A stretch of 64,000 nt of DNA, taken from the sequence record MK250029.1, one strand, 5' to 3'. Each line of letters opens with the position of its first letter. The stretch's first letter is position 1. Position numbers and translations under genes: made by a program. Positions 1 to 64,000 of this stretch are shown here, piece after piece. The notes under the pieces are model-generated. The model was not told where the DNA came from. It saw only the letters and a list, made by a program, of their open reading frames with translations, and ran no database searches.

Positions 1-37
1 GATATAGAAAAATAAAAATTAAATACGTTATTATATT

Positions 38-493
38 ATGAAACTAAGTAAAAACTTTTCGTTAGAAGAACTCATAAAATCAGATACAGCAAATGAATGT
101 GGAATTAAAAATTCACCAAATTCATTAGAATTGAAAAACTTAACAAATCTTACTACTAAAATATTACAACCGATAAGAGATGCATTTGGTAAACCTATTA
201 TAATTAGTTCTGGATTTAGATGCATTCAATTAAATAAGAAAGTAGGAGGTGCAAGTAATTCAGATCATTTATTTGGAGCTGCAGCTGATATACATACATC
301 TTCAAATACATATGAAGATAATAAAAAACTTTATGATACTATTATATCTTTAAAAAATAAAGGTAAAATATCATGTAGGCAAATAATATGGGAATATGGA
401 AAGAAGAATATAGGTCCTAAATGGATTCATATAAGTGTAAACCATACAAAAAATTCATATAAGAAAAATCAATTAGTTTATGTAGGTATATAA
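38..493 (+). CDS. Peptidase M15A-type Zn D-Ala-D-Ala/L-Ala-D-Glu peptidase (candidate endolysin)
   Basis: Motifs KLSKNFSLEEL, IISSGFRC..LN..VGGASNSDHLFGAAADI, WIHIS are typical of Peptidase_M15_3. Confidence 0.85.
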   Translation: MKLSKNFSLEELIKSDTANECGIKNSPNSLELKNLTNLTTKILQPIRDAFGKPIIISSGFRCIQLNKKVGGASNSDHLFGAAADIHTSSNTYEDNKKLYDTIISLKNKGKISCRQIIWEYGKKNIGPKWIHISVNHTKNSYKKNQLVYVGI

Positions 494-497
494 ACTA

Positions 498-532
498 TTA
501 AAGGTTAGAGAAGTAATATCTCTAACCTTTAA
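498..532. terminator. Inverted-repeat hairpin between convergent genes (likely bidirectional terminator)
   Basis: TTAAAGGTTAGAGA-agtaata-TCTCTAACCTTTAA, perfect 14-bp stem. Confidence 0.7.
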
Positions 533-534
533 TA

Positions 535-1968
535 TTATTGTATAAAATTATCATAATTATTATTATAATATAATATAGCTGAAATTAAACTCCATAATAT
601 ATTTTGAATTTCTTTCATATCTATACGTAAATCACCGTCATCTAACATATTATAAGAACCAATAAATGATGCTGGCACTTGATGTTGTCCGCATGAATAT
701 GATGATATATATCCATCTGTTGTTTTACTTTCTGAATTTATATATTCAACATGAATTTTTGGATATGGATCATAATCATAACCAGTAATATAAAATTTTT
801 TATTACTATTAAAAAATTTACCTTCATATATAGGTTCATTTAATTCGAATGACATATCATTATTCTTATTACCTAATTTATTCTTATATAATAATATTTC
901 CAAACATGTTAAACATTTTTTAATTGTCGGATATTTCCTTATAACCTTTGGCATTATTTTTTCCATCTCATAAGAATCAATTTCTTCATTGAAGTCCCTC
1001 TTTTTATTACCGAATTTACCTAATGTATTATTAATGACTTTATTTTTAGGTAAAAATGGATTATTATATTGTCTCTATGATGAATAACTTAATTTTGCTA
1101 ATGCAATTTGGCATAATTCATATAATTGTTCATATGTAATAAATGTATTATCATCTAATTCTATCTTATCACCAATAGGCTCATCATTAATTGTCATATT
1201 ATTTTCTAAAATACAGAATGTTCCTTCATATACACGTTTTTTCTATGTTTTCACCCATGATATATATATACAATGTTTATCATTGAAATATATTTTCTAA
1301 TCTTCATCAGTTGTTACAGTTCTAAAATATAATTTATATGTAGGTTCTTCTATTTTATAAAATGATTTCTATATAGTATAATATGTTTTATCTAATATAT
1401 TATAAATACATTCACACACTTCAGATAAACTATCATAACCGCGTTTTACAAACTTTAATGTATCTTCATATGACTTTATGCCATCAGGTAATTTCTTCTA
1501 TACTATTGTTGGTTGTTTAATAACTTTTTTCTATTCAGTATTATCAACTTTTACCTATGTATCCTATTTAACTTCTGTATTTAATTTCTATTCTACCTAC
1601 TTTGGTTGAACATTAATGGTATTTGTTACCAATTTACCACCATTATTTATATATTCTTGTTTGATTTCATCTATTGTACATCCTAACTATAAAAGACGCT
1701 TACCTACTAATTTAAATGTTTTAATATCATCAATATCCTATTCAGATTCCGGACATTGTTTTTTCATTATGAGAAGTGCTGCAACATATCTTGGTAATAA
1801 TTCTTCTTTAGACTATGATGCTCTTGGTTTAACATTTTCTGCTTCTGTCGCCTTATTTCTTGAACATGTAGATGCAATACTTAACCATAATTTTTTGTCT
1901 ATTGTTCTTGAAACTCTTGCTTCATTTATACAATTTAATAATGATTCATATAATGATTTTATTATCAT
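535..1968 (-). CDS. Hypothetical protein (477 aa with TAG=Gln); N-terminal domain paralogous to 37770-39230
   Basis: Hand translation from ATG 1968 (MIIKSLYESLLNCINEARVSRTIDKKLWLSIASTCSRNKATEAE...) stays in frame through several TAGs into track ORF 535-966; ends TAA. Confidence 0.75.
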
Positions 1969-2004
1969 AATTTCTAATTAATAAAATAACTTTTATTATT
2001 TATT

Positions 2005-2889
2005 TTATGCGTATAAACAATTAAAAAATGTTCCATAAGTATTAAAATATAGAATATCATAATTTAATAGTTCAAATATAAAATCAAATCCTGTATTTTG
2101 AATAATATAATTTTGTTTTACATCATAATCAAATGATAATAATATTTTATTACATTCTATATCTGCTTTTAATTTTGTAGTTACTGAACCATTTGTTACA
2201 TCATATATGTAATAATATATCTTTTGATTTGTTTCTTCAATTAAATCATAAGTAGTGTGTGATATTAATGTGCAATATAAATTAGATGTTAATTTTATTA
2301 AATAATTTTCAACTATATCAAATATTCCTTTTAATTCCATTAACTTAGTTGCTAATAATTTTGCACTTGGTTCAAAACGCGCATAATCAGATATTTTCCT
2401 TTTATACTCATTAGAAACTACATAAACACAAAACATTAATGTTAAATCATCATTTCTATATGTTTTTTGATTCGATGTAATATTAAAAAACTCTAATATT
2501 CTATTCTGCTCAGGTTCTTTCCATGCATTAGGATAAAAATAACTTTTATCAGTAGATGTATATAATAACCATCCCTTAATCAAATCAGATATATTTCTAT
2601 CTTTTGTATACTTCTCTATATACTTTTTTGATCTTAATAACGAGAGATTATATGAAACCTCATCATAATCAATACGTTTAATAATAAAAGCATCATATAC
2701 AAGATTTTTAATTTTATCATGGAAATCCGTTGTTATATCTTCATCTGTTAAATCCAACTTATCTAACAGTTCTGACCATAAATTTATATCAATTGGTCTA
2801 TTCGAAAATGAATAATTAATTACATTCTTCAATTCATCTTCAGTTAACGGCGATGTTAACATATATTTTATTTTTTCTGATTGTCGCAT
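2005..2889 (-). CDS. Hypothetical protein
   Basis: 294-aa open frame, no recognisable motif. Confidence 0.7.
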   Translation of the reverse strand: MRQSEKIKYMLTSPLTEDELKNVINYSFSNRPIDINLWSELLDKLDLTDEDITTDFHDKIKNLVYDAFIIKRIDYDEVSYNLSLLRSKKYIEKYTKDRNISDLIKGWLLYTSTDKSYFYPNAWKEPEQNRILEFFNITSNQKTYRNDDLTLMFCVYVVSNEYKRKISDYARFEPSAKLLATKLMELKGIFDIVENYLIKLTSNLYCTLISHTTYDLIEETNQKIYYYIYDVTNGSVTTKLKADIECNKILLSFDYDVKQNYIIQNTGFDFIFELLNYDILYFNTYGTFFNCLYA

Positions 2890-3728
2890 TTTTCTGATAA
2901 TGTTTTCATTAATTTATATTTTTGATTTCCAAAATCAATAAATGTATTTAATCTATTTACATCAAAATCAAAATTTTGTTTAAACAATTTAAAATTTAAT
3001 CCTTGTTCATTCGGTTGTCTAAGTAAATTACATACATATACACTTATCTTATCATATGAAGATAAACCATATGTTTCTACCAATGCTTTCTTATAAACAT
3101 GTAATTGAATTGTATATGTATTCATATCACACTCATCTAACATATATGCAGGTCCTTGTAATTTCTTACCATATCTTGATGATGTTGTTATATCATCTGT
3201 TGTCTTCCAATCTATTATAATATAAGCATCTGTATTCTCATCATAAAATAAACAATCAAAACGTCCATTAATATGACCATCTTTTGGCGTTTTACAATAT
3301 AATGGTAATTCTCGCGCTACATACTTATAATTTGTTTTAGTTAATATAAAATTATAGAAATCATCAAATCCTTTACAGATTGATTTTAATCTATCATCAT
3401 AATCATAACCGTTATCTAACTTCCATAATTCTAATTTTTCTGTTTCTTTATTAAGATTCATACCGGCATAATCATCCAATAAAGAACCATATCTTTTTGA
3501 CTCTGACGATTTTGCGTGCCATTGTTCAAGGATCTGATTTGCAGTCATACCTGCATATTTATAATTAGGATCATTCAAACCTTTCTTTGAACATACTTCT
3601 GCTTGAGCTACATCATCAAACTTTACTTTAATATAATCATTACATAATTTTGAAACAGATACACAACCTTTATATTCTGTCTTTATCTAATTATTAATAT
3701 TTTCAATTAATTCTTTAATATTCTTCAT
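2868..3728 (-). CDS. PD-(D/E)XK family nuclease (Cas4/RecB-like exonuclease)
   Basis: INGRFDCLFYD...YIIIDWKT and YTIQLHVY motifs; start extended to ATG 3728 across one TAG at codon 14. Confidence 0.75.
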
Positions 3729-3849
3729 ATTAATTTTATATATAATTTATCATTAATTTATAGTAAAAATAATATATAAAGTTTATATAAAAATTAAGGG
3801 AAATAACACTTACAAAAATGTTATTTCCCTTAATTTAATCATTATATTA

Positions 3850-4692
3850 TTATTTAAAATGTATTAATGCAATAGATAATAATCTTGTATTTTTTGTAGT
3901 TGATTTAAATGATATATTAGAAAGATCTGCACAATATATATACTTAACATACTCCGAAGTACTTGCATACTATGATGATGTACTATATAATTTTGTACTC
4001 TATATATTAAATAATTTTCCAAGATTCTTACTAAATGTATGTGCAGAAATACCGCCTGTCTATTCTGGATTATGTTGTTTATCACATAAATCTTCTAATA
4101 TTCTTAATATTTCAAATTTAGAAGGTATATACAAATAATAATCATCTGTACTTTCATTTAATAACTTCTACCATATAGTTTGATTTTTACCTACTGATAA
4201 TTCATTTGTATGCTTTGTAAACATATGTTCTGTACCATCCCATCCATTACCATATATATTTTCTGCATGATATGTATTAAATAAATTAGTATTTAAAAAC
4301 GCCCAACTATATTCATTTTTAAGTCCTGACCAATATGGTGATGCCCATAATCCTTTACCTACGCAAATACCTAAAACTTCTCCATACTAATCAGATATAT
4401 CTGTTATAACATCTGATTTCGGATCCCAGTAATTCTATTCATTTTCATTTGTATTCCATATTGTATACATACCTTTATCATTTTTACTCATAATTGCACC
4501 AATTATACAAAAATATTGATATATCTATTTTATCTCATCCCTATTATAAGTCATAGGTTTCTTCTATTCTGTTATAATACCAATAGATGATAATGTATCT
4601 AATACAGTTACTTCTTCCCCTGTATAATAAATTACTGAATTTTTATGAATAACTTTCCCTTCTAAACCATCAAGTTTTTGCAAATATTTCAT
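3850..4692 (-). pseudogene. DUF1566/C-type-lectin-like protein interrupted by one in-frame TAA (4609-4611); alternatively a shorter gene from ATG 4554
   Basis: Same frame from ATG 4692 (MKYLQKLDG...) to TAA 3850, with TAGs and one TAA at codon 28; C-terminus YIPSKFEILRI...YSTSSQY...RLLSIALIHFK resembles the CLec-like domain. Confidence 0.45.
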
Positions 4693-4723
4693 TATAACAT
4701 AATAATTACATTTAATATATTTA

Positions 4724-6391
4724 TTAAATATTCAAATATGTATCTATTACCTATTTGATAACATCTATCTTATTACTCCATATCGGTAAATAATTCNNNN
4801 NNNNNNNNNNNNNNNNNNNAAATTTTAATGGATCAACTACAGTCCATACATTTATAGCTGCTTCATATTGCTTTGATGTTTCTGCATTCTATTTCCAAAT
4901 ATTTAATAACTATATATCATCTTCATTATTTTCGTTAAAAAGATGCTTACCATGCGTCCAATATGCATTTATTTCTATAAATAAATCTAATGAATGTATA
5001 TAGAAATCTACATGAAACGGATAACGTTCATCTACATTTACATTAAACTAAATATCATCTTTATTAAATAATGTCAATAAATATTCATATGTTTGATATT
5101 CTGATTTTGTCATTCCATTATTTTTATTTTTCTATAAACTCTATGTAATTTTATCATATGTTACTTGATAATAGTTTTTAACAGAACCATATTTCTCTAT
5201 ATATGTTTGCTCTTTTTTCTTTAAAACTTTATTCCAATTTTCATTTGCTTCTGGTGTACCTGATAAATATTTTTCATAGTATGAATCTTTCATTTTCTTT
5301 TTTATTTGTTCATTCTACTATGGATATTCACAACCATATCGTTCTATATTTGTTTCTCGTATTTTCTATTTTATTTCGTCAGATTTACCAATATTATCAA
5401 CACCATATTTTTCTAAATTTGTATTTTTAATTTTATTTTTTATCCCATCATTCTATATAGGTGAAGTCACACCATATTTTTCTAAATTTGTATTTTTAAT
5501 TTTATTTTTTATCTCATCATTCTATAATACATATTCAGTACCATATTTTTCTAAACATGTTTGCTTACTTTGTTCTTTTATAATATCTGACTATAAAGCG
5601 AATTTAACACCATATTTTTCTAACATTGTTTCATAACATTTTTCTCGTATTTCTTTATTCTATAATGGTGATGCATAACCAAAATTCTAAATATTTTTTT
5701 CTTTTACATAATTCATTATATCTTTATTCTATAATGCATGTTCAACACCATAATGTTTCATCATAGTATCTTTAGATTTTTGCATTTTTATTTCTTTTAA
5801 TTTATTTGCTTCTTCTGTTCCACTATAATATTTTTCATTAAATGTATCTCTTATTTTATTACGCACTTTATCAGATTTCTATGCACATTCATTTCCATAT
5901 TTTTCTAAATTAGTCTATCGTATTTTCTATTTAACTGATTCTAATTTAAAACAATTATCTACCCCATATTTTTCTATCATATTATTTTTAATCTTGTCTC
6001 TAAATTCCTTTGATTCTAATGTATTCTTTACACCATAACGTTTTAACATTGTTTCTTTGGCTTTATTATTCCAAAATTTATAGCCTTCTGGTGATTTCTA
6101 ACATTTTTTTGAACAATATGTACCATATTTAGAAGTATATGGTATTCTGTTTCCACATATAGGACATTTTGGTATTATTTCTATATGGTGTTCTATACGA
6201 TAAACTATTTCTTTTAATGTTGTATTTTCATCTATATCATTAAATCTATTAATTAAATAATCATATACATTTTTGTTTTCTCTATTTATGTAATTTTTAT
6301 TAAAACGTCTAGATACATATTTTCCATTACATTTAAAAAATTTTAAAATATATTCATCTGTTATATTATTCATATATTTAATTATATTCAT
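4724..6391 (-). CDS. Homing-endonuclease-like protein (Zn finger + EKYG repeats + Vsr/PD-(D/E)XK-like domain), TAG-containing
   Basis: CPICG...YCSKKC, repeated EKYG(V) units, C-terminal YPFHVDFYIHSLDLFIEINAYWTHG; short N-mask near the 3' end. Confidence 0.7.
5401..5526. repeat. 57-bp direct repeat, two copies, 69-bp period (one 23-aa EKYG unit duplicated)
   Basis: caccatatttttctaaatttgtatttttaattttattttttatc(c/t)catcattctata at 5401 and 5470, one mismatch. Confidence 0.9.
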
Positions 6392-6449
6392 TTATATATT
6401 TATCTGTTTACTCTGTTAAAATAAGGGATTTTCATATTTATTTTTACAT

Positions 6450-6492
6450 AAAAGATAAGAGCTAGATATTTTATATCTAGCTCTTATCTTTT
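6450..6492 (-). terminator. Terminator hairpin downstream of recA
   Basis: AAAAGATAAGAGCTAGATAT-ttt-ATATCTAGCTCTTATCTTTT, perfect 20-bp inverted repeat. Confidence 0.75.
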
Positions 6493-6496
6493 ATTT

Positions 6497-7789
6497 TTAT
6501 TTTATTGTTGCATCTGCAATAGGATCATTTTCATCATTCTCATCATTAGTTGTACCTAATGAATTTTCAATATCTTTAATATCATCAAATGAATTTTGAT
6601 CTGGTAATTGAAATGCCGGTTTTATAACATTTTCATCTAGCTCTTTTAAAAATTCTGGTGTAAATACAGTATCTGAAAAGAATTCGATAAAATTAACTTG
6701 TCTACCTAAGTGGCGGCATACAATTCCACGAGCTGTATCCTTTTCTTGACAATACAGTGTTTGACCATCATAACTAAAAACATGTATTTTTTCTTTTTCA
6801 GAATCACTTAATTTATTATAATCTCTTTCTGATATTAGACTACCTCTACATACACCTGAATTATCCCATGTCATATATTGCTCTATACCTACATAAGGTG
6901 ACGGTTTTTTAAAAAATGGAATCTAAAAAGTTACTGGGCGAGTAATAACAAAACGACTTTTCTGAGGCTTTGCTGTTACTAAGATACCATTTTTTGTAAC
7001 TTTACCTGCTTGCTTTGCAGCTTTTTCATCATTTTCTTTATCTACTAATTTAGACTTAAATAATTCAATAGTCAAACTGGAATTATAAATGATACCACTA
7101 CCACCGCTAACGACATTACCAGGACTAAACATATTCATACTTGCATATACATGAGAAACAACTACCCATGGAATCTGTAATCTTGCAATAGGTGTAGCAT
7201 TTACTCTAAACATCGCTTTAATTTCCTGTTGTTTTGTCATATCACGTTTTTGATTTCCTGATAATGTATCATCGCGTTCCTTCTCAGAAGTTAAGTTTCC
7301 TAATGAATCAAGAACTATAATTATCTTATCATGTTGACCATATTTTTCATCTTGTTCTTGTAATTTTTTACAAAGATTCGCAATAAATCTTGATGTCTCT
7401 GTAATTGTATTAACCTGTTTAATAATAAATTTTGTCGGATCAGCACCGAGACGTCTTACAAATTCACTATCATATGCACCTTCTGAATCTAACACAATTG
7501 GAGTATACCCCATTTTCTATGCTTCTCTACATATAGAAACAGCTAAATAACTTTTTGCACAACCACTTTCTCCTACTAATGTTGTTACACGTCCAGTTGG
7601 CACACCAGAAAATAATGAACCACCCATACATGCATTAAGCATTAAATTTCCTGTAGGAATCCATTCTTTAATATTAGAATATGCAGAATCTGCAATAATT
7701 TCTGCTTCACTATCTATACTACTTACCATTGACATTATTGAACCAATACCACCATCAAAATCTTCACTTGACTACTTTTTCTTTGCCAT
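6497..7789 (-). CDS. uvsX: RecA/UvsX recombinase (430 aa; three in-frame TAGs)
   Basis: Three track ORFs join in one frame across TAGs at codons 6, 92 and 289: WIPTGNLMLN, Walker A GESGCAKS, CREA(Q)KMGY..VLDSEGA, IIVLDSLGNL, SGGSGIIYNSS. Confidence 0.92.
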
Positions 7790-7914
7790 AATATTAAATT
7801 ACGTTAATTTTATATTTTATATATATTATATTCATATTTTTATAATTTGTTTAGAAAATAATAGCATCTAAAATACTAAATCTTAGATGCTATTAATATA
7901 TGTTAAATTAAAAA

Positions 7915-8948
7915 TTACATAATTCCTGTAAGAACGTCATCAAGACTCATATTTGATGCAGGATTAGTTGGAGCTGCTGCAGGAACTCCACCATTAAGAA
8001 TTGAATCAAGTTCACCATTTCCAACACCTGGAATATTAGCGGCATTAAAACCACCTGGTGTTGTCTGATTCATTGATGTTGCATCTGCACCCATCTCAAG
8101 ACCTGTAACTGGTGCAGTAGGCATTGATGTCGGCATTACTGGTTGTGCAGGAGCTGCTGGAGATACTGGAGATACCTGTGGCTGCATAGCTGGTTGCATA
8201 TATGGATTTGCTGCTGGCATTGCTGCTGCCTGCATTCCTGTTGCTGCTTGCATTGAAGCCTGTGGATTTGTATAAATCTTAATACAAGAATTTACAAAAT
8301 TAGTAGTCTCTGATGTCCATGCATGATATTCATATGGTGCAAGTGAAGGACAATTTTCTTTAAGATAATTAAGAACAAGTGGTTTAACATCAGGATTCTG
8401 TGCAATAACTTCCTGTGTAATAACTTGCCAATTTTCCTGTCCCTGCGCATTCTTAACCTGAATACGAAGAGCACCATCCTGTGGTTGAAGATCAATAAAC
8501 TGAGAATCATCAAAATTATTGAAATTTGATACCAACTTACACTTTACATAGAAAGGACGACCAACAAACATATTAAATGGATTTCTTGGTGTACCCATTG
8601 GTGGATTCATTTCATTATAAATCTTCTCATGGATCTTAATACCATAACGCCAAACAAGAATCTTTCCAACTAGTTGAGGCTCTGCCTTACATGAAAGAAT
8701 CTGAATAAGCGATGCATAACGCTGACGACGTGAAAAATGTTTTGAATTTTCCTTAAGAACCGGATTATCACTATTACGAAGTGCAAAGAATGTGTCCTGA
8801 AGAATATCAGGCTGACCAACTGTAGATGGACAATCAACCTCCATCTGAGCATTTGTCAAAGGATTCTTAAGGAATACTGTATTCTTTGAAACGATAGATT
8901 TGTTAGAAGGATCTTCTGGATTTGGAATAAAGCGAATTACTGCATCAT
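7915..8948 (-). CDS. Single-stranded DNA-binding protein, T4 gp32-like (5' end masked)
   Basis: AVIRFIP, CPST, LVGKILVWRYG.KI, NPFNMFVGRPF..K, NFDDSQF pattern; Pro/Ala/Gln-rich tail; adjacent to uvsX. Confidence 0.75.
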
Positions 8949-9300
8949 NNNNNNNNNNNNNNNNNNNNNNNNNNNNNNNNNNNNNNNNNNNNNNNNNNNN
9001 NNNNNNNNNNNNNNNNNNNNNNNNNNNNNNNNNNNNNNNNNNNNNNNNNNNNNNNNNNNNNNNNNNNNNNNNNNNNNNNNNNNNNNNNNNNNNNNNNNNN
9101 NNNNNNNNNNNNNNNNNNNNNNNNNNNNNNNNNNNNNNNNNNNNNNNNNNNNNNNNNNNNNNNNNNNNNNNNNNNNNNNNNNNNNNNNNNNNNNNNNNNN
9201 NNNNNNNNNNNNNNNNNNNNNNNNNNNNNNNNNNNNNNNNNNNNNNNNNNNATTGTTTATAAAAAATCTAAAATATAAATAAAAAATATATTTTTTATTT

Positions 9301-10512
9301 ATGTCAAATCAAGAACTAATAGAATATTTAACTGATAATAGTGGAGAATATAATAAACGTATAAACAGAAAATACTTAGAAATTCATGATTTAAACATAT
9401 TACATATATTATATAATGTATATGATGATCTGTCTAAAGAAACTCCCGTATATGAAATATATTACCGGTTAAAAAATAATTTAAAAAAACGACCAGTATG
9501 TATTATTTGTGGAAAACCAGTAAAATATACTTCTGGCCATTATGCAAAATTTTGTAGTAAAGAATGTCAATATTCAGATTTAGGTAAAAAAATAACAAAA
9601 GAAATAAAAATAAAATCAAATTTAGAAAAGTATGGAGTTGAACATACGTCTCAATTAAAGGGTGTAACAGATAAACGTACAAAAAGTCGAGCAGATCACG
9701 TTAATAAAATACAATAGCATGTTCGTGAATCATTATATAAAAAATATGGAGCATATGATGTTATGCATATTCCTCATATTTTATAGAAAATAAAAGATNN
9801 NNNNNNNNNNNNNNNNNNNNNNNNNTTTCCTTTACAATAGTTAAAAAAAGAAAATAGTGAAATTTATTAGAAAATTTCGCAAACATGTATTAATAAATTT
9901 GGTGTAGACTCTCCATTAAAGAATAAAGAAGTTAGAGAAAAAATTAAACAAACCAATATACAGAAATATGGAGTTGATTATCTTTTTAAAAGTAATATTA
10001 TAAAAGAAAAAATTAAGCAAACAAATATATAGAAATACGGAGTTGATAATCCATTAAAAAATAAAGAGATATGGAAAAAATCACAAGATAATAGACAAAT
10101 ATCTTCAAAATCAAAATTAGAAAATAATTTTTTAAATTATTTAAAATTAAAATATGAATCAGATGATATTATTACATAGTATAAATCTAAAGAATATCCA
10201 TATTATTGTGATTTTTATATAAAGTCCATTAACTTATATATAGAAATTCAAGGTCATTGGACTCATAACGATCATCCGTTTGATATTAATAATTTAAATG
10301 ACTAGTTAATAATGAATAAATGGCGTACCAAATCATTATCTGACAAATATTATAAAAATGCTTTAAATACATGGACGATAAAAGACGTAGAAAAGCGAAA
10401 TACTGCTATATAGAATAATCTAAATTATTTAGAAATATTTGGAAAAACAGATTTAAATAAGTATATAGATATATTTGAAAACTATATTAAAAATATGGAG
10501 AATAATACATAA
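9301..10512 (+). CDS. Homing-endonuclease-like protein (same family as 4724-6391), TAG-containing
   Basis: CIICG...FCSKEC, EKYGV repeats, YPYYCDFYIKSINLYIEIQGHWTH; frame continues past TAG 9715 to TAA 10512. Confidence 0.7.
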
Positions 10513-10529
10513 TTATTCTCCATATTTTA

Positions 10530-11135
10530 TTAAAATTCAATAATACTATTAAATATATTATGAAGATATTCCTTATATTCTGTTTTACCATTATTTACAT
10601 TAATAAGTTCCTTATTTGTTAATAAAGACATACAAAAAGCCTATTGAAATAAAATACATTCTTTGTTAATAAGTTCTTTATTTGAATTTGATAATGATAA
10701 ATTATCTTCATGTTCTAACAAAAATTCTGGATCACCAACTAATACATATAGAAATATGTTTTCTTTACCAAATATTTTAGAAATTTTATAATCCATTACA
10801 ATATTGTCTTCTGTTATTTCTTGATATGTTCTATTTCTATATAATGGACCATAGACATATTCAGAAATCCAGCCTCTATCTAATATGATGTAATCATACA
10901 TATCAGAATTATATAATGTATTAAGTTGTTTTACTAATATATCTGTATAATACATATGTGAATAATGTGGAATATCTTCTTTCTTTATTTCCTTCGGTGG
11001 TTTTTCAAGATGAATAATATTCACATTCATATTCAACTAATCCTACAAAACCGATGTGATCCGGTTAATTAATGTAGTTTTACCGGTATTATCCATACCG
11101 TCTATTATAATAAGTTTTGTATCTTTCTATCTCAT
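10530..11135 (-). CDS. Deoxynucleoside monophosphate (thymidylate) kinase
   Basis: With TAG=Gln: IIIDGMDNTGKTT P-loop and IILDRGWISEYVYG; four TAGs; the track ORF lacks the P-loop. Confidence 0.8.
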
Positions 11136-11139
11136 ATTT

Positions 11140-12009
11140 TTATGAAAAATAATAATTTATACGTATATTGTCCGATGATATATAACCATAAATTTCATCT
11201 ACTAATCGATGAATAATAACAATTNNNNNNNNNNNNNNNNNNNNNNNNNNAAACGGTTCATCAAATAATGAATCTATGTTTTCTTCATAATCATAACTTT
11301 CTGTATCATAATCTGTGTCATCCGACATTTCATTTACTTCTGGTTCTTGCTCTGATTCAACTTCTGGTTCTGTATCTTCACCATTTAATTTACTATATAT
11401 TTTATCTATTTTTTTATCTATAGTCTTAAGTTGATCATTAAGAATTGTTGTCTTAATCTTATTCTTGAAATCCTCAATCTCCCTATTATGAATAGAGTAG
11501 AGCTCTGATAATAAAACATATGTTCTATTATAGATATAATTGTCATCTAAACATAATTCTTTCCTTGTTTCTTCAGAACAATCTTCTGGAATACCTCGAT
11601 TAATGATATTATACTTATCTTCATACCATCTTGAAAGATAAACATCTCTGATTGAACCACCGTTATCACAATATTCAGAAATCTTTTTTACTTCTTCCTG
11701 TTTCCCATTATTATTTGAAATTATTTCAAATTTATCAGTATGTGAATGAGGATTATTTAATACCCAATATTTTACCAAATGCCATTTATAATCGCATGTT
11801 TTCATTTTCTCCCAATATTCTGGAATACCATCAATTTCATGTGCAATATGAAATTTTCTATATGGATATTCATTATCTGAATTAACTCTATAAACATCAT
11901 ATGGTAATAATGTTTTCTTATCTATCTTATTTAGACTTTCTTCATTCCATACATATCCTTTAACACATGGTAATTTTACCTCTATAACTCTTGTTACGTA
12001 TGTACTCAT
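11140..12009 (-). CDS. Hypothetical protein
   Basis: 289-aa frame with acidic C-terminal stretch, short N-mask. Confidence 0.65.
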   Translation of the reverse strand: MSTYVTRVIEVKLPCVKGYVWNEESLNKIDKKTLLPYDVYRVNSDNEYPYRKFHIAHEIDGIPEYWEKMKTCDYKWHLVKYWVLNNPHSHTDKFEIISNNNGKQEEVKKISEYCDNGGSIRDVYLSRWYEDKYNIINRGIPEDCSEETRKELCLDDNYIYNRTYVLLSELYSIHNREIEDFKNKIKTTILNDQLKTIDKKIDKIYSKLNGEDTEPEVESEQEPEVNEMSDDTDYDTESYDYEENIDSLFDEPFXXXXXXXXXIVIIHRLVDEIYGYISSDNIRINYYFS

Positions 12010-12125
12010 TATACTTTAAATCTATTTTTCTATAATTTATATTAAAAGAAATAGGTATTGTTTGAAAACAATATTCTTAAATATAAATAAATATATTGAT
12101 AACAAAAAAAAACATATATTTTATA

Positions 12126-12220
12126 ATGGATAAAAATAAAAAACGTGCATTATACGAAGCTATAATGAAAGATGTTTCAAAAACAATAAAGAGAAAGATC
12201 AACGAAAATGTTGAGGATTC
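12126..12220 (+). CDS. Hypothetical protein, 5' fragment (rest masked)
   Basis: MDKNKKRALYEAIMKDVSKTIKRKINENVED, then N-run. Confidence 0.4.
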
Positions 12221-12648
12221 NNNNNNNNNNNNNNNNNNNNNNNNNNNNNNNNNNNNNNNNNNNNNNNNNNNNNNNNNNNNNNNNNNNNNNNNNNNNNNNN
12301 NNNNNNNNNNNNNNNNNNNNNNNNNNNNNNNNNNNNNNNNNNNNNNNNNNNNNNNNNNNNNNNNNNNNNNNNNNNNNNNNNNNNNNNNNNNNNNNNNNNN
12401 NNNNNNNNNNNNNNNNNNNNNNNNNNNNNNNNNNNNNNNNNNNNNNNNNNNNNNNNNNNNNNNNNNNNNNNNNNNNNNNNNNNNNNNNNNNNNNNNNNNN
12501 NNNNNNNNNNNNNNNNNNNNNNNNNNNNNNNNNNNNNNNNNNNNNNNNNNNNNNNNNNNNNNNNNNNNNNNNNNNNNNNNNNNNNNNNNNNNNNNNNNNN
12601 NNNNNNNNNNNNNNNNNNNNNNNNNNNNNNNNNNNNNNNNNNNNNNNN

Positions 12649-13356
12649 CTGAAATCTTTTAATTTTAAAAAAGAGTTGAATCCTAAAATATGGAAAAATG
12701 GAAAATTAAAAGATAACATAAGAAAACGCTTAATAAAAATTGCAAAAGAATTTGTTGAATCTACTGAATTAGATTTCATTCCAGTAGATATTGTTATCGT
12801 TGGCTCTATTGCATCATTTAATTGGTCAAAATATTCTGATATTGATTTACATATAATTACAGATTTCAAATAGNNNNNNNNNNNNNNNNNNNNNNNNNNN
12901 NNNNNNNNNNNNNNNNNNNNNNNNNNNNNNNNNNNNNNNNNNNNNNNNNNNNNNNNNNNNNNNNNNNNNNNNNNNNNNNNNNNNNNNNNNNNNNNNNNNN
13001 NNNNNNNNNNNNNNNNNNNNNNNNNNNNNNNNNNNNNNNNNNNNNNNNNNNNNNNNNNNNNNNNACATAAGAAATTAGATAAAGATGCGATAAAAGAAAT
13101 TGCTTCTATGTATATTAATAAAATAGAATATTATAACAGAAAATATGATGAATTAAATAGTGATAAATCTATTTTATTATTATAGTCTAAAGTTGATTAT
13201 TTATATGATTCTATTATATAGGGTAGAAAAAAATCATTACCAATTGATGGTGAACAAGCAACAGGGAATATTGTATTTAAAGTATTAAGAAGAAGTGGAC
13301 ATTTAGAAATGTTAAATAATCTAAAAACAAAAATATTTGACCGATTGAATTCTATT
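12649..13356 (+). CDS. Nucleotidyltransferase (Pol-beta superfamily), partial, TAG-containing
   Basis: VIVGSIASFNWSKYSDIDLHII and, in the same frame after the mask, GEQATGNIVFKVLRRSGHLEML; both ends masked. Confidence 0.75.
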
Positions 13357-13442
13357 NNNNNNNNNNNNNNNNNNNNNNNNGATAAATTAATAATATAAAA
13401 ATAAGGGATTTAAATATACCAAATATTTAAATCCCTTATTTA

Positions 13443-13841
13443 TTAAGATGTTCTAATAACGTCATAACACCATGCGCAATTTAAGAAATCTATGTAGACC
13501 TGTGAATTTCCATTACTTTCTATTCGTAATCGCACAGTTCCCTTATCATAATCTTGATCAATAACATAGAATGTTACTTGTCTACCTCCTTTATTATCAG
13601 TAAAAACATCACCTGTTTTATAAACCTTATATATCTGAGTTTTTGGACTATAAATTGTTATAACATCAGTATTAAGATTAATTGTTAAAACCATATCAGA
13701 TGATTGCCAATCACCCCAATAGTATTTACCGTTATAAATCTTTGCTTCTGCAAATGATGTTGTTTTATAATATTGAATTTGTGCATGTGAAGAAATTACA
13801 AATCCAAATATCATTAAAAAAATAAAAATAAATTTCTTCAT
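13443..13841 (-). CDS. Hypothetical secreted protein (signal peptide)
   Basis: MKKFIFIFLMIFGFVISSHA-Q signal-peptide-like N-terminus. Confidence 0.7.
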   Translation of the reverse strand: MKKFIFIFLMIFGFVISSHAQIQYYKTTSFAEAKIYNGKYYWGDWQSSDMVLTINLNTDVITIYSPKTQIYKVYKTGDVFTDNKGGRQVTFYVIDQDYDKGTVRLRIESNGNSQVYIDFLNCAWCYDVIRTS

Positions 13842-13864
13842 AATAAAATTAATTAAAAAATTAG

Positions 13865-14354
13865 AAGCTTAGATGGGAATCGAACCCATAAAGTTTTTAA
13901 TAACTTACCACACTTATTCACATAAGCAATACTTGAGTAAACTAACAGCTCATCTGTATTTGACTACTGATTTTGATATTATCTCATGATTACTGACTTT
14001 TACTCTCACTACTGTTAACCATTTTTCATTTTTAAGTATTTTGTGGTCTGAACTTTTTTTTACCATATTTAAGTTTGCGCGCTCCTTATTGTAATACCAA
14101 ATGCTCAATGATTAGGTGATAGTCTGCAAATTAACTATACTTCGTGTACTTAAACGTAGGTATCTCCTATAAAGTCTCATCACAATTTATGCTGTAACAC
14201 TACAATTTACATTTAAAATAGATTCACGTTCTATTACAATTTAGTGGAATATAATCTATTATCAAAAATAGATTAATATTCATTAGGGAGATTTTTATCA
14301 CTATGTATTTCTAACATGTGTAAATATTTTTTAAACTTATTCCAAATCTAAGCT
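13865..14354 (-). ncRNA. 490-nt tmRNA-like / tRNA-mimic RNA
   Basis: 5' AGCTTAG pairs with 3' CTAAGCT; T arm ATGGG-TTCGATT-CCCAT; stemless D-loop ATTTGGAAT; long helix AAGTTT..TTTAC.ACA / TGTG.GTAAG..AAACTT; no long ORF; intergenic. Confidence 0.65.
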
Positions 14355-14384
14355 TAACCATGTTTATTATATATTGTTAATATA

Positions 14385-14729
14385 TCAATGTCTACCAAAC
14401 AAAGACAAAAACTTTTTAATTAATGAATTATTAGATTTATTTAGGTTATTATCTGTTTTAATTACACTAATTATATTTGATATATTTGTACCTATTAGCA
14501 TATCTTGACCATCAATTTTTAATGTTATATTATTATACATAATACCTTGATATGTATTATCATCATTTAAAAATGGTATTAATGCTTTACTATACTTATT
14601 TTCTTCTTTGTTTACCGTTTTCTGATAATTAATATATGCATTGCTTTCTAATTTAACAATCAATGCATCCTTATCACTTATATTGGTTCTTACTTTATCT
14701 CCTATATGTAAGTCTTCAATCTTTAACAT
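14385..14729 (-). CDS. Hypothetical protein
   Basis: 114-aa ORF, KOW/YopX-like start (LKIEDLHIGDKV). Confidence 0.6.
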   Translation of the reverse strand: MLKIEDLHIGDKVRTNISDKDALIVKLESNAYINYQKTVNKEENKYSKALIPFLNDDNTYQGIMYNNITLKIDGQDMLIGTNISNIISVIKTDNNLNKSNNSLIKKFLSLFGRH

Positions 14730-15681
14730 AATTTTTAATAAAAATAATTTCTTTTAATAAAGATTCAGTTAAACAGGAAATATATAATTCTTTATTTGAA
14801 TCATCTAACCAATTTACTATAGCTTTATTTATATAAGATATGATGTCTAATATTTTATCTTTATGTCGTTTATCATTTAAGTATTCTTTTAATACATTAA
14901 ATATTACAGTATTATCATATTTGTAATTTTTACTGAATACGAAATCGATTAATGTTTCAAATGAATTAGTATCTGTAAATGTAGCTGTTTCCCCTAATAT
15001 AAATTTAATAATTTCGTTAATATCATTTGTAATAAATTTATCATCTTCTTTTACAGTAACTGGATTCTTCAATAATCCTCTTTTACCGTTATATGTTTTA
15101 TGTCGTAAAAATAAACCTTTATCATATGTTAATGTATATTTCCAGAAATCAGTTAATACATGATCATCATTATATACATCCGGTATATTAGTAGGAATAA
15201 AACTTGCTAAATCAATTAACAAATTTGTTCTATATAAACCTTTGAAGTTTGATTCGTTATTTCTGTAATCTGGTGAATGATACATAAATTTTGAATATTC
15301 TATATCATTAGAAAACATTAAATCTACTTGAACAACATCTCTAACCCACTTAACACCAAAAGAAATTATATGAAAACCAGAACTGACTTTTATTTGAGGT
15401 TCATTATTAGAAAACGCTGGACAAATCTTATTACGAATACAATTTTCTATTGCATTAATATTGTTATCAGAGAATTCAAGTTCAACAGCAATATCAATAT
15501 CGCCTGAATACTCATCATCTTTTTTCTTCCCTGTTGAACCTAATGTGCATGCATTAAAATTCATTATATTTCCGTCAGTATCTTTACAATTATGTGTTAA
15601 ATTATCTATTACCATACTTGCTATATATACTGCATCAAAATTTCTAACAGGCACAGAGCCTTTAATTGCCATACCACTCAT
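14716..15681 (-). CDS. Nucleotidyltransferase (Pol-beta superfamily)
   Basis: TLGSTGKK...SGDIDIAVE and later VQVDLMF (GS..DxD..D signature). Confidence 0.75.
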   Translation of the reverse strand: MSGMAIKGSVPVRNFDAVYIASMVIDNLTHNCKDTDGNIMNFNACTLGSTGKKKDDEYSGDIDIAVELEFSDNNINAIENCIRNKICPAFSNNEPQIKVSSGFHIISFGVKWVRDVVQVDLMFSNDIEYSKFMYHSPDYRNNESNFKGLYRTNLLIDLASFIPTNIPDVYNDDHVLTDFWKYTLTYDKGLFLRHKTYNGKRGLLKNPVTVKEDDKFITNDINEIIKFILGETATFTDTNSFETLIDFVFSKNYKYDNTVIFNVLKEYLNDKRHKDKILDIISYINKAIVNWLDDSNKELYISCLTESLLKEIIFIKNYVKD

Positions 15682-15993
15682 ATTATAATTTAATTAAATA
15701 TATTCATATTTTGTAATTTATAATAAACTTAATGAGAAAAGTCTTTTATAATAATAAAGAAAAAATAAATTTTAGCTAACTTATATNNNNNNNNNNNNNN
15801 NNNNNNNNNNNNNNNNNNNNNNNNNNNNNNNNNNNNNNNNNNNNNNNNNNNNNNNNNNNNNNNNNNNNNNNNNNNNNNNNNNNNNNNNNNNNNNNNNNNN
15901 NNNNNNNNNNNNNNNNNNNNNNNNNNNNNNNNNNNNNNNNNNNNNNNNNNNNNNNNNNNNNNNNNNNNNNNNNNNNNNNNNNNNNNNNNNNNN

Positions 15994-17337
15994 AAAGATA
16001 TTGAAATTGATGGTTGTATAGTATGTCATTCTATTGAAGATGCTATCAGTTATTCAAAAGAAATTAAAATGGATTCTGCATTCATTATTGGTGGTGGATC
16101 TATTTATAAAGAAGCAATTAACAAAGATCTTATTGATATTTTATATATTGATTTTTTAAATACAGGTTTATCTGATGAAGATTTTGATACTTATTTTGAA
16201 TTTCCTCCTGTTGAACAAACATATCGTACATGTGAAAATTTAACAGATTATAATCCAAATTCAAATATTAATCCGGTTATTTCATACAGAGAACGTACAT
16301 TTGTTACAACTGATTATGATTATTTGTCATTAATGAATAAAATTATTAAAAATGGAAAAACAAAACATACACGTGCAGGTGAAACATTATCTATTTTTGG
16401 TGAAATGCTTTCATTTGATTTAAGAAAAGGTTTACCTATTCTCACAACAAAGAAAGTGTATTCAAAAGGTTGTATTCATGAATTGTTATGGATTTTACAT
16501 GGTGATACAAATATAAAGTATCTTGTTGAAAATAATACTCATATATGGGATGATGATGCATACAGATATTATTTGCAGAAATTTGAATCTGATAAAGATG
16601 TAAAGACAACAAAAGAACAGTTTATTAACCGTGTAATTAAACAGGATATTATTCATTATGTTGAAGATGGTGATATGAATAGCNNNNNNNNNNNNNNNNN
16701 NNNNNNNNNNNNNNNNNNNNNNNNNNNNNNNNNNNNNNNNNNNNNNNNNNNNNNNNNNNNNNNNNNNNNNNNNNNNNNNNNNNNNNNNNNNNNNNNNNNN
16801 NNNNNNNNNNNNNNNNNNNNNNNNNNNNNNNNNNNNNNNNNNNNNNNNNNNNNNNNTTGTCATTACTTATCACAATGGTATGTAACTGAAATGAATAACT
16901 ATGAAAGAAATGAAGAATATCATAAAAGATATAATATCAATGTAGATGATAATAAACTATTATCTGATGAAGAATTAGATAAATTAGGAATTCCACATCA
17001 ATATTTAAGCTGTATGTGGATGCAGAGATCTGTTGATACATGTTTAGGTTTACCATATGATTTATTGAGTTATTCTATATTAACTCATCTTATTGCACAG
17101 ATTTGTAATATGGTTCCTTATGAAGTTAAATGTTCACTTGGTGATTGTCATATATATAAGAACCAGTTATCCGGTGCAATTAAACAAATTCAGAGAAATC
17201 CGTTTAAATATGAACCTGCACAACTTGTGCTTAATAAAGAAATTAAAGATATTAATGATTTTAAATATGATGATATTAAAATTGTAAATTATAATTCATA
17301 TTCAACAGTTAAATATCCACTTTCTGTTGGACTTTAA
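15994..17337 (+). CDS. thyA: Bifunctional dihydrofolate reductase-thymidylate synthase (5' part masked)
   Basis: DHFR C-half (IVCHSIEDAI, AFIIGGGSIYKEA) in frame with ThyA motifs (LPILTTKKV, ELLWILHGDTN, QRSVDTCLGLPYD, GDCHIYKN). Confidence 0.9.
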   Translation, partial: KDIEIDGCIVCHSIEDAISYSKEIKMDSAFIIGGGSIYKEAINKDLIDILYIDFLNTGLSDEDFDTYFEFPPVEQTYRTCENLTDYNPNSNINPVISYRERTFVTTDYDYLSLMNKIIKNGKTKHTRAGETLSIFGEMLSFDLRKGLPILTTKKVYSKGCIHELLWILHGDTNIKYLVENNTHIWDDDAYRYYLQKFESDKDVKTTKEQFINRVIKQDIIHYVEDGDMNSXXXXXXXXXXXXXXXXXXXXXXXXXXXXXXXXXXXXXXXXXXXXXXXXXXXXXXXXXXCHYLSQWYVTEMNNYERNEEYHKRYNINVDDNKLLSDEELDKLGIPHQYLSCMWMQRSVDTCLGLPYDLLSYSILTHLIAQICNMVPYEVKCSLGDCHIYKNQLSGAIKQIQRNPFKYEPAQLVLNKEIKDINDFKYDDIKIVNYNSYSTVKYPLSVGL

Positions 17338-17343
17338 AAAAAT

Positions 17344-17377
17344 AAAGGTTGAAACATTCCAAAATGTTTCAACCTTT
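17344..17377. terminator. Hairpin between convergent thyA and CLec gene
   Basis: AAAGGTTGAAACATT-ccaa-AATGTTTCAACCTTT, perfect 15-bp stem. Confidence 0.75.
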
Positions 17378-17393
17378 TATATTTAAATATATA

Positions 17394-18284
17394 TTATACT
17401 TCTAAAGCTAAGAAACCTAAGACAGGGTAGTCTGCATACTTACCGGTGTTGTAGACGCGTCCATCATCGAGACCGAAACTGCGCACATCGTCTTTATCGT
17501 ACTCTCTACTACTCCAATAATTGTTGTCCTCACTAAAACCACTACCTTTTATAGCTGTACGTTTTTCATTTATAACTGTTTTGTTTGCATAAATTTGATA
17601 TAATTCGCCAGGCATTGGTAAATACCAGTCACCGGATTTAGTACCAGGTGTTGAATATGCAACACAACAACATGCAGGTGCACAATAACCTGCATCAGGA
17701 TTATTTGTTACTCCATCACATATGTTCTAATCCTGATTTGTTGCTTTAGATAAACATTGTTGTGTATTCCATTTACCTCCTATATATGCAATTTTTTCAG
17801 TTCCACCCTTTACATTACCTACATCAACGCTATCATTTCCAAAATACATATCCACATCTTGTGGAAGTGGATTTCCATTTGCTGGTGTTTTATAATCCAT
17901 ATAATTTATAGAAACAAATCTGGCTGTTTTAACAGCACCCGTTGAATCATCACCATTTTTGAAGTTTTCAGTAACCTCGGGAATTACACAAATTGCAATT
18001 GCAGTGTTATTCACATTATTTGTCTATGCATCAAGTGTTAACTTACCATCTGAAGTTGAATAAAGAATATCTGCAACAGCAGGTTTCTTTTTACTAGATG
18101 AAGCATCCAATTTAACTGGTTCCATATTTACTGAACCTAACATCAAACAATTAGGTCCAGGATGTCTTTCATCTATAAATTTAGTCGTCTAAGACTGATA
18201 TACAAATGCACCATCTTTATGATGAATCTATAAAGCAGCTTCATTCATTAATTCATCAGTTGCAAACTATTTAATAAATTTCAT
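17394..18284 (-). CDS. DUF1566/C-type-lectin-fold protein, candidate DGR target (296 aa, five TAGs)
   Basis: Joins track ORFs 17727-18014 and 17394-17615; C-terminus GDWYLPMPGEL..IY.N...IN...YWSSREY...F.LDDG.V...K...VLGFLAL. Confidence 0.8.
17412..17528 (-). repeat. Putative DGR variable repeat (VR)
   Basis: 16 of 39 codons end in C; 54/117 bases G+C (46%) in a very AT-rich genome; located at the 3' end of a CLec-fold gene. Confidence 0.65.
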
Positions 18285-18424
18285 AAATAATATATTTTTT
18301 ATTATATTTATACTGACAATTACTAACTTTTATGGAATCTTATAACTTTATAAACATAACTAAATAGAATATTTCATAATTAAGTTATATTTTTATAAAA
18401 ACTTAATATTTTATCAAATTTCTA

Positions 18425-18928
18425 TCAATTTAATCCTATTTTCTTCAGTTTTTCATATAAATTTTGATAAAATTTTTCAACCAGTATAATATATCTTGAA
18501 TTACCATTTTCATCTATAATTTCATTAAAATAATCAGAATATTTTTCAACAATTTGTTTTACATATTCACTTTCATTATTTTTATAAATTACATATTGTG
18601 CATCAACTTCTTGTTTAGCATTTCTTGGACAATTAGTCTTTGTATAGTGTGAACATTCCCAATCGATAATAGTTGCTTCATAATCATAATTATCACATTT
18701 ATGATATTTTCCCATTTGTAAAAAATAATATTCTGGATGATGTTTATTATGAAATCTATGAAATTTCTGTAATGTTTTATATGGTACTATTAATTTAAGA
18801 AATGGTTTTTCCATATCATGAAACAGATATTTAAATTTCCAGCATTTTTGATTTAATGCAACCATATTAAATGAACACCAGTGTGCAAACCAATATTTAA
18901 ATGAACTTCTTTCTGCTTTATCAAACAT
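18425..18928 (-). CDS. HD-domain-like protein (DUF5662-like)
   Basis: H...FHD.EK...H...NKHHPEY...IIDW pattern. Confidence 0.55.
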   Translation of the reverse strand: MFDKAERSSFKYWFAHWCSFNMVALNQKCWKFKYLFHDMEKPFLKLIVPYKTLQKFHRFHNKHHPEYYFLQMGKYHKCDNYDYEATIIDWECSHYTKTNCPRNAKQEVDAQYVIYKNNESEYVKQIVEKYSDYFNEIIDENGNSRYIILVEKFYQNLYEKLKKIGLN

Positions 18929-19007
18929 AATTTTATATTTTATTTTTAAAAATTAAAAGGAAGATTCCAAATATATTACAATATTAGAATCTTCCTTTTA
19001 TTATAAG

Positions 19008-19376
19008 TTAATAAACATTTTCATTTGTTATATCAGATAATTTAGCATCTGTTACAACAATATAAATTTTAGAATTAATTTCTTGTTCTGGATCCTCTAT
19101 GAAATCATATCTAATTACCTTATATGGAATTAAATTTGTTTGTGTTTCATTTGGACACCATATAATAGAATCTTGATTAGGAAGAGTATCAACATGGAAA
19201 TCACAGATATGTATAATATCTGGTATATCATTATCTTCTGTTACTTTATATTTAATAATACATATATTTGTCTTATTTTGTAGACTTATATTATTATCAA
19301 TAACTTCTTTTTCTATTTCTTCTTCCTGTTCTAATTCAGTTTTTTTATTATTAAATAGTTGTTTAAAAATATTCAT
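19008..19376 (-). CDS. Hypothetical protein
   Basis: 122-aa ORF. Confidence 0.6.
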   Translation of the reverse strand: MNIFKQLFNNKKTELEQEEEIEKEVIDNNISLQNKTNICIIKYKVTEDNDIPDIIHICDFHVDTLPNQDSIIWCPNETQTNLIPYKVIRYDFIEDPEQEINSKIYIVVTDAKLSDITNENVY

Positions 19377-19380
19377 TTAA

Positions 19381-19785
19381 TTAATCAACTGGTTCCCAAA
19401 GGATACTTTGTTTATTTTGATCTTCAATAATTTCCATAAGAGGTCTTGCATGTTTGAAGTCAAGATTTGCTATAAATGAAACAATCTTATCCATTTCTTC
19501 AATAGGCATTCTATCATACTTCTGTTCAATATATTTAACCAAATCAATAAGCTTAATCTGATCATTATTTGAATTCTTTAAAATAGTTGCATATGGAAGT
19601 GTATCAACAGTTTCATGGAAAAGTTGCATGAACTTATTTGTACATTTAATAAGTTTTTCATATGACTTTGTTTCAGGTTCTGGCATATCTGAATCATCAT
19701 CCATGACAATCATTTCTGGATCAATAGTATTATCTAATTTTGAAGACTTTACTTCTTCTGCTTCAATGATTTTATCTTTACTCAT
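19381..19785 (-). CDS. Hypothetical protein
   Basis: 134-aa ORF, co-oriented with baseplate genes. Confidence 0.65.
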   Translation of the reverse strand: MSKDKIIEAEEVKSSKLDNTIDPEMIVMDDDSDMPEPETKSYEKLIKCTNKFMQLFHETVDTLPYATILKNSNNDQIKLIDLVKYIEQKYDRMPIEEMDKIVSFIANLDFKHARPLMEIIEDQNKQSILWEPVD

Positions 19786-19799
19786 TTTCTTTATATTAT

Positions 19800-20054
19800 T
19801 TAGATTTTTGGTATATTAAAATTTGGGGTTGGTATATTAGGTGGTTGATAACTATTTGTTAAACCTGATGGATTACTCATTTGATTTTTTAAATCATTCA
19901 TGTTATAACGACTTTGCATATTATTCATTTGTTTTTCCATACGCTGATTTTCTTCTTTATTTTGTTTTTCTTGCTCTTCCATATTTTCTTTATAAACATC
20001 TAATATATCAAGAATTTCAAAAAAAGACATTTCTTTAATATCTTGAAAACTTAG
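19800..20054 (-). CDS. Baseplate hub assembly chaperone-like C-terminus (T4 gp51-like; 5' masked)
   Basis: LSFQDIKEMSFFEILDILDVYKENMEEQEK resembles the gp51/gp26 C-terminal pattern. Confidence 0.45.
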   Translation of the reverse strand, partial: LSFQDIKEMSFFEILDILDVYKENMEEQEKQNKEENQRMEKQMNNMQSRYNMNDLKNQMSNPSGLTNSYQPPNIPTPNFNIPKI

Positions 20055-21249
20055 NNNNNNNNNNNNNNNNNNNNNNNNNNNNNNNNNNNNNNNNNNNNNN
20101 NNNNNNNNNNNNNNNNNNNNNNNNNNNNNNNNNNNNNNNNNNNNNNNNNNNNNNNNNNNNNNNNNNNNNNNNNNNNNNNNNNNNNNNNNNNNNNNNNNNN
20201 NNNNNNNNNNNNNNNNNNNNNNNNNNNNNNNNNNNNNNNNNNNNNNNNNNNNNNNNNNNNNNNNNNNNNNNNNNNNNNNNNNNNNNNNNNNNNNNNNNNN
20301 NNNNNNNNNNNNNNNNNNNNNNNNNNNNNNNNNNNNNNNNNNNNNNNNNNNNNNNNNNNNNNNNNNNNNNNNNNNNNNNNNNNNNNNNNNNNNNNNNNNN
20401 NNNNNNNNNNNNNNNNNNNNNNNNNNNNNNNNNNNNNNNNNNNNNNNNNNNNNNNNNNNNNNNNNNNNNNNNNNNNNNNNNNNNNNNNNNNNNNNNNNNN
20501 NNNNNNNNNNNNNNNNNNNNNNNNNNNNNNNNNNNNNNNNNNNNNNNNNNNNNNNNNNNNNNNNNNNNNNNNNNNNNNNNNNNNNNNNNNNNNNNNNNNN
20601 NNNNNNNNNNNNNNNNNNNNNNNNNNNNNNNNNNNNNNNNNNNNNNNNNNNNNNNNNNNNNNNNNNNNNNNNNNNNNNNNNNNNNNNNNNNNNNNNNNNN
20701 NNNNNNNNNNNNNNNNNNNNNNNNNNNNNNNNNNNNNNNNNNNNNNNNNNTATAAAATCTGTCAATTTCTTTAAGGTCTTTCCATGTTGCCTGCCCAGTT
20801 GGAAATGAAATCTTCATACAACGTTCAATGATATAACTTAATGCATCATCAATTGCACTTACATCTGTTTCATCTGTCATAGACCAGTGTCTAATATCAC
20901 CACCTGATGCTGCACGTACAAAAATTCGTGTTCCTTCTGGATAGAAAATACCACCCGTTGGAAGAGACTCTAATGGTAATTCAAGAAATCCCATACCACT
21001 GTCATGAATTTCTTTCTTCAATTCATCCTGACGTATTGCATGTGCTTCTCTCATACTTGGTCGTGCTTTCGCATCTGCAACTTGCTCTGCAAAATGTTCC
21101 TGTGCTGTTTGTACATTTTCTACACTTGGTGCTTTCTTTGTGTTTGCTTTTGTCTTTCCTTGTTCAATCTCTGCAAGATGTGCTGCACCTTCTGCTGTCT
21201 ATGCATACTGTGCAAGAACATCTTCTACTGTATGTTTCTAATCTGACAT
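20035..21249 (-). CDS. Baseplate hub protein, T4 gp26-like (middle masked; 3' end uncertain)
   Basis: LELPLESLPTGGIFYPEG..IFVRA; start extended to ATG 21249 across TAGs at codons 4 and 17. Confidence 0.55.
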
Positions 21250-21320
21250 AATTTCGAAATTATTGTTTGTTTTATTTTATACTAAATTATTTAACTTTTG
21301 TTTACTTTATTTTATTAAGA

Positions 21321-23465
21321 CTAGTATTCTACTTTTCCTTCATAAAGAGTTGATTGNNNNNNNNNNNNNNNNNNNNNNNNNNNNNNNNNNNNNNNNNNNN
21401 NNNNNNNNNNNNNNNNNNNNNNNNNNNNNNNNNNNNNNNNNNNNNNNNNNNNNNNNNNNNNNNNNNNNNNNNNNNNNNNNNNNNNNNNNNNNNNNNNNNN
21501 NNNNNNNNNNNNNNNNNNNNNNNNNNNNNNNNNNNNNNNNNNNNNNNNNNNNNNNNNNNNNNNNNNNNNNNNNNNNNNNNNNNNNNNNNNNNNNNNNNNN
21601 NNNNNNNNNNNNNNNNNNNNNNNNNNNNNNNNNNNNNNNNNNNNNNNNNNNNNNNNNNNNNNNNNNNNNNNNNNNNNNNNNNNNNNNNNNNNNNNNNNNN
21701 NNNNNNNNNNNNNNNNNNNNNNNNNNNNNNNNNNNNNNNNNNNNNNNNNNNNNNNNNNNNNNNNNNNNNNNNNNNNNNNNNNNNNNNNNNNNNNNNNNNN
21801 NNNNNNNNNNNNNNNNNNNNNNNNNNNNNNNNNNNNNNNNNNNNNNNNNNNNNNNNNNNNNNNNNNNNNNNNNNNNNNNNNNNNNNNNNNNNNNNNNNNN
21901 NNNNNNNNNNNNNNNNNNNNNNNNNNNNNNNNNNNNNNNCTAATAGAATTACATTTCATATTATTTCTTATTTGTGGTTTAGGTGTATATTTACATTTCC
22001 AAAATGAGCCTTCTATATCTTTATTATGTTTTGAATAATCGATTATATTAGTAAAACTTTCTATTGACTCTATTGTATCAGTTTTCCCATCACTTTCTAA
22101 TAATCTTGTATTCGGTATATAATTATATGTAACAGTAACTTCATTATAAATAATCCATTTTGCAGCATTATCNNNNNNNNNNNNNNNNNNNNNNNNNNNN
22201 NNNACATTAGATAAATTATCATAAAACGCTTCAGAAACCAATGGAATCTCATTATATTCTATTCTTCTCATAATATCATCTGAAAGCTCAACTACATTAT
22301 TTCCTTCGCCATATACTGGATAATATACAATTTCTTTATTATCAATATCCTCATATATTCTTATATTGAAGTAATCAGAATTCGATTTATACTTTATAGC
22401 AATCTGATTTATTGGATCTTGATGGAATGTACTTGCATATATATTAGGATCTGTTGATGTAAGATTACCTTCTGAAACTGTTGCAAAATTTATAATTAAT
22501 GTAGGATCACTCAATATCTCATATACTAATGTACGTTGTGTATTATCATTTGGTATTTTTCCATAATTTAGTATATGATCATTTTCATCTTTAATTAATT
22601 CACCATGTCCATATTTACTTTCTACTGATAATTTTAAATGATTTAATGACATATAATATGCGGATGGTACAAAAAATTCTATATATCTATCATAAAAACA
22701 ACCATTCTGATATATTGGAGATTTATGCCAATGAACAGCATCTGAAAGAATAGTCAAACATTCTTTAGGGNNNNNNNNNNNNNNNNNNNNNNNNNNNNNN
22801 NNNNTCTATGACAATTTTTCAACCTCTGTTTGTTTTGCTCCATTCTAATATGCATACTATACTGCAGTTGGATTATCATTTGCAGTTACAACATTATTAT
22901 CATCTATCAATATAGATTCAGCTTCAAATATAGGATTATGATATTCATCATACATTTTATATGTATTACTATTTTGATACATTTTCTAAGAAGGTGCTAA
23001 ATATCCTGCATTCGTTTTTACTTGTAATGTTATACCAGCTAATCTATCTAATGTAAAACCATATATAAAANNNNNNNNNNNNNNNNNNNNNNNNNNTTTA
23101 CCACCTTTATGTTCTGTATATGTATCTACATGATCCACAATATTTAATAAAGAATCATTACTATATTTGCCATCTTGCTATTTTTTTAAACCAACAAATG
23201 TATATTCTGACATTGATTCATCTGGGAACTTAATAAAATACTAAGCTTTAGAATATCTATACTTTTCTGAATCATCCTCATTTAGTTTCTACTACTTATC
23301 TGAATTCCGCTTATCTGTATAATATATATTACCATCTTTACCTATATATACTGTATAATCTATTGATTTTTCATCAGGTTCACCACCATTTGCATCATAC
23401 TAATTAGCTACATATTCTAACATTATCTGATTAGTAACCTAATAAAACTTTGATAATTCTGCCAT
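21321..23465 (-). CDS. Large hypothetical protein, probably virion-structural (TAG-rich, partly masked)
   Basis: ATG 23465 (MAELSKFY(Q)VTN(Q)IMLEY) is in frame with track ORF 21321-22757; located between spanin-like and baseplate genes. Confidence 0.6.
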
Positions 23466-23524
23466 CTTTCTTTATTACTTATTAATTGTAAATTATTTAT
23501 TAATGATATTTCACCATATCAATT

Positions 23525-24237
23525 TTAGAATTGAATTATTCCATATGAAATGCCAATACCAATATATGGTGTTAACTTCNNNNNNNNNNNNNNNNNNNNN
23601 NNNNTTGTAGGACCTATAGACCATTTTTTCTGTTTATAATATTTCTTCAAATATTTAAATTTTGATGGGTCAAACATAACACCATCCATATTACTGATAG
23701 AAATATATGGATTATCTGTTCTACCTATTAATCTAATTCCAGATTTATCTTCAATAATATCTAATGTTAAATTTGTATTCATAGTAAATTGATCTATATG
23801 TGCAGAGAATGATGAAAAGTTTTTTCTGACATCTGTTCCACCAGTAACTGCATAATATCCTTTTGGTTCATCAATATGCCATTTTAAATTATATATAGAA
23901 TCACCATGTATAATTGTATCAGACTATGCATATACAGTATCAATTTTTGTATGCATCTTTGTCTATGTAATTACTAAAGGATTATCTTTTAATGATTTTA
24001 ATTCCTATGCTAATTCACAATTCTGATTTTGTAAATCTTTTATATTCTGTACATAGATTTTTTTTGATACATATAAATTCTTTAATTTATTCTTGTAAAT
24101 TTCTAATGAATCACTATTATATATTACCAATGGTGGTTTAATTGATTTTGATTCATAATGTCGATATTTCATGTAACATACACATGAAATCATTACAAAT
24201 AAGATAATAACATAATCTTTAAATGTTAATTTCTTAT
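23525..24237 (-). CDS. Spanin-like membrane/periplasmic protein (start masked, TAG-containing)
   Basis: N-terminal TM (VIILFVMISCVCY), coiled coil, TKIDTVY, C-terminal KKWSIGP...LTPYIGIGISYGIIQF as in Bacteroidetes phage lysis proteins; two track ORFs share one frame. Confidence 0.45.
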
Positions 24238-24384
24238 NNNNNNNNNNNNNNNNNNNNNNNNNNNNNNNNNNNNNNNNNNNNNNNNNNNNNNNNNNNNNNN
24301 NNNNNNNNNNNNNNNNNNNNNNNNNNNNNNNNNNNNNNNNNNNNNNNNNNNNNNNNNNNNNNNNNNNNNNNNNNNNNNNNNNNN

Positions 24385-24597
24385 TTGAGATAGATATTAT
24401 ATATAATATAGAAAAAATTTAATCTTTAAGAAATAATTTTAAATATTTATTTTTATTATAATTTATATATGATTTTTAATAAATATTTTTTTTAAAAATA
24501 TTTCTTTAAAATCTAGACTTTTTTGAAGAACTTAAGTATAATAAATATGTTAATATTTAAGGTTGAGATAGATATTATATATAATATAGAAAAAATT
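24385..24597. repeat. 35-bp direct repeat x2 in an AT-rich intergenic region
   Basis: ttgagatagatattatatataatatagaaaaaatt at 24385 and 24563. Confidence 0.85.
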
Positions 24598-24713
24598 ATT
24601 TTTAATTCAGATTTAAATTTATGTAATTTAGATCTGAATTTTTATTTTATATATTAATATATTATTTAGAATTTGTATAAATTAACATATAAATAATATT
24701 GATAATCAGTTAT

Positions 24714-26237
24714 TTATAAATTATTTTTAAAAACCATTAAAAATATTTTATAAATAAGTAGACTTTTTCTGGNNNNNNNNNNNNNNNNNNNNNNNNNNNN
24801 NNNNNNNNNNNNNNNNNNNNNNNNNNNNNNNNNNNNNNNNNNNNNNNNNNNNNNNNNNNNNNNNNNNNNNNNNNNNNNNNNNNNNNNNNNNNNNNNNNNN
24901 NNNNNNNNNNNNNNNNNNNNNNNNNNNNNNNNNNNNNNNNNNNNNNNNNNNNNNNNNNNNNNNNNNNNNNNNNNNNNNNNNNNNNNNNNNNNNNNNNNNN
25001 NNNNNNNNNNNNNNNNNNNNNNNNNNNNNNNNNNNNNNNNNNNNNNNNNNNNNNNNNNNNNNNNNNNNNNNNNNNNNNNNNNNNNNNNNNNNNNNNNNNN
25101 NNNNNNNNNNNNNNNNNNNNNNNNNNNNNNNNNNNNNNNNNNNNNNNNNNNNNNNNNNNNNNNNNNNNNNNNNNNNNNNNNNNNNNNNNNNNNNNNNNNN
25201 NNNNNNNNNNNNNNNNNNNNNNNNNNNNNNNNNNNNNNNNNNNNNNNNNNNNNNNNNNNNNNNNNNNNNNNNNNNNNNNNNNNNNNNNNNNNNNNNNNNN
25301 NNNNNNNNNNNNNNNNNNNNNNNNNNNNNNNNNNNNNNNNNNNNNNNNNNNNNNNNNNNNNNNNNNNNNNNNNNNNNNNNNNNNNNNNNNNNNNNNNNNN
25401 NNNNNNNNNNNNNNNNNNNNNNNNNNNNNNNNNNNNNNNNNNNNNNNNNNNNNNNNNNNNNNNNNNNNNNNNNNNNNNNNNNNNNNNNNNNNNNNNNNNN
25501 NNNNNNNNNNNNNNNNNNNNNTTTGGAAATCTATAAATTCTATCAGGATTGAGTTTCTTTCTTGTATTAATTAAAAGTTCTCGATCTTCTGGATGTTCAT
25601 TTAAATGTCTTCCATAATCATAATAACAACCATAAATATATTGCATATGATTTATATTACATAAACCACAATATTCTGTATGCAAACCATAATCATTTAG
25701 AAATGTTAAAATATTAGTTGAACCCTGACGTCTGAAAGTATATGTAAAATCAAGCGGTGTTTTTCGCTCTTTAATAGGATTTACAATTTTCTTATTAAGA
25801 CCTCTCGCTTTATAAATTTGAGATTCAGCATACTTATAGAATGATATAAAACATTGTTTAGTCAAAAACATATCTCTATGCTCTCTANNNNNNNNNNNNN
25901 NNNNNNNNNCTTCACCTATAATAAAATTATCATCTACAAATAAAGCTTCAAGAATATTAGGATTTGCCTTTACAAGTAATGATATAAATTTATTAAGTTC
26001 ATACCATTTATTATCATTCTTTGAATCTGCGATTTCTTCTTTGTATGTATTATAACCAAGAAGTTCTTTAATTGAACAAATGTAAATTCCACCTGAATCA
26101 ATATCCGAAGTTGGCGTTGAAAGACCATAGCTGGTACTTCCTCTCACATATTCTATAAGAAGTCTTCCATCATTTCTAATTTTATCGAATTCAGGAATTC
26201 CAACTGTTTCTGTTTTAAAATTCTTATATGATTTCAT
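24714..26237 (-). CDS. Nucleotidyltransferase, RlaP/YcgL (PF10127)-like; 3' half masked, end uncertain
   Basis: YVRGSTSYGLSTPTSDIDSGGIY, WYELNKFISLLVKANPNILEALF. Confidence 0.8.
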   Translation of the reverse strand: MKSYKNFKTETVGIPEFDKIRNDGRLLIEYVRGSTSYGLSTPTSDIDSGGIYICSIKELLGYNTYKEEIADSKNDNKWYELNKFISLLVKANPNILEALFVDDNFIIGEXXXXXXXXREHRDMFLTKQCFISFYKYAESQIYKARGLNKKIVNPIKERKTPLDFTYTFRRQGSTNILTFLNDYGLHTEYCGLCNINHMQYIYGCYYDYGRHLNEHPEDRELLINTRKKLNPDRIYRFPXXXXXXXXXXXXXXXXXXXXXXXXXXXXXXXXXXXXXXXXXXXXXXXXXXXXXXXXXXXXXXXXXXXXXXXXXXXXXXXXXXXXXXXXXXXXXXXXXXXXXXXXXXXXXXXXXXXXXXXXXXXXXXXXXXXXXXXXXXXXXXXXXXXXXXXXXXXXXXXXXXXXXXXXXXXXXXXXXXXXXXXXXXXXXXXXXXXXXXXXXXXXXXXXXXXXXXXXXXXXXXXXXXXXXXXXXXXXXXXXXXXXXXXXXXXRKSLLIYKIFLMVFKNNL

Positions 26238-26248
26238 ATTTTATAATT

Positions 26249-26875
26249 TTATTTCTTTTCTCTATCTCTGACGGCTTTAAATAATGCGGTTGCCCATGTT
26301 TCAAGATCTGATGGATCAACTGGAATAATATCTCTTGTTAACCATTGTTCTTCTGACATTCCTTCAATATTAATAAAATTATCATGCTTCAGATTTTTAA
26401 CAACATCTTCTGAATGTGTAATAACAAGAATACCATAATTATTTTTCAATATATCAGGAAATTTTTCATTCAGCATGTTACATACACCTGTTTGAACCTC
26501 ACGAGACATTCCGATTTCTAATTCATCTATAACTATGAATTTATTTTTAGCATGTGATAACATACCATTCAAAAGATTTATAGTTGAATCAGACGTTGAG
26601 CACCAAGGAAGATCATGATTCATATCAGAAAGTGCACTATATTCAGGTCTACTTTCCGTTCTTGTCTGCATAGAAACACTAATAACAGCTTTATTTGCAG
26701 AAATATCTTTTTTATTTGAGATATAAAAAGCCAACTGTTTTCTGATAAGAGATTTTCCTAATGCATTACCACCAGTTAAAATAGTTATTTTATCTACTGG
26801 AATACTATCACATATATCAAGTATATGATTTATATGCTTATTTAATGTTTCTTCTGATGTATCTTTATAATTCAT
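26249..26875 (-). CDS. ABC/AAA-type ATPase
   Basis: Walker A LTGGNALGKS, Walker B IVIDELEIGMS, VITHS switch. Confidence 0.75.
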   Translation of the reverse strand: MNYKDTSEETLNKHINHILDICDSIPVDKITILTGGNALGKSLIRKQLAFYISNKKDISANKAVISVSMQTRTESRPEYSALSDMNHDLPWCSTSDSTINLLNGMLSHAKNKFIVIDELEIGMSREVQTGVCNMLNEKFPDILKNNYGILVITHSEDVVKNLKHDNFINIEGMSEEQWLTRDIIPVDPSDLETWATALFKAVRDREKK

Positions 26876-26921
26876 ATCATTATTATCTTTATTGTATCTT
26901 CATATATGTGATTATTTGGTT

Positions 26922-27521
26922 TTATGGAACATAAAGCAGTGTAATTCCATCACTATGAATGTCTATAGATTTGAATGTCTTTCTAAATTCATTCATATCA
27001 AAACCGGTTGTTAATAGATGACAACCATTTTTTGTAGGAACACTCATACGTACTTTTCTAAGTACATATGTTGGCTGAAGATTATTAATTGTAGAAACTA
27101 CATCATTATAATCATCTGAACCAATATCAATACCATCAAGATCTACAAGATATAGTTTATCATTACCATCTTGCTTTCCACATACGCCACATGCTGAATT
27201 AAGAGATTTTGACATATGCTTCCAATTACCCTTTCTGATTTCCTGTGTAATAAGAGAAATCTGTTCAAGCATAACAGATTGTGCATCAAGACAATTCATC
27301 TTAATATATGCACGTGCATTATGCATATTACACAATTCAATAATACGTTTTTCGAGTTTCTCATATTGTTCAACACTGAAAACATAAAAGCTTTCAATAG
27401 GAATTGAATATGCTTTCATTTCCGGGTTTTCCTTCTTTCTCTTCAAAATCTGAATGAAATAAAATGAGCGTTCATTTTGAAACTCAAGATGATTCTTAAT
27501 AAGTTCGAAATTGTTTACCAT
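26922..27521 (-). CDS. Hypothetical protein
   Basis: 199-aa ORF (RAYI..N, YLVDLD, T.NG.HLLT motifs). Confidence 0.7.
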   Translation of the reverse strand: MVNNFELIKNHLEFQNERSFYFIQILKRKKENPEMKAYSIPIESFYVFSVEQYEKLEKRIIELCNMHNARAYIKMNCLDAQSVMLEQISLITQEIRKGNWKHMSKSLNSACGVCGKQDGNDKLYLVDLDGIDIGSDDYNDVVSTINNLQPTYVLRKVRMSVPTKNGCHLLTTGFDMNEFRKTFKSIDIHSDGITLLYVP

Positions 27522-27522
27522 A

Positions 27523-27813
27523 TTATTTTTTATATTTAGAAAGTTCTTCTTTTAATCTGTTAATCTCATTTACCATATTATAGTATTCCTTATATGGTAT
27601 AATTTTAAGTTTACCTTGATTTGACTTTGTTGTAAATTTCTCTGTTTCAAGTCTGAAATGACTATTCACACGTTCTGCTTCTGCTGATGCATCTCTCTCA
27701 TTTTCATTTAAAAATAAGCGGACTTTTTTTACATCTGCAACAGCTGTACTTTGATAATCGGTATCCCAATCATTATGAATGTAAGTATCGATTGCTACAT
27801 ATCCATATACCAT
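27523..27813 (-). CDS. Hypothetical protein
   Basis: 96-aa ORF downstream of TAnnTTTG promoter. Confidence 0.65.
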   Translation of the reverse strand: MVYGYVAIDTYIHNDWDTDYQSTAVADVKKVRLFLNENERDASAEAERVNSHFRLETEKFTTKSNQGKLKIIPYKEYYNMVNEINRLKEELSKYKK

Positions 27814-27851
27814 ATTATTTCTTATTTAATTATTATTGTTATTAACTAATA

Positions 27852-27859
27852 CAAAGATA
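27852..27859 (-). promoter_or_regulatory. Bacteroidetes-type -7 promoter element (TATCTTTG)
   Basis: Minus strand TTTTTTATTTCATGGAAAATATGTATCTTTGT upstream of the 27813 start. Confidence 0.7.
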
Positions 27860-27995
27860 CATATTTTCCATGAAATAAAAAAATAATATATATAAAAAAT
27901 AAATATTTCTCCTGTATCGCATTATTTTTAACTTACCTTAATACTTTACTATATAAGATATTTGGATGCGATACAGAAGAAATATGATATGAAAT

Positions 27996-28307
27996 TTAAG
28001 ATTCTATGTCATCATCGTCATCATCTACTTTAGATGTATCAACTAATTTGACATTATCAGTATTCATAATTGCAATAGTGTGAGGTTCTCTAAAATTACG
28101 ACCTTTATAATTTGAATCATATTCACAAATAACAGGTTCTGTATTTTTATCTCGTGTGAATCTATTAGGCATAAAACATGGATCAATTCGTACTTTACCT
28201 GATGGCATAAATCCAACTACAACTCCTACACGAGCCTCTGCATAACCTGGGTCACCATATGCCACAAAATCTCCAATTTTAATTTCTCTATCTAAAATAT
28301 CCTTCAT
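27996..28307 (-). CDS. Hypothetical protein (KOW-like start)
   Basis: MKDILDREIKIGDFVAY. Confidence 0.65.
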   Translation of the reverse strand: MKDILDREIKIGDFVAYGDPGYAEARVGVVVGFMPSGKVRIDPCFMPNRFTRDKNTEPVICEYDSNYKGRNFREPHTIAIMNTDNVKLVDTSKVDDDDDDIES

Positions 28308-28434
28308 ATAAAAATAATTTAAAAAATATTAAAAAATACAAACAAACACTGTGCTTTTCCATATAATTAATGTTTGTTTGTATTAAATGTTTCTAATCTA
28401 AAAATATAATATTAAATTTAAGGTAATAAGGTAT

Positions 28435-28797
28435 TTAAGAAATTTCATATTTATATTCTACCGTAAACTCAGATGATTCATAATCATTATCTAGTTTATC
28501 CCAACAATAAGGATTATCTGCAAAATCATCTGCTAAATGATGTTTACAATATGAATCTTTTAATGTTTCATTTGGAAGAATAATATTAATTCTTACATTA
28601 TTTTCATCATCTGTATGTTGTACATACAAATATGAACCAGTTTCTTTATGCATATAAAGAAGATTATTATACCATGATATATTATCACAATATACAAGTT
28701 CCTTTCGATTAATGATAATATTTGTACCTGCAGGATAATCATTACCATTAATTAGTGCTCTAAGTAACTTAGCTAATGTTATAGTATTCATAATCAA
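28435..28797 (-). CDS. Hypothetical protein
   Basis: 120-aa ORF. Confidence 0.6.
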   Translation of the reverse strand: MIMNTITLAKLLRALINGNDYPAGTNIIINRKELVYCDNISWYNNLLYMHKETGSYLYVQHTDDENNVRINIILPNETLKDSYCKHHLADDFADNPYCWDKLDNDYESSEFTVEYKYEIS

Positions 28798-28805
28798 TTA
28801 TTATT

Positions 28806-29024
28806 TTAACAATATTCAGATGCTTCATGTTCAGCATTATCATAACCATCATTATATGCTAAACCATAAATTTCAGAAACAATATTTGCTATTTTATCAA
28901 TATCTGTTTCTTTAATTTTTAATTTTGATAACAATGGTAACATCTCTTTATGAAACTTATCAGATGCCTCACATTTACCAAAGAAGTCACCAGAACCGAT
29001 ATAATATGTTTTATTTTTATTCAT
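28806..29024 (-). CDS. Hypothetical protein
   Basis: 72-aa ORF after promoter at 29055. Confidence 0.6.
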   Translation of the reverse strand: MNKNKTYYIGSGDFFGKCEASDKFHKEMLPLLSKLKIKETDIDKIANIVSEIYGLAYNDGYDNAEHEASEYC

Positions 29025-29054
29025 AATTTATTTTATCTTTATTAATTTACATAA

Positions 29055-29062
29055 CAAAGATA
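29055..29062 (-). promoter_or_regulatory. Bacteroidetes-type -7 promoter element
   Basis: TTTTTTTATTTCATAAAATATGTGTATCTTTGT on minus strand. Confidence 0.7.
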
Positions 29063-29086
29063 CACATATTTTATGAAATAAAAAAA

Positions 29087-29299
29087 TTAAATGATAGAAT
29101 CATCTTCATCTTGTTCAACTTTATATGTATATCTTGGGTCAAATGGTTCTGCATAATTAAGATCTACACACATTACATATATCATAATAAATGGAAATGG
29201 AATAATTAAACCGAGATAATATAGTATCTGCTGCAAACGGTAAATCAATACATCATTCCATTTGTACTTCTGTTTGTCCTTTGTTTTTATTAGTCTCAT
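29087..29299 (-). CDS. Small membrane protein, hypothetical
   Basis: Hydrophobic segment ILYYLGLIIPFPFIMIYVMCV. Confidence 0.55.
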   Translation of the reverse strand: MRLIKTKDKQKYKWNDVLIYRLQQILYYLGLIIPFPFIMIYVMCVDLNYAEPFDPRYTYKVEQDEDDSII

Positions 29300-29603
29300 T
29301 TTCTTCTTTCATCTTTTTCATTGCTACAAATATCTCACATAATGATGCAAGTTGATTTTCATGATCATGTTCAAATGATATAAATTCTCGGCATTCTTTT
29401 TCTTTAATATCAGGAAACATATAAGAAGGTATTTCACCACCTAATTGTCTGGAAAGTTCCCATTTCCCTGTTGAATTATTAAATATAGGAGTATCATAAA
29501 ATACATGAAGTTTTCCATATAGTTCTAATTCATCATGAAATTTAGGATGTTCACCGCGTTCATCACGTGCTAAATAAATTGATAGAACTTTATTTTTACT
29601 CAT
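29253..29603 (-). CDS. Hypothetical protein
   Basis: 116-aa ORF. Confidence 0.6.
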   Translation of the reverse strand: MSKNKVLSIYLARDERGEHPKFHDELELYGKLHVFYDTPIFNNSTGKWELSRQLGGEIPSYMFPDIKEKECREFISFEHDHENQLASLCEIFVAMKKMKEENETNKNKGQTEVQME

Positions 29604-29610
29604 AATTGTA

Positions 29611-29877
29611 TTATTTTAGTTTACGACCACAAATTGGACAATAATTGATATTTAATTCAACATCAAAATCATAACTATATGCATTTGATTTATGATGCAT
29701 TATTAATGTATTTGTATCTGTATTGATATGCATAGATGAAAAATCGTCATCAGAAATTATATCAAGTTGTGTTATATCTATATTATCAACTTTCTTATAT
29801 TTCGGCAATCCTCTGCGACTATAACCATCAAATACTTCTTTAAGACCAATCTTAGTCTTTTCACAATATTTACACAT
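29611..29877 (-). CDS. Small Zn-ribbon protein
   Basis: MCKYC...INYCPICGRKL. Confidence 0.7.
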   Translation of the reverse strand: MCKYCEKTKIGLKEVFDGYSRRGLPKYKKVDNIDITQLDIISDDDFSSMHINTDTNTLIMHHKSNAYSYDFDVELNINYCPICGRKLK

Positions 29878-29887
29878 TACTTATAAA

Positions 29888-30259
29888 TTATTTAGTCCAA
29901 CCATAAATATACCCATATGTATTTCTACATACATCTGAATATTTTGTATCTATAATTTTATGATAATTTATAAAATCATTGTCTGATATATATTCTGTTT
30001 CATACCAAAAATTACAATCATTTCCATCACTACACTGATAATGATGTTCAATCATATTTTTATCTGAATTCCATTTTAATGAATCACCATAATTATATAA
30101 AGTTTTATTTGTTTCCTTTAAATAAGAAACAATTTCTTCCCATGCTTTGAAACCTTTTGTTTTCCAAAACATTTCTTCTTCTTTTTTCTGCTGAATCTTT
30201 ACTTTCTCTTCTTCTCGATCAAAAGATTCCTTAAGCTGTGATAAAATAATATTATCCAT
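29888..30259 (-). CDS. Hypothetical protein
   Basis: 123-aa ORF. Confidence 0.6.
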   Translation of the reverse strand: MDNIILSQLKESFDREEEKVKIQQKKEEEMFWKTKGFKAWEEIVSYLKETNKTLYNYGDSLKWNSDKNMIEHHYQCSDGNDCNFWYETEYISDNDFINYHKIIDTKYSDVCRNTYGYIYGWTK

Positions 30260-30461
30260 TTGTTACATTTTTAGATTCAACAATAAAACCGTTTCCGATT
30301 TCTCTTGCAACACGAGATGCATACTCAATGTTATTGTAAATTCCGTAATACCAGTTACCATCAGGACATTCCCTTGCAACTGTATATCTATAATCATTAA
30401 TATATTCAGAAAATCTTGCTGGAAGATTCTTAATAATATGTCTTGGATCAATATTTGCCAT
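30252..30461 (-). CDS. Hypothetical protein
   Basis: 69-aa ORF after promoter at 30491. Confidence 0.6.
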   Translation of the reverse strand: MANIDPRHIIKNLPARFSEYINDYRYTVARECPDGNWYYGIYNNIEYASRVAREIGNGFIVESKNVTNG

Positions 30462-30490
30462 AATTTTATATTTTTAAATTTTTTATATTA

Positions 30491-30498
30491 CAAAGATA
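30491..30498 (-). promoter_or_regulatory. Bacteroidetes-type -7 promoter element
   Basis: TTTTTTATTTAAAAACAAATGTGTATCTTTGT on minus strand. Confidence 0.7.
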
Positions 30499-30522
30499 CA
30501 CATTTGTTTTTAAATAAAAAAA

Positions 30523-31464
30523 TTATTCTGGAAAAACTTCTATATTTTTTAAATTCCTAAAATCTGATACATTATATTTTAATGTTAACTTAATCACATT
30601 TCCATATAATACGCAGTTACCTCTTGATATTTCTACATTTCTTGAACTTTGACAAAATATTCCAGCACCATCATTATATCGTTCACATCTAATTAATCTT
30701 GCATGTTCACGTAATGCTTTATCAGAATATAAACAATTTACAGTATTACCTAAATTATCTCTTAATATAAATGAGAAATAACCTAATCTTGTAATTGTGT
30801 TTACTGCTTCATTAAATTTATTAATCTGAAATTTAACATACTCATTTGACATATCATAATGTTTGTATGCATCGGACAATGCTTTATTATATACATTTTG
30901 AAATGTATTTTGTTGTATAATATTATCTGTACATTTAATACTAATATTAAGAATTACTTTATTTCCATATATAACTGGTTCATCAACATCCAATTTATAA
31001 TTATAACATTGTGTTGAAATATCTGTAAGTTTCTCTAATACATGATTGAATGAAATATGTACACTTTCATTATTAGAACCTGTTACTTCATTATTTGCTA
31101 TTAATGAAGAACCATTTATGGAAACAGATGAACCATGATTATTAACATATTTGTTTAACTTATCAACAGATACAATAACATTCAGTTTAATTGTTTTTGT
31201 TGATTCATTATATTCTATTTCTTTATATGACTTAATATAACCATTTGTGATCATTACAGTTTCATCTGTAAATAAGTCTTCTGTATTAATTGATGAACGT
31301 GATGATATATAAGTTCCATATGCATCTGCAAGAGCAAATCTCAATGCAGATAAAGTAGCTTCTTGCTTATTCTTACCAGTACCGCAAGATTTTACCAAAA
31401 CATCATTACAATAACAATTAATACATGTTATATAAAGAAATAAAAATATAATGAATCGTTTCAT
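30523..31464 (-). CDS. Secreted LPP20-like envelope protein
   Basis: Signal peptide; G.GKNKQEA..SALR.AL..AYGTYISS....N......E....TNGYIKSYK. Confidence 0.6.
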   Translation of the reverse strand: MKRFIIFLFLYITCINCYCNDVLVKSCGTGKNKQEATLSALRFALADAYGTYISSRSSINTEDLFTDETVMITNGYIKSYKEIEYNESTKTIKLNVIVSVDKLNKYVNNHGSSVSINGSSLIANNEVTGSNNESVHISFNHVLEKLTDISTQCYNYKLDVDEPVIYGNKVILNISIKCTDNIIQQNTFQNVYNKALSDAYKHYDMSNEYVKFQINKFNEAVNTITRLGYFSFILRDNLGNTVNCLYSDKALREHARLIRCERYNDGAGIFCQSSRNVEISRGNCVLYGNVIKLTLKYNVSDFRNLKNIEVFPE

Positions 31465-31468
31465 AACT

Positions 31469-32014
31469 TTACTTTTTTAATTTAATAAAATATATATAAA
31501 TATCAGAATTTTTAGCTGATACTTTCTTTAACATCTGCAAATGACTAACTTCACCCATTGATGTTTGAACAATTTCATCTGTAAATATATAATTATCAAA
31601 ATTATGTGAATTTTCATTCATATTAACTGATGTTACTGCATCAATATCAGAATTATCTGAATTATTATCATCGTTAGAATCTTCTGTATAGAAATTTGAT
31701 TCCATATTTTCTATATTATATGTAGAATAAGATCTGTTTCTTGCTCCACGTAAAAATTCAATAATAGATCTTGTTGCATTCATATGTGCAATACGATCAC
31801 AATATTCAGGATTTCTGTTATTTGCAATTTTAACGACTGATACCAAAACAGGACCATTAGATGTTTTATATACAGAACAACCAGTTACATTATTTTCAAC
31901 ATATTCTGATACTACTTTATTTCGTAGTAGAATTTTATTCTTTTCAGATAGAACTTGAGAAAAACTAAATGTAAAAGAAAATAAACAAATTAGAAATGAT
32001 ATAATATATTTCAT
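31469..32014 (-). CDS. Secreted hypothetical protein (LPP20-like operon)
   Basis: Signal peptide; R.A.MNA.RSI.EFL.GA. Confidence 0.55.
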   Translation of the reverse strand: MKYIISFLICLFSFTFSFSQVLSEKNKILLRNKVVSEYVENNVTGCSVYKTSNGPVLVSVVKIANNRNPEYCDRIAHMNATRSIIEFLRGARNRSYSTYNIENMESNFYTEDSNDDNNSDNSDIDAVTSVNMNENSHNFDNYIFTDEIVQTSMGEVSHLQMLKKVSAKNSDIYIYFIKLKK

Positions 32015-32066
32015 AATCTTAATTATAATTAATGTTATACTATGTTTTACTTAATTTTATTTAATG

Positions 32067-32744
32067 TTACTCATCTTGATTAGGTTCTAAAGGAATTCCT
32101 TCGTTCTCTGATTTTTTCTTATCAGACTGATACTTATCAAGTTCATCCCATGCATCCATCATATCTCGCTCAAATTCTTTTTCTTTTTTAAGAAGCTGTC
32201 TATCCTGTGATTTAATATTACTGATAATATTCTCTTTATCATATTTTACGCAAACTTCATACCGATACATTTGCTTATATCGATTATAATACTTTTGACA
32301 CTTTATAACATTGATACCTTCTACAATACCCTTACATGCATTGACAACCTGTTCACGTGTCTTATTACTGATAGATGAACCATCATCTGTTTCAAGTTCA
32401 TCATTATACATGTCAATACCATAACGAATATACAACTCCATCTTTTTACGAAGATTAGCAGTTGCATGTGTTACTGCTTTATTATATGCAAACATCTCAT
32501 TTCGAGATTCTGAAATACCATATGCACGGATTTCACCTGTTCCTGTTTCAAGAGACAATTGCATAATAGGAGAAATATCTTCTACACTATAACCGTCTGA
32601 TTGAGGACCATATTCCTCAATATACTTCTGCAATCTCTGATTCTCTACACGAAGATTGTGAATCTCTGTTGTATCCTTCTTACTAGCATATGTAGTAAGT
32701 GTAACAGCAAACATTGTAACTAATACAAAAATAAACTTTTTCAT
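32067..32744 (-). CDS. Secreted LPP20-like protein
   Basis: Signal peptide; IRAYG..ES.NE..A..KA...A.A.L, Y...VCV.Y pattern. Confidence 0.6.
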   Translation of the reverse strand: MKKFIFVLVTMFAVTLTTYASKKDTTEIHNLRVENQRLQKYIEEYGPQSDGYSVEDISPIMQLSLETGTGEIRAYGISESRNEMFAYNKAVTHATANLRKKMELYIRYGIDMYNDELETDDGSSISNKTREQVVNACKGIVEGINVIKCQKYYNRYKQMYRYEVCVKYDKENIISNIKSQDRQLLKKEKEFERDMMDAWDELDKYQSDKKKSENEGIPLEPNQDE

Positions 32745-32825
32745 AATTTTTAATAATTTTTAATTAATATTCTTAATATACTCTTTTATATAATCTAACC
32801 TTTTTATCTTAATTTAGGTCTAACG

Positions 32826-32833
32826 CAAAGATA
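32826..32833 (-). promoter_or_regulatory. Bacteroidetes-type -7 promoter element driving the LPP20-like operon
   Basis: TTTTTTATTTAAATTTTTAGGTGTATCTTTGC on minus strand. Confidence 0.65.
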
Positions 32834-32905
32834 CACCTAAAAATTTAAATAAAAAAATATATTCTATATAAATTTAATATAAATAAGAAAAATATTTTTT
32901 GATAC

Positions 32906-33862
32906 ATGGAACGATTATATAATAATTTAATTAAATGTATATCAATATCAGTAAAGTAGGCAATAGAAGAATCGATAGGAACATTACAAATAGATAATAA
33001 CATTGATAAAATTTATAATGATATAGAAAATCATATATATAAAAATAATAAAATAAACTATAATGATTATAAAAATATTATATAGTTTAATGAACATGAT
33101 AATTTATATATGTTAACATATAATGATATATGTAATATAAAGAATTTATAGATTATTATATGTGAAAATCCAGATATTATGTATACAGAAGCAGCAGCAT
33201 TAATAGATAATAAAGAATATACAATTTTAGGTTCAGATGAAATTATATTAGCAACATTAATTATATATAATCCAGATGAATTGCGGTTCTTAAAGAATCA
33301 TTTATATCATGAAATAAAACATTATTATGATACATTTAAACATATAAATTCATATAGCGGTTATGATAGGGGTATTAATTATCTATTAAATAAAGAACAG
33401 AAAGATAATAAAACATATAATATTAATTTTTTGCAATTTAAAAAGATGTTAATGAATAATAATATACCATATCCTTTATTATAGCAAGCTATATTATCTC
33501 AATTATATTATCTAGATAAATCAGAAATTCGGGCACATACAGAAAATATGTTTGGTGAAATAGATGAGTATTTTAAATATAATAATATAGTAAATAATTC
33601 TTTAGAAAATATATCAGAAACATATAATTTTTATAAATCAATAAAAGATGTTTTTACATATTACAAAGATAATTTATCAGAAACATATATTAACTGGTTA
33701 GTTAAAAATTTTGGTGATGATTTTTATGAAATATATTATGGTAAAATAGGACATCCTAAAAGTTTTAATTTTGTGTTTAAAAAAATTATTTATAATTGTA
33801 ATAAGTTTTTTAAACATGCAGAGCAAATGAAAATATATTGTAAAAATAAGTATGAAAAGTAA
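32906..33862 (+). CDS. HExxH zinc metallopeptidase-like protein (TAG-containing)
   Basis: ATG 32906 is in frame with both track ORFs; HLYHEIKHYYD and downstream SEIRAH. Confidence 0.6.
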
Positions 33863-34199
33863 TTCAATTATCATTGACTTTATAGGTGATGATTATATAG
33901 AATATTCAGATTTTTGGGAAAATACATATTAGAATTTATCTATAGATTCTCAAATATTATATGATTCATTGCATAGTAATGTTATATACAATATATTTGA
34001 TGAAATAAAATTATATATAAGAGAAAATATTGATCACCTTGATTTAACAATATATGATTATTATCTTTTACATTATTTGATTCCAGATAAAGAATCATTG
34101 AAGAAATATGTATTAAATAAAATGGAAAATATAACAGATAATGTTATTGATGATGTATTTAATAAAATAGAAGAACTTAAAAATAAACAAGAAAATTAA
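33852..34199 (+). CDS. Hypothetical protein (one TAG)
   Basis: ATG 33852 is in frame with track ORF 33969-34199. Confidence 0.55.
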
Positions 34200-34254
34200 G
34201 CAATTTAATAATTAAGATATATAATAAAAAGTAATTTTTGATTAAATAAGATTT

Positions 34255-36171
34255 ATGACAACAAAGAAATTAACGATTGAACAGAAGTATAAAAGTATGA
34301 CAGAAGTTGAACATATCCTCCAGAAATCTGGTATGTGGATCGGTTCAATTAATAAAGAAGATAAGAATTTATATGTTTATGACAATGATAATTGTAAGAT
34401 GATTATGAAAACAGTCTCATATATTCCAGCGGTTTTAAAGTTAGTAGATGAGATTATTTCAAATTCAGTAGACGAATATAGAAGAATTGATAATTTAGGA
34501 CTTACAAACCTTGATGTGAAAATTGATACAAACGGTTTTATTACTATTAGAGATAATGGTGGTATTCCTGTTGTAAAACATAAAGAAGCTGGTATTTATG
34601 TACCTACATTTTTGTTTGGTTCTCTGAGAACTTCATCAAATTATAATGATGATGATTCACGAGATGGCGTAGGAACAAATGGTGTAGGTTCTGCTATTAC
34701 AAATGTATGGTCAACACAATATGAAGTAAGTACAGCAGACGGAAAGAATTCATATCATCAAACATGGTCTAATAATATGAATATAAATGATGATCTAGAA
34801 ATAAAGAAATGTTCGAAGAAAGATCATTATACAGAAACAAAGTTTAAGTTAGATTTTAAGAGACTTCATGAAACTGTAGATACATGTTTCTCTGAAGATT
34901 TTATCAATATCATAGAGAAAAGATGTATTGATGCAGCTGCTGCAAACGTTGGATTAAATGTACATTTTTCATATACAGATAATGACAAGGTTATCAGAGA
35001 ATCAGAATGGCATTTCAAAACATTTGATGAATATATTGAATTATTTACTGATTATGTAGATACAGAACAAATGTTGAAATTCTCTGATTCTATTATGCAA
35101 GTATGGGTATTTCCTGATAATGGAATTAATGTCGGATTTGTAAATGGTGCAGAATGTTCAAGAGGAACACATATCAGAGCAGTTAGAAATGAGATTAACA
35201 ATGCTATTTCTGCTTATCTTTTAACAAAAGAAAAGATTGACATTACACCAAAGAATGTAGATGGAAAATATTCAATGTTCTGTACATTCCATGTTAATAA
35301 TCCATCATATGATTCACAGACAAAGGAATGTTTGACAACTGTTGTTGAGAAATTCAGTAATGATTCCAAATATACATTTAAAGTTCCAGATGCATTTATT
35401 AAGAATGTATTAAAATCTGAGATTGTTGATATAGTAATTGATTGGTATAAGCAAAAATGTGAAGTTGAAGATCAGAAAACACTTCGAAAACTTAATAGGC
35501 AAGCAAAGAATAAGATTAGAAATAACGATAAATTCATTGATGCAAATTCAAAACGAACAGCAGATAGAGAACTTTGGATATTTGAGGGTGATTCTGCACG
35601 TGCAGGATTCAGAGGTGCTCGTGACCCACAAACACAAGCGGCATATATGTTGAGAGGTGTTATTTTGAATGTTATCGGATTACCACCAACAAAAATTATG
35701 GCAAATAAAGAGTTATCTGATTTGTTTAATATTATCGGTTTACAATGGGGTGAACCAATCGATGTAAAGAAACTTAATTTCAGTAAATTAGTTATTGCAA
35801 CAGATGCTGATTTTGATGGTAGTAAAATTGCTGGATTGCTTTTAACATTCTTTAATTTATGGCCAGAATTATTTGAAGCAGGAATTGTATGCAGAAGTAT
35901 TACACATATTATTACTGCAACTAAAGGTAATGATGTACAAGGATTCTTTACAATGGAAGACTTCAAAAAGAAAGAAGATAAATTAAAGGGTTATAAGATT
36001 ACATATAATAAAGGTCTTGGTGGATTAACAGCAACAGAATATAAAGAGATGATGCGTAATCCGATTTTACATTATTATACTAAAGATGATTTAGCAGATA
36101 TGACTATTAAATCATGGTTTGGTAAAGGTATTGCAAAAACTCGTAAAGATATGCTTAAAAATGAAGTTTAA
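34255..36171 (+). CDS. Type II DNA topoisomerase large (ATPase+TOPRIM) subunit, T4 gp39/60-like
   Basis: EIISNSVDE, RDNGGIP, TSSNY..G.NGVG, FEGDSA, LRGVILN, ATDADFDG, YNKGLG. Confidence 0.95.
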   Translation: MTTKKLTIEQKYKSMTEVEHILQKSGMWIGSINKEDKNLYVYDNDNCKMIMKTVSYIPAVLKLVDEIISNSVDEYRRIDNLGLTNLDVKIDTNGFITIRDNGGIPVVKHKEAGIYVPTFLFGSLRTSSNYNDDDSRDGVGTNGVGSAITNVWSTQYEVSTADGKNSYHQTWSNNMNINDDLEIKKCSKKDHYTETKFKLDFKRLHETVDTCFSEDFINIIEKRCIDAAAANVGLNVHFSYTDNDKVIRESEWHFKTFDEYIELFTDYVDTEQMLKFSDSIMQVWVFPDNGINVGFVNGAECSRGTHIRAVRNEINNAISAYLLTKEKIDITPKNVDGKYSMFCTFHVNNPSYDSQTKECLTTVVEKFSNDSKYTFKVPDAFIKNVLKSEIVDIVIDWYKQKCEVEDQKTLRKLNRQAKNKIRNNDKFIDANSKRTADRELWIFEGDSARAGFRGARDPQTQAAYMLRGVILNVIGLPPTKIMANKELSDLFNIIGLQWGEPIDVKKLNFSKLVIATDADFDGSKIAGLLLTFFNLWPELFEAGIVCRSITHIITATKGNDVQGFFTMEDFKKKEDKLKGYKITYNKGLGGLTATEYKEMMRNPILHYYTKDDLADMTIKSWFGKGIAKTRKDMLKNEV

Positions 36172-36242
36172 TAACAATATTGAAATTCCATATGTTAAAT
36201 ATAAAAAAACATATGGAATTTTTAATTATAAAAATAAAAATG

Positions 36243-36250
36243 TATCTTTG
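36243..36250 (+). promoter_or_regulatory. Bacteroidetes-type -7 promoter element upstream of folD
   Basis: tttttaattataaaaataaaaatgTATCTTTGt. Confidence 0.7.
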
Positions 36251-36271
36251 TAAAAATAATTTAGGAATAAA

Positions 36272-37147
36272 ATGAAGTTAATAGATGGAAAACAAGTATC
36301 TACGGAAATTAAACAAAATATAAAAGTAGAAGTAGATAATATTATTAAAAATGGTGGTAGACCACCACATCTTGTTGCGATTCTTGTAGGACATGATGGT
36401 GGTTCTGAAACATATGTTAAAAATAAAGTTAAAGCATGTGAAACATGTGGATTTAAAAGTACAGTATTGAGATTTGATTCAACTATTACAGAAGATGAAT
36501 TACTTAATGAAATTCATAAATTAAATAATGATTCTACAGTAGATGGTTTTATTGTACAACTTCCATTACCTAAACATATATCAGAAGATAAGATAACAGA
36601 AGCAATTGATTATAAAAAAGATGTAGATGGTTTTCATCCAGTTAATGTAGGACGATTAAATATAGGATTACCTTGTTTTATTTCTGCAACACCATATGGT
36701 ATTATGGAATTGTTAAAATATTATAATATTGAAACAAAAGGTAAACATTGTGTTATTATCGGACGTAGTAATATAGTGGGAAAACCAATGTCTACATTAA
36801 TGGTTCAGAAGAATTTTGGTGATGCAACAGTTACGGTTTGTCACAGTCATTCTGAAAATCTTAGAGATATATGTAAACAGGCAGATATATTAATCGCTGC
36901 TGTTGGTAAGTCAGAATTTGTTACTGCCGATATGGTAAAAGATAATGCAGTTGTTATTGATGTTGGTACAACACGAATACCTGATAATACTAAGAAGTCA
37001 GGTTTCAGATTATGTGGAGATGTTAAATTTGATGAAGTATCACCAAAATGCAGTTATATAACACCTGTACCTGGTGGAGTAGGTCCAATGACAATTTGTA
37101 TGCTTATGAAAAATACGTTATTAGCAGCAAAGCATGAAATTTATTAA
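36272..37147 (+). CDS. folD: Methylenetetrahydrofolate dehydrogenase/cyclohydrolase
   Basis: [52 protein letters not shown]. Confidence 0.97.
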
Positions 37148-37163
37148 TTAAAAATAATACATT

Positions 37164-37730
37164 ATGACAATTATATTTTCAAATATGTTAGATTCCGATT
37201 GTCAGGTTCTTAGATGTACATGGCAAAATATATCTGATGTTAATGTAGTAGAAATTACACCAGATATGAATATAGATGAAGCAGAAACTTCTGTTAATAA
37301 TGCAATTATAGCAGAAGATGATACTATTATATTTTTAGGTCATGGAACCGAATATGGTTTATTATTTCCTGATTTCTATAAAGGACTATATATTTTGCAT
37401 GATGAAAATGTAAATTTAATTCATGCTAAAAATGTGATTTGTTGTTGGTGTCATGCATCTTCTTTTGTAAATAGACATAGTGATCATTTACATAATATAT
37501 TTGCGACATCTATGTATATTTCAAATGAGCATGAAGCATATGATAATGCAATATATGATTATTCACAGAATGATATTGATTTAAATGGTATACGTTTTTA
37601 TGCAAATATAAATCAATTATTGATTGATAAAATACCGTTAGATCAATGGGTAATGATTTTAGGAGCAAAAATGGATATTGAAAATGAAATAGATGTTTTT
37701 AATAGGCAAGGCCTATTTTATCAAGAATAA
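37164..37730 (+). CDS. Hypothetical protein (possible caspase/CHAT-like fold)
   Basis: IIFLGHG...WCHAS dyad-like motifs; fold call is weak. Confidence 0.55.
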   Translation: MTIIFSNMLDSDCQVLRCTWQNISDVNVVEITPDMNIDEAETSVNNAIIAEDDTIIFLGHGTEYGLLFPDFYKGLYILHDENVNLIHAKNVICCWCHASSFVNRHSDHLHNIFATSMYISNEHEAYDNAIYDYSQNDIDLNGIRFYANINQLLIDKIPLDQWVMILGAKMDIENEIDVFNRQGLFYQE

Positions 37731-37769
37731 AAAATAAAGGATAAGAATTTTAATTCTTATCCTTTTTAA

Positions 37770-39230
37770 TTATACTAATTTTCCTTTTTGTATATCTTCT
37801 TTTATAATATTAAATACTTTTTCTGCAAATGTATCCAAATCTGATACAACACAACTATAATATGCATCTTCATGATAACCAGAATATGTTCTGTCTGTAT
37901 ATGTAAATTCATATTCATCTGAAGCAGATAATGAAGTGAGATGGTTTAATGTATCTGTACTGTCTCTATCAGAACTTCCTGACTACATATATACATGTAT
38001 AAAACATTTACCATTTGAACTATTATAATATAAATCTTTAATAGCGCCACTCCAGTCATTATAATTACAATATATCTTCTTATCTGGATTATTTTCCAAA
38101 ATTGTTTTTATCTATGATTTAAACCATTGGAAATAATTAGATGGATTCGTTTCCATCTTATATTTTAATAATGTTTTTTCACTATTAGCTGCATTTTCAG
38201 ATTCATTACCATTTAATTTATATAAAATATATGGTTTAACAATATAAAGATAAACACCTTCACATAATACTTTAAATAAATTTGGTTTTTCATTAAAATA
38301 TGAATATGATGTTAATGGATACTTAAATAAGTTTGTCAATTCAAAATCTCTTTTAAAATCTCTTCTTCTTGCATCAGGTGCAAATGAAGCAGCTTCATAT
38401 TCAACAAAACAATTATATGAATCTGGATCAATTTCAAGATTAAAATATTGATCATAACCATCATAACCTCTTCTTACATATCCTACATTTTTTCTAATAG
38501 CAAATAAATGTTTATCAGTAAAACCAGTTAACTTATTAAAATTAATTATATCATCTCTTAATAAATCAACGAATTTAATAGCATCATTATGACATTTCTT
38601 TAATAAACTATTAACATATGACTCAATATCACTTTGACATTTTTTATATACTTTATTATATTCACTTACATATGAAGCTGATTTTACATCAAAATCATCA
38701 TATAATGAAGCAGGTATATGTTGTATTAATGTTTCAAGTTTTGTAATATATTTTTTACTTACTTTACTTCTTGTTGATGTTGTACGAGTTTTTCTAACAG
38801 GTTTAGCAATATCTGGTTCAGACTATACTACAGGTTTTGACTATATAGGTTTAGTATTAGATGTAATACCCATATTTATATTATATAAGTCTTGTATTTC
38901 TGATATAGTTCCACCTAATTCTAATATTCTATGACCAAATAAATTGAATACCTTAATTTTATCCATATCTCCTTCTGTTTTTGGACATGGTTTCTTCATA
39001 ATAATAAGAGCTGCAACATATCTTTCAATTAAATCCTATTTTGTTAATTTTTTCATAGGTTTAACGAATTCACATTCAGTCGCTTTATTTCTTGAACAAA
39101 CTGATGCTACACTTAACCATAATTTTCTATCTAATGTTCTGTGATCTATTTTCTTTGCCATTTCATTTAAAATATTTCTGACAGAATATGTAGATAGTTT
39201 TTTATTTATTGCTTTATCAAATAATGACAT
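37770..39230 (-). CDS. Hypothetical protein (486 aa, TAG-containing), paralog of 535-1968
   Basis: Track ORFs 39036-39230 and 38112-38339 share one frame; ends TAA 37770; LWLSVASVCSRNKATECE. Confidence 0.7.
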
Positions 39231-39272
39231 AATAATATTATTCTATTTTTACAATATATTTATTAAAAATAA

Positions 39273-40031
39273 TTAACTATTAAAGACTGGTCTTATTGTG
39301 AATGCATAAAAACGTGGTTCCTATATTATATGTGGTACTTCACTTTCATATTTTATATCATTTGAAAAATATAAACTTTGTGCATATGCTTTAATGTTAT
39401 TTCTATATGTATTCATATATTTAGGATCTGATGTATTATAAGAAGTCCAGTAATTACCGTATCCATAACCAGAAAAACCTTCAGTAACACTTCCAGCAGC
39501 AGGTAAATATATAAATTCTTTATTACCTCGTTTTTTAGATGTTATTTTATAACCAGGTATTATATTACCATTAGTATCACACCATTTCCAATTACAATAT
39601 TTAATTAATTCTTCAAACTATTCCGGTGTTGGTATTTTATAATTTCCATTTGTTTCCTAATAAGCAGCATCATCTATATCTTCTAATTGGTAATGAACTT
39701 TATTTTTAGAATATTTTATAAATGTTTTATTATTTCCAGATGGATTAAATTTTGTATAATCTGTTTTAAATATACGCTTAGTATGTACAGGTTCTGTATA
39801 TCCCCACTGATAGTAATTACCTGGATCTGTTTCAGTTTCTGCACCTAGATTTTTAGTACACCATAATGTTCCAGAAGGTAAACCTAAATTTACAAATTTA
39901 TAATTATTTGATATATTATCTATTATTGTAGTATTATCATCTAATATAATATCATCGTCTATATCATCAAATAAACTTTCATATATTGCGGTTTTAATAG
40001 ACTCTATTAATTTATTATATAATAATGACAT
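39273..40031 (-). CDS. Bacteroidetes 'VxLGLPSGTLW' / Fib_succ_major-like (CLec-fold) protein (TAG-containing)
   Basis: FVNLGLPSGTLWCTKNLGA..GNYYQWG, IPTPE(Q)FEEL, IYLPAAG, GNYWTS, C-terminal TIRPV after readthrough. Confidence 0.8.
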
Positions 40032-40119
40032 AAAAATATAAAAACTTTTATTATTTATTTTATTATAATGTACTTATTTTATAATAATTTATAATGATTT
40101 ATTCTTTTTACAAAATAAA

Positions 40120-41508
40120 TCAGAAATTAAACTAACCTACGTAGGATTTAGTTGAAAATAAGCTGGAAAACTACAGATTAAATTTATCTATAGAAAGTCT
40201 ATACATCATTTTAGACTTTTTGAAGAAGTAATATAGTTCCACTAAGTCATGATATGTAGGATGTAAATGAAATTCTTCCAATGACTTCATATACAACTGT
40301 TTAAACATAACTATGCTTGGTCTAACTATATTCTTTTTTATATCTTTAGATTTTATAATGTACTAATTATAAAATTCATATGCTCTACGACTTAACTCTA
40401 TTGAAGCTAAAATCATATCAGGTAAATTCAATGATCTATAAAGAAAGTTACCAATAAAACTCGAATATTCAGGAACAACCTTCAATAACTTAATATTCAA
40501 GATATTACATCTCTTCTATAAATTATTAACAAATAAAATTCTGTTCCATGAGTTATTAACTAATTTATTAAATCTCTTTCCTTTATCGGAATCTTTAGAT
40601 TTGATATTTAAATCTTCACATGAAATTAACTGACATTTGTAATATATAGCTTTGTTAACTATATTTTTAACTATCTATATAGTTTCATACTAACGTTTAT
40701 TTGAAATATATTTACGTTCTTTAGATTCAGTACTATAACCTTTACCTTTTAATCCAAAATCATAATCATTTAATTCTTTTATAGAATAAACACCGGATTT
40801 AACTACCTCAAATTCTGATTCAGATTTCCAATCAACTATACTCCATCCTATATAATTAGGATTAAGATCTAAACTAAGAATTCTGTTTTCAATTTTCTTT
40901 GAATTGAACTATGTATTTGAAATTATATTTTCATCAAACTGAATATAAACATATTGATTATCAATTTTATAAGTTATTGGACAATCATCTAGAACTTGGT
41001 GTTTGTATATATTTGTTAATGTTTTCTTTATATTTAAATGTAAGAATTTTGGTAAGTTAATTTGAATTTTCTTTTCTTTAAGTTTTAATGTAATGAAAGA
41101 TAAATCTTCGGATAGTTTGAATTTCCTGTTTCCATGCACAGATTTAGTTCCTGATTTCTTTTCGCCATATGAACATAAAGGAACTAATCTTTTTTCATTA
41201 AATTTATCTTTAGAAATTAATCCTTTTAACCTATTGAAAAAGTTTTTCTTTCCACCAAATATAACTTTCTATTCATTACCTACTAAACTATGAAGAAATT
41301 TCGCTTCATAGCTTGCTGACTATATAAACCAACTATCCAACAACTCTATATTATTCAATAAACATAAATCAGTTACCTTATTCTTTATACCATTCTATAA
41401 CTTATTAAATGCAACACGATATACATGATTATACTACTTGATATATCTACCAAGCAATAACTAATCATTTTGATTATCTATTCTATATTTAATTTTTATT
41501 GTTTGCAT
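40120..41508 (-). CDS. tnpB: TnpB/Cas12f-like RuvC nuclease (462 aa; 12 in-frame TAGs)
   Basis: Full hand translation: RuvC-I ILSLDLNPNYIGW, RuvC-II ISCEDLNI, KVVPEYSSFIGN, RuvC-III LPDMILASIELSRR; N-terminal VIFGG..GNRKF; ends TGA. Confidence 0.8.
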
Positions 41509-41673
41509 TTAATATTATAATTATATTCTATATTATTTATCTAAATTATTCTTAGAATTATCATCATTTCTAAAAATATTTCGAAAATATTTTAATTATT
41601 ACCAACAAAATTAAACAAAAAGAATATAACTTTATATAGAGAATAAATTATTTATAATATATGATTAATTATA

Positions 41674-42552
41674 TTGAATATGAAGAAATTATTTAAGTTA
41701 AATAATAATATTTGTGATCAGATATTTAATGAAGCACAAATACATTTTACTAAAAATTGTTCAAACAGATGTCCTTTCTGTATTGATGCATTTAATAATG
41801 GTGTTGGAAATAAAAAACCAGATATAGATAAGATCTTTTTATCAGTATTAAATATAAAAGATAAAATAGATGATATTGCAATATCAGGTGGTGAACCAAT
41901 GCTTTATATTGATGAGCTGCTACAATTAGTCAGAAATATAAAAAGATTTGCAAAATTAAATGTTACTGTTATTACATCAATGCCTATTACATGCTGGACA
42001 CATAAAGAAACATTTTTCGAAATAATAAAGATAATAGATCATCTTATTATTTCCCCACAACATTATGACCAGGAAATTGGTGATAAAATCAGAGGTTGTA
42101 ATTCATTTTATAATAGAGAAAAATTATTCAGTGAAATACCATATAAAAATAAAGTTTCATTAACTATTAATATTATAAAAGGTTATTTCAATGATAAACA
42201 AGATATTATAGATAATATAAAGTTTTTTGAAAAATTAGGTTATTCTAATTTCAAATTAGCAGAAATATTTGAACATGATGAACTTTATGTTTCCATAGAG
42301 GATTTATTAGGTTTTAAATTACCTTCCCCTTTTTCATATGGATGTTCAACAAAACATTTTGATCTATCTCCATATTTAGGATATAATTCAAATTCTGATT
42401 TTACTATTAAACGATGCTGTTTTTATAAGACTCATAAACAACATGCGTCTATTAATGATTTATTGAAAATATTAATCAGACCATTTTTTGCAAAAAAATA
42501 TTTTTTCTGTATTATATATGAAGATGGAAAAATTGTCAGAAGATGGTTCTAA
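41674..42552 (+). CDS. Radical SAM protein
   Basis: CSNRCPFC cluster motif and ISGGEP. Confidence 0.85.
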   Translation: MNMKKLFKLNNNICDQIFNEAQIHFTKNCSNRCPFCIDAFNNGVGNKKPDIDKIFLSVLNIKDKIDDIAISGGEPMLYIDELLQLVRNIKRFAKLNVTVITSMPITCWTHKETFFEIIKIIDHLIISPQHYDQEIGDKIRGCNSFYNREKLFSEIPYKNKVSLTINIIKGYFNDKQDIIDNIKFFEKLGYSNFKLAEIFEHDELYVSIEDLLGFKLPSPFSYGCSTKHFDLSPYLGYNSNSDFTIKRCCFYKTHKQHASINDLLKILIRPFFAKKYFFCIIYEDGKIVRRWF

Positions 42553-42573
42553 AAATAAAATTAGTTAATAATT

Positions 42574-43035
42574 ATGGATGTTAGAAAAATATTAGATAAT
42601 ATTACCAAATATATAGGTGATTATATTGCATCACATGCAGATAGAAATGAACTATTGAATAGTTATAATACTATAACAAAAATTGATAGTGCAATTAAAA
42701 ATATTGATAGTACATTGGAAACAATAGATGATAATGAATTATCAGATCGATTAAAAGAATATAAACATAAGAAGGAAGAAGAAAAAGAAAAGATAATGGA
42801 TGAATTACTGTATAAAGTATTACCTAAACCTTCTGTTATTGATATTAATGATTATTCAACAGATGGAAGTAATTATTATACATTAAATAGTAAGGAAAAA
42901 AATACACTAAATTTTAAAGAAGTAATTAAAGAAAAACCAAAAGAAAAACCAATAACTACCAGAGATTATTATGAAACATATTCAGGTGGATGTGGAAATA
43001 CATATAGTGGTTTTTCTCGTTCTGGAGGATGTTAA
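42574..43035 (+). CDS. Hypothetical coiled-coil protein
   Basis: 153-aa ORF. Confidence 0.6.
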   Translation: MDVRKILDNITKYIGDYIASHADRNELLNSYNTITKIDSAIKNIDSTLETIDDNELSDRLKEYKHKKEEEKEKIMDELLYKVLPKPSVIDINDYSTDGSNYYTLNSKEKNTLNFKEVIKEKPKEKPITTRDYYETYSGGCGNTYSGFSRSGGC

Positions 43036-43190
43036 ATAATAAATTAAATAAATTAATAAACTAATAAATTATGAAATTTTTATTTTTTATATTTTTTATG
43101 TACATTATTATAAAGTTATTTAATAACAATAATAATAATTCAAATTTAAGTTTAAATTAAATGAGTATACTATTTTAAATAAAGCACATT

Positions 43191-44126
43191 ATGACAAAAG
43201 ATGATTTAATAAAGAAATTTCCTATACCACAATTTAGTAAGTTTCCTGATAACAAAATAAATGAATTAATAGATTTATGTCTTGATACAGCAAAGTCATA
43301 TCATCAGGTAAATGATATGATTTATAATTATATCAAATATAATTTTACACATTCAACATATTTAATATTTGAAAGTGATACTGTTGATGGAGAACTGTCA
43401 AAAGATGAATTTGAAAATAATTTCAATTATGAAAGTTTTAATGCATGGTATTATGGATATTTGTCTAAAGATAATTATAATACATTGCTAAAGTATGGTG
43501 AATATTTAAATGGAAGAATAATAGATATTCCTACATATTCAATACAAGATTGGATTAAAGATGTTGAAATTTATTTTAAGTTAACACATAAATCTCATAG
43601 AACATTATTTGATGCATGTAAACTTATTTCTGATATTGTATATAAAGATGTTTTTGATGAGAATTACCAAAGTCTTAGAACAAAGTATCATACTAAACAA
43701 ACATTAATGCTTCAAGGATTGGGTATTCTATTGAAACAGAATTCAATGTCAAAAGTAACAAATGAAAATAAAGAAAAGTTTTATAAAGAATTAATGAAAT
43801 ATTTCATGTATCCTAAATATTTTGGTTATATGAAAGAAAATTACAGATATTCATTATCAAAGAAAAAACTTCCAAGAAAGACAAAGAAATTTTTACATAA
43901 TCCTATGGTAAACAATATATCAGGACGAAATAGATTTAATCTTATTAAACAGCAACTTTTTTATAATCGAATATATTCTGATTATGGACCATATGGAGAA
44001 TTTCTTAATATATTCAGAAACGCAGGAATATCAGATGAGATTGCAAGAAAAATTTGTCCTTGGAAAGAATCTGCTATGATTAATTATGAAGATATGTCAG
44101 TTGTTGTAAATGGTATATATTATTAA
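43191..44126 (+). CDS. Hypothetical protein
   Basis: 311-aa ORF. Confidence 0.7.
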   Translation: MTKDDLIKKFPIPQFSKFPDNKINELIDLCLDTAKSYHQVNDMIYNYIKYNFTHSTYLIFESDTVDGELSKDEFENNFNYESFNAWYYGYLSKDNYNTLLKYGEYLNGRIIDIPTYSIQDWIKDVEIYFKLTHKSHRTLFDACKLISDIVYKDVFDENYQSLRTKYHTKQTLMLQGLGILLKQNSMSKVTNENKEKFYKELMKYFMYPKYFGYMKENYRYSLSKKKLPRKTKKFLHNPMVNNISGRNRFNLIKQQLFYNRIYSDYGPYGEFLNIFRNAGISDEIARKICPWKESAMINYEDMSVVVNGIYY

Positions 44127-44127
44127 T

Positions 44128-45294
44128 ATGAATGATAATCAATAGATAAATGATGATTATATAGTTTCTTTATTTTTTACAAGTAAAACAAATCCAAATA
44201 GAATAAGGAAAACAACATCATACATTATAGATAATAATGATGATATAAAAAATTATCTTATAAATAGGTTTCCTGATTTCAGAAATGATTTTAAAGAAGT
44301 TTTACACAGAATAAAATATAACATAGAAGAAATACCAAAATGTCCTGTATGCGGTAAACCATTAAAGTATTATGGTCTTTCTTCTATGCTATATGGTAAA
44401 ACATGTTCTAGGAAATGTCAATATGAATATATGAAAACAGAAGAGTTTCAAAGTAAACTGGATTATACATCATATATGAGTAATCCAGAAAACATTAAAA
44501 GAATACAAGAAAAAAGGAAACAGAAAATTGATGGAATAAAAGAAAAAACAAAAAGAACTCTTCTTGAACGATATGGTGATTCACACTATAATAATCGAAA
44601 TAAATGTAGACAAACATGTTTAGAAAAATATGGTGTTGATAGTCCCATGTTATTAGATTCAGTAAAAAATAAAATTAAAGAAACTAATATTAAACGATAT
44701 GGTGTCGAATGGTCTGCACAAAATAAAGAAATAAATCAAAAAACAATTAATACACAAATTAAAAAATATGGTGGTGTTTTCAATCCTGAAAAAGTAAAGA
44801 AAACGAATATAGAGAAATATGGTGTAGAAAAACCATTTATGTCATCTGATATACAAAATAAAGTTAGGAGTAAAATAGATATTATTTTACAAAAAGTAAA
44901 TAATACTAAACGTATAAATGGAACATTTAATTCATCTAATACAGAGAAAATTTCTAAAACATTATTAATCGAAAAATTTGGTGTGAATAATGTAATTGAA
45001 CAATATAAATCAGATTTATATCCATTTTATTGTGATTTCTATATTAAAAATTTAGATTTATATATTGAATGTAACTATCATTGGACACATGGTGGACATA
45101 TATTTAATAAAGATAATATAAATGATATTGAAAAATTAAATAAATGGAAGCAAAAGAATACAAAATTTTATAATAATGCTATAGAAGTATGGACTAAACG
45201 AGATCAATTAAAAATAAAAACAGCAAAAGATAATAATTTAAATTATAAAGCATTTTATTCATTAGACGAATTAAAACAATATTTAGAAATTTAA
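44128..45294 (+). CDS. Homing-endonuclease-like protein (third family member), single TAG at codon 6
   Basis: CPVCG...TCSRKC, EKYGV repeats, YPFYCDFYIKNLDLYIECNYHWTHG; ATG 44128 is in frame with the track ORF. Confidence 0.75.
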
Positions 45295-45328
45295 TTATAA
45301 ATATAAGAAATAAAATTTTAATTATTAA

Positions 45329-46753
45329 ATGAAAGTAACAACAAAGAAAGCTAAAGGTTTAGATGCACATATTATTAATGATAGTAATAAAAAAATAGTA
45401 AGAACTATAACAGATTTTTTAAATACAGATTATAAAGATTATACAAAGTATGTAATTGCAACACGAGCATTACCTAGTTTACTAGACGGCTTTAAAGTAG
45501 GCGCAAGAAAAATTATGCATGCAGCTTTCCACGGAGGAATGAAAAACGGAAAGGAAATTAAGAATTTAAATCTTGTAGGTGATGTTTATAATTTAACTCT
45601 GTACATGCATGGTGACGCTAGTTTAACAAACACTATATTCACCCTTGCAGCAGAATTTCGTGATAATCTTAATCCTATTACTATAACAGGTCAGCATGGT
45701 TCATTACGAGATGAAAAAGCCGTTTCTGCTCCTCGTTATCTTTTCTGTAAGTTATCACCATATGCAAATTTATATAAAGCAGATGAGGATCTTTTGGAAT
45801 ATGTGTTTGATGAAGGTACATATCTTGAGCCTGTAAATTATTGGCCAATTATTCCTACTGTAATTACATCAAGATCAGAAGGTATGGCACCTGGTTATAA
45901 ATTCAGTTCATTTTCATATAATCCTGTTGATGTTATTGATGCTTGTATTGAAATGTTGAATACTGGTGATATTAAAGAAACTGTGATTAGACCATATGTT
46001 AGAGGTATTAGTGAAGATAGGTTTACATTTGATACAGACGTAAATAAATGGTTAAATTCTGGTGTATATAAAGTAGATATTAAGAATGATATATTTCAGG
46101 TAACTGATTTGCCATATGATACAGGTTTTGATAAGTTTGAGAAACGTCTTAATGATATGGTTGAAAAAGGATTTCTTAAAGATTGGAAGAATTATTCACA
46201 GGATGATAAGTTGAATTATTGGTTAATTTTCCCTAAGAAACAACTTGAGCGTGAGATGAAACCAGATCGAAAAGATAAACTTTTTAAGAAAATAGGACTA
46301 TATACATATGTACCAGATGATTTGTTATATGTTCTTGATGAAAATAAGAAAGTAAAACATTTCATTAATAAAGAAGAACTTATAAAGTATTTTGTTAATA
46401 TTCGTCTTAATAAGTATAATGATCGAAAAGATCGGTTAGTTACTGTTATGGAGAAACGATATGAAGATAACAACAATCTTTGTAGATTCATTGAATTGGT
46501 TAATAATGGAGATTTGATTATTTCTAACAGAAAGAGAAAGGATGTTGTAGCAGATTTGAAGAAATATGATTTACCTGATTCTGTTTTACAAATTCAAATT
46601 TCTAAGTTAACTGATGAAGAGAAAAAAGAATTAATTAAGAAAAACAAAGAGATAGAAAAAGAGCTTAAGTATATTAAGAAAACAACCATAAAGGATATGT
46701 ATCTTGATGATTTGAGGAATTTAAGAAAGACTCTTGAAACTGAATTTTGTTAA
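45329..46753 (+). CDS. Type II DNA topoisomerase breakage-reunion subunit, T4 gp52/GyrA-like
   Basis: RALPSLLDGFKVGARK, YMHGDASL, active site SAPRY, GMAPGY. Confidence 0.95.
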   Translation: MKVTTKKAKGLDAHIINDSNKKIVRTITDFLNTDYKDYTKYVIATRALPSLLDGFKVGARKIMHAAFHGGMKNGKEIKNLNLVGDVYNLTLYMHGDASLTNTIFTLAAEFRDNLNPITITGQHGSLRDEKAVSAPRYLFCKLSPYANLYKADEDLLEYVFDEGTYLEPVNYWPIIPTVITSRSEGMAPGYKFSSFSYNPVDVIDACIEMLNTGDIKETVIRPYVRGISEDRFTFDTDVNKWLNSGVYKVDIKNDIFQVTDLPYDTGFDKFEKRLNDMVEKGFLKDWKNYSQDDKLNYWLIFPKKQLEREMKPDRKDKLFKKIGLYTYVPDDLLYVLDENKKVKHFINKEELIKYFVNIRLNKYNDRKDRLVTVMEKRYEDNNNLCRFIELVNNGDLIISNRKRKDVVADLKKYDLPDSVLQIQISKLTDEEKKELIKKNKEIEKELKYIKKTTIKDMYLDDLRNLRKTLETEFC

Positions 46754-47556
46754 TGGAAAATTTATTTGATGACGATATTTTATTAAATGATGATAATGAT
46801 GTTACTTCAGTGTTTGGTGATACTGCGGTAACATCATTATCTAATTTAGTTAATGATAATTTGAATTATCTTAAATTCAATAGTTATATAAATAATGATA
46901 TTTATAAACGACATAATGCTTTTTATGCTTATATGGATTCATTTGAAGGCTATGGACAATATAAAAATTATTTTGACGTTGTGACATTTGATGTTAATAG
47001 TCCTTATAGTATTTCATTGAATATAAAGGGATTATTAGGTGAAAAATATCACTGTAGACATTATAAGAATTGTTTATTAGGTGTTATAGATACTAATATA
47101 ATTAAAGCTATACCACATATTACAAATATTAATATAGAACCTTTATATGATTTTTATGAAGTAAATGAAAAATGTACGAAATTTTTAATATTCATGACAT
47201 TATCAAAATATCGTGATAAAAATAAAAGTAATTTAATAGATGATGAATTTATTGAGAATATAAAAGAGTTTATATTAAATTTTAAAGATAATAACATATA
47301 TTATGAATTAGTATTTGAAAATGTTGTATTTGAATTTGAATCAATTAAAAAACTTAATAATTTATTACCATCTAATATAAAAATTCAAATAACAGGAGAT
47401 TGTAAAATACATCTACCAGATGATATTATTGCTAAATATAAACAAGTTCAACAAGATATGCAAATTTCATTATTTGCTAATACATATCCAGACTTTGATG
47501 ATTGTGATAATATTACATTTAATATATTTTCAATACTTAAAGATTTGAGATATTAA
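46753..47556 (+). CDS. Hypothetical protein with LFDDD leader
   Basis: MENLFDDDILLNDDND. Confidence 0.65.
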   Translation: MENLFDDDILLNDDNDVTSVFGDTAVTSLSNLVNDNLNYLKFNSYINNDIYKRHNAFYAYMDSFEGYGQYKNYFDVVTFDVNSPYSISLNIKGLLGEKYHCRHYKNCLLGVIDTNIIKAIPHITNINIEPLYDFYEVNEKCTKFLIFMTLSKYRDKNKSNLIDDEFIENIKEFILNFKDNNIYYELVFENVVFEFESIKKLNNLLPSNIKIQITGDCKIHLPDDIIAKYKQVQQDMQISLFANTYPDFDDCDNITFNIFSILKDLRY

Positions 47557-47855
47557 AATAAAGAATTCGAATTAACATTATCATCAACAATTTCATATGC
47601 ATGAGAAATAAATGAATCAATATCAGTATCTTCTTTAAGGATAACTTTTGTTTGTAACATATCTAAATATCCTTTATTAATATTTTCATAAATAGGAATT
47701 TTATTTTTCTCAAAATCTTTATGAATAATAATATAAGGACAAAAACTAAATTCTGATAAGTATGATTCTTGATAACCAATGTTATGGAGTTTAGATAATA
47801 GTTTATTTAAGTCAGATACATTATTAATATGAATATAGTATATTTTATAAAACAT
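47553..47855 (-). CDS. Hypothetical protein
   Basis: 100-aa ORF. Confidence 0.55.
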   Translation of the reverse strand: MFYKIYYIHINNVSDLNKLLSKLHNIGYQESYLSEFSFCPYIIIHKDFEKNKIPIYENINKGYLDMLQTKVILKEDTDIDSFISHAYEIVDDNVNSNSLF

Positions 47856-47914
47856 TTTATTTAAATAATTTTATAAATTATATAGTTAAATTAACGAAAA
47901 GATTATAAAAAGTA

Positions 47915-48268
47915 ATGAAAAAAGATAAAACTCGACAATTATATAATATATATGCAGGAAAAGAGAAAATAGAATTATTTAATCGTTATTATGGGAAAAT
48001 ATATTTAGAACCGATTTCAGAAGATTCATATCAATTAATTGGTCCAGAAAATATTTATACATTTATGAGAGTTGGATTTAAGGATTTAGGTAAAGCTCGT
48101 ACGGATTATACTAATATAGAGTTTATAGATCCAGATGGTGGTCCATATATTTCAGTTGGAAGTATTATAGGTACTCATAATGAAGTTATAACAAATATTA
48201 TATGTATTAAAGTAGAAAAGAAAGCCGTTTATATTATAGAAACAAAAAAGGAAGATCATAAAGAATGA
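47915..48268 (+). CDS. Hypothetical protein
   Basis: 117-aa ORF containing FIDPDGGPYISVG. Confidence 0.65.
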   Translation: MKKDKTRQLYNIYAGKEKIELFNRYYGKIYLEPISEDSYQLIGPENIYTFMRVGFKDLGKARTDYTNIEFIDPDGGPYISVGSIIGTHNEVITNIICIKVEKKAVYIIETKKEDHKE

Positions 48269-48283
48269 TCTTCCTTTTTTATT

Positions 48284-49432
48284 TTAATCAAAAATATCAT
48301 GAAAATGTTCTAATGTTTCATCTGTTAATCTAACAATTACACATGAATCAATTTTATCTCCTAAACAATATCTGTCTATATTTTTTGAATTACATTTACT
48401 AAGCATTTCTGAATTAATATTTTTATAGAAATAAAATGTTAACCCATTTTTTGTTAATTCATATACAGCATTATCATCATCTTTTTCTATATCGTTTAAC
48501 GGATATATATTTTTCTGTAATAAATAAATTAAAAATGTAGGTATATTATATATTTTTGAATATTTACATAGACTTACCTGCCGTTTCCAATTAAAATAGA
48601 CAATTCCATATGGTTCATTTTTATTATTAAGATAAAAACTATTATCTCTAATAACATTTAAAGTTCCTAATTTTTTATAACGTGATTTTAAAAATGATAT
48701 ACGATTATTTATATCTTTTGTTTTAGTAATAATATCTTTCTGTTTATTATCATCTTTTTCTTCATATATAACTTTTCCAGTTAATTTAAGAATTGCGATA
48801 AATGATGATTCATTATAATCATATTTAATACCACATCCAGAAGGTGATTGATATGTTAACATTATACCTTCATCTTCAGATAATAAAATCGTTTTATATG
48901 TTGGATCATTTCTAAAACACTCTTGAACAATTTCAGGCATTGCAGGAAATATTTTATTAACCCAATTATCATATTCATGTTCTAATTTTAAATAACCACA
49001 ATTTGCATATAACTCACTATCTTTAGGTGGTAATCCTCGTGTAAGTCCAAGCGATTCTTTTTCTTTACATTTACCATCATAAAATGATAAATTATTGACA
49101 AATGCATAGGGACAATTTGATACTCTATATACATTAAATTTTTTCTTTTTTAACGCATCCATCATATCTTCTAATGCTTTATCTGGATATAAAGAACCCT
49201 TTCTGCCTCTATGTACAAGAACCTTTTTGTTATTAATCTTTTCATATTTCCAACTACGTGGTTTATCGATACCGAGAAGATCTACCACAATTGGTTTTAA
49301 ATCATTTTCTGCGAATCGAGCAGATAAATCGGTATCGATTGAACCTGTAGTTTCATCGGATAATATATCATCATCAAATAAATCAGAAAATGATTCAAAT
49401 AGTTTTAATAAATTATATATATTCTTTTTCAT
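48284..49432 (-). CDS. Hypothetical protein with LFDDD leader
   Basis: MKKNIYNLLKLFESFSDLFDDDILSDE; 382 aa. Confidence 0.7.
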   Translation of the reverse strand: MKKNIYNLLKLFESFSDLFDDDILSDETTGSIDTDLSARFAENDLKPIVVDLLGIDKPRSWKYEKINNKKVLVHRGRKGSLYPDKALEDMMDALKKKKFNVYRVSNCPYAFVNNLSFYDGKCKEKESLGLTRGLPPKDSELYANCGYLKLEHEYDNWVNKIFPAMPEIVQECFRNDPTYKTILLSEDEGIMLTYQSPSGCGIKYDYNESSFIAILKLTGKVIYEEKDDNKQKDIITKTKDINNRISFLKSRYKKLGTLNVIRDNSFYLNNKNEPYGIVYFNWKRQVSLCKYSKIYNIPTFLIYLLQKNIYPLNDIEKDDDNAVYELTKNGLTFYFYKNINSEMLSKCNSKNIDRYCLGDKIDSCVIVRLTDETLEHFHDIFD

Positions 49433-49462
49433 ATTTTTAATTATTCTATTATGATATATTTA

Positions 49463-52400
49463 TTATGCAAGTACTAATAAGATAGGAGTTAATGTAGCTG
49501 ATTTCCATGTTGCATAATAAGTGACTGAACTATTTATAGTAACTGTACTTGTAGAACCATATGTTGCGATACTACTTGTAGACCATCCGTTAAAAATATA
49601 ATTATTGCGTGTAGGTACATAACTTCCTATATTAAATGTTCCTTTTGTATATATAATATATGGATTTGATGTTGTATATTCTTTACCATTTACTGTTAAT
49701 GTACCATTACCATTATTAGGGGTAAGAACAACTTTATAACTTGCTACTGTTAACTATAAATATACATTTGTTGGATTAGTTGTTACTGTTGCAGTTGAAT
49801 TAGATAATAAAGTACCACCAGATGCTGCAGTATACCATGCACCCGTATATCTTATCGTATTATCAACTTTTCTTATAGGATTTGCTAATGGTACAGGAGC
49901 AGTTAGAGAACTATATTTTGTTCCATAAGCTACAGATGAACTTTTTGTTAATGTTACATCATCTGACCAAATAATAACCATTGAATCTGTATTATTCCAA
50001 TTAATTGTACATGTATTAGCTGAACTTGTATATATAGCATAAAAATTAAAAGTTGAGCTTGTTGTAGTTAATGTATATGGAAATGTAACTACATTACCAT
50101 TTGTTGTTAAAGACCAACCTTTAAATTTATAAATCGTTGAGGTAGTTGCTGTTTTTGTTGGACTTGATGAATATGCAGAAATAGATGCTCCATAATTTTT
50201 CTTTTCTGATTTCTATGTAGAACCATCACTGAAAGTACCACCGTTTGAATTCCAATATACAGTTTTTTCTGTAACTGTATACATTGCATTAAATTGTATA
50301 GCAGTTGTACCTAATGTAATACTTACAGGAAATGTTTTATAATATGTACTATTATAATACCAACCAAGAAATGTATTACCTGTTTTACTAGGAGTATTCT
50401 TATAACCTATATCAGATGGCTAACATTTAATCGCTCCAGGATTATGATAATCATATATTGAATTACTTGTTGATGTTCCACCTGATGTTGGTGAAAGTTG
50501 TCCACCATTTGGATCCCAAGAAACTTTTATATAACCAGTAGAAACGGTGCTCCAACGAGCATATAAATTTATATCACCAGTTAATAAAGATCCACTTGTT
50601 ACTGCAGCACCTGTTGTTGTTGTTGAATAGTTACCAAGGAATACATATTTTAAATTACTACCTTCTACCCATGTAGGTGTTTCATCTGGTTTTAATTCTG
50701 TATATGGTGTATCTTTACTAAATTTCTTTGTAATTGATTCATTACCAGTAGTTTTACTCCATTTTGCATATGTATTGTTTTTATGGAATGTAACAGTAAA
50801 TAATGTTGTATTACCTGTTTGTGTTAATGTAGCAGTATCAGGTGAATAATACTAATAGTTTCCTGTAAATGTATATGTTCTATTTTTTGTACTTGACTAA
50901 ATATTTGGTATAACTGGTTTGTTACCTGTAAAAGAAAATTTATTAGATGTTGTTTCTCCTGAATTTTTATATACGCCAGTAAAGGTTGTTGAACTTGTTA
51001 TATCAGTATATTCTGGCTGAGAAACACTTGTTTCTTTTGATGTCCAATCTTCATTATATATTTTTACTAATTTTGATGTTAACGTTGCTGTACCACCAGT
51101 ATAAGTAAAAGATGTTGGATTTACAGAAACCGCTATTGATTCAGTTTTTAATTCTTTATTTTCTACCGTATTTCCCTATCTTGTTAATATAGTAACAGTA
51201 TCTGTTTTTAAAGAATTACCAAGAGAATCTTTAACATCATACTATTTTTCATTATATGTATGTTTAAGATCTTGAAGTTCAACATGAATTTCAGCATAAC
51301 GAGTTTTTTCCTCTGCATATGATGTACCTAAAGATTGAGAAGTAACAGAAGTTGGCCTAAATTTATACATGTTTGCAGTTAAATCATTAAATGTCCATTT
51401 AACCGTTTCTGTTATAGTCTTATTTTCCATTGACGTATAAGTCCATTTATAAGTACCTTCCAATGTACAATCTGTTGCTGTTATAGTTTTACCAGATGCA
51501 GGAAAATGATAACCTGATTTATCAGTTGCATAACTGTATTTTGTTATTACTAAATTAGAATATGTAAATGGTTTTGATGCATCAGGTCCATCTAATTTCT
51601 ATGAAACTGATACTTCATTTGATGTTATACCATCATACGTTGTTTTAAACTTTATTGTTCTTGCTGAAGTAGATGCAGGAATTTTATATGATGTTCCTTT
51701 AGTTGATGAAACACCAGTTATTCCAGTTATTGTATATGTCTAATTAGCATTAACCGCTTCAGGTCCTTGATTCGCATCACTTCCACCACCAGACGTTGAA
51801 CCAGATGTATACTAATAAACAACTTTATTTAATGTATACTTTCTCTATAATGTAAATGTTACTGTTCCTCCTGAACTATATACTGTTGTAGGACTTACAA
51901 ATAATATTACGCTGGTGGTTTTCTTTGATTCTGGTGTCATAACTGACTTTGTATTAGCAGCTTGTTTTACTGTAAAACTAGGATGTGTTAAAGCAACTCC
52001 ATCAATTGTTGTTTGCTTCTGTGTTGTACCACCTGCAGGTATTGTTGTAACATTAGTAACAGGAGATTCTGTAGTTCCTTTTGTTGTTGCACTTACAGTA
52101 GAAAATGTCACATTTTCTGTAACATTTTCAGATTCACCAGTATTATATGTTTTCCTAAAAGTTAATGTACCCGAACTTATATTTCCTCCGCTTGCAGGAA
52201 TTAAATTTGTAGTAATACTTGCATTATCTAATTTAGTTACATACTTATCCCGTTTTGTTTGAGTAATAGTTATATTTGCCTGTTCATACATATCACCACG
52301 TAAACCCATTGCATGAATTATAATAGTTCTATCAGAAGATGCATTATCTCTTTTACTAAATGTAACACTAAATGGATTATTATGTGTATATATTCCATCC

Positions 52401-52729
52401 TAATGTGGTGTATTATTTATTGTACAACCAGATGTATCTCCACTACCACTTTTAAATGTTGCATTAGGATAATTATATATTCGTTCTTCTGTTCTTGTGG
52501 TAAATCCTTCTCTTACTGAATATGTTTCTTTACAATATAAATTAAATTTTTGTGTTGTTCCTCCTTCCCATGATATATTTGGTATAGTACTAGGATCAGA
52601 ACCATATTCTGTTTTAATTAAAGTTTCTGTTTTCTTTACATAGAAACGTCTGGAAGTTTTCTGCCCTTCCCAACACACATGTTGGTTTTTCTATACATCA
52701 ACAGCTTTATTATTATTTTTTATAATCAT
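49463..52729 (-). CDS. Large Thr/Ser-rich tail-fibre/adhesin with InlB B-repeat (Flg_new)-like repeats (about 1088 aa, TAG-containing)
   Basis: Four minus-strand track ORFs (52400, 51845, 51242, 49754) fall in one frame from ATG 52729 to TAA 49463; repeats of W..NGG....P.KTG.TF.GWY type. Confidence 0.75.
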
Positions 52730-52758
52730 GTTTACTAATAAATAATTAATTTTTAGAA

Positions 52759-53790
52759 CTAATCTTTATAAGCATTATATGTTGCAATAACATCTTTTAA
52801 ATGAATAGTAGGGAATTTCTGTAACTTTCTTAATATATTAATAAAATCTTCTTTACTGCTCATATTAATTCTGGATCTATTATAACCATAACGTCCTCTA
52901 TAACCACTAAAAGATTTACTATATACACCATGTCCTAATATAATAGTTAATAATATATCATCATTAAACTGTAATTGTAAATCTTTTATATTTCTGTTCT
53001 TTGCACATATAAATAAAGCTGCTAATCTTGCAACCATTTTATCTGCTTTTGTTATTTTATCAAAACCACTGAAATTCCTTGTATCTATACATTTATTCAT
53101 ACGGTCAATATCTTTCTGAACTACTTTATATACTTTTCCTGTACATGTTAATTCATCTGTAATTCTCTATGTATTAAATACTTTTTCTACCTATTTTAGT
53201 AATGCGTCATATATTTCAGATTGCTATGATTTAATGTCAAACTATGTACTATTATACTTAGTAATAAACTTATTGACAGCAGTATTCATATTATCTGAAA
53301 TATTACATACACTTAATATAATTTCATCTGTAGTATAAGGAAATGAAACACACCATGCACTAAATTCTTTTGGTTTATTCCTATATGTTATTTCATATGG
53401 AATTTGCTTAATATTGAATATGAAATTATCACCGATAACACATTTGAAATATTTTCTAAATATATCTAAACTATAATTTGTTTCTACTGTTATTTTAATT
53501 TGTTCATTATTAAACTAATCACAATCTATAGTATAAGGAAAATATGTTTTCTTAATAGCAGACATTATATCAGTAATTGTATTTAATACATTATTAACAA
53601 GATCGTATTTATTGATGAAATATTCATTTACTTCATCTATATTATCACATTGTGCTAATGATGTAATTTTGACATTATCATTAATCATTTGAGAAACTTC
53701 CTATGTATCAGAATCTGTATCATCAACATATATATCATTGAAATCATCATCAAATAAACTTTCGAGTAATTTCTTTATATTCTTATTCAT
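52759..53790 (-). CDS. Hypothetical protein with ESLFDDD leader (TAG-containing)
   Basis: ATG 53790 MNKNIKKLLESLFDDDFND reads through TAGs into track ORF 52759-53100. Confidence 0.7.
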
Positions 53791-53868
53791 ATAATAATTA
53801 AAATGTATTTTATTATTTATTTTTAGATAATAATTCATGAAATATTTTTTTAATTAAAATATTATATG

Positions 53869-53876
53869 TATCTTTG
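53869..53876 (+). promoter_or_regulatory. Bacteroidetes-type -7 promoter element
   Basis: tttttttaattaaaatattatatgTATCTTTGa. Confidence 0.7.
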
Positions 53877-53906
53877 AGTCACATAATAATTAATGAATAA
53901 TATAAT

Positions 53907-54281
53907 ATGGTATTAAATATAGACGATTTTGAAGTATTGAAATTTTATGGGTATACAAGTCTAATACCTATAAATGCTCGTATTAATGAAGTGTCATCAA
54001 TAGATGATAATCCAAGAGAACAAATACGTTATAAAAAATTAGAATCCTTTTATAATAAGGTAATTGAAAAAGCAAAGGAAAAATGTACAAATAAAAGTTT
54101 TAAGTATTGTCATTTTGAAGATAATAAATGTGTATTTTGTTTATCACATATTAAAACAGGTCATATTATCTATATAGGTAAATATGATTTTGAAATATCG
54201 ATAGGTCTTGATTTCAAACAGATATTTGGTCCATCATATAATTTTTTATTTAATAAAGAATCATATAAGAATGAAGAGTAA
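53907..54281 (+). CDS. Hypothetical protein
   Basis: 124-aa ORF after promoter. Confidence 0.6.
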   Translation: MVLNIDDFEVLKFYGYTSLIPINARINEVSSIDDNPREQIRYKKLESFYNKVIEKAKEKCTNKSFKYCHFEDNKCVFCLSHIKTGHIIYIGKYDFEISIGLDFKQIFGPSYNFLFNKESYKNEE

Positions 54282-54411
54282 AAAATTTTTATCTAATTTA
54301 AATAATATAGAAACTTGCAAGAATTCATTGGTATTTCTTGCTATGGTATTTCTTATTATTTTAACATATGCAGGTATCATATGGTTTTCAGATTATTTGA
54401 ATAATTATTAA
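54271..54411 (+). CDS. Small membrane protein
   Basis: ATG 54271; single TM LVFLAMVFLIILTYAGIIWF. Confidence 0.5.
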   Translation: MKSKKFLSNLNNIETCKNSLVFLAMVFLIILTYAGIIWFSDYLNNY

Positions 54412-54423
54412 AATTAAATACAT

Positions 54424-54756
54424 ATGGTTATACATAAAGCAGAAAAATGTAATATTAATAATGTATCAGAAAATAAAATACATGATAGTACATCAGGTTA
54501 TAATAGTTTAATTATATTTTTTATCATTACTGTAATTACGGCAGTTGTATATGCAATAACAGTTTATCCTGCTGCATGTTCAAGAGAATCTGTAATTACA
54601 AATAAAGATACAGAAACAAAATTTAAAATGATATTGAGAGACAAATATATTGATAATGTATTTCTTGAAAATATTAGTCAAAATTCATGGAATTCAATAG
54701 AAGTATATGATTCAAATATGAAATCTCATAAAATTATTTGGAAAGAAGTAAAATAA
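54424..54756 (+). CDS. Small membrane protein
   Basis: One TM segment LIIFFIITVITAVVYAITVY. Confidence 0.6.
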   Translation: MVIHKAEKCNINNVSENKIHDSTSGYNSLIIFFIITVITAVVYAITVYPAACSRESVITNKDTETKFKMILRDKYIDNVFLENISQNSWNSIEVYDSNMKSHKIIWKEVK

Positions 54757-54809
54757 TAAAGTAAAAAGAAAATATATTTAATAATTACTAATTTTAATAA
54801 AAATAAAAA

Positions 54810-56879
54810 ATGAAGAATTTTATTTTGTGCTTGCTCATTTCATTGGTGAGCGTTTTTAATTCTTATGCAGACACTGTAAATGATACATTGACTGCATTGA
54901 AGTTGAAGGAAGTTACTGTAACTTCTTTGTATCGAAATAATGTACAGACTGGTAGTATGATTAATACATCTACTATTAAGATGATGAATCATGGTCAGGG
55001 TACAGATTATGTACTTTCTACATTGCCTAATATTTATGCATATAATGACAATGGTACGCAAATGGGTTATTGTTATTTCCGTATGCGTGGTATGGGTCAG
55101 GAACGTATGAATGTTACATTGGATGGAATGCCATGGAATGAAGCTGAAGATTTCGGATGTTATTTCAGTAATTCTCCTGATCTTATGTCTAGTTTGCATT
55201 CTATTAAGGTAGAAAAGGGTGCATCAGTAACTAATAACGGTACAGCTGCATATGCAGGTAATGTTTCTTTGGAATCTGTTGATTTGAAGAAAGATACAGA
55301 TTCATGGTTTGATATTGGTTATGGTTCATTTAATTCATCACGTGTAAGTGGTGTTTATAATATGGGTTTGAAGAACCATTGGGGATTGCATGTTCGTGCA
55401 ACATCACAGCAAACTGATGGTTATAAGGAAAATACATATAATAATTCAAAGTCAATTACACTTAAGACTGGTTATTTCTTTAATGATAAGCATTCGCTTG
55501 ATTTCTTGACAATGACAGGTTATCATCGTAATGGTCAAGGTTTTATGGGTCTTACAGAAGATATGATTCCTAAGCATCCTACGCCATTTAAGCAAATGAA
55601 GTCTGGTAATCGTCAGCAGGAAACAGATGATTTCTTGACAACTTATAATAGATTTCAATACAAGGGAATTCTATCAGATAAGGTATTCTTGTCATCATCA
55701 TTGTATTGGCAACATCAGACTGGTAATTATCGTATTGGATGGGATGATCCTTCACGACCTACTGGAAGTGTATTGAATAATTATCATCTTAATTATAATC
55801 TTACAGGATTTAACACAGTAATTAAGTATTATCCAGCTAATAATCTTTCACTTACAACTGGAGTAAATGCATATGTTTATCATAGACGTCATAAGGGATA
55901 TGATATTGCAAACTCTGATAGTATTATTACAGCATGGAAGAATCCAGGACTTACTCCTTATTATGATAATGCAGGAACAAAACCAGATGTAAATGTATTT
56001 GCAAATGTAAAGTATCAACCAATTAATAAGTTTACTATTGATGCTGCACTTCAATATCGTTATACATCACTTCATTATCGTGTAAATACACCAGCTATTG
56101 GTATTAATGGTGATTCTGATTTTAATCATGACTGGAATTTTATGAATTACAGTTTTGGACTTACATATGATATTGATAAGTATTCAAAGGTATATGCACG
56201 TTATGCAGTCACAAACCGTGAGCCTTCCAGAACTGATATGTTCGGAGGTGAATATCGTACAGATGAATCTGAAATGAATACAAAGTCAGAGCGCGTACAT
56301 GATGTTGAACTTGGTTATGAAATTCGTAATAATAAGATTAATTTCAATATTAACGGTTTTTATATGAATTTCAGTAATGAACTTGTTGCAACAGGTGAAC
56401 TTTCATCAATGAATGGTCTTCCTCTCCATAAGCAGCATGATTCATATCGACTTGGTTTGGAACTTGCGATGGATTATAATCCTGTTAATACATTGCATCT
56501 TATTGCAAATGCTTCATGGTCAGAGAATAAGTTGAAGAACATTAATGGAAAGGAAATGAATCATACATTCTCACCATCATCTACATTGTTTGCTGAAGCA
56601 AATTATACAGTTAATAAGATTAAGTTCGGTGTAAATACGAATTTCCGTTCATCTATGTATATGGATATTTATAATAATCATCAGCTTAAGGAAAACCTTA
56701 CACTTAATGCATATGTTAATGCACGAGTATCGAAGATTGTAGAACTTAGTTTGAATCTTAATAATATTACGAATCGTTTGAATTTCTCTAATGGATCAGT
56801 TGATATTCCATCAGATACAGCATATTATTTGGTTGATTCACCATTTAATATGTTTGCAACAGCTAAGTTTCACTTTTAA
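54810..56879 (+). CDS. TonB-dependent outer-membrane receptor (thiamine/vitamin-type TBDT-like)
   Basis: Signal peptide, LKEVTVTS TonB-box-like segment, plug RMRG...RMNVTLDGMPWNEAE..NSPD.MSS..SIKVEKG...NG.AAYAGNV, beta-barrel alternation, C-terminal F. Confidence 0.92.
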   Translation: MKNFILCLLISLVSVFNSYADTVNDTLTALKLKEVTVTSLYRNNVQTGSMINTSTIKMMNHGQGTDYVLSTLPNIYAYNDNGTQMGYCYFRMRGMGQERMNVTLDGMPWNEAEDFGCYFSNSPDLMSSLHSIKVEKGASVTNNGTAAYAGNVSLESVDLKKDTDSWFDIGYGSFNSSRVSGVYNMGLKNHWGLHVRATSQQTDGYKENTYNNSKSITLKTGYFFNDKHSLDFLTMTGYHRNGQGFMGLTEDMIPKHPTPFKQMKSGNRQQETDDFLTTYNRFQYKGILSDKVFLSSSLYWQHQTGNYRIGWDDPSRPTGSVLNNYHLNYNLTGFNTVIKYYPANNLSLTTGVNAYVYHRRHKGYDIANSDSIITAWKNPGLTPYYDNAGTKPDVNVFANVKYQPINKFTIDAALQYRYTSLHYRVNTPAIGINGDSDFNHDWNFMNYSFGLTYDIDKYSKVYARYAVTNREPSRTDMFGGEYRTDESEMNTKSERVHDVELGYEIRNNKINFNINGFYMNFSNELVATGELSSMNGLPLHKQHDSYRLGLELAMDYNPVNTLHLIANASWSENKLKNINGKEMNHTFSPSSTLFAEANYTVNKIKFGVNTNFRSSMYMDIYNNHQLKENLTLNAYVNARVSKIVELSLNLNNITNRLNFSNGSVDIPSDTAYYLVDSPFNMFATAKFHF

Positions 56880-56986
56880 ATAAAAATGGGTGATTAAATA
56901 TTCCTGATATTTAATCACCCATTAATTATTTCATATTTATCAATAATTATAAATTAATTATAAATAAGATAATGAAAATATAAAGA

Positions 56987-58282
56987 ATGATTTATTTAGA
57001 AAAAATGAGTAAATGGAAATTAAATGAAAATAGTATAAACGAATTTTTATGGACATGTGCAGGTGTTAATAAGAATATATTAAGATTATATCCGAGTGAA
57101 TATGCAAAATATGCAGGTAGTGGAGGAACTATTTTATTTACTGCTATGATGGCATTTATATCAGGTAGTTATGCAATGTTTTTTGTATTCAGTAATGCTA
57201 TATTATCACTGATCTTTGGTATATTCTGGGCATTACTTATATTTAACCTTGACAGATTTATTGTTAATTCAATGCATACTGACGGTAAAGACACATTAAG
57301 TTGGAAAAAGATTCAAACTGCAATGCCACGTATAATTATGGCTATATTTTTAGGTATTGTTATTTCAACACCACTTGAAATGAAGATATTTAATGATAGA
57401 ATAGAATCATAGTTACTAAAAGATAATATAGAACGAATAAATTCAGCAAAGAATGAATCATCAGATTATAAGACAATATCATTATTACAAGCAGAATAGA
57501 ACCAATTGACAAAAGATCGAAAACAACTGGTAGATGATTTACAGAAAGCATAGAAAGAACTGAAAGAAGAGGCAGAAGGAAATGCATTATCCGGTATTGC
57601 TGGGCATGGGACTATATATAGAGATAAAGAAACATATGTTAATCAATGTAAACAATCATTATAGGAATGGGATCTTCTTCATAAAGAACGGTTGACAACT
57701 GTATAGAAACGTATTGATGAAGTTAATAAGCATATTGAAAAATTTGAAGGTAAAATAGATGGTTTAAGAGAAGATGGTTTCAGTGCAAGGTATGAAGCTT
57801 TTTCAAATCTTAAAGAAGCAAATAATTCATTAGCGATGGTATCATTCATGATAACAATGTTATTCATTATTATAGAAGTTACACCTACATTTTTTAAACT
57901 TATTATGACATCAGGACCATATGAAGANCATTTATAGATAGAAAATTATAAAATAACAGCATATGTTACTAAAGAGAAAAATGGTCTTGATACAGAATTA
58001 AAAATAGATGATTATAATAATAAAGAAAAATTAAAAGCTGTTATTAAACAAGATGAACCTATTATTGATGTAACAGATGTATCAGTAAAACCTATTGTAT
58101 ATTCAGCTATATAGTCATTAACATTAGAATCAGAACAAGAACCTGAAGAAGTTCCATATATAAAGTCTAATACATCTATTATAACAACACCTNTTGCAAC
58201 AAAGAAATTAGAATTTAAGAAAAATGAGAAAGGACAAATTATGTTAGATTTCTCATCAAGACCTAAAAAATTAAATAAATGA
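56987..58282 (+). CDS. DUF4407-domain membrane protein (431 aa, TAG-containing)
   Basis: KYAGSGGTILFTA, IFNLDRFIV, ISTPLEMKIF, EAEG..SG..GHG..Y, IIEVTPTFFKL after readthrough; ends TGA. Confidence 0.8.
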
Positions 58283-58347
58283 AATAAAAATAATATCCAT
58301 TAAGAAAAAAAACTTAGTGGATATTTTTTTATATAAAGAATTATATG

Positions 58348-58355
58348 TATCTTTG
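58348..58355 (+). promoter_or_regulatory. Bacteroidetes-type -7 promoter element
   Basis: ttttttatataaagaattatatgTATCTTTGt. Confidence 0.7.
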
Positions 58356-58391
58356 TATTGTAATTAAATAACAATTTAAATAATAAAGAAT

Positions 58392-59399
58392 ATGAGTGAA
58401 TTAATGTTTAAGAGTAAGAATGTAACACCACAGTTGAATACTTATGTTATTAAGGTAACAGGTAAGTATAATGATCATCTACCATGGGAAACAAATATTA
58501 TTAATGTAGAGGCAGATCGCATGAATAATTTTGTGTTGTTATTTCTTGCATATGTTGGTAACAGAAATTGGCAGCATAAATGGAAGAATTCTACATTCGG
58601 CGAGAATTTTAAGAAGGGACCACTGCAGACATATCTAGGTGCTTTTACCGAAGATACACATTATCCATGTATGGACCTTATGTGGAATGATGTTGTTTCA
58701 GTAAACATTAATTATGTTAATAATAATGGAACATACATTTTGTGTGAACTTCCTGATGTAGAAGAGTTGTATGATACTGAGGAGGATTTCCTCAAGGAAC
58801 TTAAGTCACAGTTTGATGAATTTAATAAGAATGATCCTCGTGATGTTTATGAGGATGAAGGAATTGAGATTGTTGATTCATATGAGCTTGAGCTTGTAAG
58901 AAATGTTCTTCGTTCTACTGGTAAGTGGGATAATGATGAAATTGATAATCTGTTTTGGGTTGATCGAGAGATTGGTTTTAGTTCATTGGTTGCACGTACT
59001 TCTACAGATGAAAATATTCTTAAAGTATGTAAGCAGGAACATGCTAAGAGTGCAACAGGTGTTGAGTATAATGGATTTAAACCAGAAACACTCGAAAAGA
59101 TTAAGACCGCTATTATTGGAACAAATCTTCCAGAGGAAACTAAGACATTTGTAATTGATATTTGTTCTAAGTATAATTCAAAGAATATGTTGAGTGAATC
59201 TGAGAAGGAAGATCTTAAGAATATCATGGAAACATATAATTTGGTAAATTATTCATATGGATGGATTGGTCCAGATGGTTGGAGCGGTATTTACCTTGAG
59301 CATGTGGTAGATCCAGAGATGATTGATTTCGATGATTATTCAGAGAATTCAGTTATTAAGTATGAGGGTGAAACATATATTATTCATGAAGGAGATTAA
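58392..59399 (+). CDS. Hypothetical acidic protein
   Basis: 335-aa TAG-free ORF. Confidence 0.75.
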   Translation: MSELMFKSKNVTPQLNTYVIKVTGKYNDHLPWETNIINVEADRMNNFVLLFLAYVGNRNWQHKWKNSTFGENFKKGPLQTYLGAFTEDTHYPCMDLMWNDVVSVNINYVNNNGTYILCELPDVEELYDTEEDFLKELKSQFDEFNKNDPRDVYEDEGIEIVDSYELELVRNVLRSTGKWDNDEIDNLFWVDREIGFSSLVARTSTDENILKVCKQEHAKSATGVEYNGFKPETLEKIKTAIIGTNLPEETKTFVIDICSKYNSKNMLSESEKEDLKNIMETYNLVNYSYGWIGPDGWSGIYLEHVVDPEMIDFDDYSENSVIKYEGETYIIHEGD

Positions 59400-59402
59400 T
59401 TT

Positions 59403-59825
59403 ATGTTAATTATTCTATCAATAGTATTAATTATTGTAGGATTATTTCTTGGAATTTTAATAGGTACTTTAGGATCATTTGGTGATTCTGAAATACCTAT
59501 TAAAGAAGATAAAATAATCAAGAGATGTTTGTTATTTAATATAGCATCTCGGTGTGATAAAATTATACTTGTATGTTGTACACCATTCGGATGGTTAGGA
59601 ATTCTTTTATTATTTGTATGTTGTTTTGTATTTCAACATATTATAGGAATTATGTTTATTAGTCCTTTACCTATGATGGAATTTCTTAATACATTTGAAG
59701 ACAAAATATATAGTCTTGCACTATTATATTTAGTACCTATGTTTGGTGGTTATTTTATAGGTTATAATTATATGAATAATTTTATTAAACGAATAGAAAA
59801 AGAAGAACATGAAGAAAGGAACTAA
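59403..59825 (+). CDS. Membrane protein, hypothetical
   Basis: Three hydrophobic segments. Confidence 0.65.
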   Translation: MLIILSIVLIIVGLFLGILIGTLGSFGDSEIPIKEDKIIKRCLLFNIASRCDKIILVCCTPFGWLGILLLFVCCFVFQHIIGIMFISPLPMMEFLNTFEDKIYSLALLYLVPMFGGYFIGYNYMNNFIKRIEKEEHEERN

Positions 59826-60303
59826 ATTTTATGTTATATTAGGTTATAATACAGAAACAGAAACCTGGTATGGATATGTAGAACATTCTTTTTCTATGGG
59901 TGCAGATAAAAATAGGATTAGAACATTTTCTACATGTAGAGCAGATTATCCTTGGAAAGATAGATCATTTCCAGAGAGAAAAAGAATAGCGAAAGCATAT
60001 TTGAAGAAACATGGTTATAGATGTAATTATGCTCGTGATTATATTATAGACGCAAAGATGAATCCTAATTCACCAAATCAATGGATTTATTTTTATTTGC
60101 GAGATATTGCAGACAATCTTAATAAAAAACATTATAATAATTGTCATTGGAAAGTATATAGAGTAAATTCTAAGTTTTGTCCTATTAATGTAAATATGAA
60201 TGAATATTACAAAACATTAGTAAATAAGAAATTTAGGAAGTCTCTTGACAAATTTCAATTAAGAAATCAAGAATTTTCTGTAAAGGAAGTTTCAAAAGAT
60301 TAA
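59809..60303 (+). CDS. Hypothetical protein
   Basis: 164-aa basic ORF. Confidence 0.65.
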   Translation: MKKGTKFYVILGYNTETETWYGYVEHSFSMGADKNRIRTFSTCRADYPWKDRSFPERKRIAKAYLKKHGYRCNYARDYIIDAKMNPNSPNQWIYFYLRDIADNLNKKHYNNCHWKVYRVNSKFCPINVNMNEYYKTLVNKKFRKSLDKFQLRNQEFSVKEVSKD

Positions 60304-60310
60304 AAATATA

Positions 60311-60565
60311 TCGGTATGGCTCTAAAGGAGAGAGCATCATTTATGACTAATGATGACGAAGATTTGTTCGTAAGTTAATCTTTACTAAGAGAATATACAA
60401 TATTTAGTTATATAGAAGTAATTTAATTGTTATAATGCGAAGACAATTTTATATGAAACTATATATGTCATTTATGAGATTATAGTGAAGAATAGCATTT
60501 ACAGTAACTATAATAAGATGATATAAACAATATAACTTCTGTGGTTCGATTCCACACGTACTGAC
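60311..60565 (+). ncRNA. tRNA-like RNA with ~185-nt variable region (nominal anticodon TGA)
   Basis: Acceptor TCGGTATG/CGTACTGA, D arm GCTC-TAAAGGAGA-GAGC, stem TCATT-TATGACT-AATGA, T arm TGTGG-TTCGATT-CCACA. Confidence 0.65.
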
Positions 60566-60583
60566 TAATAAACATATAACATT

Positions 60584-60802
60584 ATGAAAGAAGAAATTAA
60601 ATTCTTAGGTAAAACACCGAGAGAAATTGCAGAACGTTACTTCAATAAATCATATGAAGGTAAAGAACGATATGATATTTTAGTTGAAGGCTTTATTGAG
60701 GGATTTAATTATCTATTTCCTCATTATGATATAGCTAATACTTTGGTTGAAACATTTGAACGAATTAAAGAATTAGAGAATAAAGAGAAAAAAGATTCAT
60801 AA
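60584..60802 (+). CDS. Hypothetical protein
   Basis: 72-aa ORF between ncRNAs. Confidence 0.6.
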   Translation: MKEEIKFLGKTPREIAERYFNKSYEGKERYDILVEGFIEGFNYLFPHYDIANTLVETFERIKELENKEKKDS

Positions 60803-60829
60803 TTATTTTTTTAATTGAAATAAAATATG

Positions 60830-60837
60830 TATCTTTG
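60830..60837 (+). promoter_or_regulatory. Bacteroidetes-type -7 promoter upstream of a noncoding cluster
   Basis: ttttttaattgaaataaaatatgTATCTTTGt; no long ORF follows for over 1 kb. Confidence 0.7.
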
Positions 60838-60849
60838 TATTGTAAATAA

Positions 60850-61165
60850 TGAACACCTATAAGTGTTAAGTAACATAGGTATGGAAACCCTACGGTTCGT
60901 AAGTAGTAATATCGAATAGTCCGCATAATAGGAACATGTCATTATTTTAACATTTATATAAGAATATACTACATGTCTTATATGAGCGTCAGGAGTATTG
61001 TAACAGAGTCGACGTGTTTACATTTTTAGAGGCGCAGCTTTTAAATCTGACTATTCTACGTAAAGTAGTGTTCTATGTAAAGTAGTGAAGTGCAAGATAC
61101 GGCGTCAGTACAAGTCTATATAATAAGTTGCAAATAAAAATAGAAACTGTTAAAATTCGTATCTA
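60850..61165 (+). ncRNA. Putative structured ncRNA, family unknown
   Basis: GC-elevated, no long ORF, several hairpins, tandem 17-mer ttcta(c/t)gtaaagtagtg (61054-61087). Confidence 0.4.
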
Positions 61166-61169
61166 ATTT

Positions 61170-61340
61170 GTCTGTATTTCACAATGGTTAATGAGGTACA
61201 TGAAAAGTGATTTGGAAGAATCATTATAGATATATATGATTAAGATAACGTTCAACTAAGCTATAGAATAATAGTAAGTACAGCGCTGAAAATATATGTT
61301 TATATGTATTGCGGTTGTGGTTCGATTCCACATACAGACA
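61170..61340 (+). ncRNA. tRNA-like RNA with expanded anticodon and variable arms
   Basis: Perfect acceptor GTCTGTA/TACAGAC + A73, D loop with GG (CAATGGTTAA), T arm TGTGG-TTCGATT-CCACA; 171 nt. Confidence 0.65.
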
Positions 61341-61562
61341 CGACTTATTAATGATGAAAAGTCTGCACTTAACAAAATATAAAAAACATTTTAATGTACT
61401 GTTGATTATATGTTTTAATTTTGTTAACTAAGAGATTCTTGTAAATTATAAAAATTTACAAATCGAGGGGAACGCATAACGGCAATTATGTTAGTACTTG
61501 GCGTTTAATGAAATGAATATGTATATTTGCCGATGTGCATATGAGTGACATTAAATGATAAA

Positions 61563-61655
61563 ATTATAATAGTGTAGCGGTTCGCACGCCCGTTGGTAAA
61601 ACGGGAAGGGTTTATGTTTGAAAGCATATTAGGGGTTCGACTCCCGCTTATAAAC
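61563..61655 (+). tRNA. Degenerate class II tRNA, nominal Tyr(GTA)
   Basis: D stem GTGT/GCAC, anticodon stem CCCGT-TGGTAAA-ACGGG, variable hairpin, GGG-TTCGACT-CCC; G33, weak T stem, 6-bp all-AT acceptor. Confidence 0.45.
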
Positions 61656-61942
61656 AATTAAATTACATAATGTTCTCACGAAGAGCGAGCATCGGAAGGT
61701 GAGCAATTTAGAAAGATATTTAAGAGTGATCATATTAAATTGATTTCTAACAGAAATACGGTGACGTAGGAGCTGAAAAAGAACAAACGTATGGTAATGT
61801 TAACATTATGTATTTTTAAAAAATTTTATTTTTTTCCACACAGACTTTGATACATTTTTTGTATCATATATTATATTTAATTTTGAAGTTAAATCAGATG
61901 CTTGTGATAAGTATCTGATTTTTTTAATTCATAAAAAATATG

Positions 61943-61950
61943 TATCTTTG
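61943..61950 (+). promoter_or_regulatory. Bacteroidetes-type -7 promoter upstream of nadR-pnuC
   Basis: tttttaattcataaaaaatatgTATCTTTGt. Confidence 0.7.
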
Positions 61951-61980
61951 TAATATATTAAATAATAATTAAATAATTAA

Positions 61981-63141
61981 ATGATTAAGAATATAGGAAT
62001 TTGTTTTGGTGGTTATTGTCCTATGCATCAGGGACATCTTGACCTTATAATGAAAGCAAAGAAAGAAAATGATATTTGTTATGTGGTTGTTTGTGGTTAT
62101 ACAGATGAACCACGTGGTAATGAATTAGGTCTTAATATTAATAATAGAAAAAGACTTATTAAAGAGTTTTTTAAAAATGATGAACTTATTCGAGTTCTTA
62201 CTGTAAATGATACAGAATTAGGTATTGATGAAAGTATGTCTGAACATAATTGGAAAGTATGGACAGATTATGTAAAATATCAAATTACAGATGATCTTTG
62301 GGGTGGTGGTCCGACATATCCATTTAGTCCAGATGAAAGGATTGAAGCGCATGAATTGAAACTTACATTCTATGTTGGTGAAAAGTTCTATGTTGAATCA
62401 TTGAATAAATTAAATATTAATGCAGTGTTAGTTGGTTACGATGAGAATTCACCATCTAATAGAAGTAATGATATATCAGCAACATATATTAGGCAAAATC
62501 CTCAATATTATTGGGATAAGATTGTATCAACATTTAAACCTGCATTAACAAAGAAAATTCTTGTATTAGGTACAGCATCAGAAGGAAAATCAACACTTGT
62601 TAAAGATATTGGTAATTATTTTAATATACCATATACAACAGAATTCGGTAGAGATTATATGGAGAAACATTGTATGTTAGATCCTGATATTACTGTAAAT
62701 GATTTTGTTGAATTCCTTATTGGACAGAGACAATACTATTTTGATGCTTTGAATGATAAAGGAAATAAGGGTGTTATCATTTCAGATACTGATAATCTCG
62801 TTACACTTATGTATGCAAAAGCATATGTATCTGATAATAATATGCAAATTACTGAAGATGAATATAACAATATATTGAAACCACTTGCAAAATCATTACA
62901 AACAGGTGTTTCATGGGATGTAATTTATCTTATCAAACCGCATAATAAATTTGTTGATGATGGAACACGTTACATGAATCAATCTTCAATAGATGAGAGA
63001 ATGAAGAATTATAAAATTCTTTTATCATTACTTGAAGAGTTCGGTTTACTTGATAAGGTAATTGAATTGAATGGTTCTTATATGGATCATTTTAATTATG
63101 TTAAGGATTATATCACAAAATTATATGATAAAGAAAATTAA
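61981..63141 (+). CDS. nadR: NadR-type NMN adenylyltransferase / nicotinamide riboside kinase
   Basis: FGGYCPMHQGH (HxGH), SATYIR, then P-loop LGTASEGKST, EFGRDY, SDTD, FVDDGTR. Confidence 0.92.
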   Translation: MIKNIGICFGGYCPMHQGHLDLIMKAKKENDICYVVVCGYTDEPRGNELGLNINNRKRLIKEFFKNDELIRVLTVNDTELGIDESMSEHNWKVWTDYVKYQITDDLWGGGPTYPFSPDERIEAHELKLTFYVGEKFYVESLNKLNINAVLVGYDENSPSNRSNDISATYIRQNPQYYWDKIVSTFKPALTKKILVLGTASEGKSTLVKDIGNYFNIPYTTEFGRDYMEKHCMLDPDITVNDFVEFLIGQRQYYFDALNDKGNKGVIISDTDNLVTLMYAKAYVSDNNMQITEDEYNNILKPLAKSLQTGVSWDVIYLIKPHNKFVDDGTRYMNQSSIDERMKNYKILLSLLEEFGLLDKVIELNGSYMDHFNYVKDYITKLYDKEN

Positions 63142-63790
63142 TAATATATTATATTCAGAGTTTATAGAAGGAAGAAATATTAATGAACATTTGTTTATGC
63201 TCATTGGTATTTTCCTTCAATTAATTGCATGGTATATAACTAAAGATTCATTGATTTCTTTAATATCTGGTGTAACTGGTATTATATCTGTTATATTATG
63301 TTCACAAAGAAAGATTTCATTTTATTTCTTCGGCTTTATACAATTAGGAACATATATGTATCTTGCATGGCAGCAAAGATTTTATGGTGAATTAATAGAG
63401 AATGTATTTTATATTATTACTATGTTAATAGGTATTGTAGTATGGTTAAAAAATTACAATACAGAAGAGCAAATAGTAGAATCTAAAAGACTTTCTGATA
63501 GGTTATTCTATATAATATGTAGTATAATGGTGTTTATCTGTGTATTATTTGGTTATTATATGAAATACTTTACAGATAATACACAACCATTTATGGATTC
63601 ATTTTCAACAGTACCTGCATTTATAGCGCAGACATTGTTAATGTTACGATATAGAGAACAATGGATATTCTGGATTATAATTGATGTTGTTTCTATATTC
63701 ATGTGGATGTTTGCTGATAATTGGATAATGGTTATTCAATTTATATTTTGGACAATGAATTGCATATATGGTTATAGAAAATGGAAATAA
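63125..63790 (+). CDS. pnuC: PnuC nicotinamide riboside/vitamin transporter
   Basis: Multi-TM; ISGVTGIISVIL, PFMDSFST..AQ.L...RYREQW.FWIIID; start taken at ATG 63125, overlapping the nadR stop. Confidence 0.92.
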   Translation: MIKKINNILYSEFIEGRNINEHLFMLIGIFLQLIAWYITKDSLISLISGVTGIISVILCSQRKISFYFFGFIQLGTYMYLAWQQRFYGELIENVFYIITMLIGIVVWLKNYNTEEQIVESKRLSDRLFYIICSIMVFICVLFGYYMKYFTDNTQPFMDSFSTVPAFIAQTLLMLRYREQWIFWIIIDVVSIFMWMFADNWIMVIQFIFWTMNCIYGYRKWK

Positions 63791-63805
63791 TAAAAATAAA
63801 ATAAT

Positions 63806-64000
63806 ATGACATTTGTTATTATAGTAATAGTTATTTGCTTAACTGTATATGGTATTATATCATCTAAACATAATGCAGAAGAAAGTAAAGCATTTTGGGG
63901 TGATCATTCAGATTCATCTGATGTTAAGAAATTAAAGTCAAGAATGAAACTTTTGATTGATAGAGTAGATTTACTTGAGGAACGAATTAATAAGTTAGAT
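63806..64000 (+). CDS. Small membrane-anchored protein (runs off window)
   Basis: MTFVIIVIVICLTVYGII followed by coiled coil. Confidence 0.5.
   Translation, partial: MTFVIIVIVICLTVYGIISSKHNAEESKAFWGDHSDSSDVKKLKSRMKLLIDRVDLLEERINKLD

What the first reader, a model, noticed from the sequence alone, without database searches (positions are those of the whole stretch)
61170..61340. Second tRNA mimic, with the anticodon loop replaced by a ~75-nt domain and an identical T arm
Perfect 7-bp acceptor and A73. A GTAC/GTAC helix closes a large insert where the anticodon loop should be, followed by a long variable arm. The T arm (TGTGGTTCGATTCCACA) is identical to that of 60311-60565. With the 490-nt RNA, this makes three RNAs that keep the acceptor/T 'top half' and replace different parts of the 'bottom half', suggesting a family of phage tRNA-like scaffolds processed by RNase P/CCA enzymes.
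Basis: partly seen in the sequence, partly recalled or inferred. Interest (0 to 1): 0.7.

Follow-up and report, generated by a model that had tools for sequence, protein, structure and literature searches.

The report
tRNA-shaped phage RNA without anticodon loop
A gut megaphage (Prevotella phage Lak-C1) carries a conserved, unannotated gene for an RNA that has every part of a transfer RNA except the anticodon loop, which is replaced by a folded 106-base insert; the gene is real, but it is still open whether the insert is spliced out or the RNA works as a tRNA look-alike.

Summary
The window is the end of Prevotella phage Lak-C1 (MK250029.1). Positions 61170-61340 really are tRNA-shaped. They have a perfect 7-bp acceptor stem, A73, U8, a D loop with GG, and a canonical T arm identical to the one at 60540-60556.

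The stem that closes the insert is GGTAC (61195-99) with GTATT (61306-10), not GTAC/GTAC. This leaves an ordinary 5-nt variable loop (class I) and a 106-nt insert in place of the 7-nt anticodon loop.

The baboon Lak-B phages keep the same cloverleaf. Four of 7 acceptor pairs and 3 of 5 T-stem pairs are changed on both sides, but the insert there is only 32 nt. No single cut position gives the same anticodon in both lineages.

The insert is single-copy. It fails a covariance model of the published Lak "tRNA introns", and it matches no Rfam family. The element lies inside a conserved, structured noncoding unit of about 1.1 kb, running from a promoter to a terminator.

My best reading is a non-decoding tRNA-shaped module, handled by RNase P and the CCA enzyme (confidence 0.45). 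The main rival is an unusual intron-bearing tRNA, most likely Phe-GAA (0.3). Metatranscriptome contigs show only the unspliced form, and contigs cannot rule out a spliced one.

The parts
60830..60837 (+). Bacteroidetes-type -7 promoter box TATCTTTG. It lies inside a promoter cassette (about 60804-60849) that is repeated about 15 times per Lak genome. It is the likely start of the noncoding transcription unit.
   Evidence: Sequence read. There are 14-15 matching places per Lak-A/C record and 12 per Lak-B record. Many contigs branch at 60804-60849 and there is a depth spike at 60757-60843. That this box is a promoter is inferred from the known Bacteroidetes TAnnTTTG consensus and was not tested.
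60846..61169 (+). Structured noncoding 5' domain of about 324 nt, directly upstream of the tRNA-shaped element. A closing helix AGATACG/CGTATCT ends 5 nt before 61170.
   Evidence: RNAalifold on Lak-C1/A1/A2/B1/B4 predicts 70 pairs, 11 of them kept through changes on both sides. No Rfam match.
61170..61176 (+). Acceptor stem, 5' strand (GTCTGTA). The expected RNase P cut is at 61169|61170, and base -1 is T.
   Evidence: In Lak-B, 4 of 7 pairs are changed on both sides and all stay paired.
61177..61194 (+). U8-N9 and the D arm. The stem is a weak 3-bp TCA/TGA, and a different 3 bp pair in Lak-B. The loop carries A14, A15 and G18G19. The block AATGGTTAATGAGGTA is identical between Lak-C1 and Lak-B.
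   Evidence: The only polymorphism is 61189 T/C, at the variable position 20a.
61195..61201 (+). Anticodon stem, 5' strand: GGTAC plus a 2-bp extension (AT). It pairs with 61304-61310.
   Evidence: The stem is 7 bp in both lineages, and the sixth pair changes from A-T to C-G in Lak-B.
61200..61305 (+). 106-nt insert in place of the 7-nt anticodon loop. It contains the joiner GAAA 61202-05, hairpin H1 61206-25 (GGAA tetraloop), and helix H2 61226-37/61292-303 stacked on the anticodon stem. An irregular inner hairpin lies at 61243-87.
   Evidence: Constrained and free folds. The isolated arm has z = -2.6. Substitutions 61229 G>A, 61231 T>C and 61292 A>G all keep the H2 pairs, and the other changes lie in loops or bulges. 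The insert is single-copy in the genome.
61306..61315 (+). Anticodon stem 3' strand GTATT plus the 5-nt variable loop GCGGT. T61315 can form the Levitt pair with A15. The block is identical in Lak-B.
61316..61332 (+). T arm TGTGG-TTCGATT-CCACA, identical to 60540-60556.
   Evidence: The polymorphism 61326 T/A sits at the variable position 59. In Lak-B, 3 of 5 stem pairs are changed on both sides if one bulged C is allowed.
61333..61340 (+). Acceptor stem 3' strand TACAGAC and discriminator A73. No CCA is encoded.
61342..61363 (+). Hairpin GACTT...AAGTC, starting two bases after the discriminator.
   Evidence: In Lak-B it reads TCCTT...AAGGA, so two pairs are changed on both sides. z = -3.1.
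61563..61655 (+). Second tRNA-shaped gene of the same unit. It is class II and Tyr-like, with anticodon GTA here and ATA in Lak-B.
   Evidence: ARAGORN. It scores below the Rfam tRNA threshold. The anticodon stem and variable arm covary between Lak-C1 and Lak-B.
61891..61921 (+). Intrinsic terminator (14-bp stem followed by a T run) that ends the noncoding unit.
   Evidence: 2 terminator-like sites found against 0.2 expected.
60312..60564 (+). The 253-nt element that shares the T arm. Its acceptor is CGGTATG/CGTACTG with two G-U pairs, followed by A73. It has a 7-bp anticodon-like stem CATCATT/AATGATG.
   Evidence: This is context only and was not analysed in depth.

Best explanation
61170-61340 encodes a non-decoding, tRNA-shaped RNA module.

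It keeps everything that the tRNA-handling machinery reads: the acceptor stem, discriminator A73, the D-loop/T-loop elbow, the variable loop and the anticodon stem. The anticodon stem is prolonged to 7 bp, and the loop is replaced by a structured extension that differs between lineages. In Lak-A/C this is a three-way junction of 106 nt. In Lak-B it is a hairpin plus a purine-rich strand, 32 nt in all.

The module is transcribed as part of a noncoding unit of about 1.1 kb, running from the promoter box at 60830 to the terminator at 61921. In that unit it sits between a structured 324-nt domain and a second tRNA-shaped RNA.

Inferred mechanism:
- RNase P cuts at 61169|61170.
- The 3' end is trimmed after A61340 and CCA is added; the phage has its own CCA enzyme.
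- This both releases the flanking RNAs (tRNA punctuation) and yields a stable L-shaped RNA of about 174 nt.
- That RNA cannot read a codon, because its would-be anticodon bases are paired.

Shown: the anatomy, its conservation and covariation, and its context. Inferred: the processing, the lack of splicing and the function.
For: 1. The cloverleaf is conserved through compensatory change between Lak-A/C and Lak-B. In the acceptor stem, 4 of 7 pairs are changed on both sides with none broken. In the T stem it is 3 of 5. The sixth pair of the prolonged anticodon stem changes from A-T to C-G.
2. The D-loop block (16 nt) and the anticodon-3'/variable-loop block (10 nt) are identical between lineages that are 74% identical across this locus.
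3. Polymorphisms in the tRNA-like part fall only at positions 20a and 59, the freely variable positions of real tRNAs.
4. No anticodon loop is conserved. The first and last 7 nt of the insert differ between lineages. The same anticodon (GAA) is obtained only by cutting at different positions: after nt 36-38 in Lak-C1, and at 33|34 in Lak-B.
5. In both lineages the ends of the insert pair with each other, so the stem runs on rather than opening into a loop.
6. No insert-free allele turned up in 15 GenBank Lak genomes, 6 Lak loci carrying the element in IMG/VR (4 Lak-B, 2 Lak-A/C), 3 metagenome contigs, or 4 further runs from 3 studies.
7. The insert is single-copy and is not a member of the published mobile intron family.
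8. The T stem is imperfect in most Lak-B genomes, which an elongator tRNA would tolerate poorly.
9. The element is embedded in a conserved structured noncoding unit. The 5' domain has 11 covarying pairs and the downstream hairpin also covaries.
10. Contigs from three metatranscriptome libraries run straight through the unspliced element.
11. There is precedent for tRNAs covalently embedded in large ornate phage RNAs: the GOLLD linker region (10.1101/2024.12.08.627333).
Against: - No read-level RNA data were available. The 5' and 3' ends, CCA addition and absence of splicing are all untested, and contigs drop rare or short forms.
- Other tRNAs of the same phage do carry large inserts next to the anticodon, and these were called introns (PMC6784885).
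- The insert begins with a canonical-looking loop, ATGAAAA (U33, GAA, A37). Deleting 99 nt gives a cloverleaf that ARAGORN accepts at its default threshold.
- The phage encodes several Rnl2-family RNA ligases that could join halves.
- Only two deep lineages exist, so the covariation counts are small.
- The strict conservation of the core suggests a specific partner that I cannot name.
Confidence: 0.45

Rival explanations
1. It is a precursor of a real decoding tRNA, most likely tRNA-Phe(GAA) with loop ATGAA+AT or ATGAAAA. A 99-nt intervening sequence would be removed by an unknown endonuclease and joined by a phage or host RNA ligase. That would make it a fifth, unlisted case of the 'enigmatic introns' of Lak tRNAs.
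For: - Lak tRNAs Tyr, Gly, Phe and Thr carry 79-141-nt inserts next to the anticodon.
- After removal of the insert, ARAGORN calls a tRNA at its default threshold in both lineages. GAA is reachable in both.
- The insert starts with a 5' hairpin and ends with a long closing helix that abuts the 3' exon. This loosely resembles the hairpin-plus-minihelix layout of the published introns.
- The phage has Rnl2-family ligases and a CCA enzyme.
- A73 fits Phe.
Against: - Splice positions would have to differ between Lak-C1 (after nt 36-38) and Lak-B (33|34) to give the same anticodon. With the 36|37 rule of the published introns, Lak-C1 gives GAA but Lak-B gives AAT.
- The covariance model of the published intron family gives only 14 bits, E about 0.16, and that score is driven by the outer T arm.
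- No insert-free allele is known, unlike Thr and Gly.
- There is no bulge-helix-bulge. The phage has no splicing endonuclease and no RtcB.
- At 99 nt the insert is far too short for a group I intron, and there is no Rfam hit.
- The Lak-C1 record already has a tRNA-Phe(GAA) gene at 460477-460630.
- The T stem is defective in most Lak-B genomes.
- RNA-library contigs show only the unspliced form (weak evidence).
Confidence: 0.3
2. One reading: a GTAC/GTAC helix closes a domain of about 75 nt, followed by a long (class II-like) variable arm.
For: The two GTAC words exist at 61196-99 and 61278-81. In Lak-A1 the second reads GTAT, which still allows a G-U pair.
Against: - This fold is 3.5 kcal/mol worse, and its pairs have probability 0.008 against 0.18-0.67 for GGTAC/GTATT.
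- Lak-B has no second GTAC and no such arm, yet conserves GTATTGCGGT exactly.
- Free folds of the arm choose GGTACAT/ATGTATT.
Confidence: 0.03
3. It is a dead tRNA gene disrupted by an insertion. It would be kept only because nothing removes it, and it would have no function.
For: - It scores below the Rfam tRNA threshold (18.4 vs 29 bits).
- The D stem is weak, there is no nucleotide 26, and the T stem is imperfect in Lak-B.
- Devoto et al. list several 'pseudo' tRNAs in these genomes.
Against: - Seven stem pairs changed on both sides without breaking between lineages.
- Two core blocks are perfectly conserved.
- Within-clade changes are confined to loops or to pair-preserving substitutions.
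- Synteny is conserved inside a structured, promoter-driven noncoding unit.
Confidence: 0.07

Closest known systems
Lak megaphage tRNAs with 'enigmatic introns' (Devoto et al. 2019, PMC6784885)
   Same: Same genomes. A tRNA cloverleaf is interrupted at the anticodon loop by about 80-140 nt. No Rfam family matches. The insert begins with a small hairpin.
   Different: - The published inserts sit exactly between nt 36 and 37.
- They carry an AAATTAAAC spacer and an inner acceptor/T-arm minihelix whose discriminator abuts A37.
- They are near-identical across cohorts, and Thr and Gly have insert-free alleles.
- The insert here has none of these features. It fails the family's covariance model, its ends pair to prolong the anticodon stem, and the gene is absent from the paper's tRNA and intron tables.
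tRNAs embedded in large ornate phage RNAs (GOLLD linker region; ROOL and GOLLD near tRNA islands)
   Same: A tRNA-shaped unit is covalently embedded in a long, conserved, highly structured phage noncoding RNA.
   Different: No match to the GOLLD or ROOL models of Rfam. The tRNAs in GOLLD are ordinary tRNAs, whereas this one lacks an anticodon loop.
tRNA-like processing signals (MALAT1 mascRNA; mitochondrial tRNA punctuation)
   Same: A cloverleaf whose acceptor/T/elbow is kept while the anticodon region is free to vary. It is placed directly after a long noncoding RNA, whose 3' end RNase P would create. (Basis: general knowledge.)
   Different: Those are eukaryotic. Here the anticodon arm is enlarged rather than reduced, and the core is conserved more strictly than a mere cut site would need. 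Processing was not tested.
tmRNA tRNA-like domain
   Same: An acceptor/T-arm top half, with a long helix leaving from the anticodon-stem position.
   Different: There is no G3-U70, no tag reading frame and no Rfam match. The phage's true tmRNA is elsewhere, at record 182229-182625, with 49.4 bits.
Bacterial Y-RNA-like YrlA, partner of Ro/Rsr
   Same: A tRNA mimic joined to a long helix, and known from phages (PMC7824862).
   Different: YrlA is permuted, with its ends in the long stem, and it needs a TROVE protein. Lak has no TROVE gene and there is no Rfam match.
Classical tRNA introns (group I in bacteria; bulge-helix-bulge in archaea)
   Same: The interruption lies in the anticodon loop.
   Different: At 99 nt the insert is too short for group I, and no group I model matches. 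The ends form a continuous helix rather than two 3-nt bulges. There is no splicing endonuclease or RtcB in the phage.

Membership tests
Canonical tRNA (Rfam RF00005) | 7-bp acceptor stem with a discriminator base | tested here: met
   7 Watson-Crick pairs plus A73. The stem covaries with Lak-B.
Canonical tRNA (Rfam RF00005) | T arm with G53-T54-T55-C56-R57-A58...C61, and a D loop with G18G19 | tested here: met
   TGTGG-TTCGATT-CCACA, and a D loop with GG.
Canonical tRNA (Rfam RF00005) | 7-nt anticodon loop on a 5-bp stem | tested here: not met
   106 nt lie between the stem strands, and the stem continues to 7 bp.
Canonical tRNA (Rfam RF00005) | Score at or above the family's gathering threshold | tested here: not met
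   18.4 bits against a threshold of 29, and only the minihelix part aligns. The element is absent from the RF00005 scan of the whole record at E <= 0.1.
Lak tRNA intron family (Devoto 2019) | 5' (T)TACA hairpin, AAATTAAAC spacer, and an inner acceptor/T-arm minihelix | tested here: not met
   Covariance model R1, built from 5 published introns, recovers the 3 copies present in the Lak-C1 genome at 65-98 bits. It gives 14.3 bits (E 0.16) here, and that score comes from the outer T arm.
Lak tRNA intron family (Devoto 2019) | Insertion exactly between nt 36 and 37, with the 3' exon starting at A37 | tested here: inconclusive
   A 36|37 cut is possible in Lak-C1 (loop ATGAA+AT). In Lak-B the same rule gives a different anticodon, AAT.
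Lak tRNA intron family (Devoto 2019) | Presence/absence polymorphism (insert-free alleles exist) | tested here: not met
   None was found in any Lak genome, contig or run examined.
Group I intron in a tRNA | Catalytic core P3-P9 (at least about 200 nt), U at the 5' splice site, terminal G | tested here: not met
   The insert is 99-106 nt. There is no Rfam match even at E <= 10. The only G-terminated cut would need C, not U, at the 5' exon end.
Archaeal/eukaryal tRNA intron | Bulge-helix-bulge at the exon-intron junctions, plus a splicing endonuclease | tested here: not met
   The junctions form a continuous helix with one A-A mismatch. No PF01974 and no RtcB in Lak-C1; PF01974 was also absent from Lak-B1.
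tmRNA | G3-U70, a tag reading frame, pseudoknots, and a match to RF00023 | tested here: not met
   Pair 3-70 is C-G. There is no ARAGORN or Rfam tmRNA call here. The true tmRNA was found elsewhere.
YrlA / Y RNA-like | A Ro-binding stem formed by the RNA ends, plus a TROVE partner protein | tested here: not met
   The ends lie in the acceptor stem. No TROVE gene in Lak-C1 or Lak-B1. No Rfam match.
GOLLD / ROOL | A match to the family covariance models | tested here: not met
   No match at the gathering threshold in the 64-kb window, and none at E <= 10 in 60200-62000.
RNase P / CCA-enzyme substrate (works like a tRNA precursor) | Cleavage at -1|+1 and CCA addition at the discriminator | not testable with these tools
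   Only the sequence prerequisites are seen: acceptor/T stack, elbow, T at -1, and no encoded CCA. Contigs cannot show RNA ends.

The most novel reading that the evidence does not exclude
Lak megaphages make a small family of 'tRNA-handled' RNAs. The tRNA top half and elbow would serve as a handle for RNase P, the phage CCA enzyme and perhaps a synthetase or EF-Tu. The anticodon arm would be rebuilt into a functional domain. This would be an RNA class distinct from tmRNA, YrlA and intron-bearing tRNAs, possibly used in translation takeover or as a counter to tRNA-directed host defence. The candidate members are the 171-nt element, the 253-nt element at 60312-60564 and the Tyr-like RNA at 61563-61655. 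All three are produced from, or next to, one structured noncoding unit.
Probability: 0.25. Interest if true: 0.75.

Novelty: new variant of a known kind. Interest (0 to 1): 0.5.

Why it matters
Lak phages are among the largest phages of the human and animal gut. They recode TAG and carry about 30 tRNAs, a tmRNA, RF2 and a CCA enzyme, so they clearly remodel translation.

This is a conserved tRNA-shaped RNA that cannot decode, lying in a conserved 1.1-kb structured RNA unit. It is missing from the published tRNA and intron lists. It adds a new item to the phage's RNA toolkit.

It also gives a concrete, testable case for how phages reuse the tRNA fold: as a processing signal, a scaffold, a decoy or a caged tRNA. 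If the insert is spliced instead, that would point to an unknown bacterial or phage tRNA-splicing pathway, which would be at least as interesting.

Tried and rejected
- **Rfam.** I scanned the whole window at the gathering threshold, then 60200-62000 and 60840-61345 at E <= 10. Nothing relevant appeared.
- **ARAGORN intron mode.** It finds the right stems, but only at the lowered threshold (-ps90), which gives 8-18 false hits per shuffled genome. Its choice of anticodon is unreliable, because it also mis-assigns the published Gly, Tyr and Phe cases.
- **RNA evidence.** Only Logan contigs were on offer. The four runs laid (three of them labelled RNA) show the unspliced sequence with no joint in 61170-61340. 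This says nothing firm about splicing or RNA ends.
- **Search for an insert-free or third-lineage allele.** A 16-mer scan of IMG/VR gave 4 Lak-B copies plus chance hits. A 22-mer scan of metagenome contigs gave 2 Lak-B copies and 1 Lak-A-like copy. Searching with the neighbouring NadR-like protein added two more Lak-A/C copies. The more distant relatives (43-50% identity) have a coding gene upstream of the NadR gene where Lak-A/B/C have this RNA unit.
- **Paralogy.** The insert has no paralogue in the genome. The tRNA-like part is not a close copy of any of the 30 canonical Lak tRNAs.
- **Automatic alignment.** A MAFFT alignment of Lak-C1 with Lak-B across the insert was wrong, so I counted pairs from explicit coordinates in a script instead.
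- **Enzymes for splicing.** No RtcB in Lak-C1. No TROVE and no splicing endonuclease in Lak-C1 or Lak-B1.
- **Neighbouring proteins.** These are DUF4407, several hypotheticals, a NadR-like protein and PnuC. None has an RNA-related domain.
- **The shared 8-mer TGGAAGAA.** It occurs in the inserts of both Lak-C1 and Lak-B. I considered it as a tRNA 3'-end or T-box-like pairing site, but found no convincing partner and dropped it as over-reading.
- **Whole genome.** I rebuilt the genome from record pieces outside the window plus the window itself. No masked stretch was looked up.

Full report
**Origin.** Window 60200-62000 is 100% identical to Prevotella phage Lak-C1 (MK250029.1, 536417-538217). 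It is 97% identical to Lak-A1/A2 and about 74% identical, in pieces, to the baboon Lak-B genomes. Window position p equals record position p + 476217, so the window is the last 64 kb of the record. Lak phages are 540-550-kb megaphages that read TAG as Gln. [quoted passage not shown]

**What the sequence shows.**
- Acceptor stem: GTCTGTA (61170-76) pairs perfectly with TACAGAC (61333-39), and A61340 is the discriminator.
- T61177 is U8.
- The D region (61179-94) has only a 3-bp stem, but a normal loop with A14, A15 and G18G19.
- GGTAC (61195-99) pairs with GTATT (61306-10).
- GCGGT (61311-15) is a 5-nt variable loop.
- TGTGG-TTCGATT-CCACA (61316-32) is a textbook T arm.
- Where the 7-nt anticodon loop should be, there are 106 nt (61200-61305).
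- ARAGORN in intron mode finds exactly these stems.
- The T arm is identical over 17 nt to that of the 253-nt element at 60312-60564.

With acceptor, D and T stems enforced, that fold is 3.5 kcal/mol worse than the GGTAC/GTATT fold (-31.4 vs -34.9). Its pairs have probability 0.008, against 0.18 for the outermost pair and 0.59-0.67 for the other four pairs of GGTAC/GTATT. Free folding of the whole element and of the isolated arm also chooses GGTACAT/ATGTATT. Lak-B has no second GTAC, yet keeps GTATTGCGGT letter for letter.

**Fold of the insert.**
- The anticodon stem runs on for two more pairs, giving 7 bp.
- A GAAA joiner follows.
- Hairpin H1 (61206-25) has a GGAA tetraloop.
- A 12-bp helix H2 (61226-37 with 61292-303) abuts the 3' strand of the stem and can stack on it.
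- H2 encloses an irregular hairpin.
- The isolated arm has z = -2.6, with 3 of 200 shuffles folding as well.
- Six Lak-A/C-type copies differ at 8 sites. Two of these are in the tRNA-like part, at positions 20a and 59, which vary freely in all tRNAs.
- Three are substitutions in H2 that all keep a pair (G-U to A-U, U-G to C-G, U-A to U-G).
- The other three changes are a one-base bulge and two loop positions.
- The same variants appear in contigs from dog, wastewater and other gut runs.

**Is it real?**
- Pattern matches alone are weak evidence. I estimate about a 14% chance that a perfect 7-bp partner lies within 460 nt of any T arm in DNA of this composition.
- ARAGORN's intron mode at the lowered threshold (-ps90) gives 8-18 hits per shuffled genome.
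- The comparative evidence is strong. The Lak-B orthologue is 98 nt and lies in the same place, between the same conserved flanks.
- Its acceptor stem is GGTTATG/CATAACC. Four of 7 pairs are changed on both sides and none is broken.
- Three of 5 T-stem pairs are changed on both sides if one bulged C is allowed.
- The anticodon stem is kept (C-G becomes U-G), and its sixth pair changes from A-T to C-G.
- By contrast, the D-loop block of 16 nt and the GTATTGCGGT block are identical.
- When the insert is cut down to 7 nt, ARAGORN at its default threshold calls a tRNA for all 8 cut positions in Lak-C1 and for 6 of 8 in Lak-B.
- A dead gene would not behave this way.

**Is it a tRNA with an intron?**
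- The published Lak cases make this the obvious rival, so I characterised them first. Comparing the insert-free Thr gene of Lak-C1 with the interrupted Thr gene of Lak-A2 places the insert exactly between nt 36 and 37. The Gly, Phe and Tyr cases fit the same rule, and their 3' exons start with AA.
- These inserts are one family. They share a (T)TACA hairpin, an AAATTAAAC spacer, and an inner acceptor/T-arm minihelix whose discriminator abuts A37.
- A covariance model of the family recovers its three copies in the Lak-C1 genome at 65-98 bits and finds nothing else. On 61170-61340 it gives 14 bits (E about 0.16), and that score comes from the outer T arm.
- The insert here is single-copy and its two ends pair with each other, which the published introns do not do.
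- The gene is absent from the paper's tRNA table and intron table.
- No insert-free allele appeared in any Lak genome, IMG/VR or metagenome contig, or run examined.
- Most telling, the two lineages share no anticodon loop. Lak-C1 offers ATGAAAA at the 5' end of the insert and TTTATAT at the 3' end. Lak-B offers CTAATTG and AAGAAAG. GAA can be had in both only by cutting at different places, and the 36|37 rule gives GAA in Lak-C1 but AAT in Lak-B.
- The phage has no RtcB. Neither lineage checked (Lak-C1, Lak-B1) has a splicing endonuclease or a Ro/TROVE protein.
- It does have several Rnl2-family ligases and a CCA enzyme.
- Ninety-nine nucleotides is too short for a group I intron, and no Rfam model matches.
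- Contigs of three metatranscriptome libraries and one further library run through the element unspliced, with no joint. Contigs cannot exclude a short spliced product, so splicing is disfavoured but not refuted.

**Context.**
- A Bacteroidetes-type -7 box (TATCTTTG, 60830-37) lies in a cassette that recurs 12-15 times per Lak genome.
- A strong intrinsic terminator lies at 61891-921.
- Everything between them is noncoding and aligns with Lak-B along its whole length.
- The 324 nt upstream of the element form a consensus structure in which 11 of 70 pairs are kept through double changes.
- A hairpin two bases after the discriminator also covaries.
- A second odd tRNA-shaped gene follows at 61563-655. 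It is class II, with anticodon GTA in Lak-A/C but ATA in Lak-B.
- Neighbouring proteins are DUF4407, hypotheticals, a NadR-like protein and PnuC. None is RNA-related.
- Large ornate phage RNAs with covalently embedded tRNAs are known for GOLLD. This unit matches neither the GOLLD nor the ROOL model.

**Interpretation.** The parts of a tRNA that are read by RNase P, the CCA enzyme and other elbow/acceptor binders are under clear selection. The part that reads codons is absent and variable, and the element sits between other structured RNAs. I therefore favour a non-decoding tRNA-shaped module. It would be cut out by the tRNA-processing enzymes, which would also release its neighbours, and it would persist as an L-shaped RNA with an enlarged anticodon arm (confidence 0.45). 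An unconventional intron-bearing tRNA, probably Phe-GAA, remains a serious rival (0.3). The function beyond processing is unknown. The strictly conserved core and the TGGAAGAA word shared by both inserts hint at a specific partner.

**Novelty and score.** Interrupted tRNAs in Lak phages and tRNA-like RNAs in general are both known. This gene is unlisted, its insert belongs to no described family, and a prolonged anticodon stem ending in a three-way junction is a new variant. Interest is 0.5. It would rise if RNA data show either a stable 174-nt tRNA-shaped RNA or a new splicing route.

Noticed in passing
L046:2229-2625 (-), which is Lak-C1 record 182229-182625, outside the window: The phage encodes a tmRNA. 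It matches Rfam RF00023 at 49.4 bits (threshold 47) and has G3-U70. ARAGORN reads the tag peptide as DDEIDFRMAA*. The term 'tmRNA' does not occur in the main text of Crisci 2021 or Iyer 2021; I did not search Devoto 2019 for it.
   Followed up: partly
L032:250-336, L031:224-316(-), L060:513-591(-), L062:175-288(-), L063:144-284: All published Lak 'tRNA introns' lie exactly between nt 36 and 37. They form one family: a (T)TACA hairpin, an AAATTAAAC spacer, and an inner acceptor/T-arm minihelix. In Gly, Phe and Thr the discriminator of the inner minihelix directly abuts A37 of the host tRNA; in Tyr one extra T intervenes. An RNase Z-type cut after that discriminator would therefore free the 3' half precisely. 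This points to a processing-based excision route.
   Followed up: partly
Lak-C1 record 462048-462284 (-), in L060: Another oversized tRNA-shaped gene of 237 nt. Its acceptor is GGTTGTA/TACAACC and it has a canonical T arm. ARAGORN calls Val(tac) with a 142-nt insert. I did not find it in the parts of the published intron and tRNA tables that I read.
   Followed up: no
Lak-C1 record 460477-460630 (-), in L060: The interrupted tRNA-Phe(GAA) that supplementary Table S6 describes as 'not found in C1 genome' is present in MK250029.1. Its inner T loop differs by one base.
   Followed up: partly
window 60804-60849: A promoter cassette with the Bacteroidetes -7 box TATCTTTG. It is repeated 12-15 times per Lak genome, and contigs of all four runs branch here.
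   Followed up: partly
window 60846-61169: A structured noncoding RNA domain of 324 nt with 11 covarying pairs between Lak-A/C and Lak-B. It matches no Rfam family.
   Followed up: partly
window 61563-61655: A Tyr-like class II tRNA-shaped gene. It has an A1-A72 mismatch and a T stem with only 3 good pairs. The anticodon is GTA in Lak-A/C and ATA in Lak-B, while the anticodon stem and variable arm covary. It scores below the Rfam tRNA threshold and is absent from the published Lak-C1 tRNA table.
   Followed up: partly
window 60312-60564: The 253-nt element that shares the T arm also has a 7-bp anticodon-like stem, CATCATT/AATGATG, with loop TATGACT. It carries roughly 150 nt of extra sequence between that arm and the T arm. 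Only its 3' 120 nt align with Lak-B.
   Followed up: no
window 61656-61830: The 3' part of the noncoding unit holds further blocks that are conserved with Lak-B. Examples are TTCTCACGAAGAGCGAG ... GAAGGTGAGCAA (CTCAC/GTGAG could pair), ACGTAGGAGCTG and AACGTATGGTAA.
   Followed up: no
window 61981-63790: A NadR-like NMN adenylyltransferase/kinase and a PnuC transporter lie directly downstream. This is an NAD salvage pair. In more distant relatives (43-50% identity) a coding gene lies upstream of the NadR gene where Lak-A/B/C have the RNA unit.
   Followed up: partly
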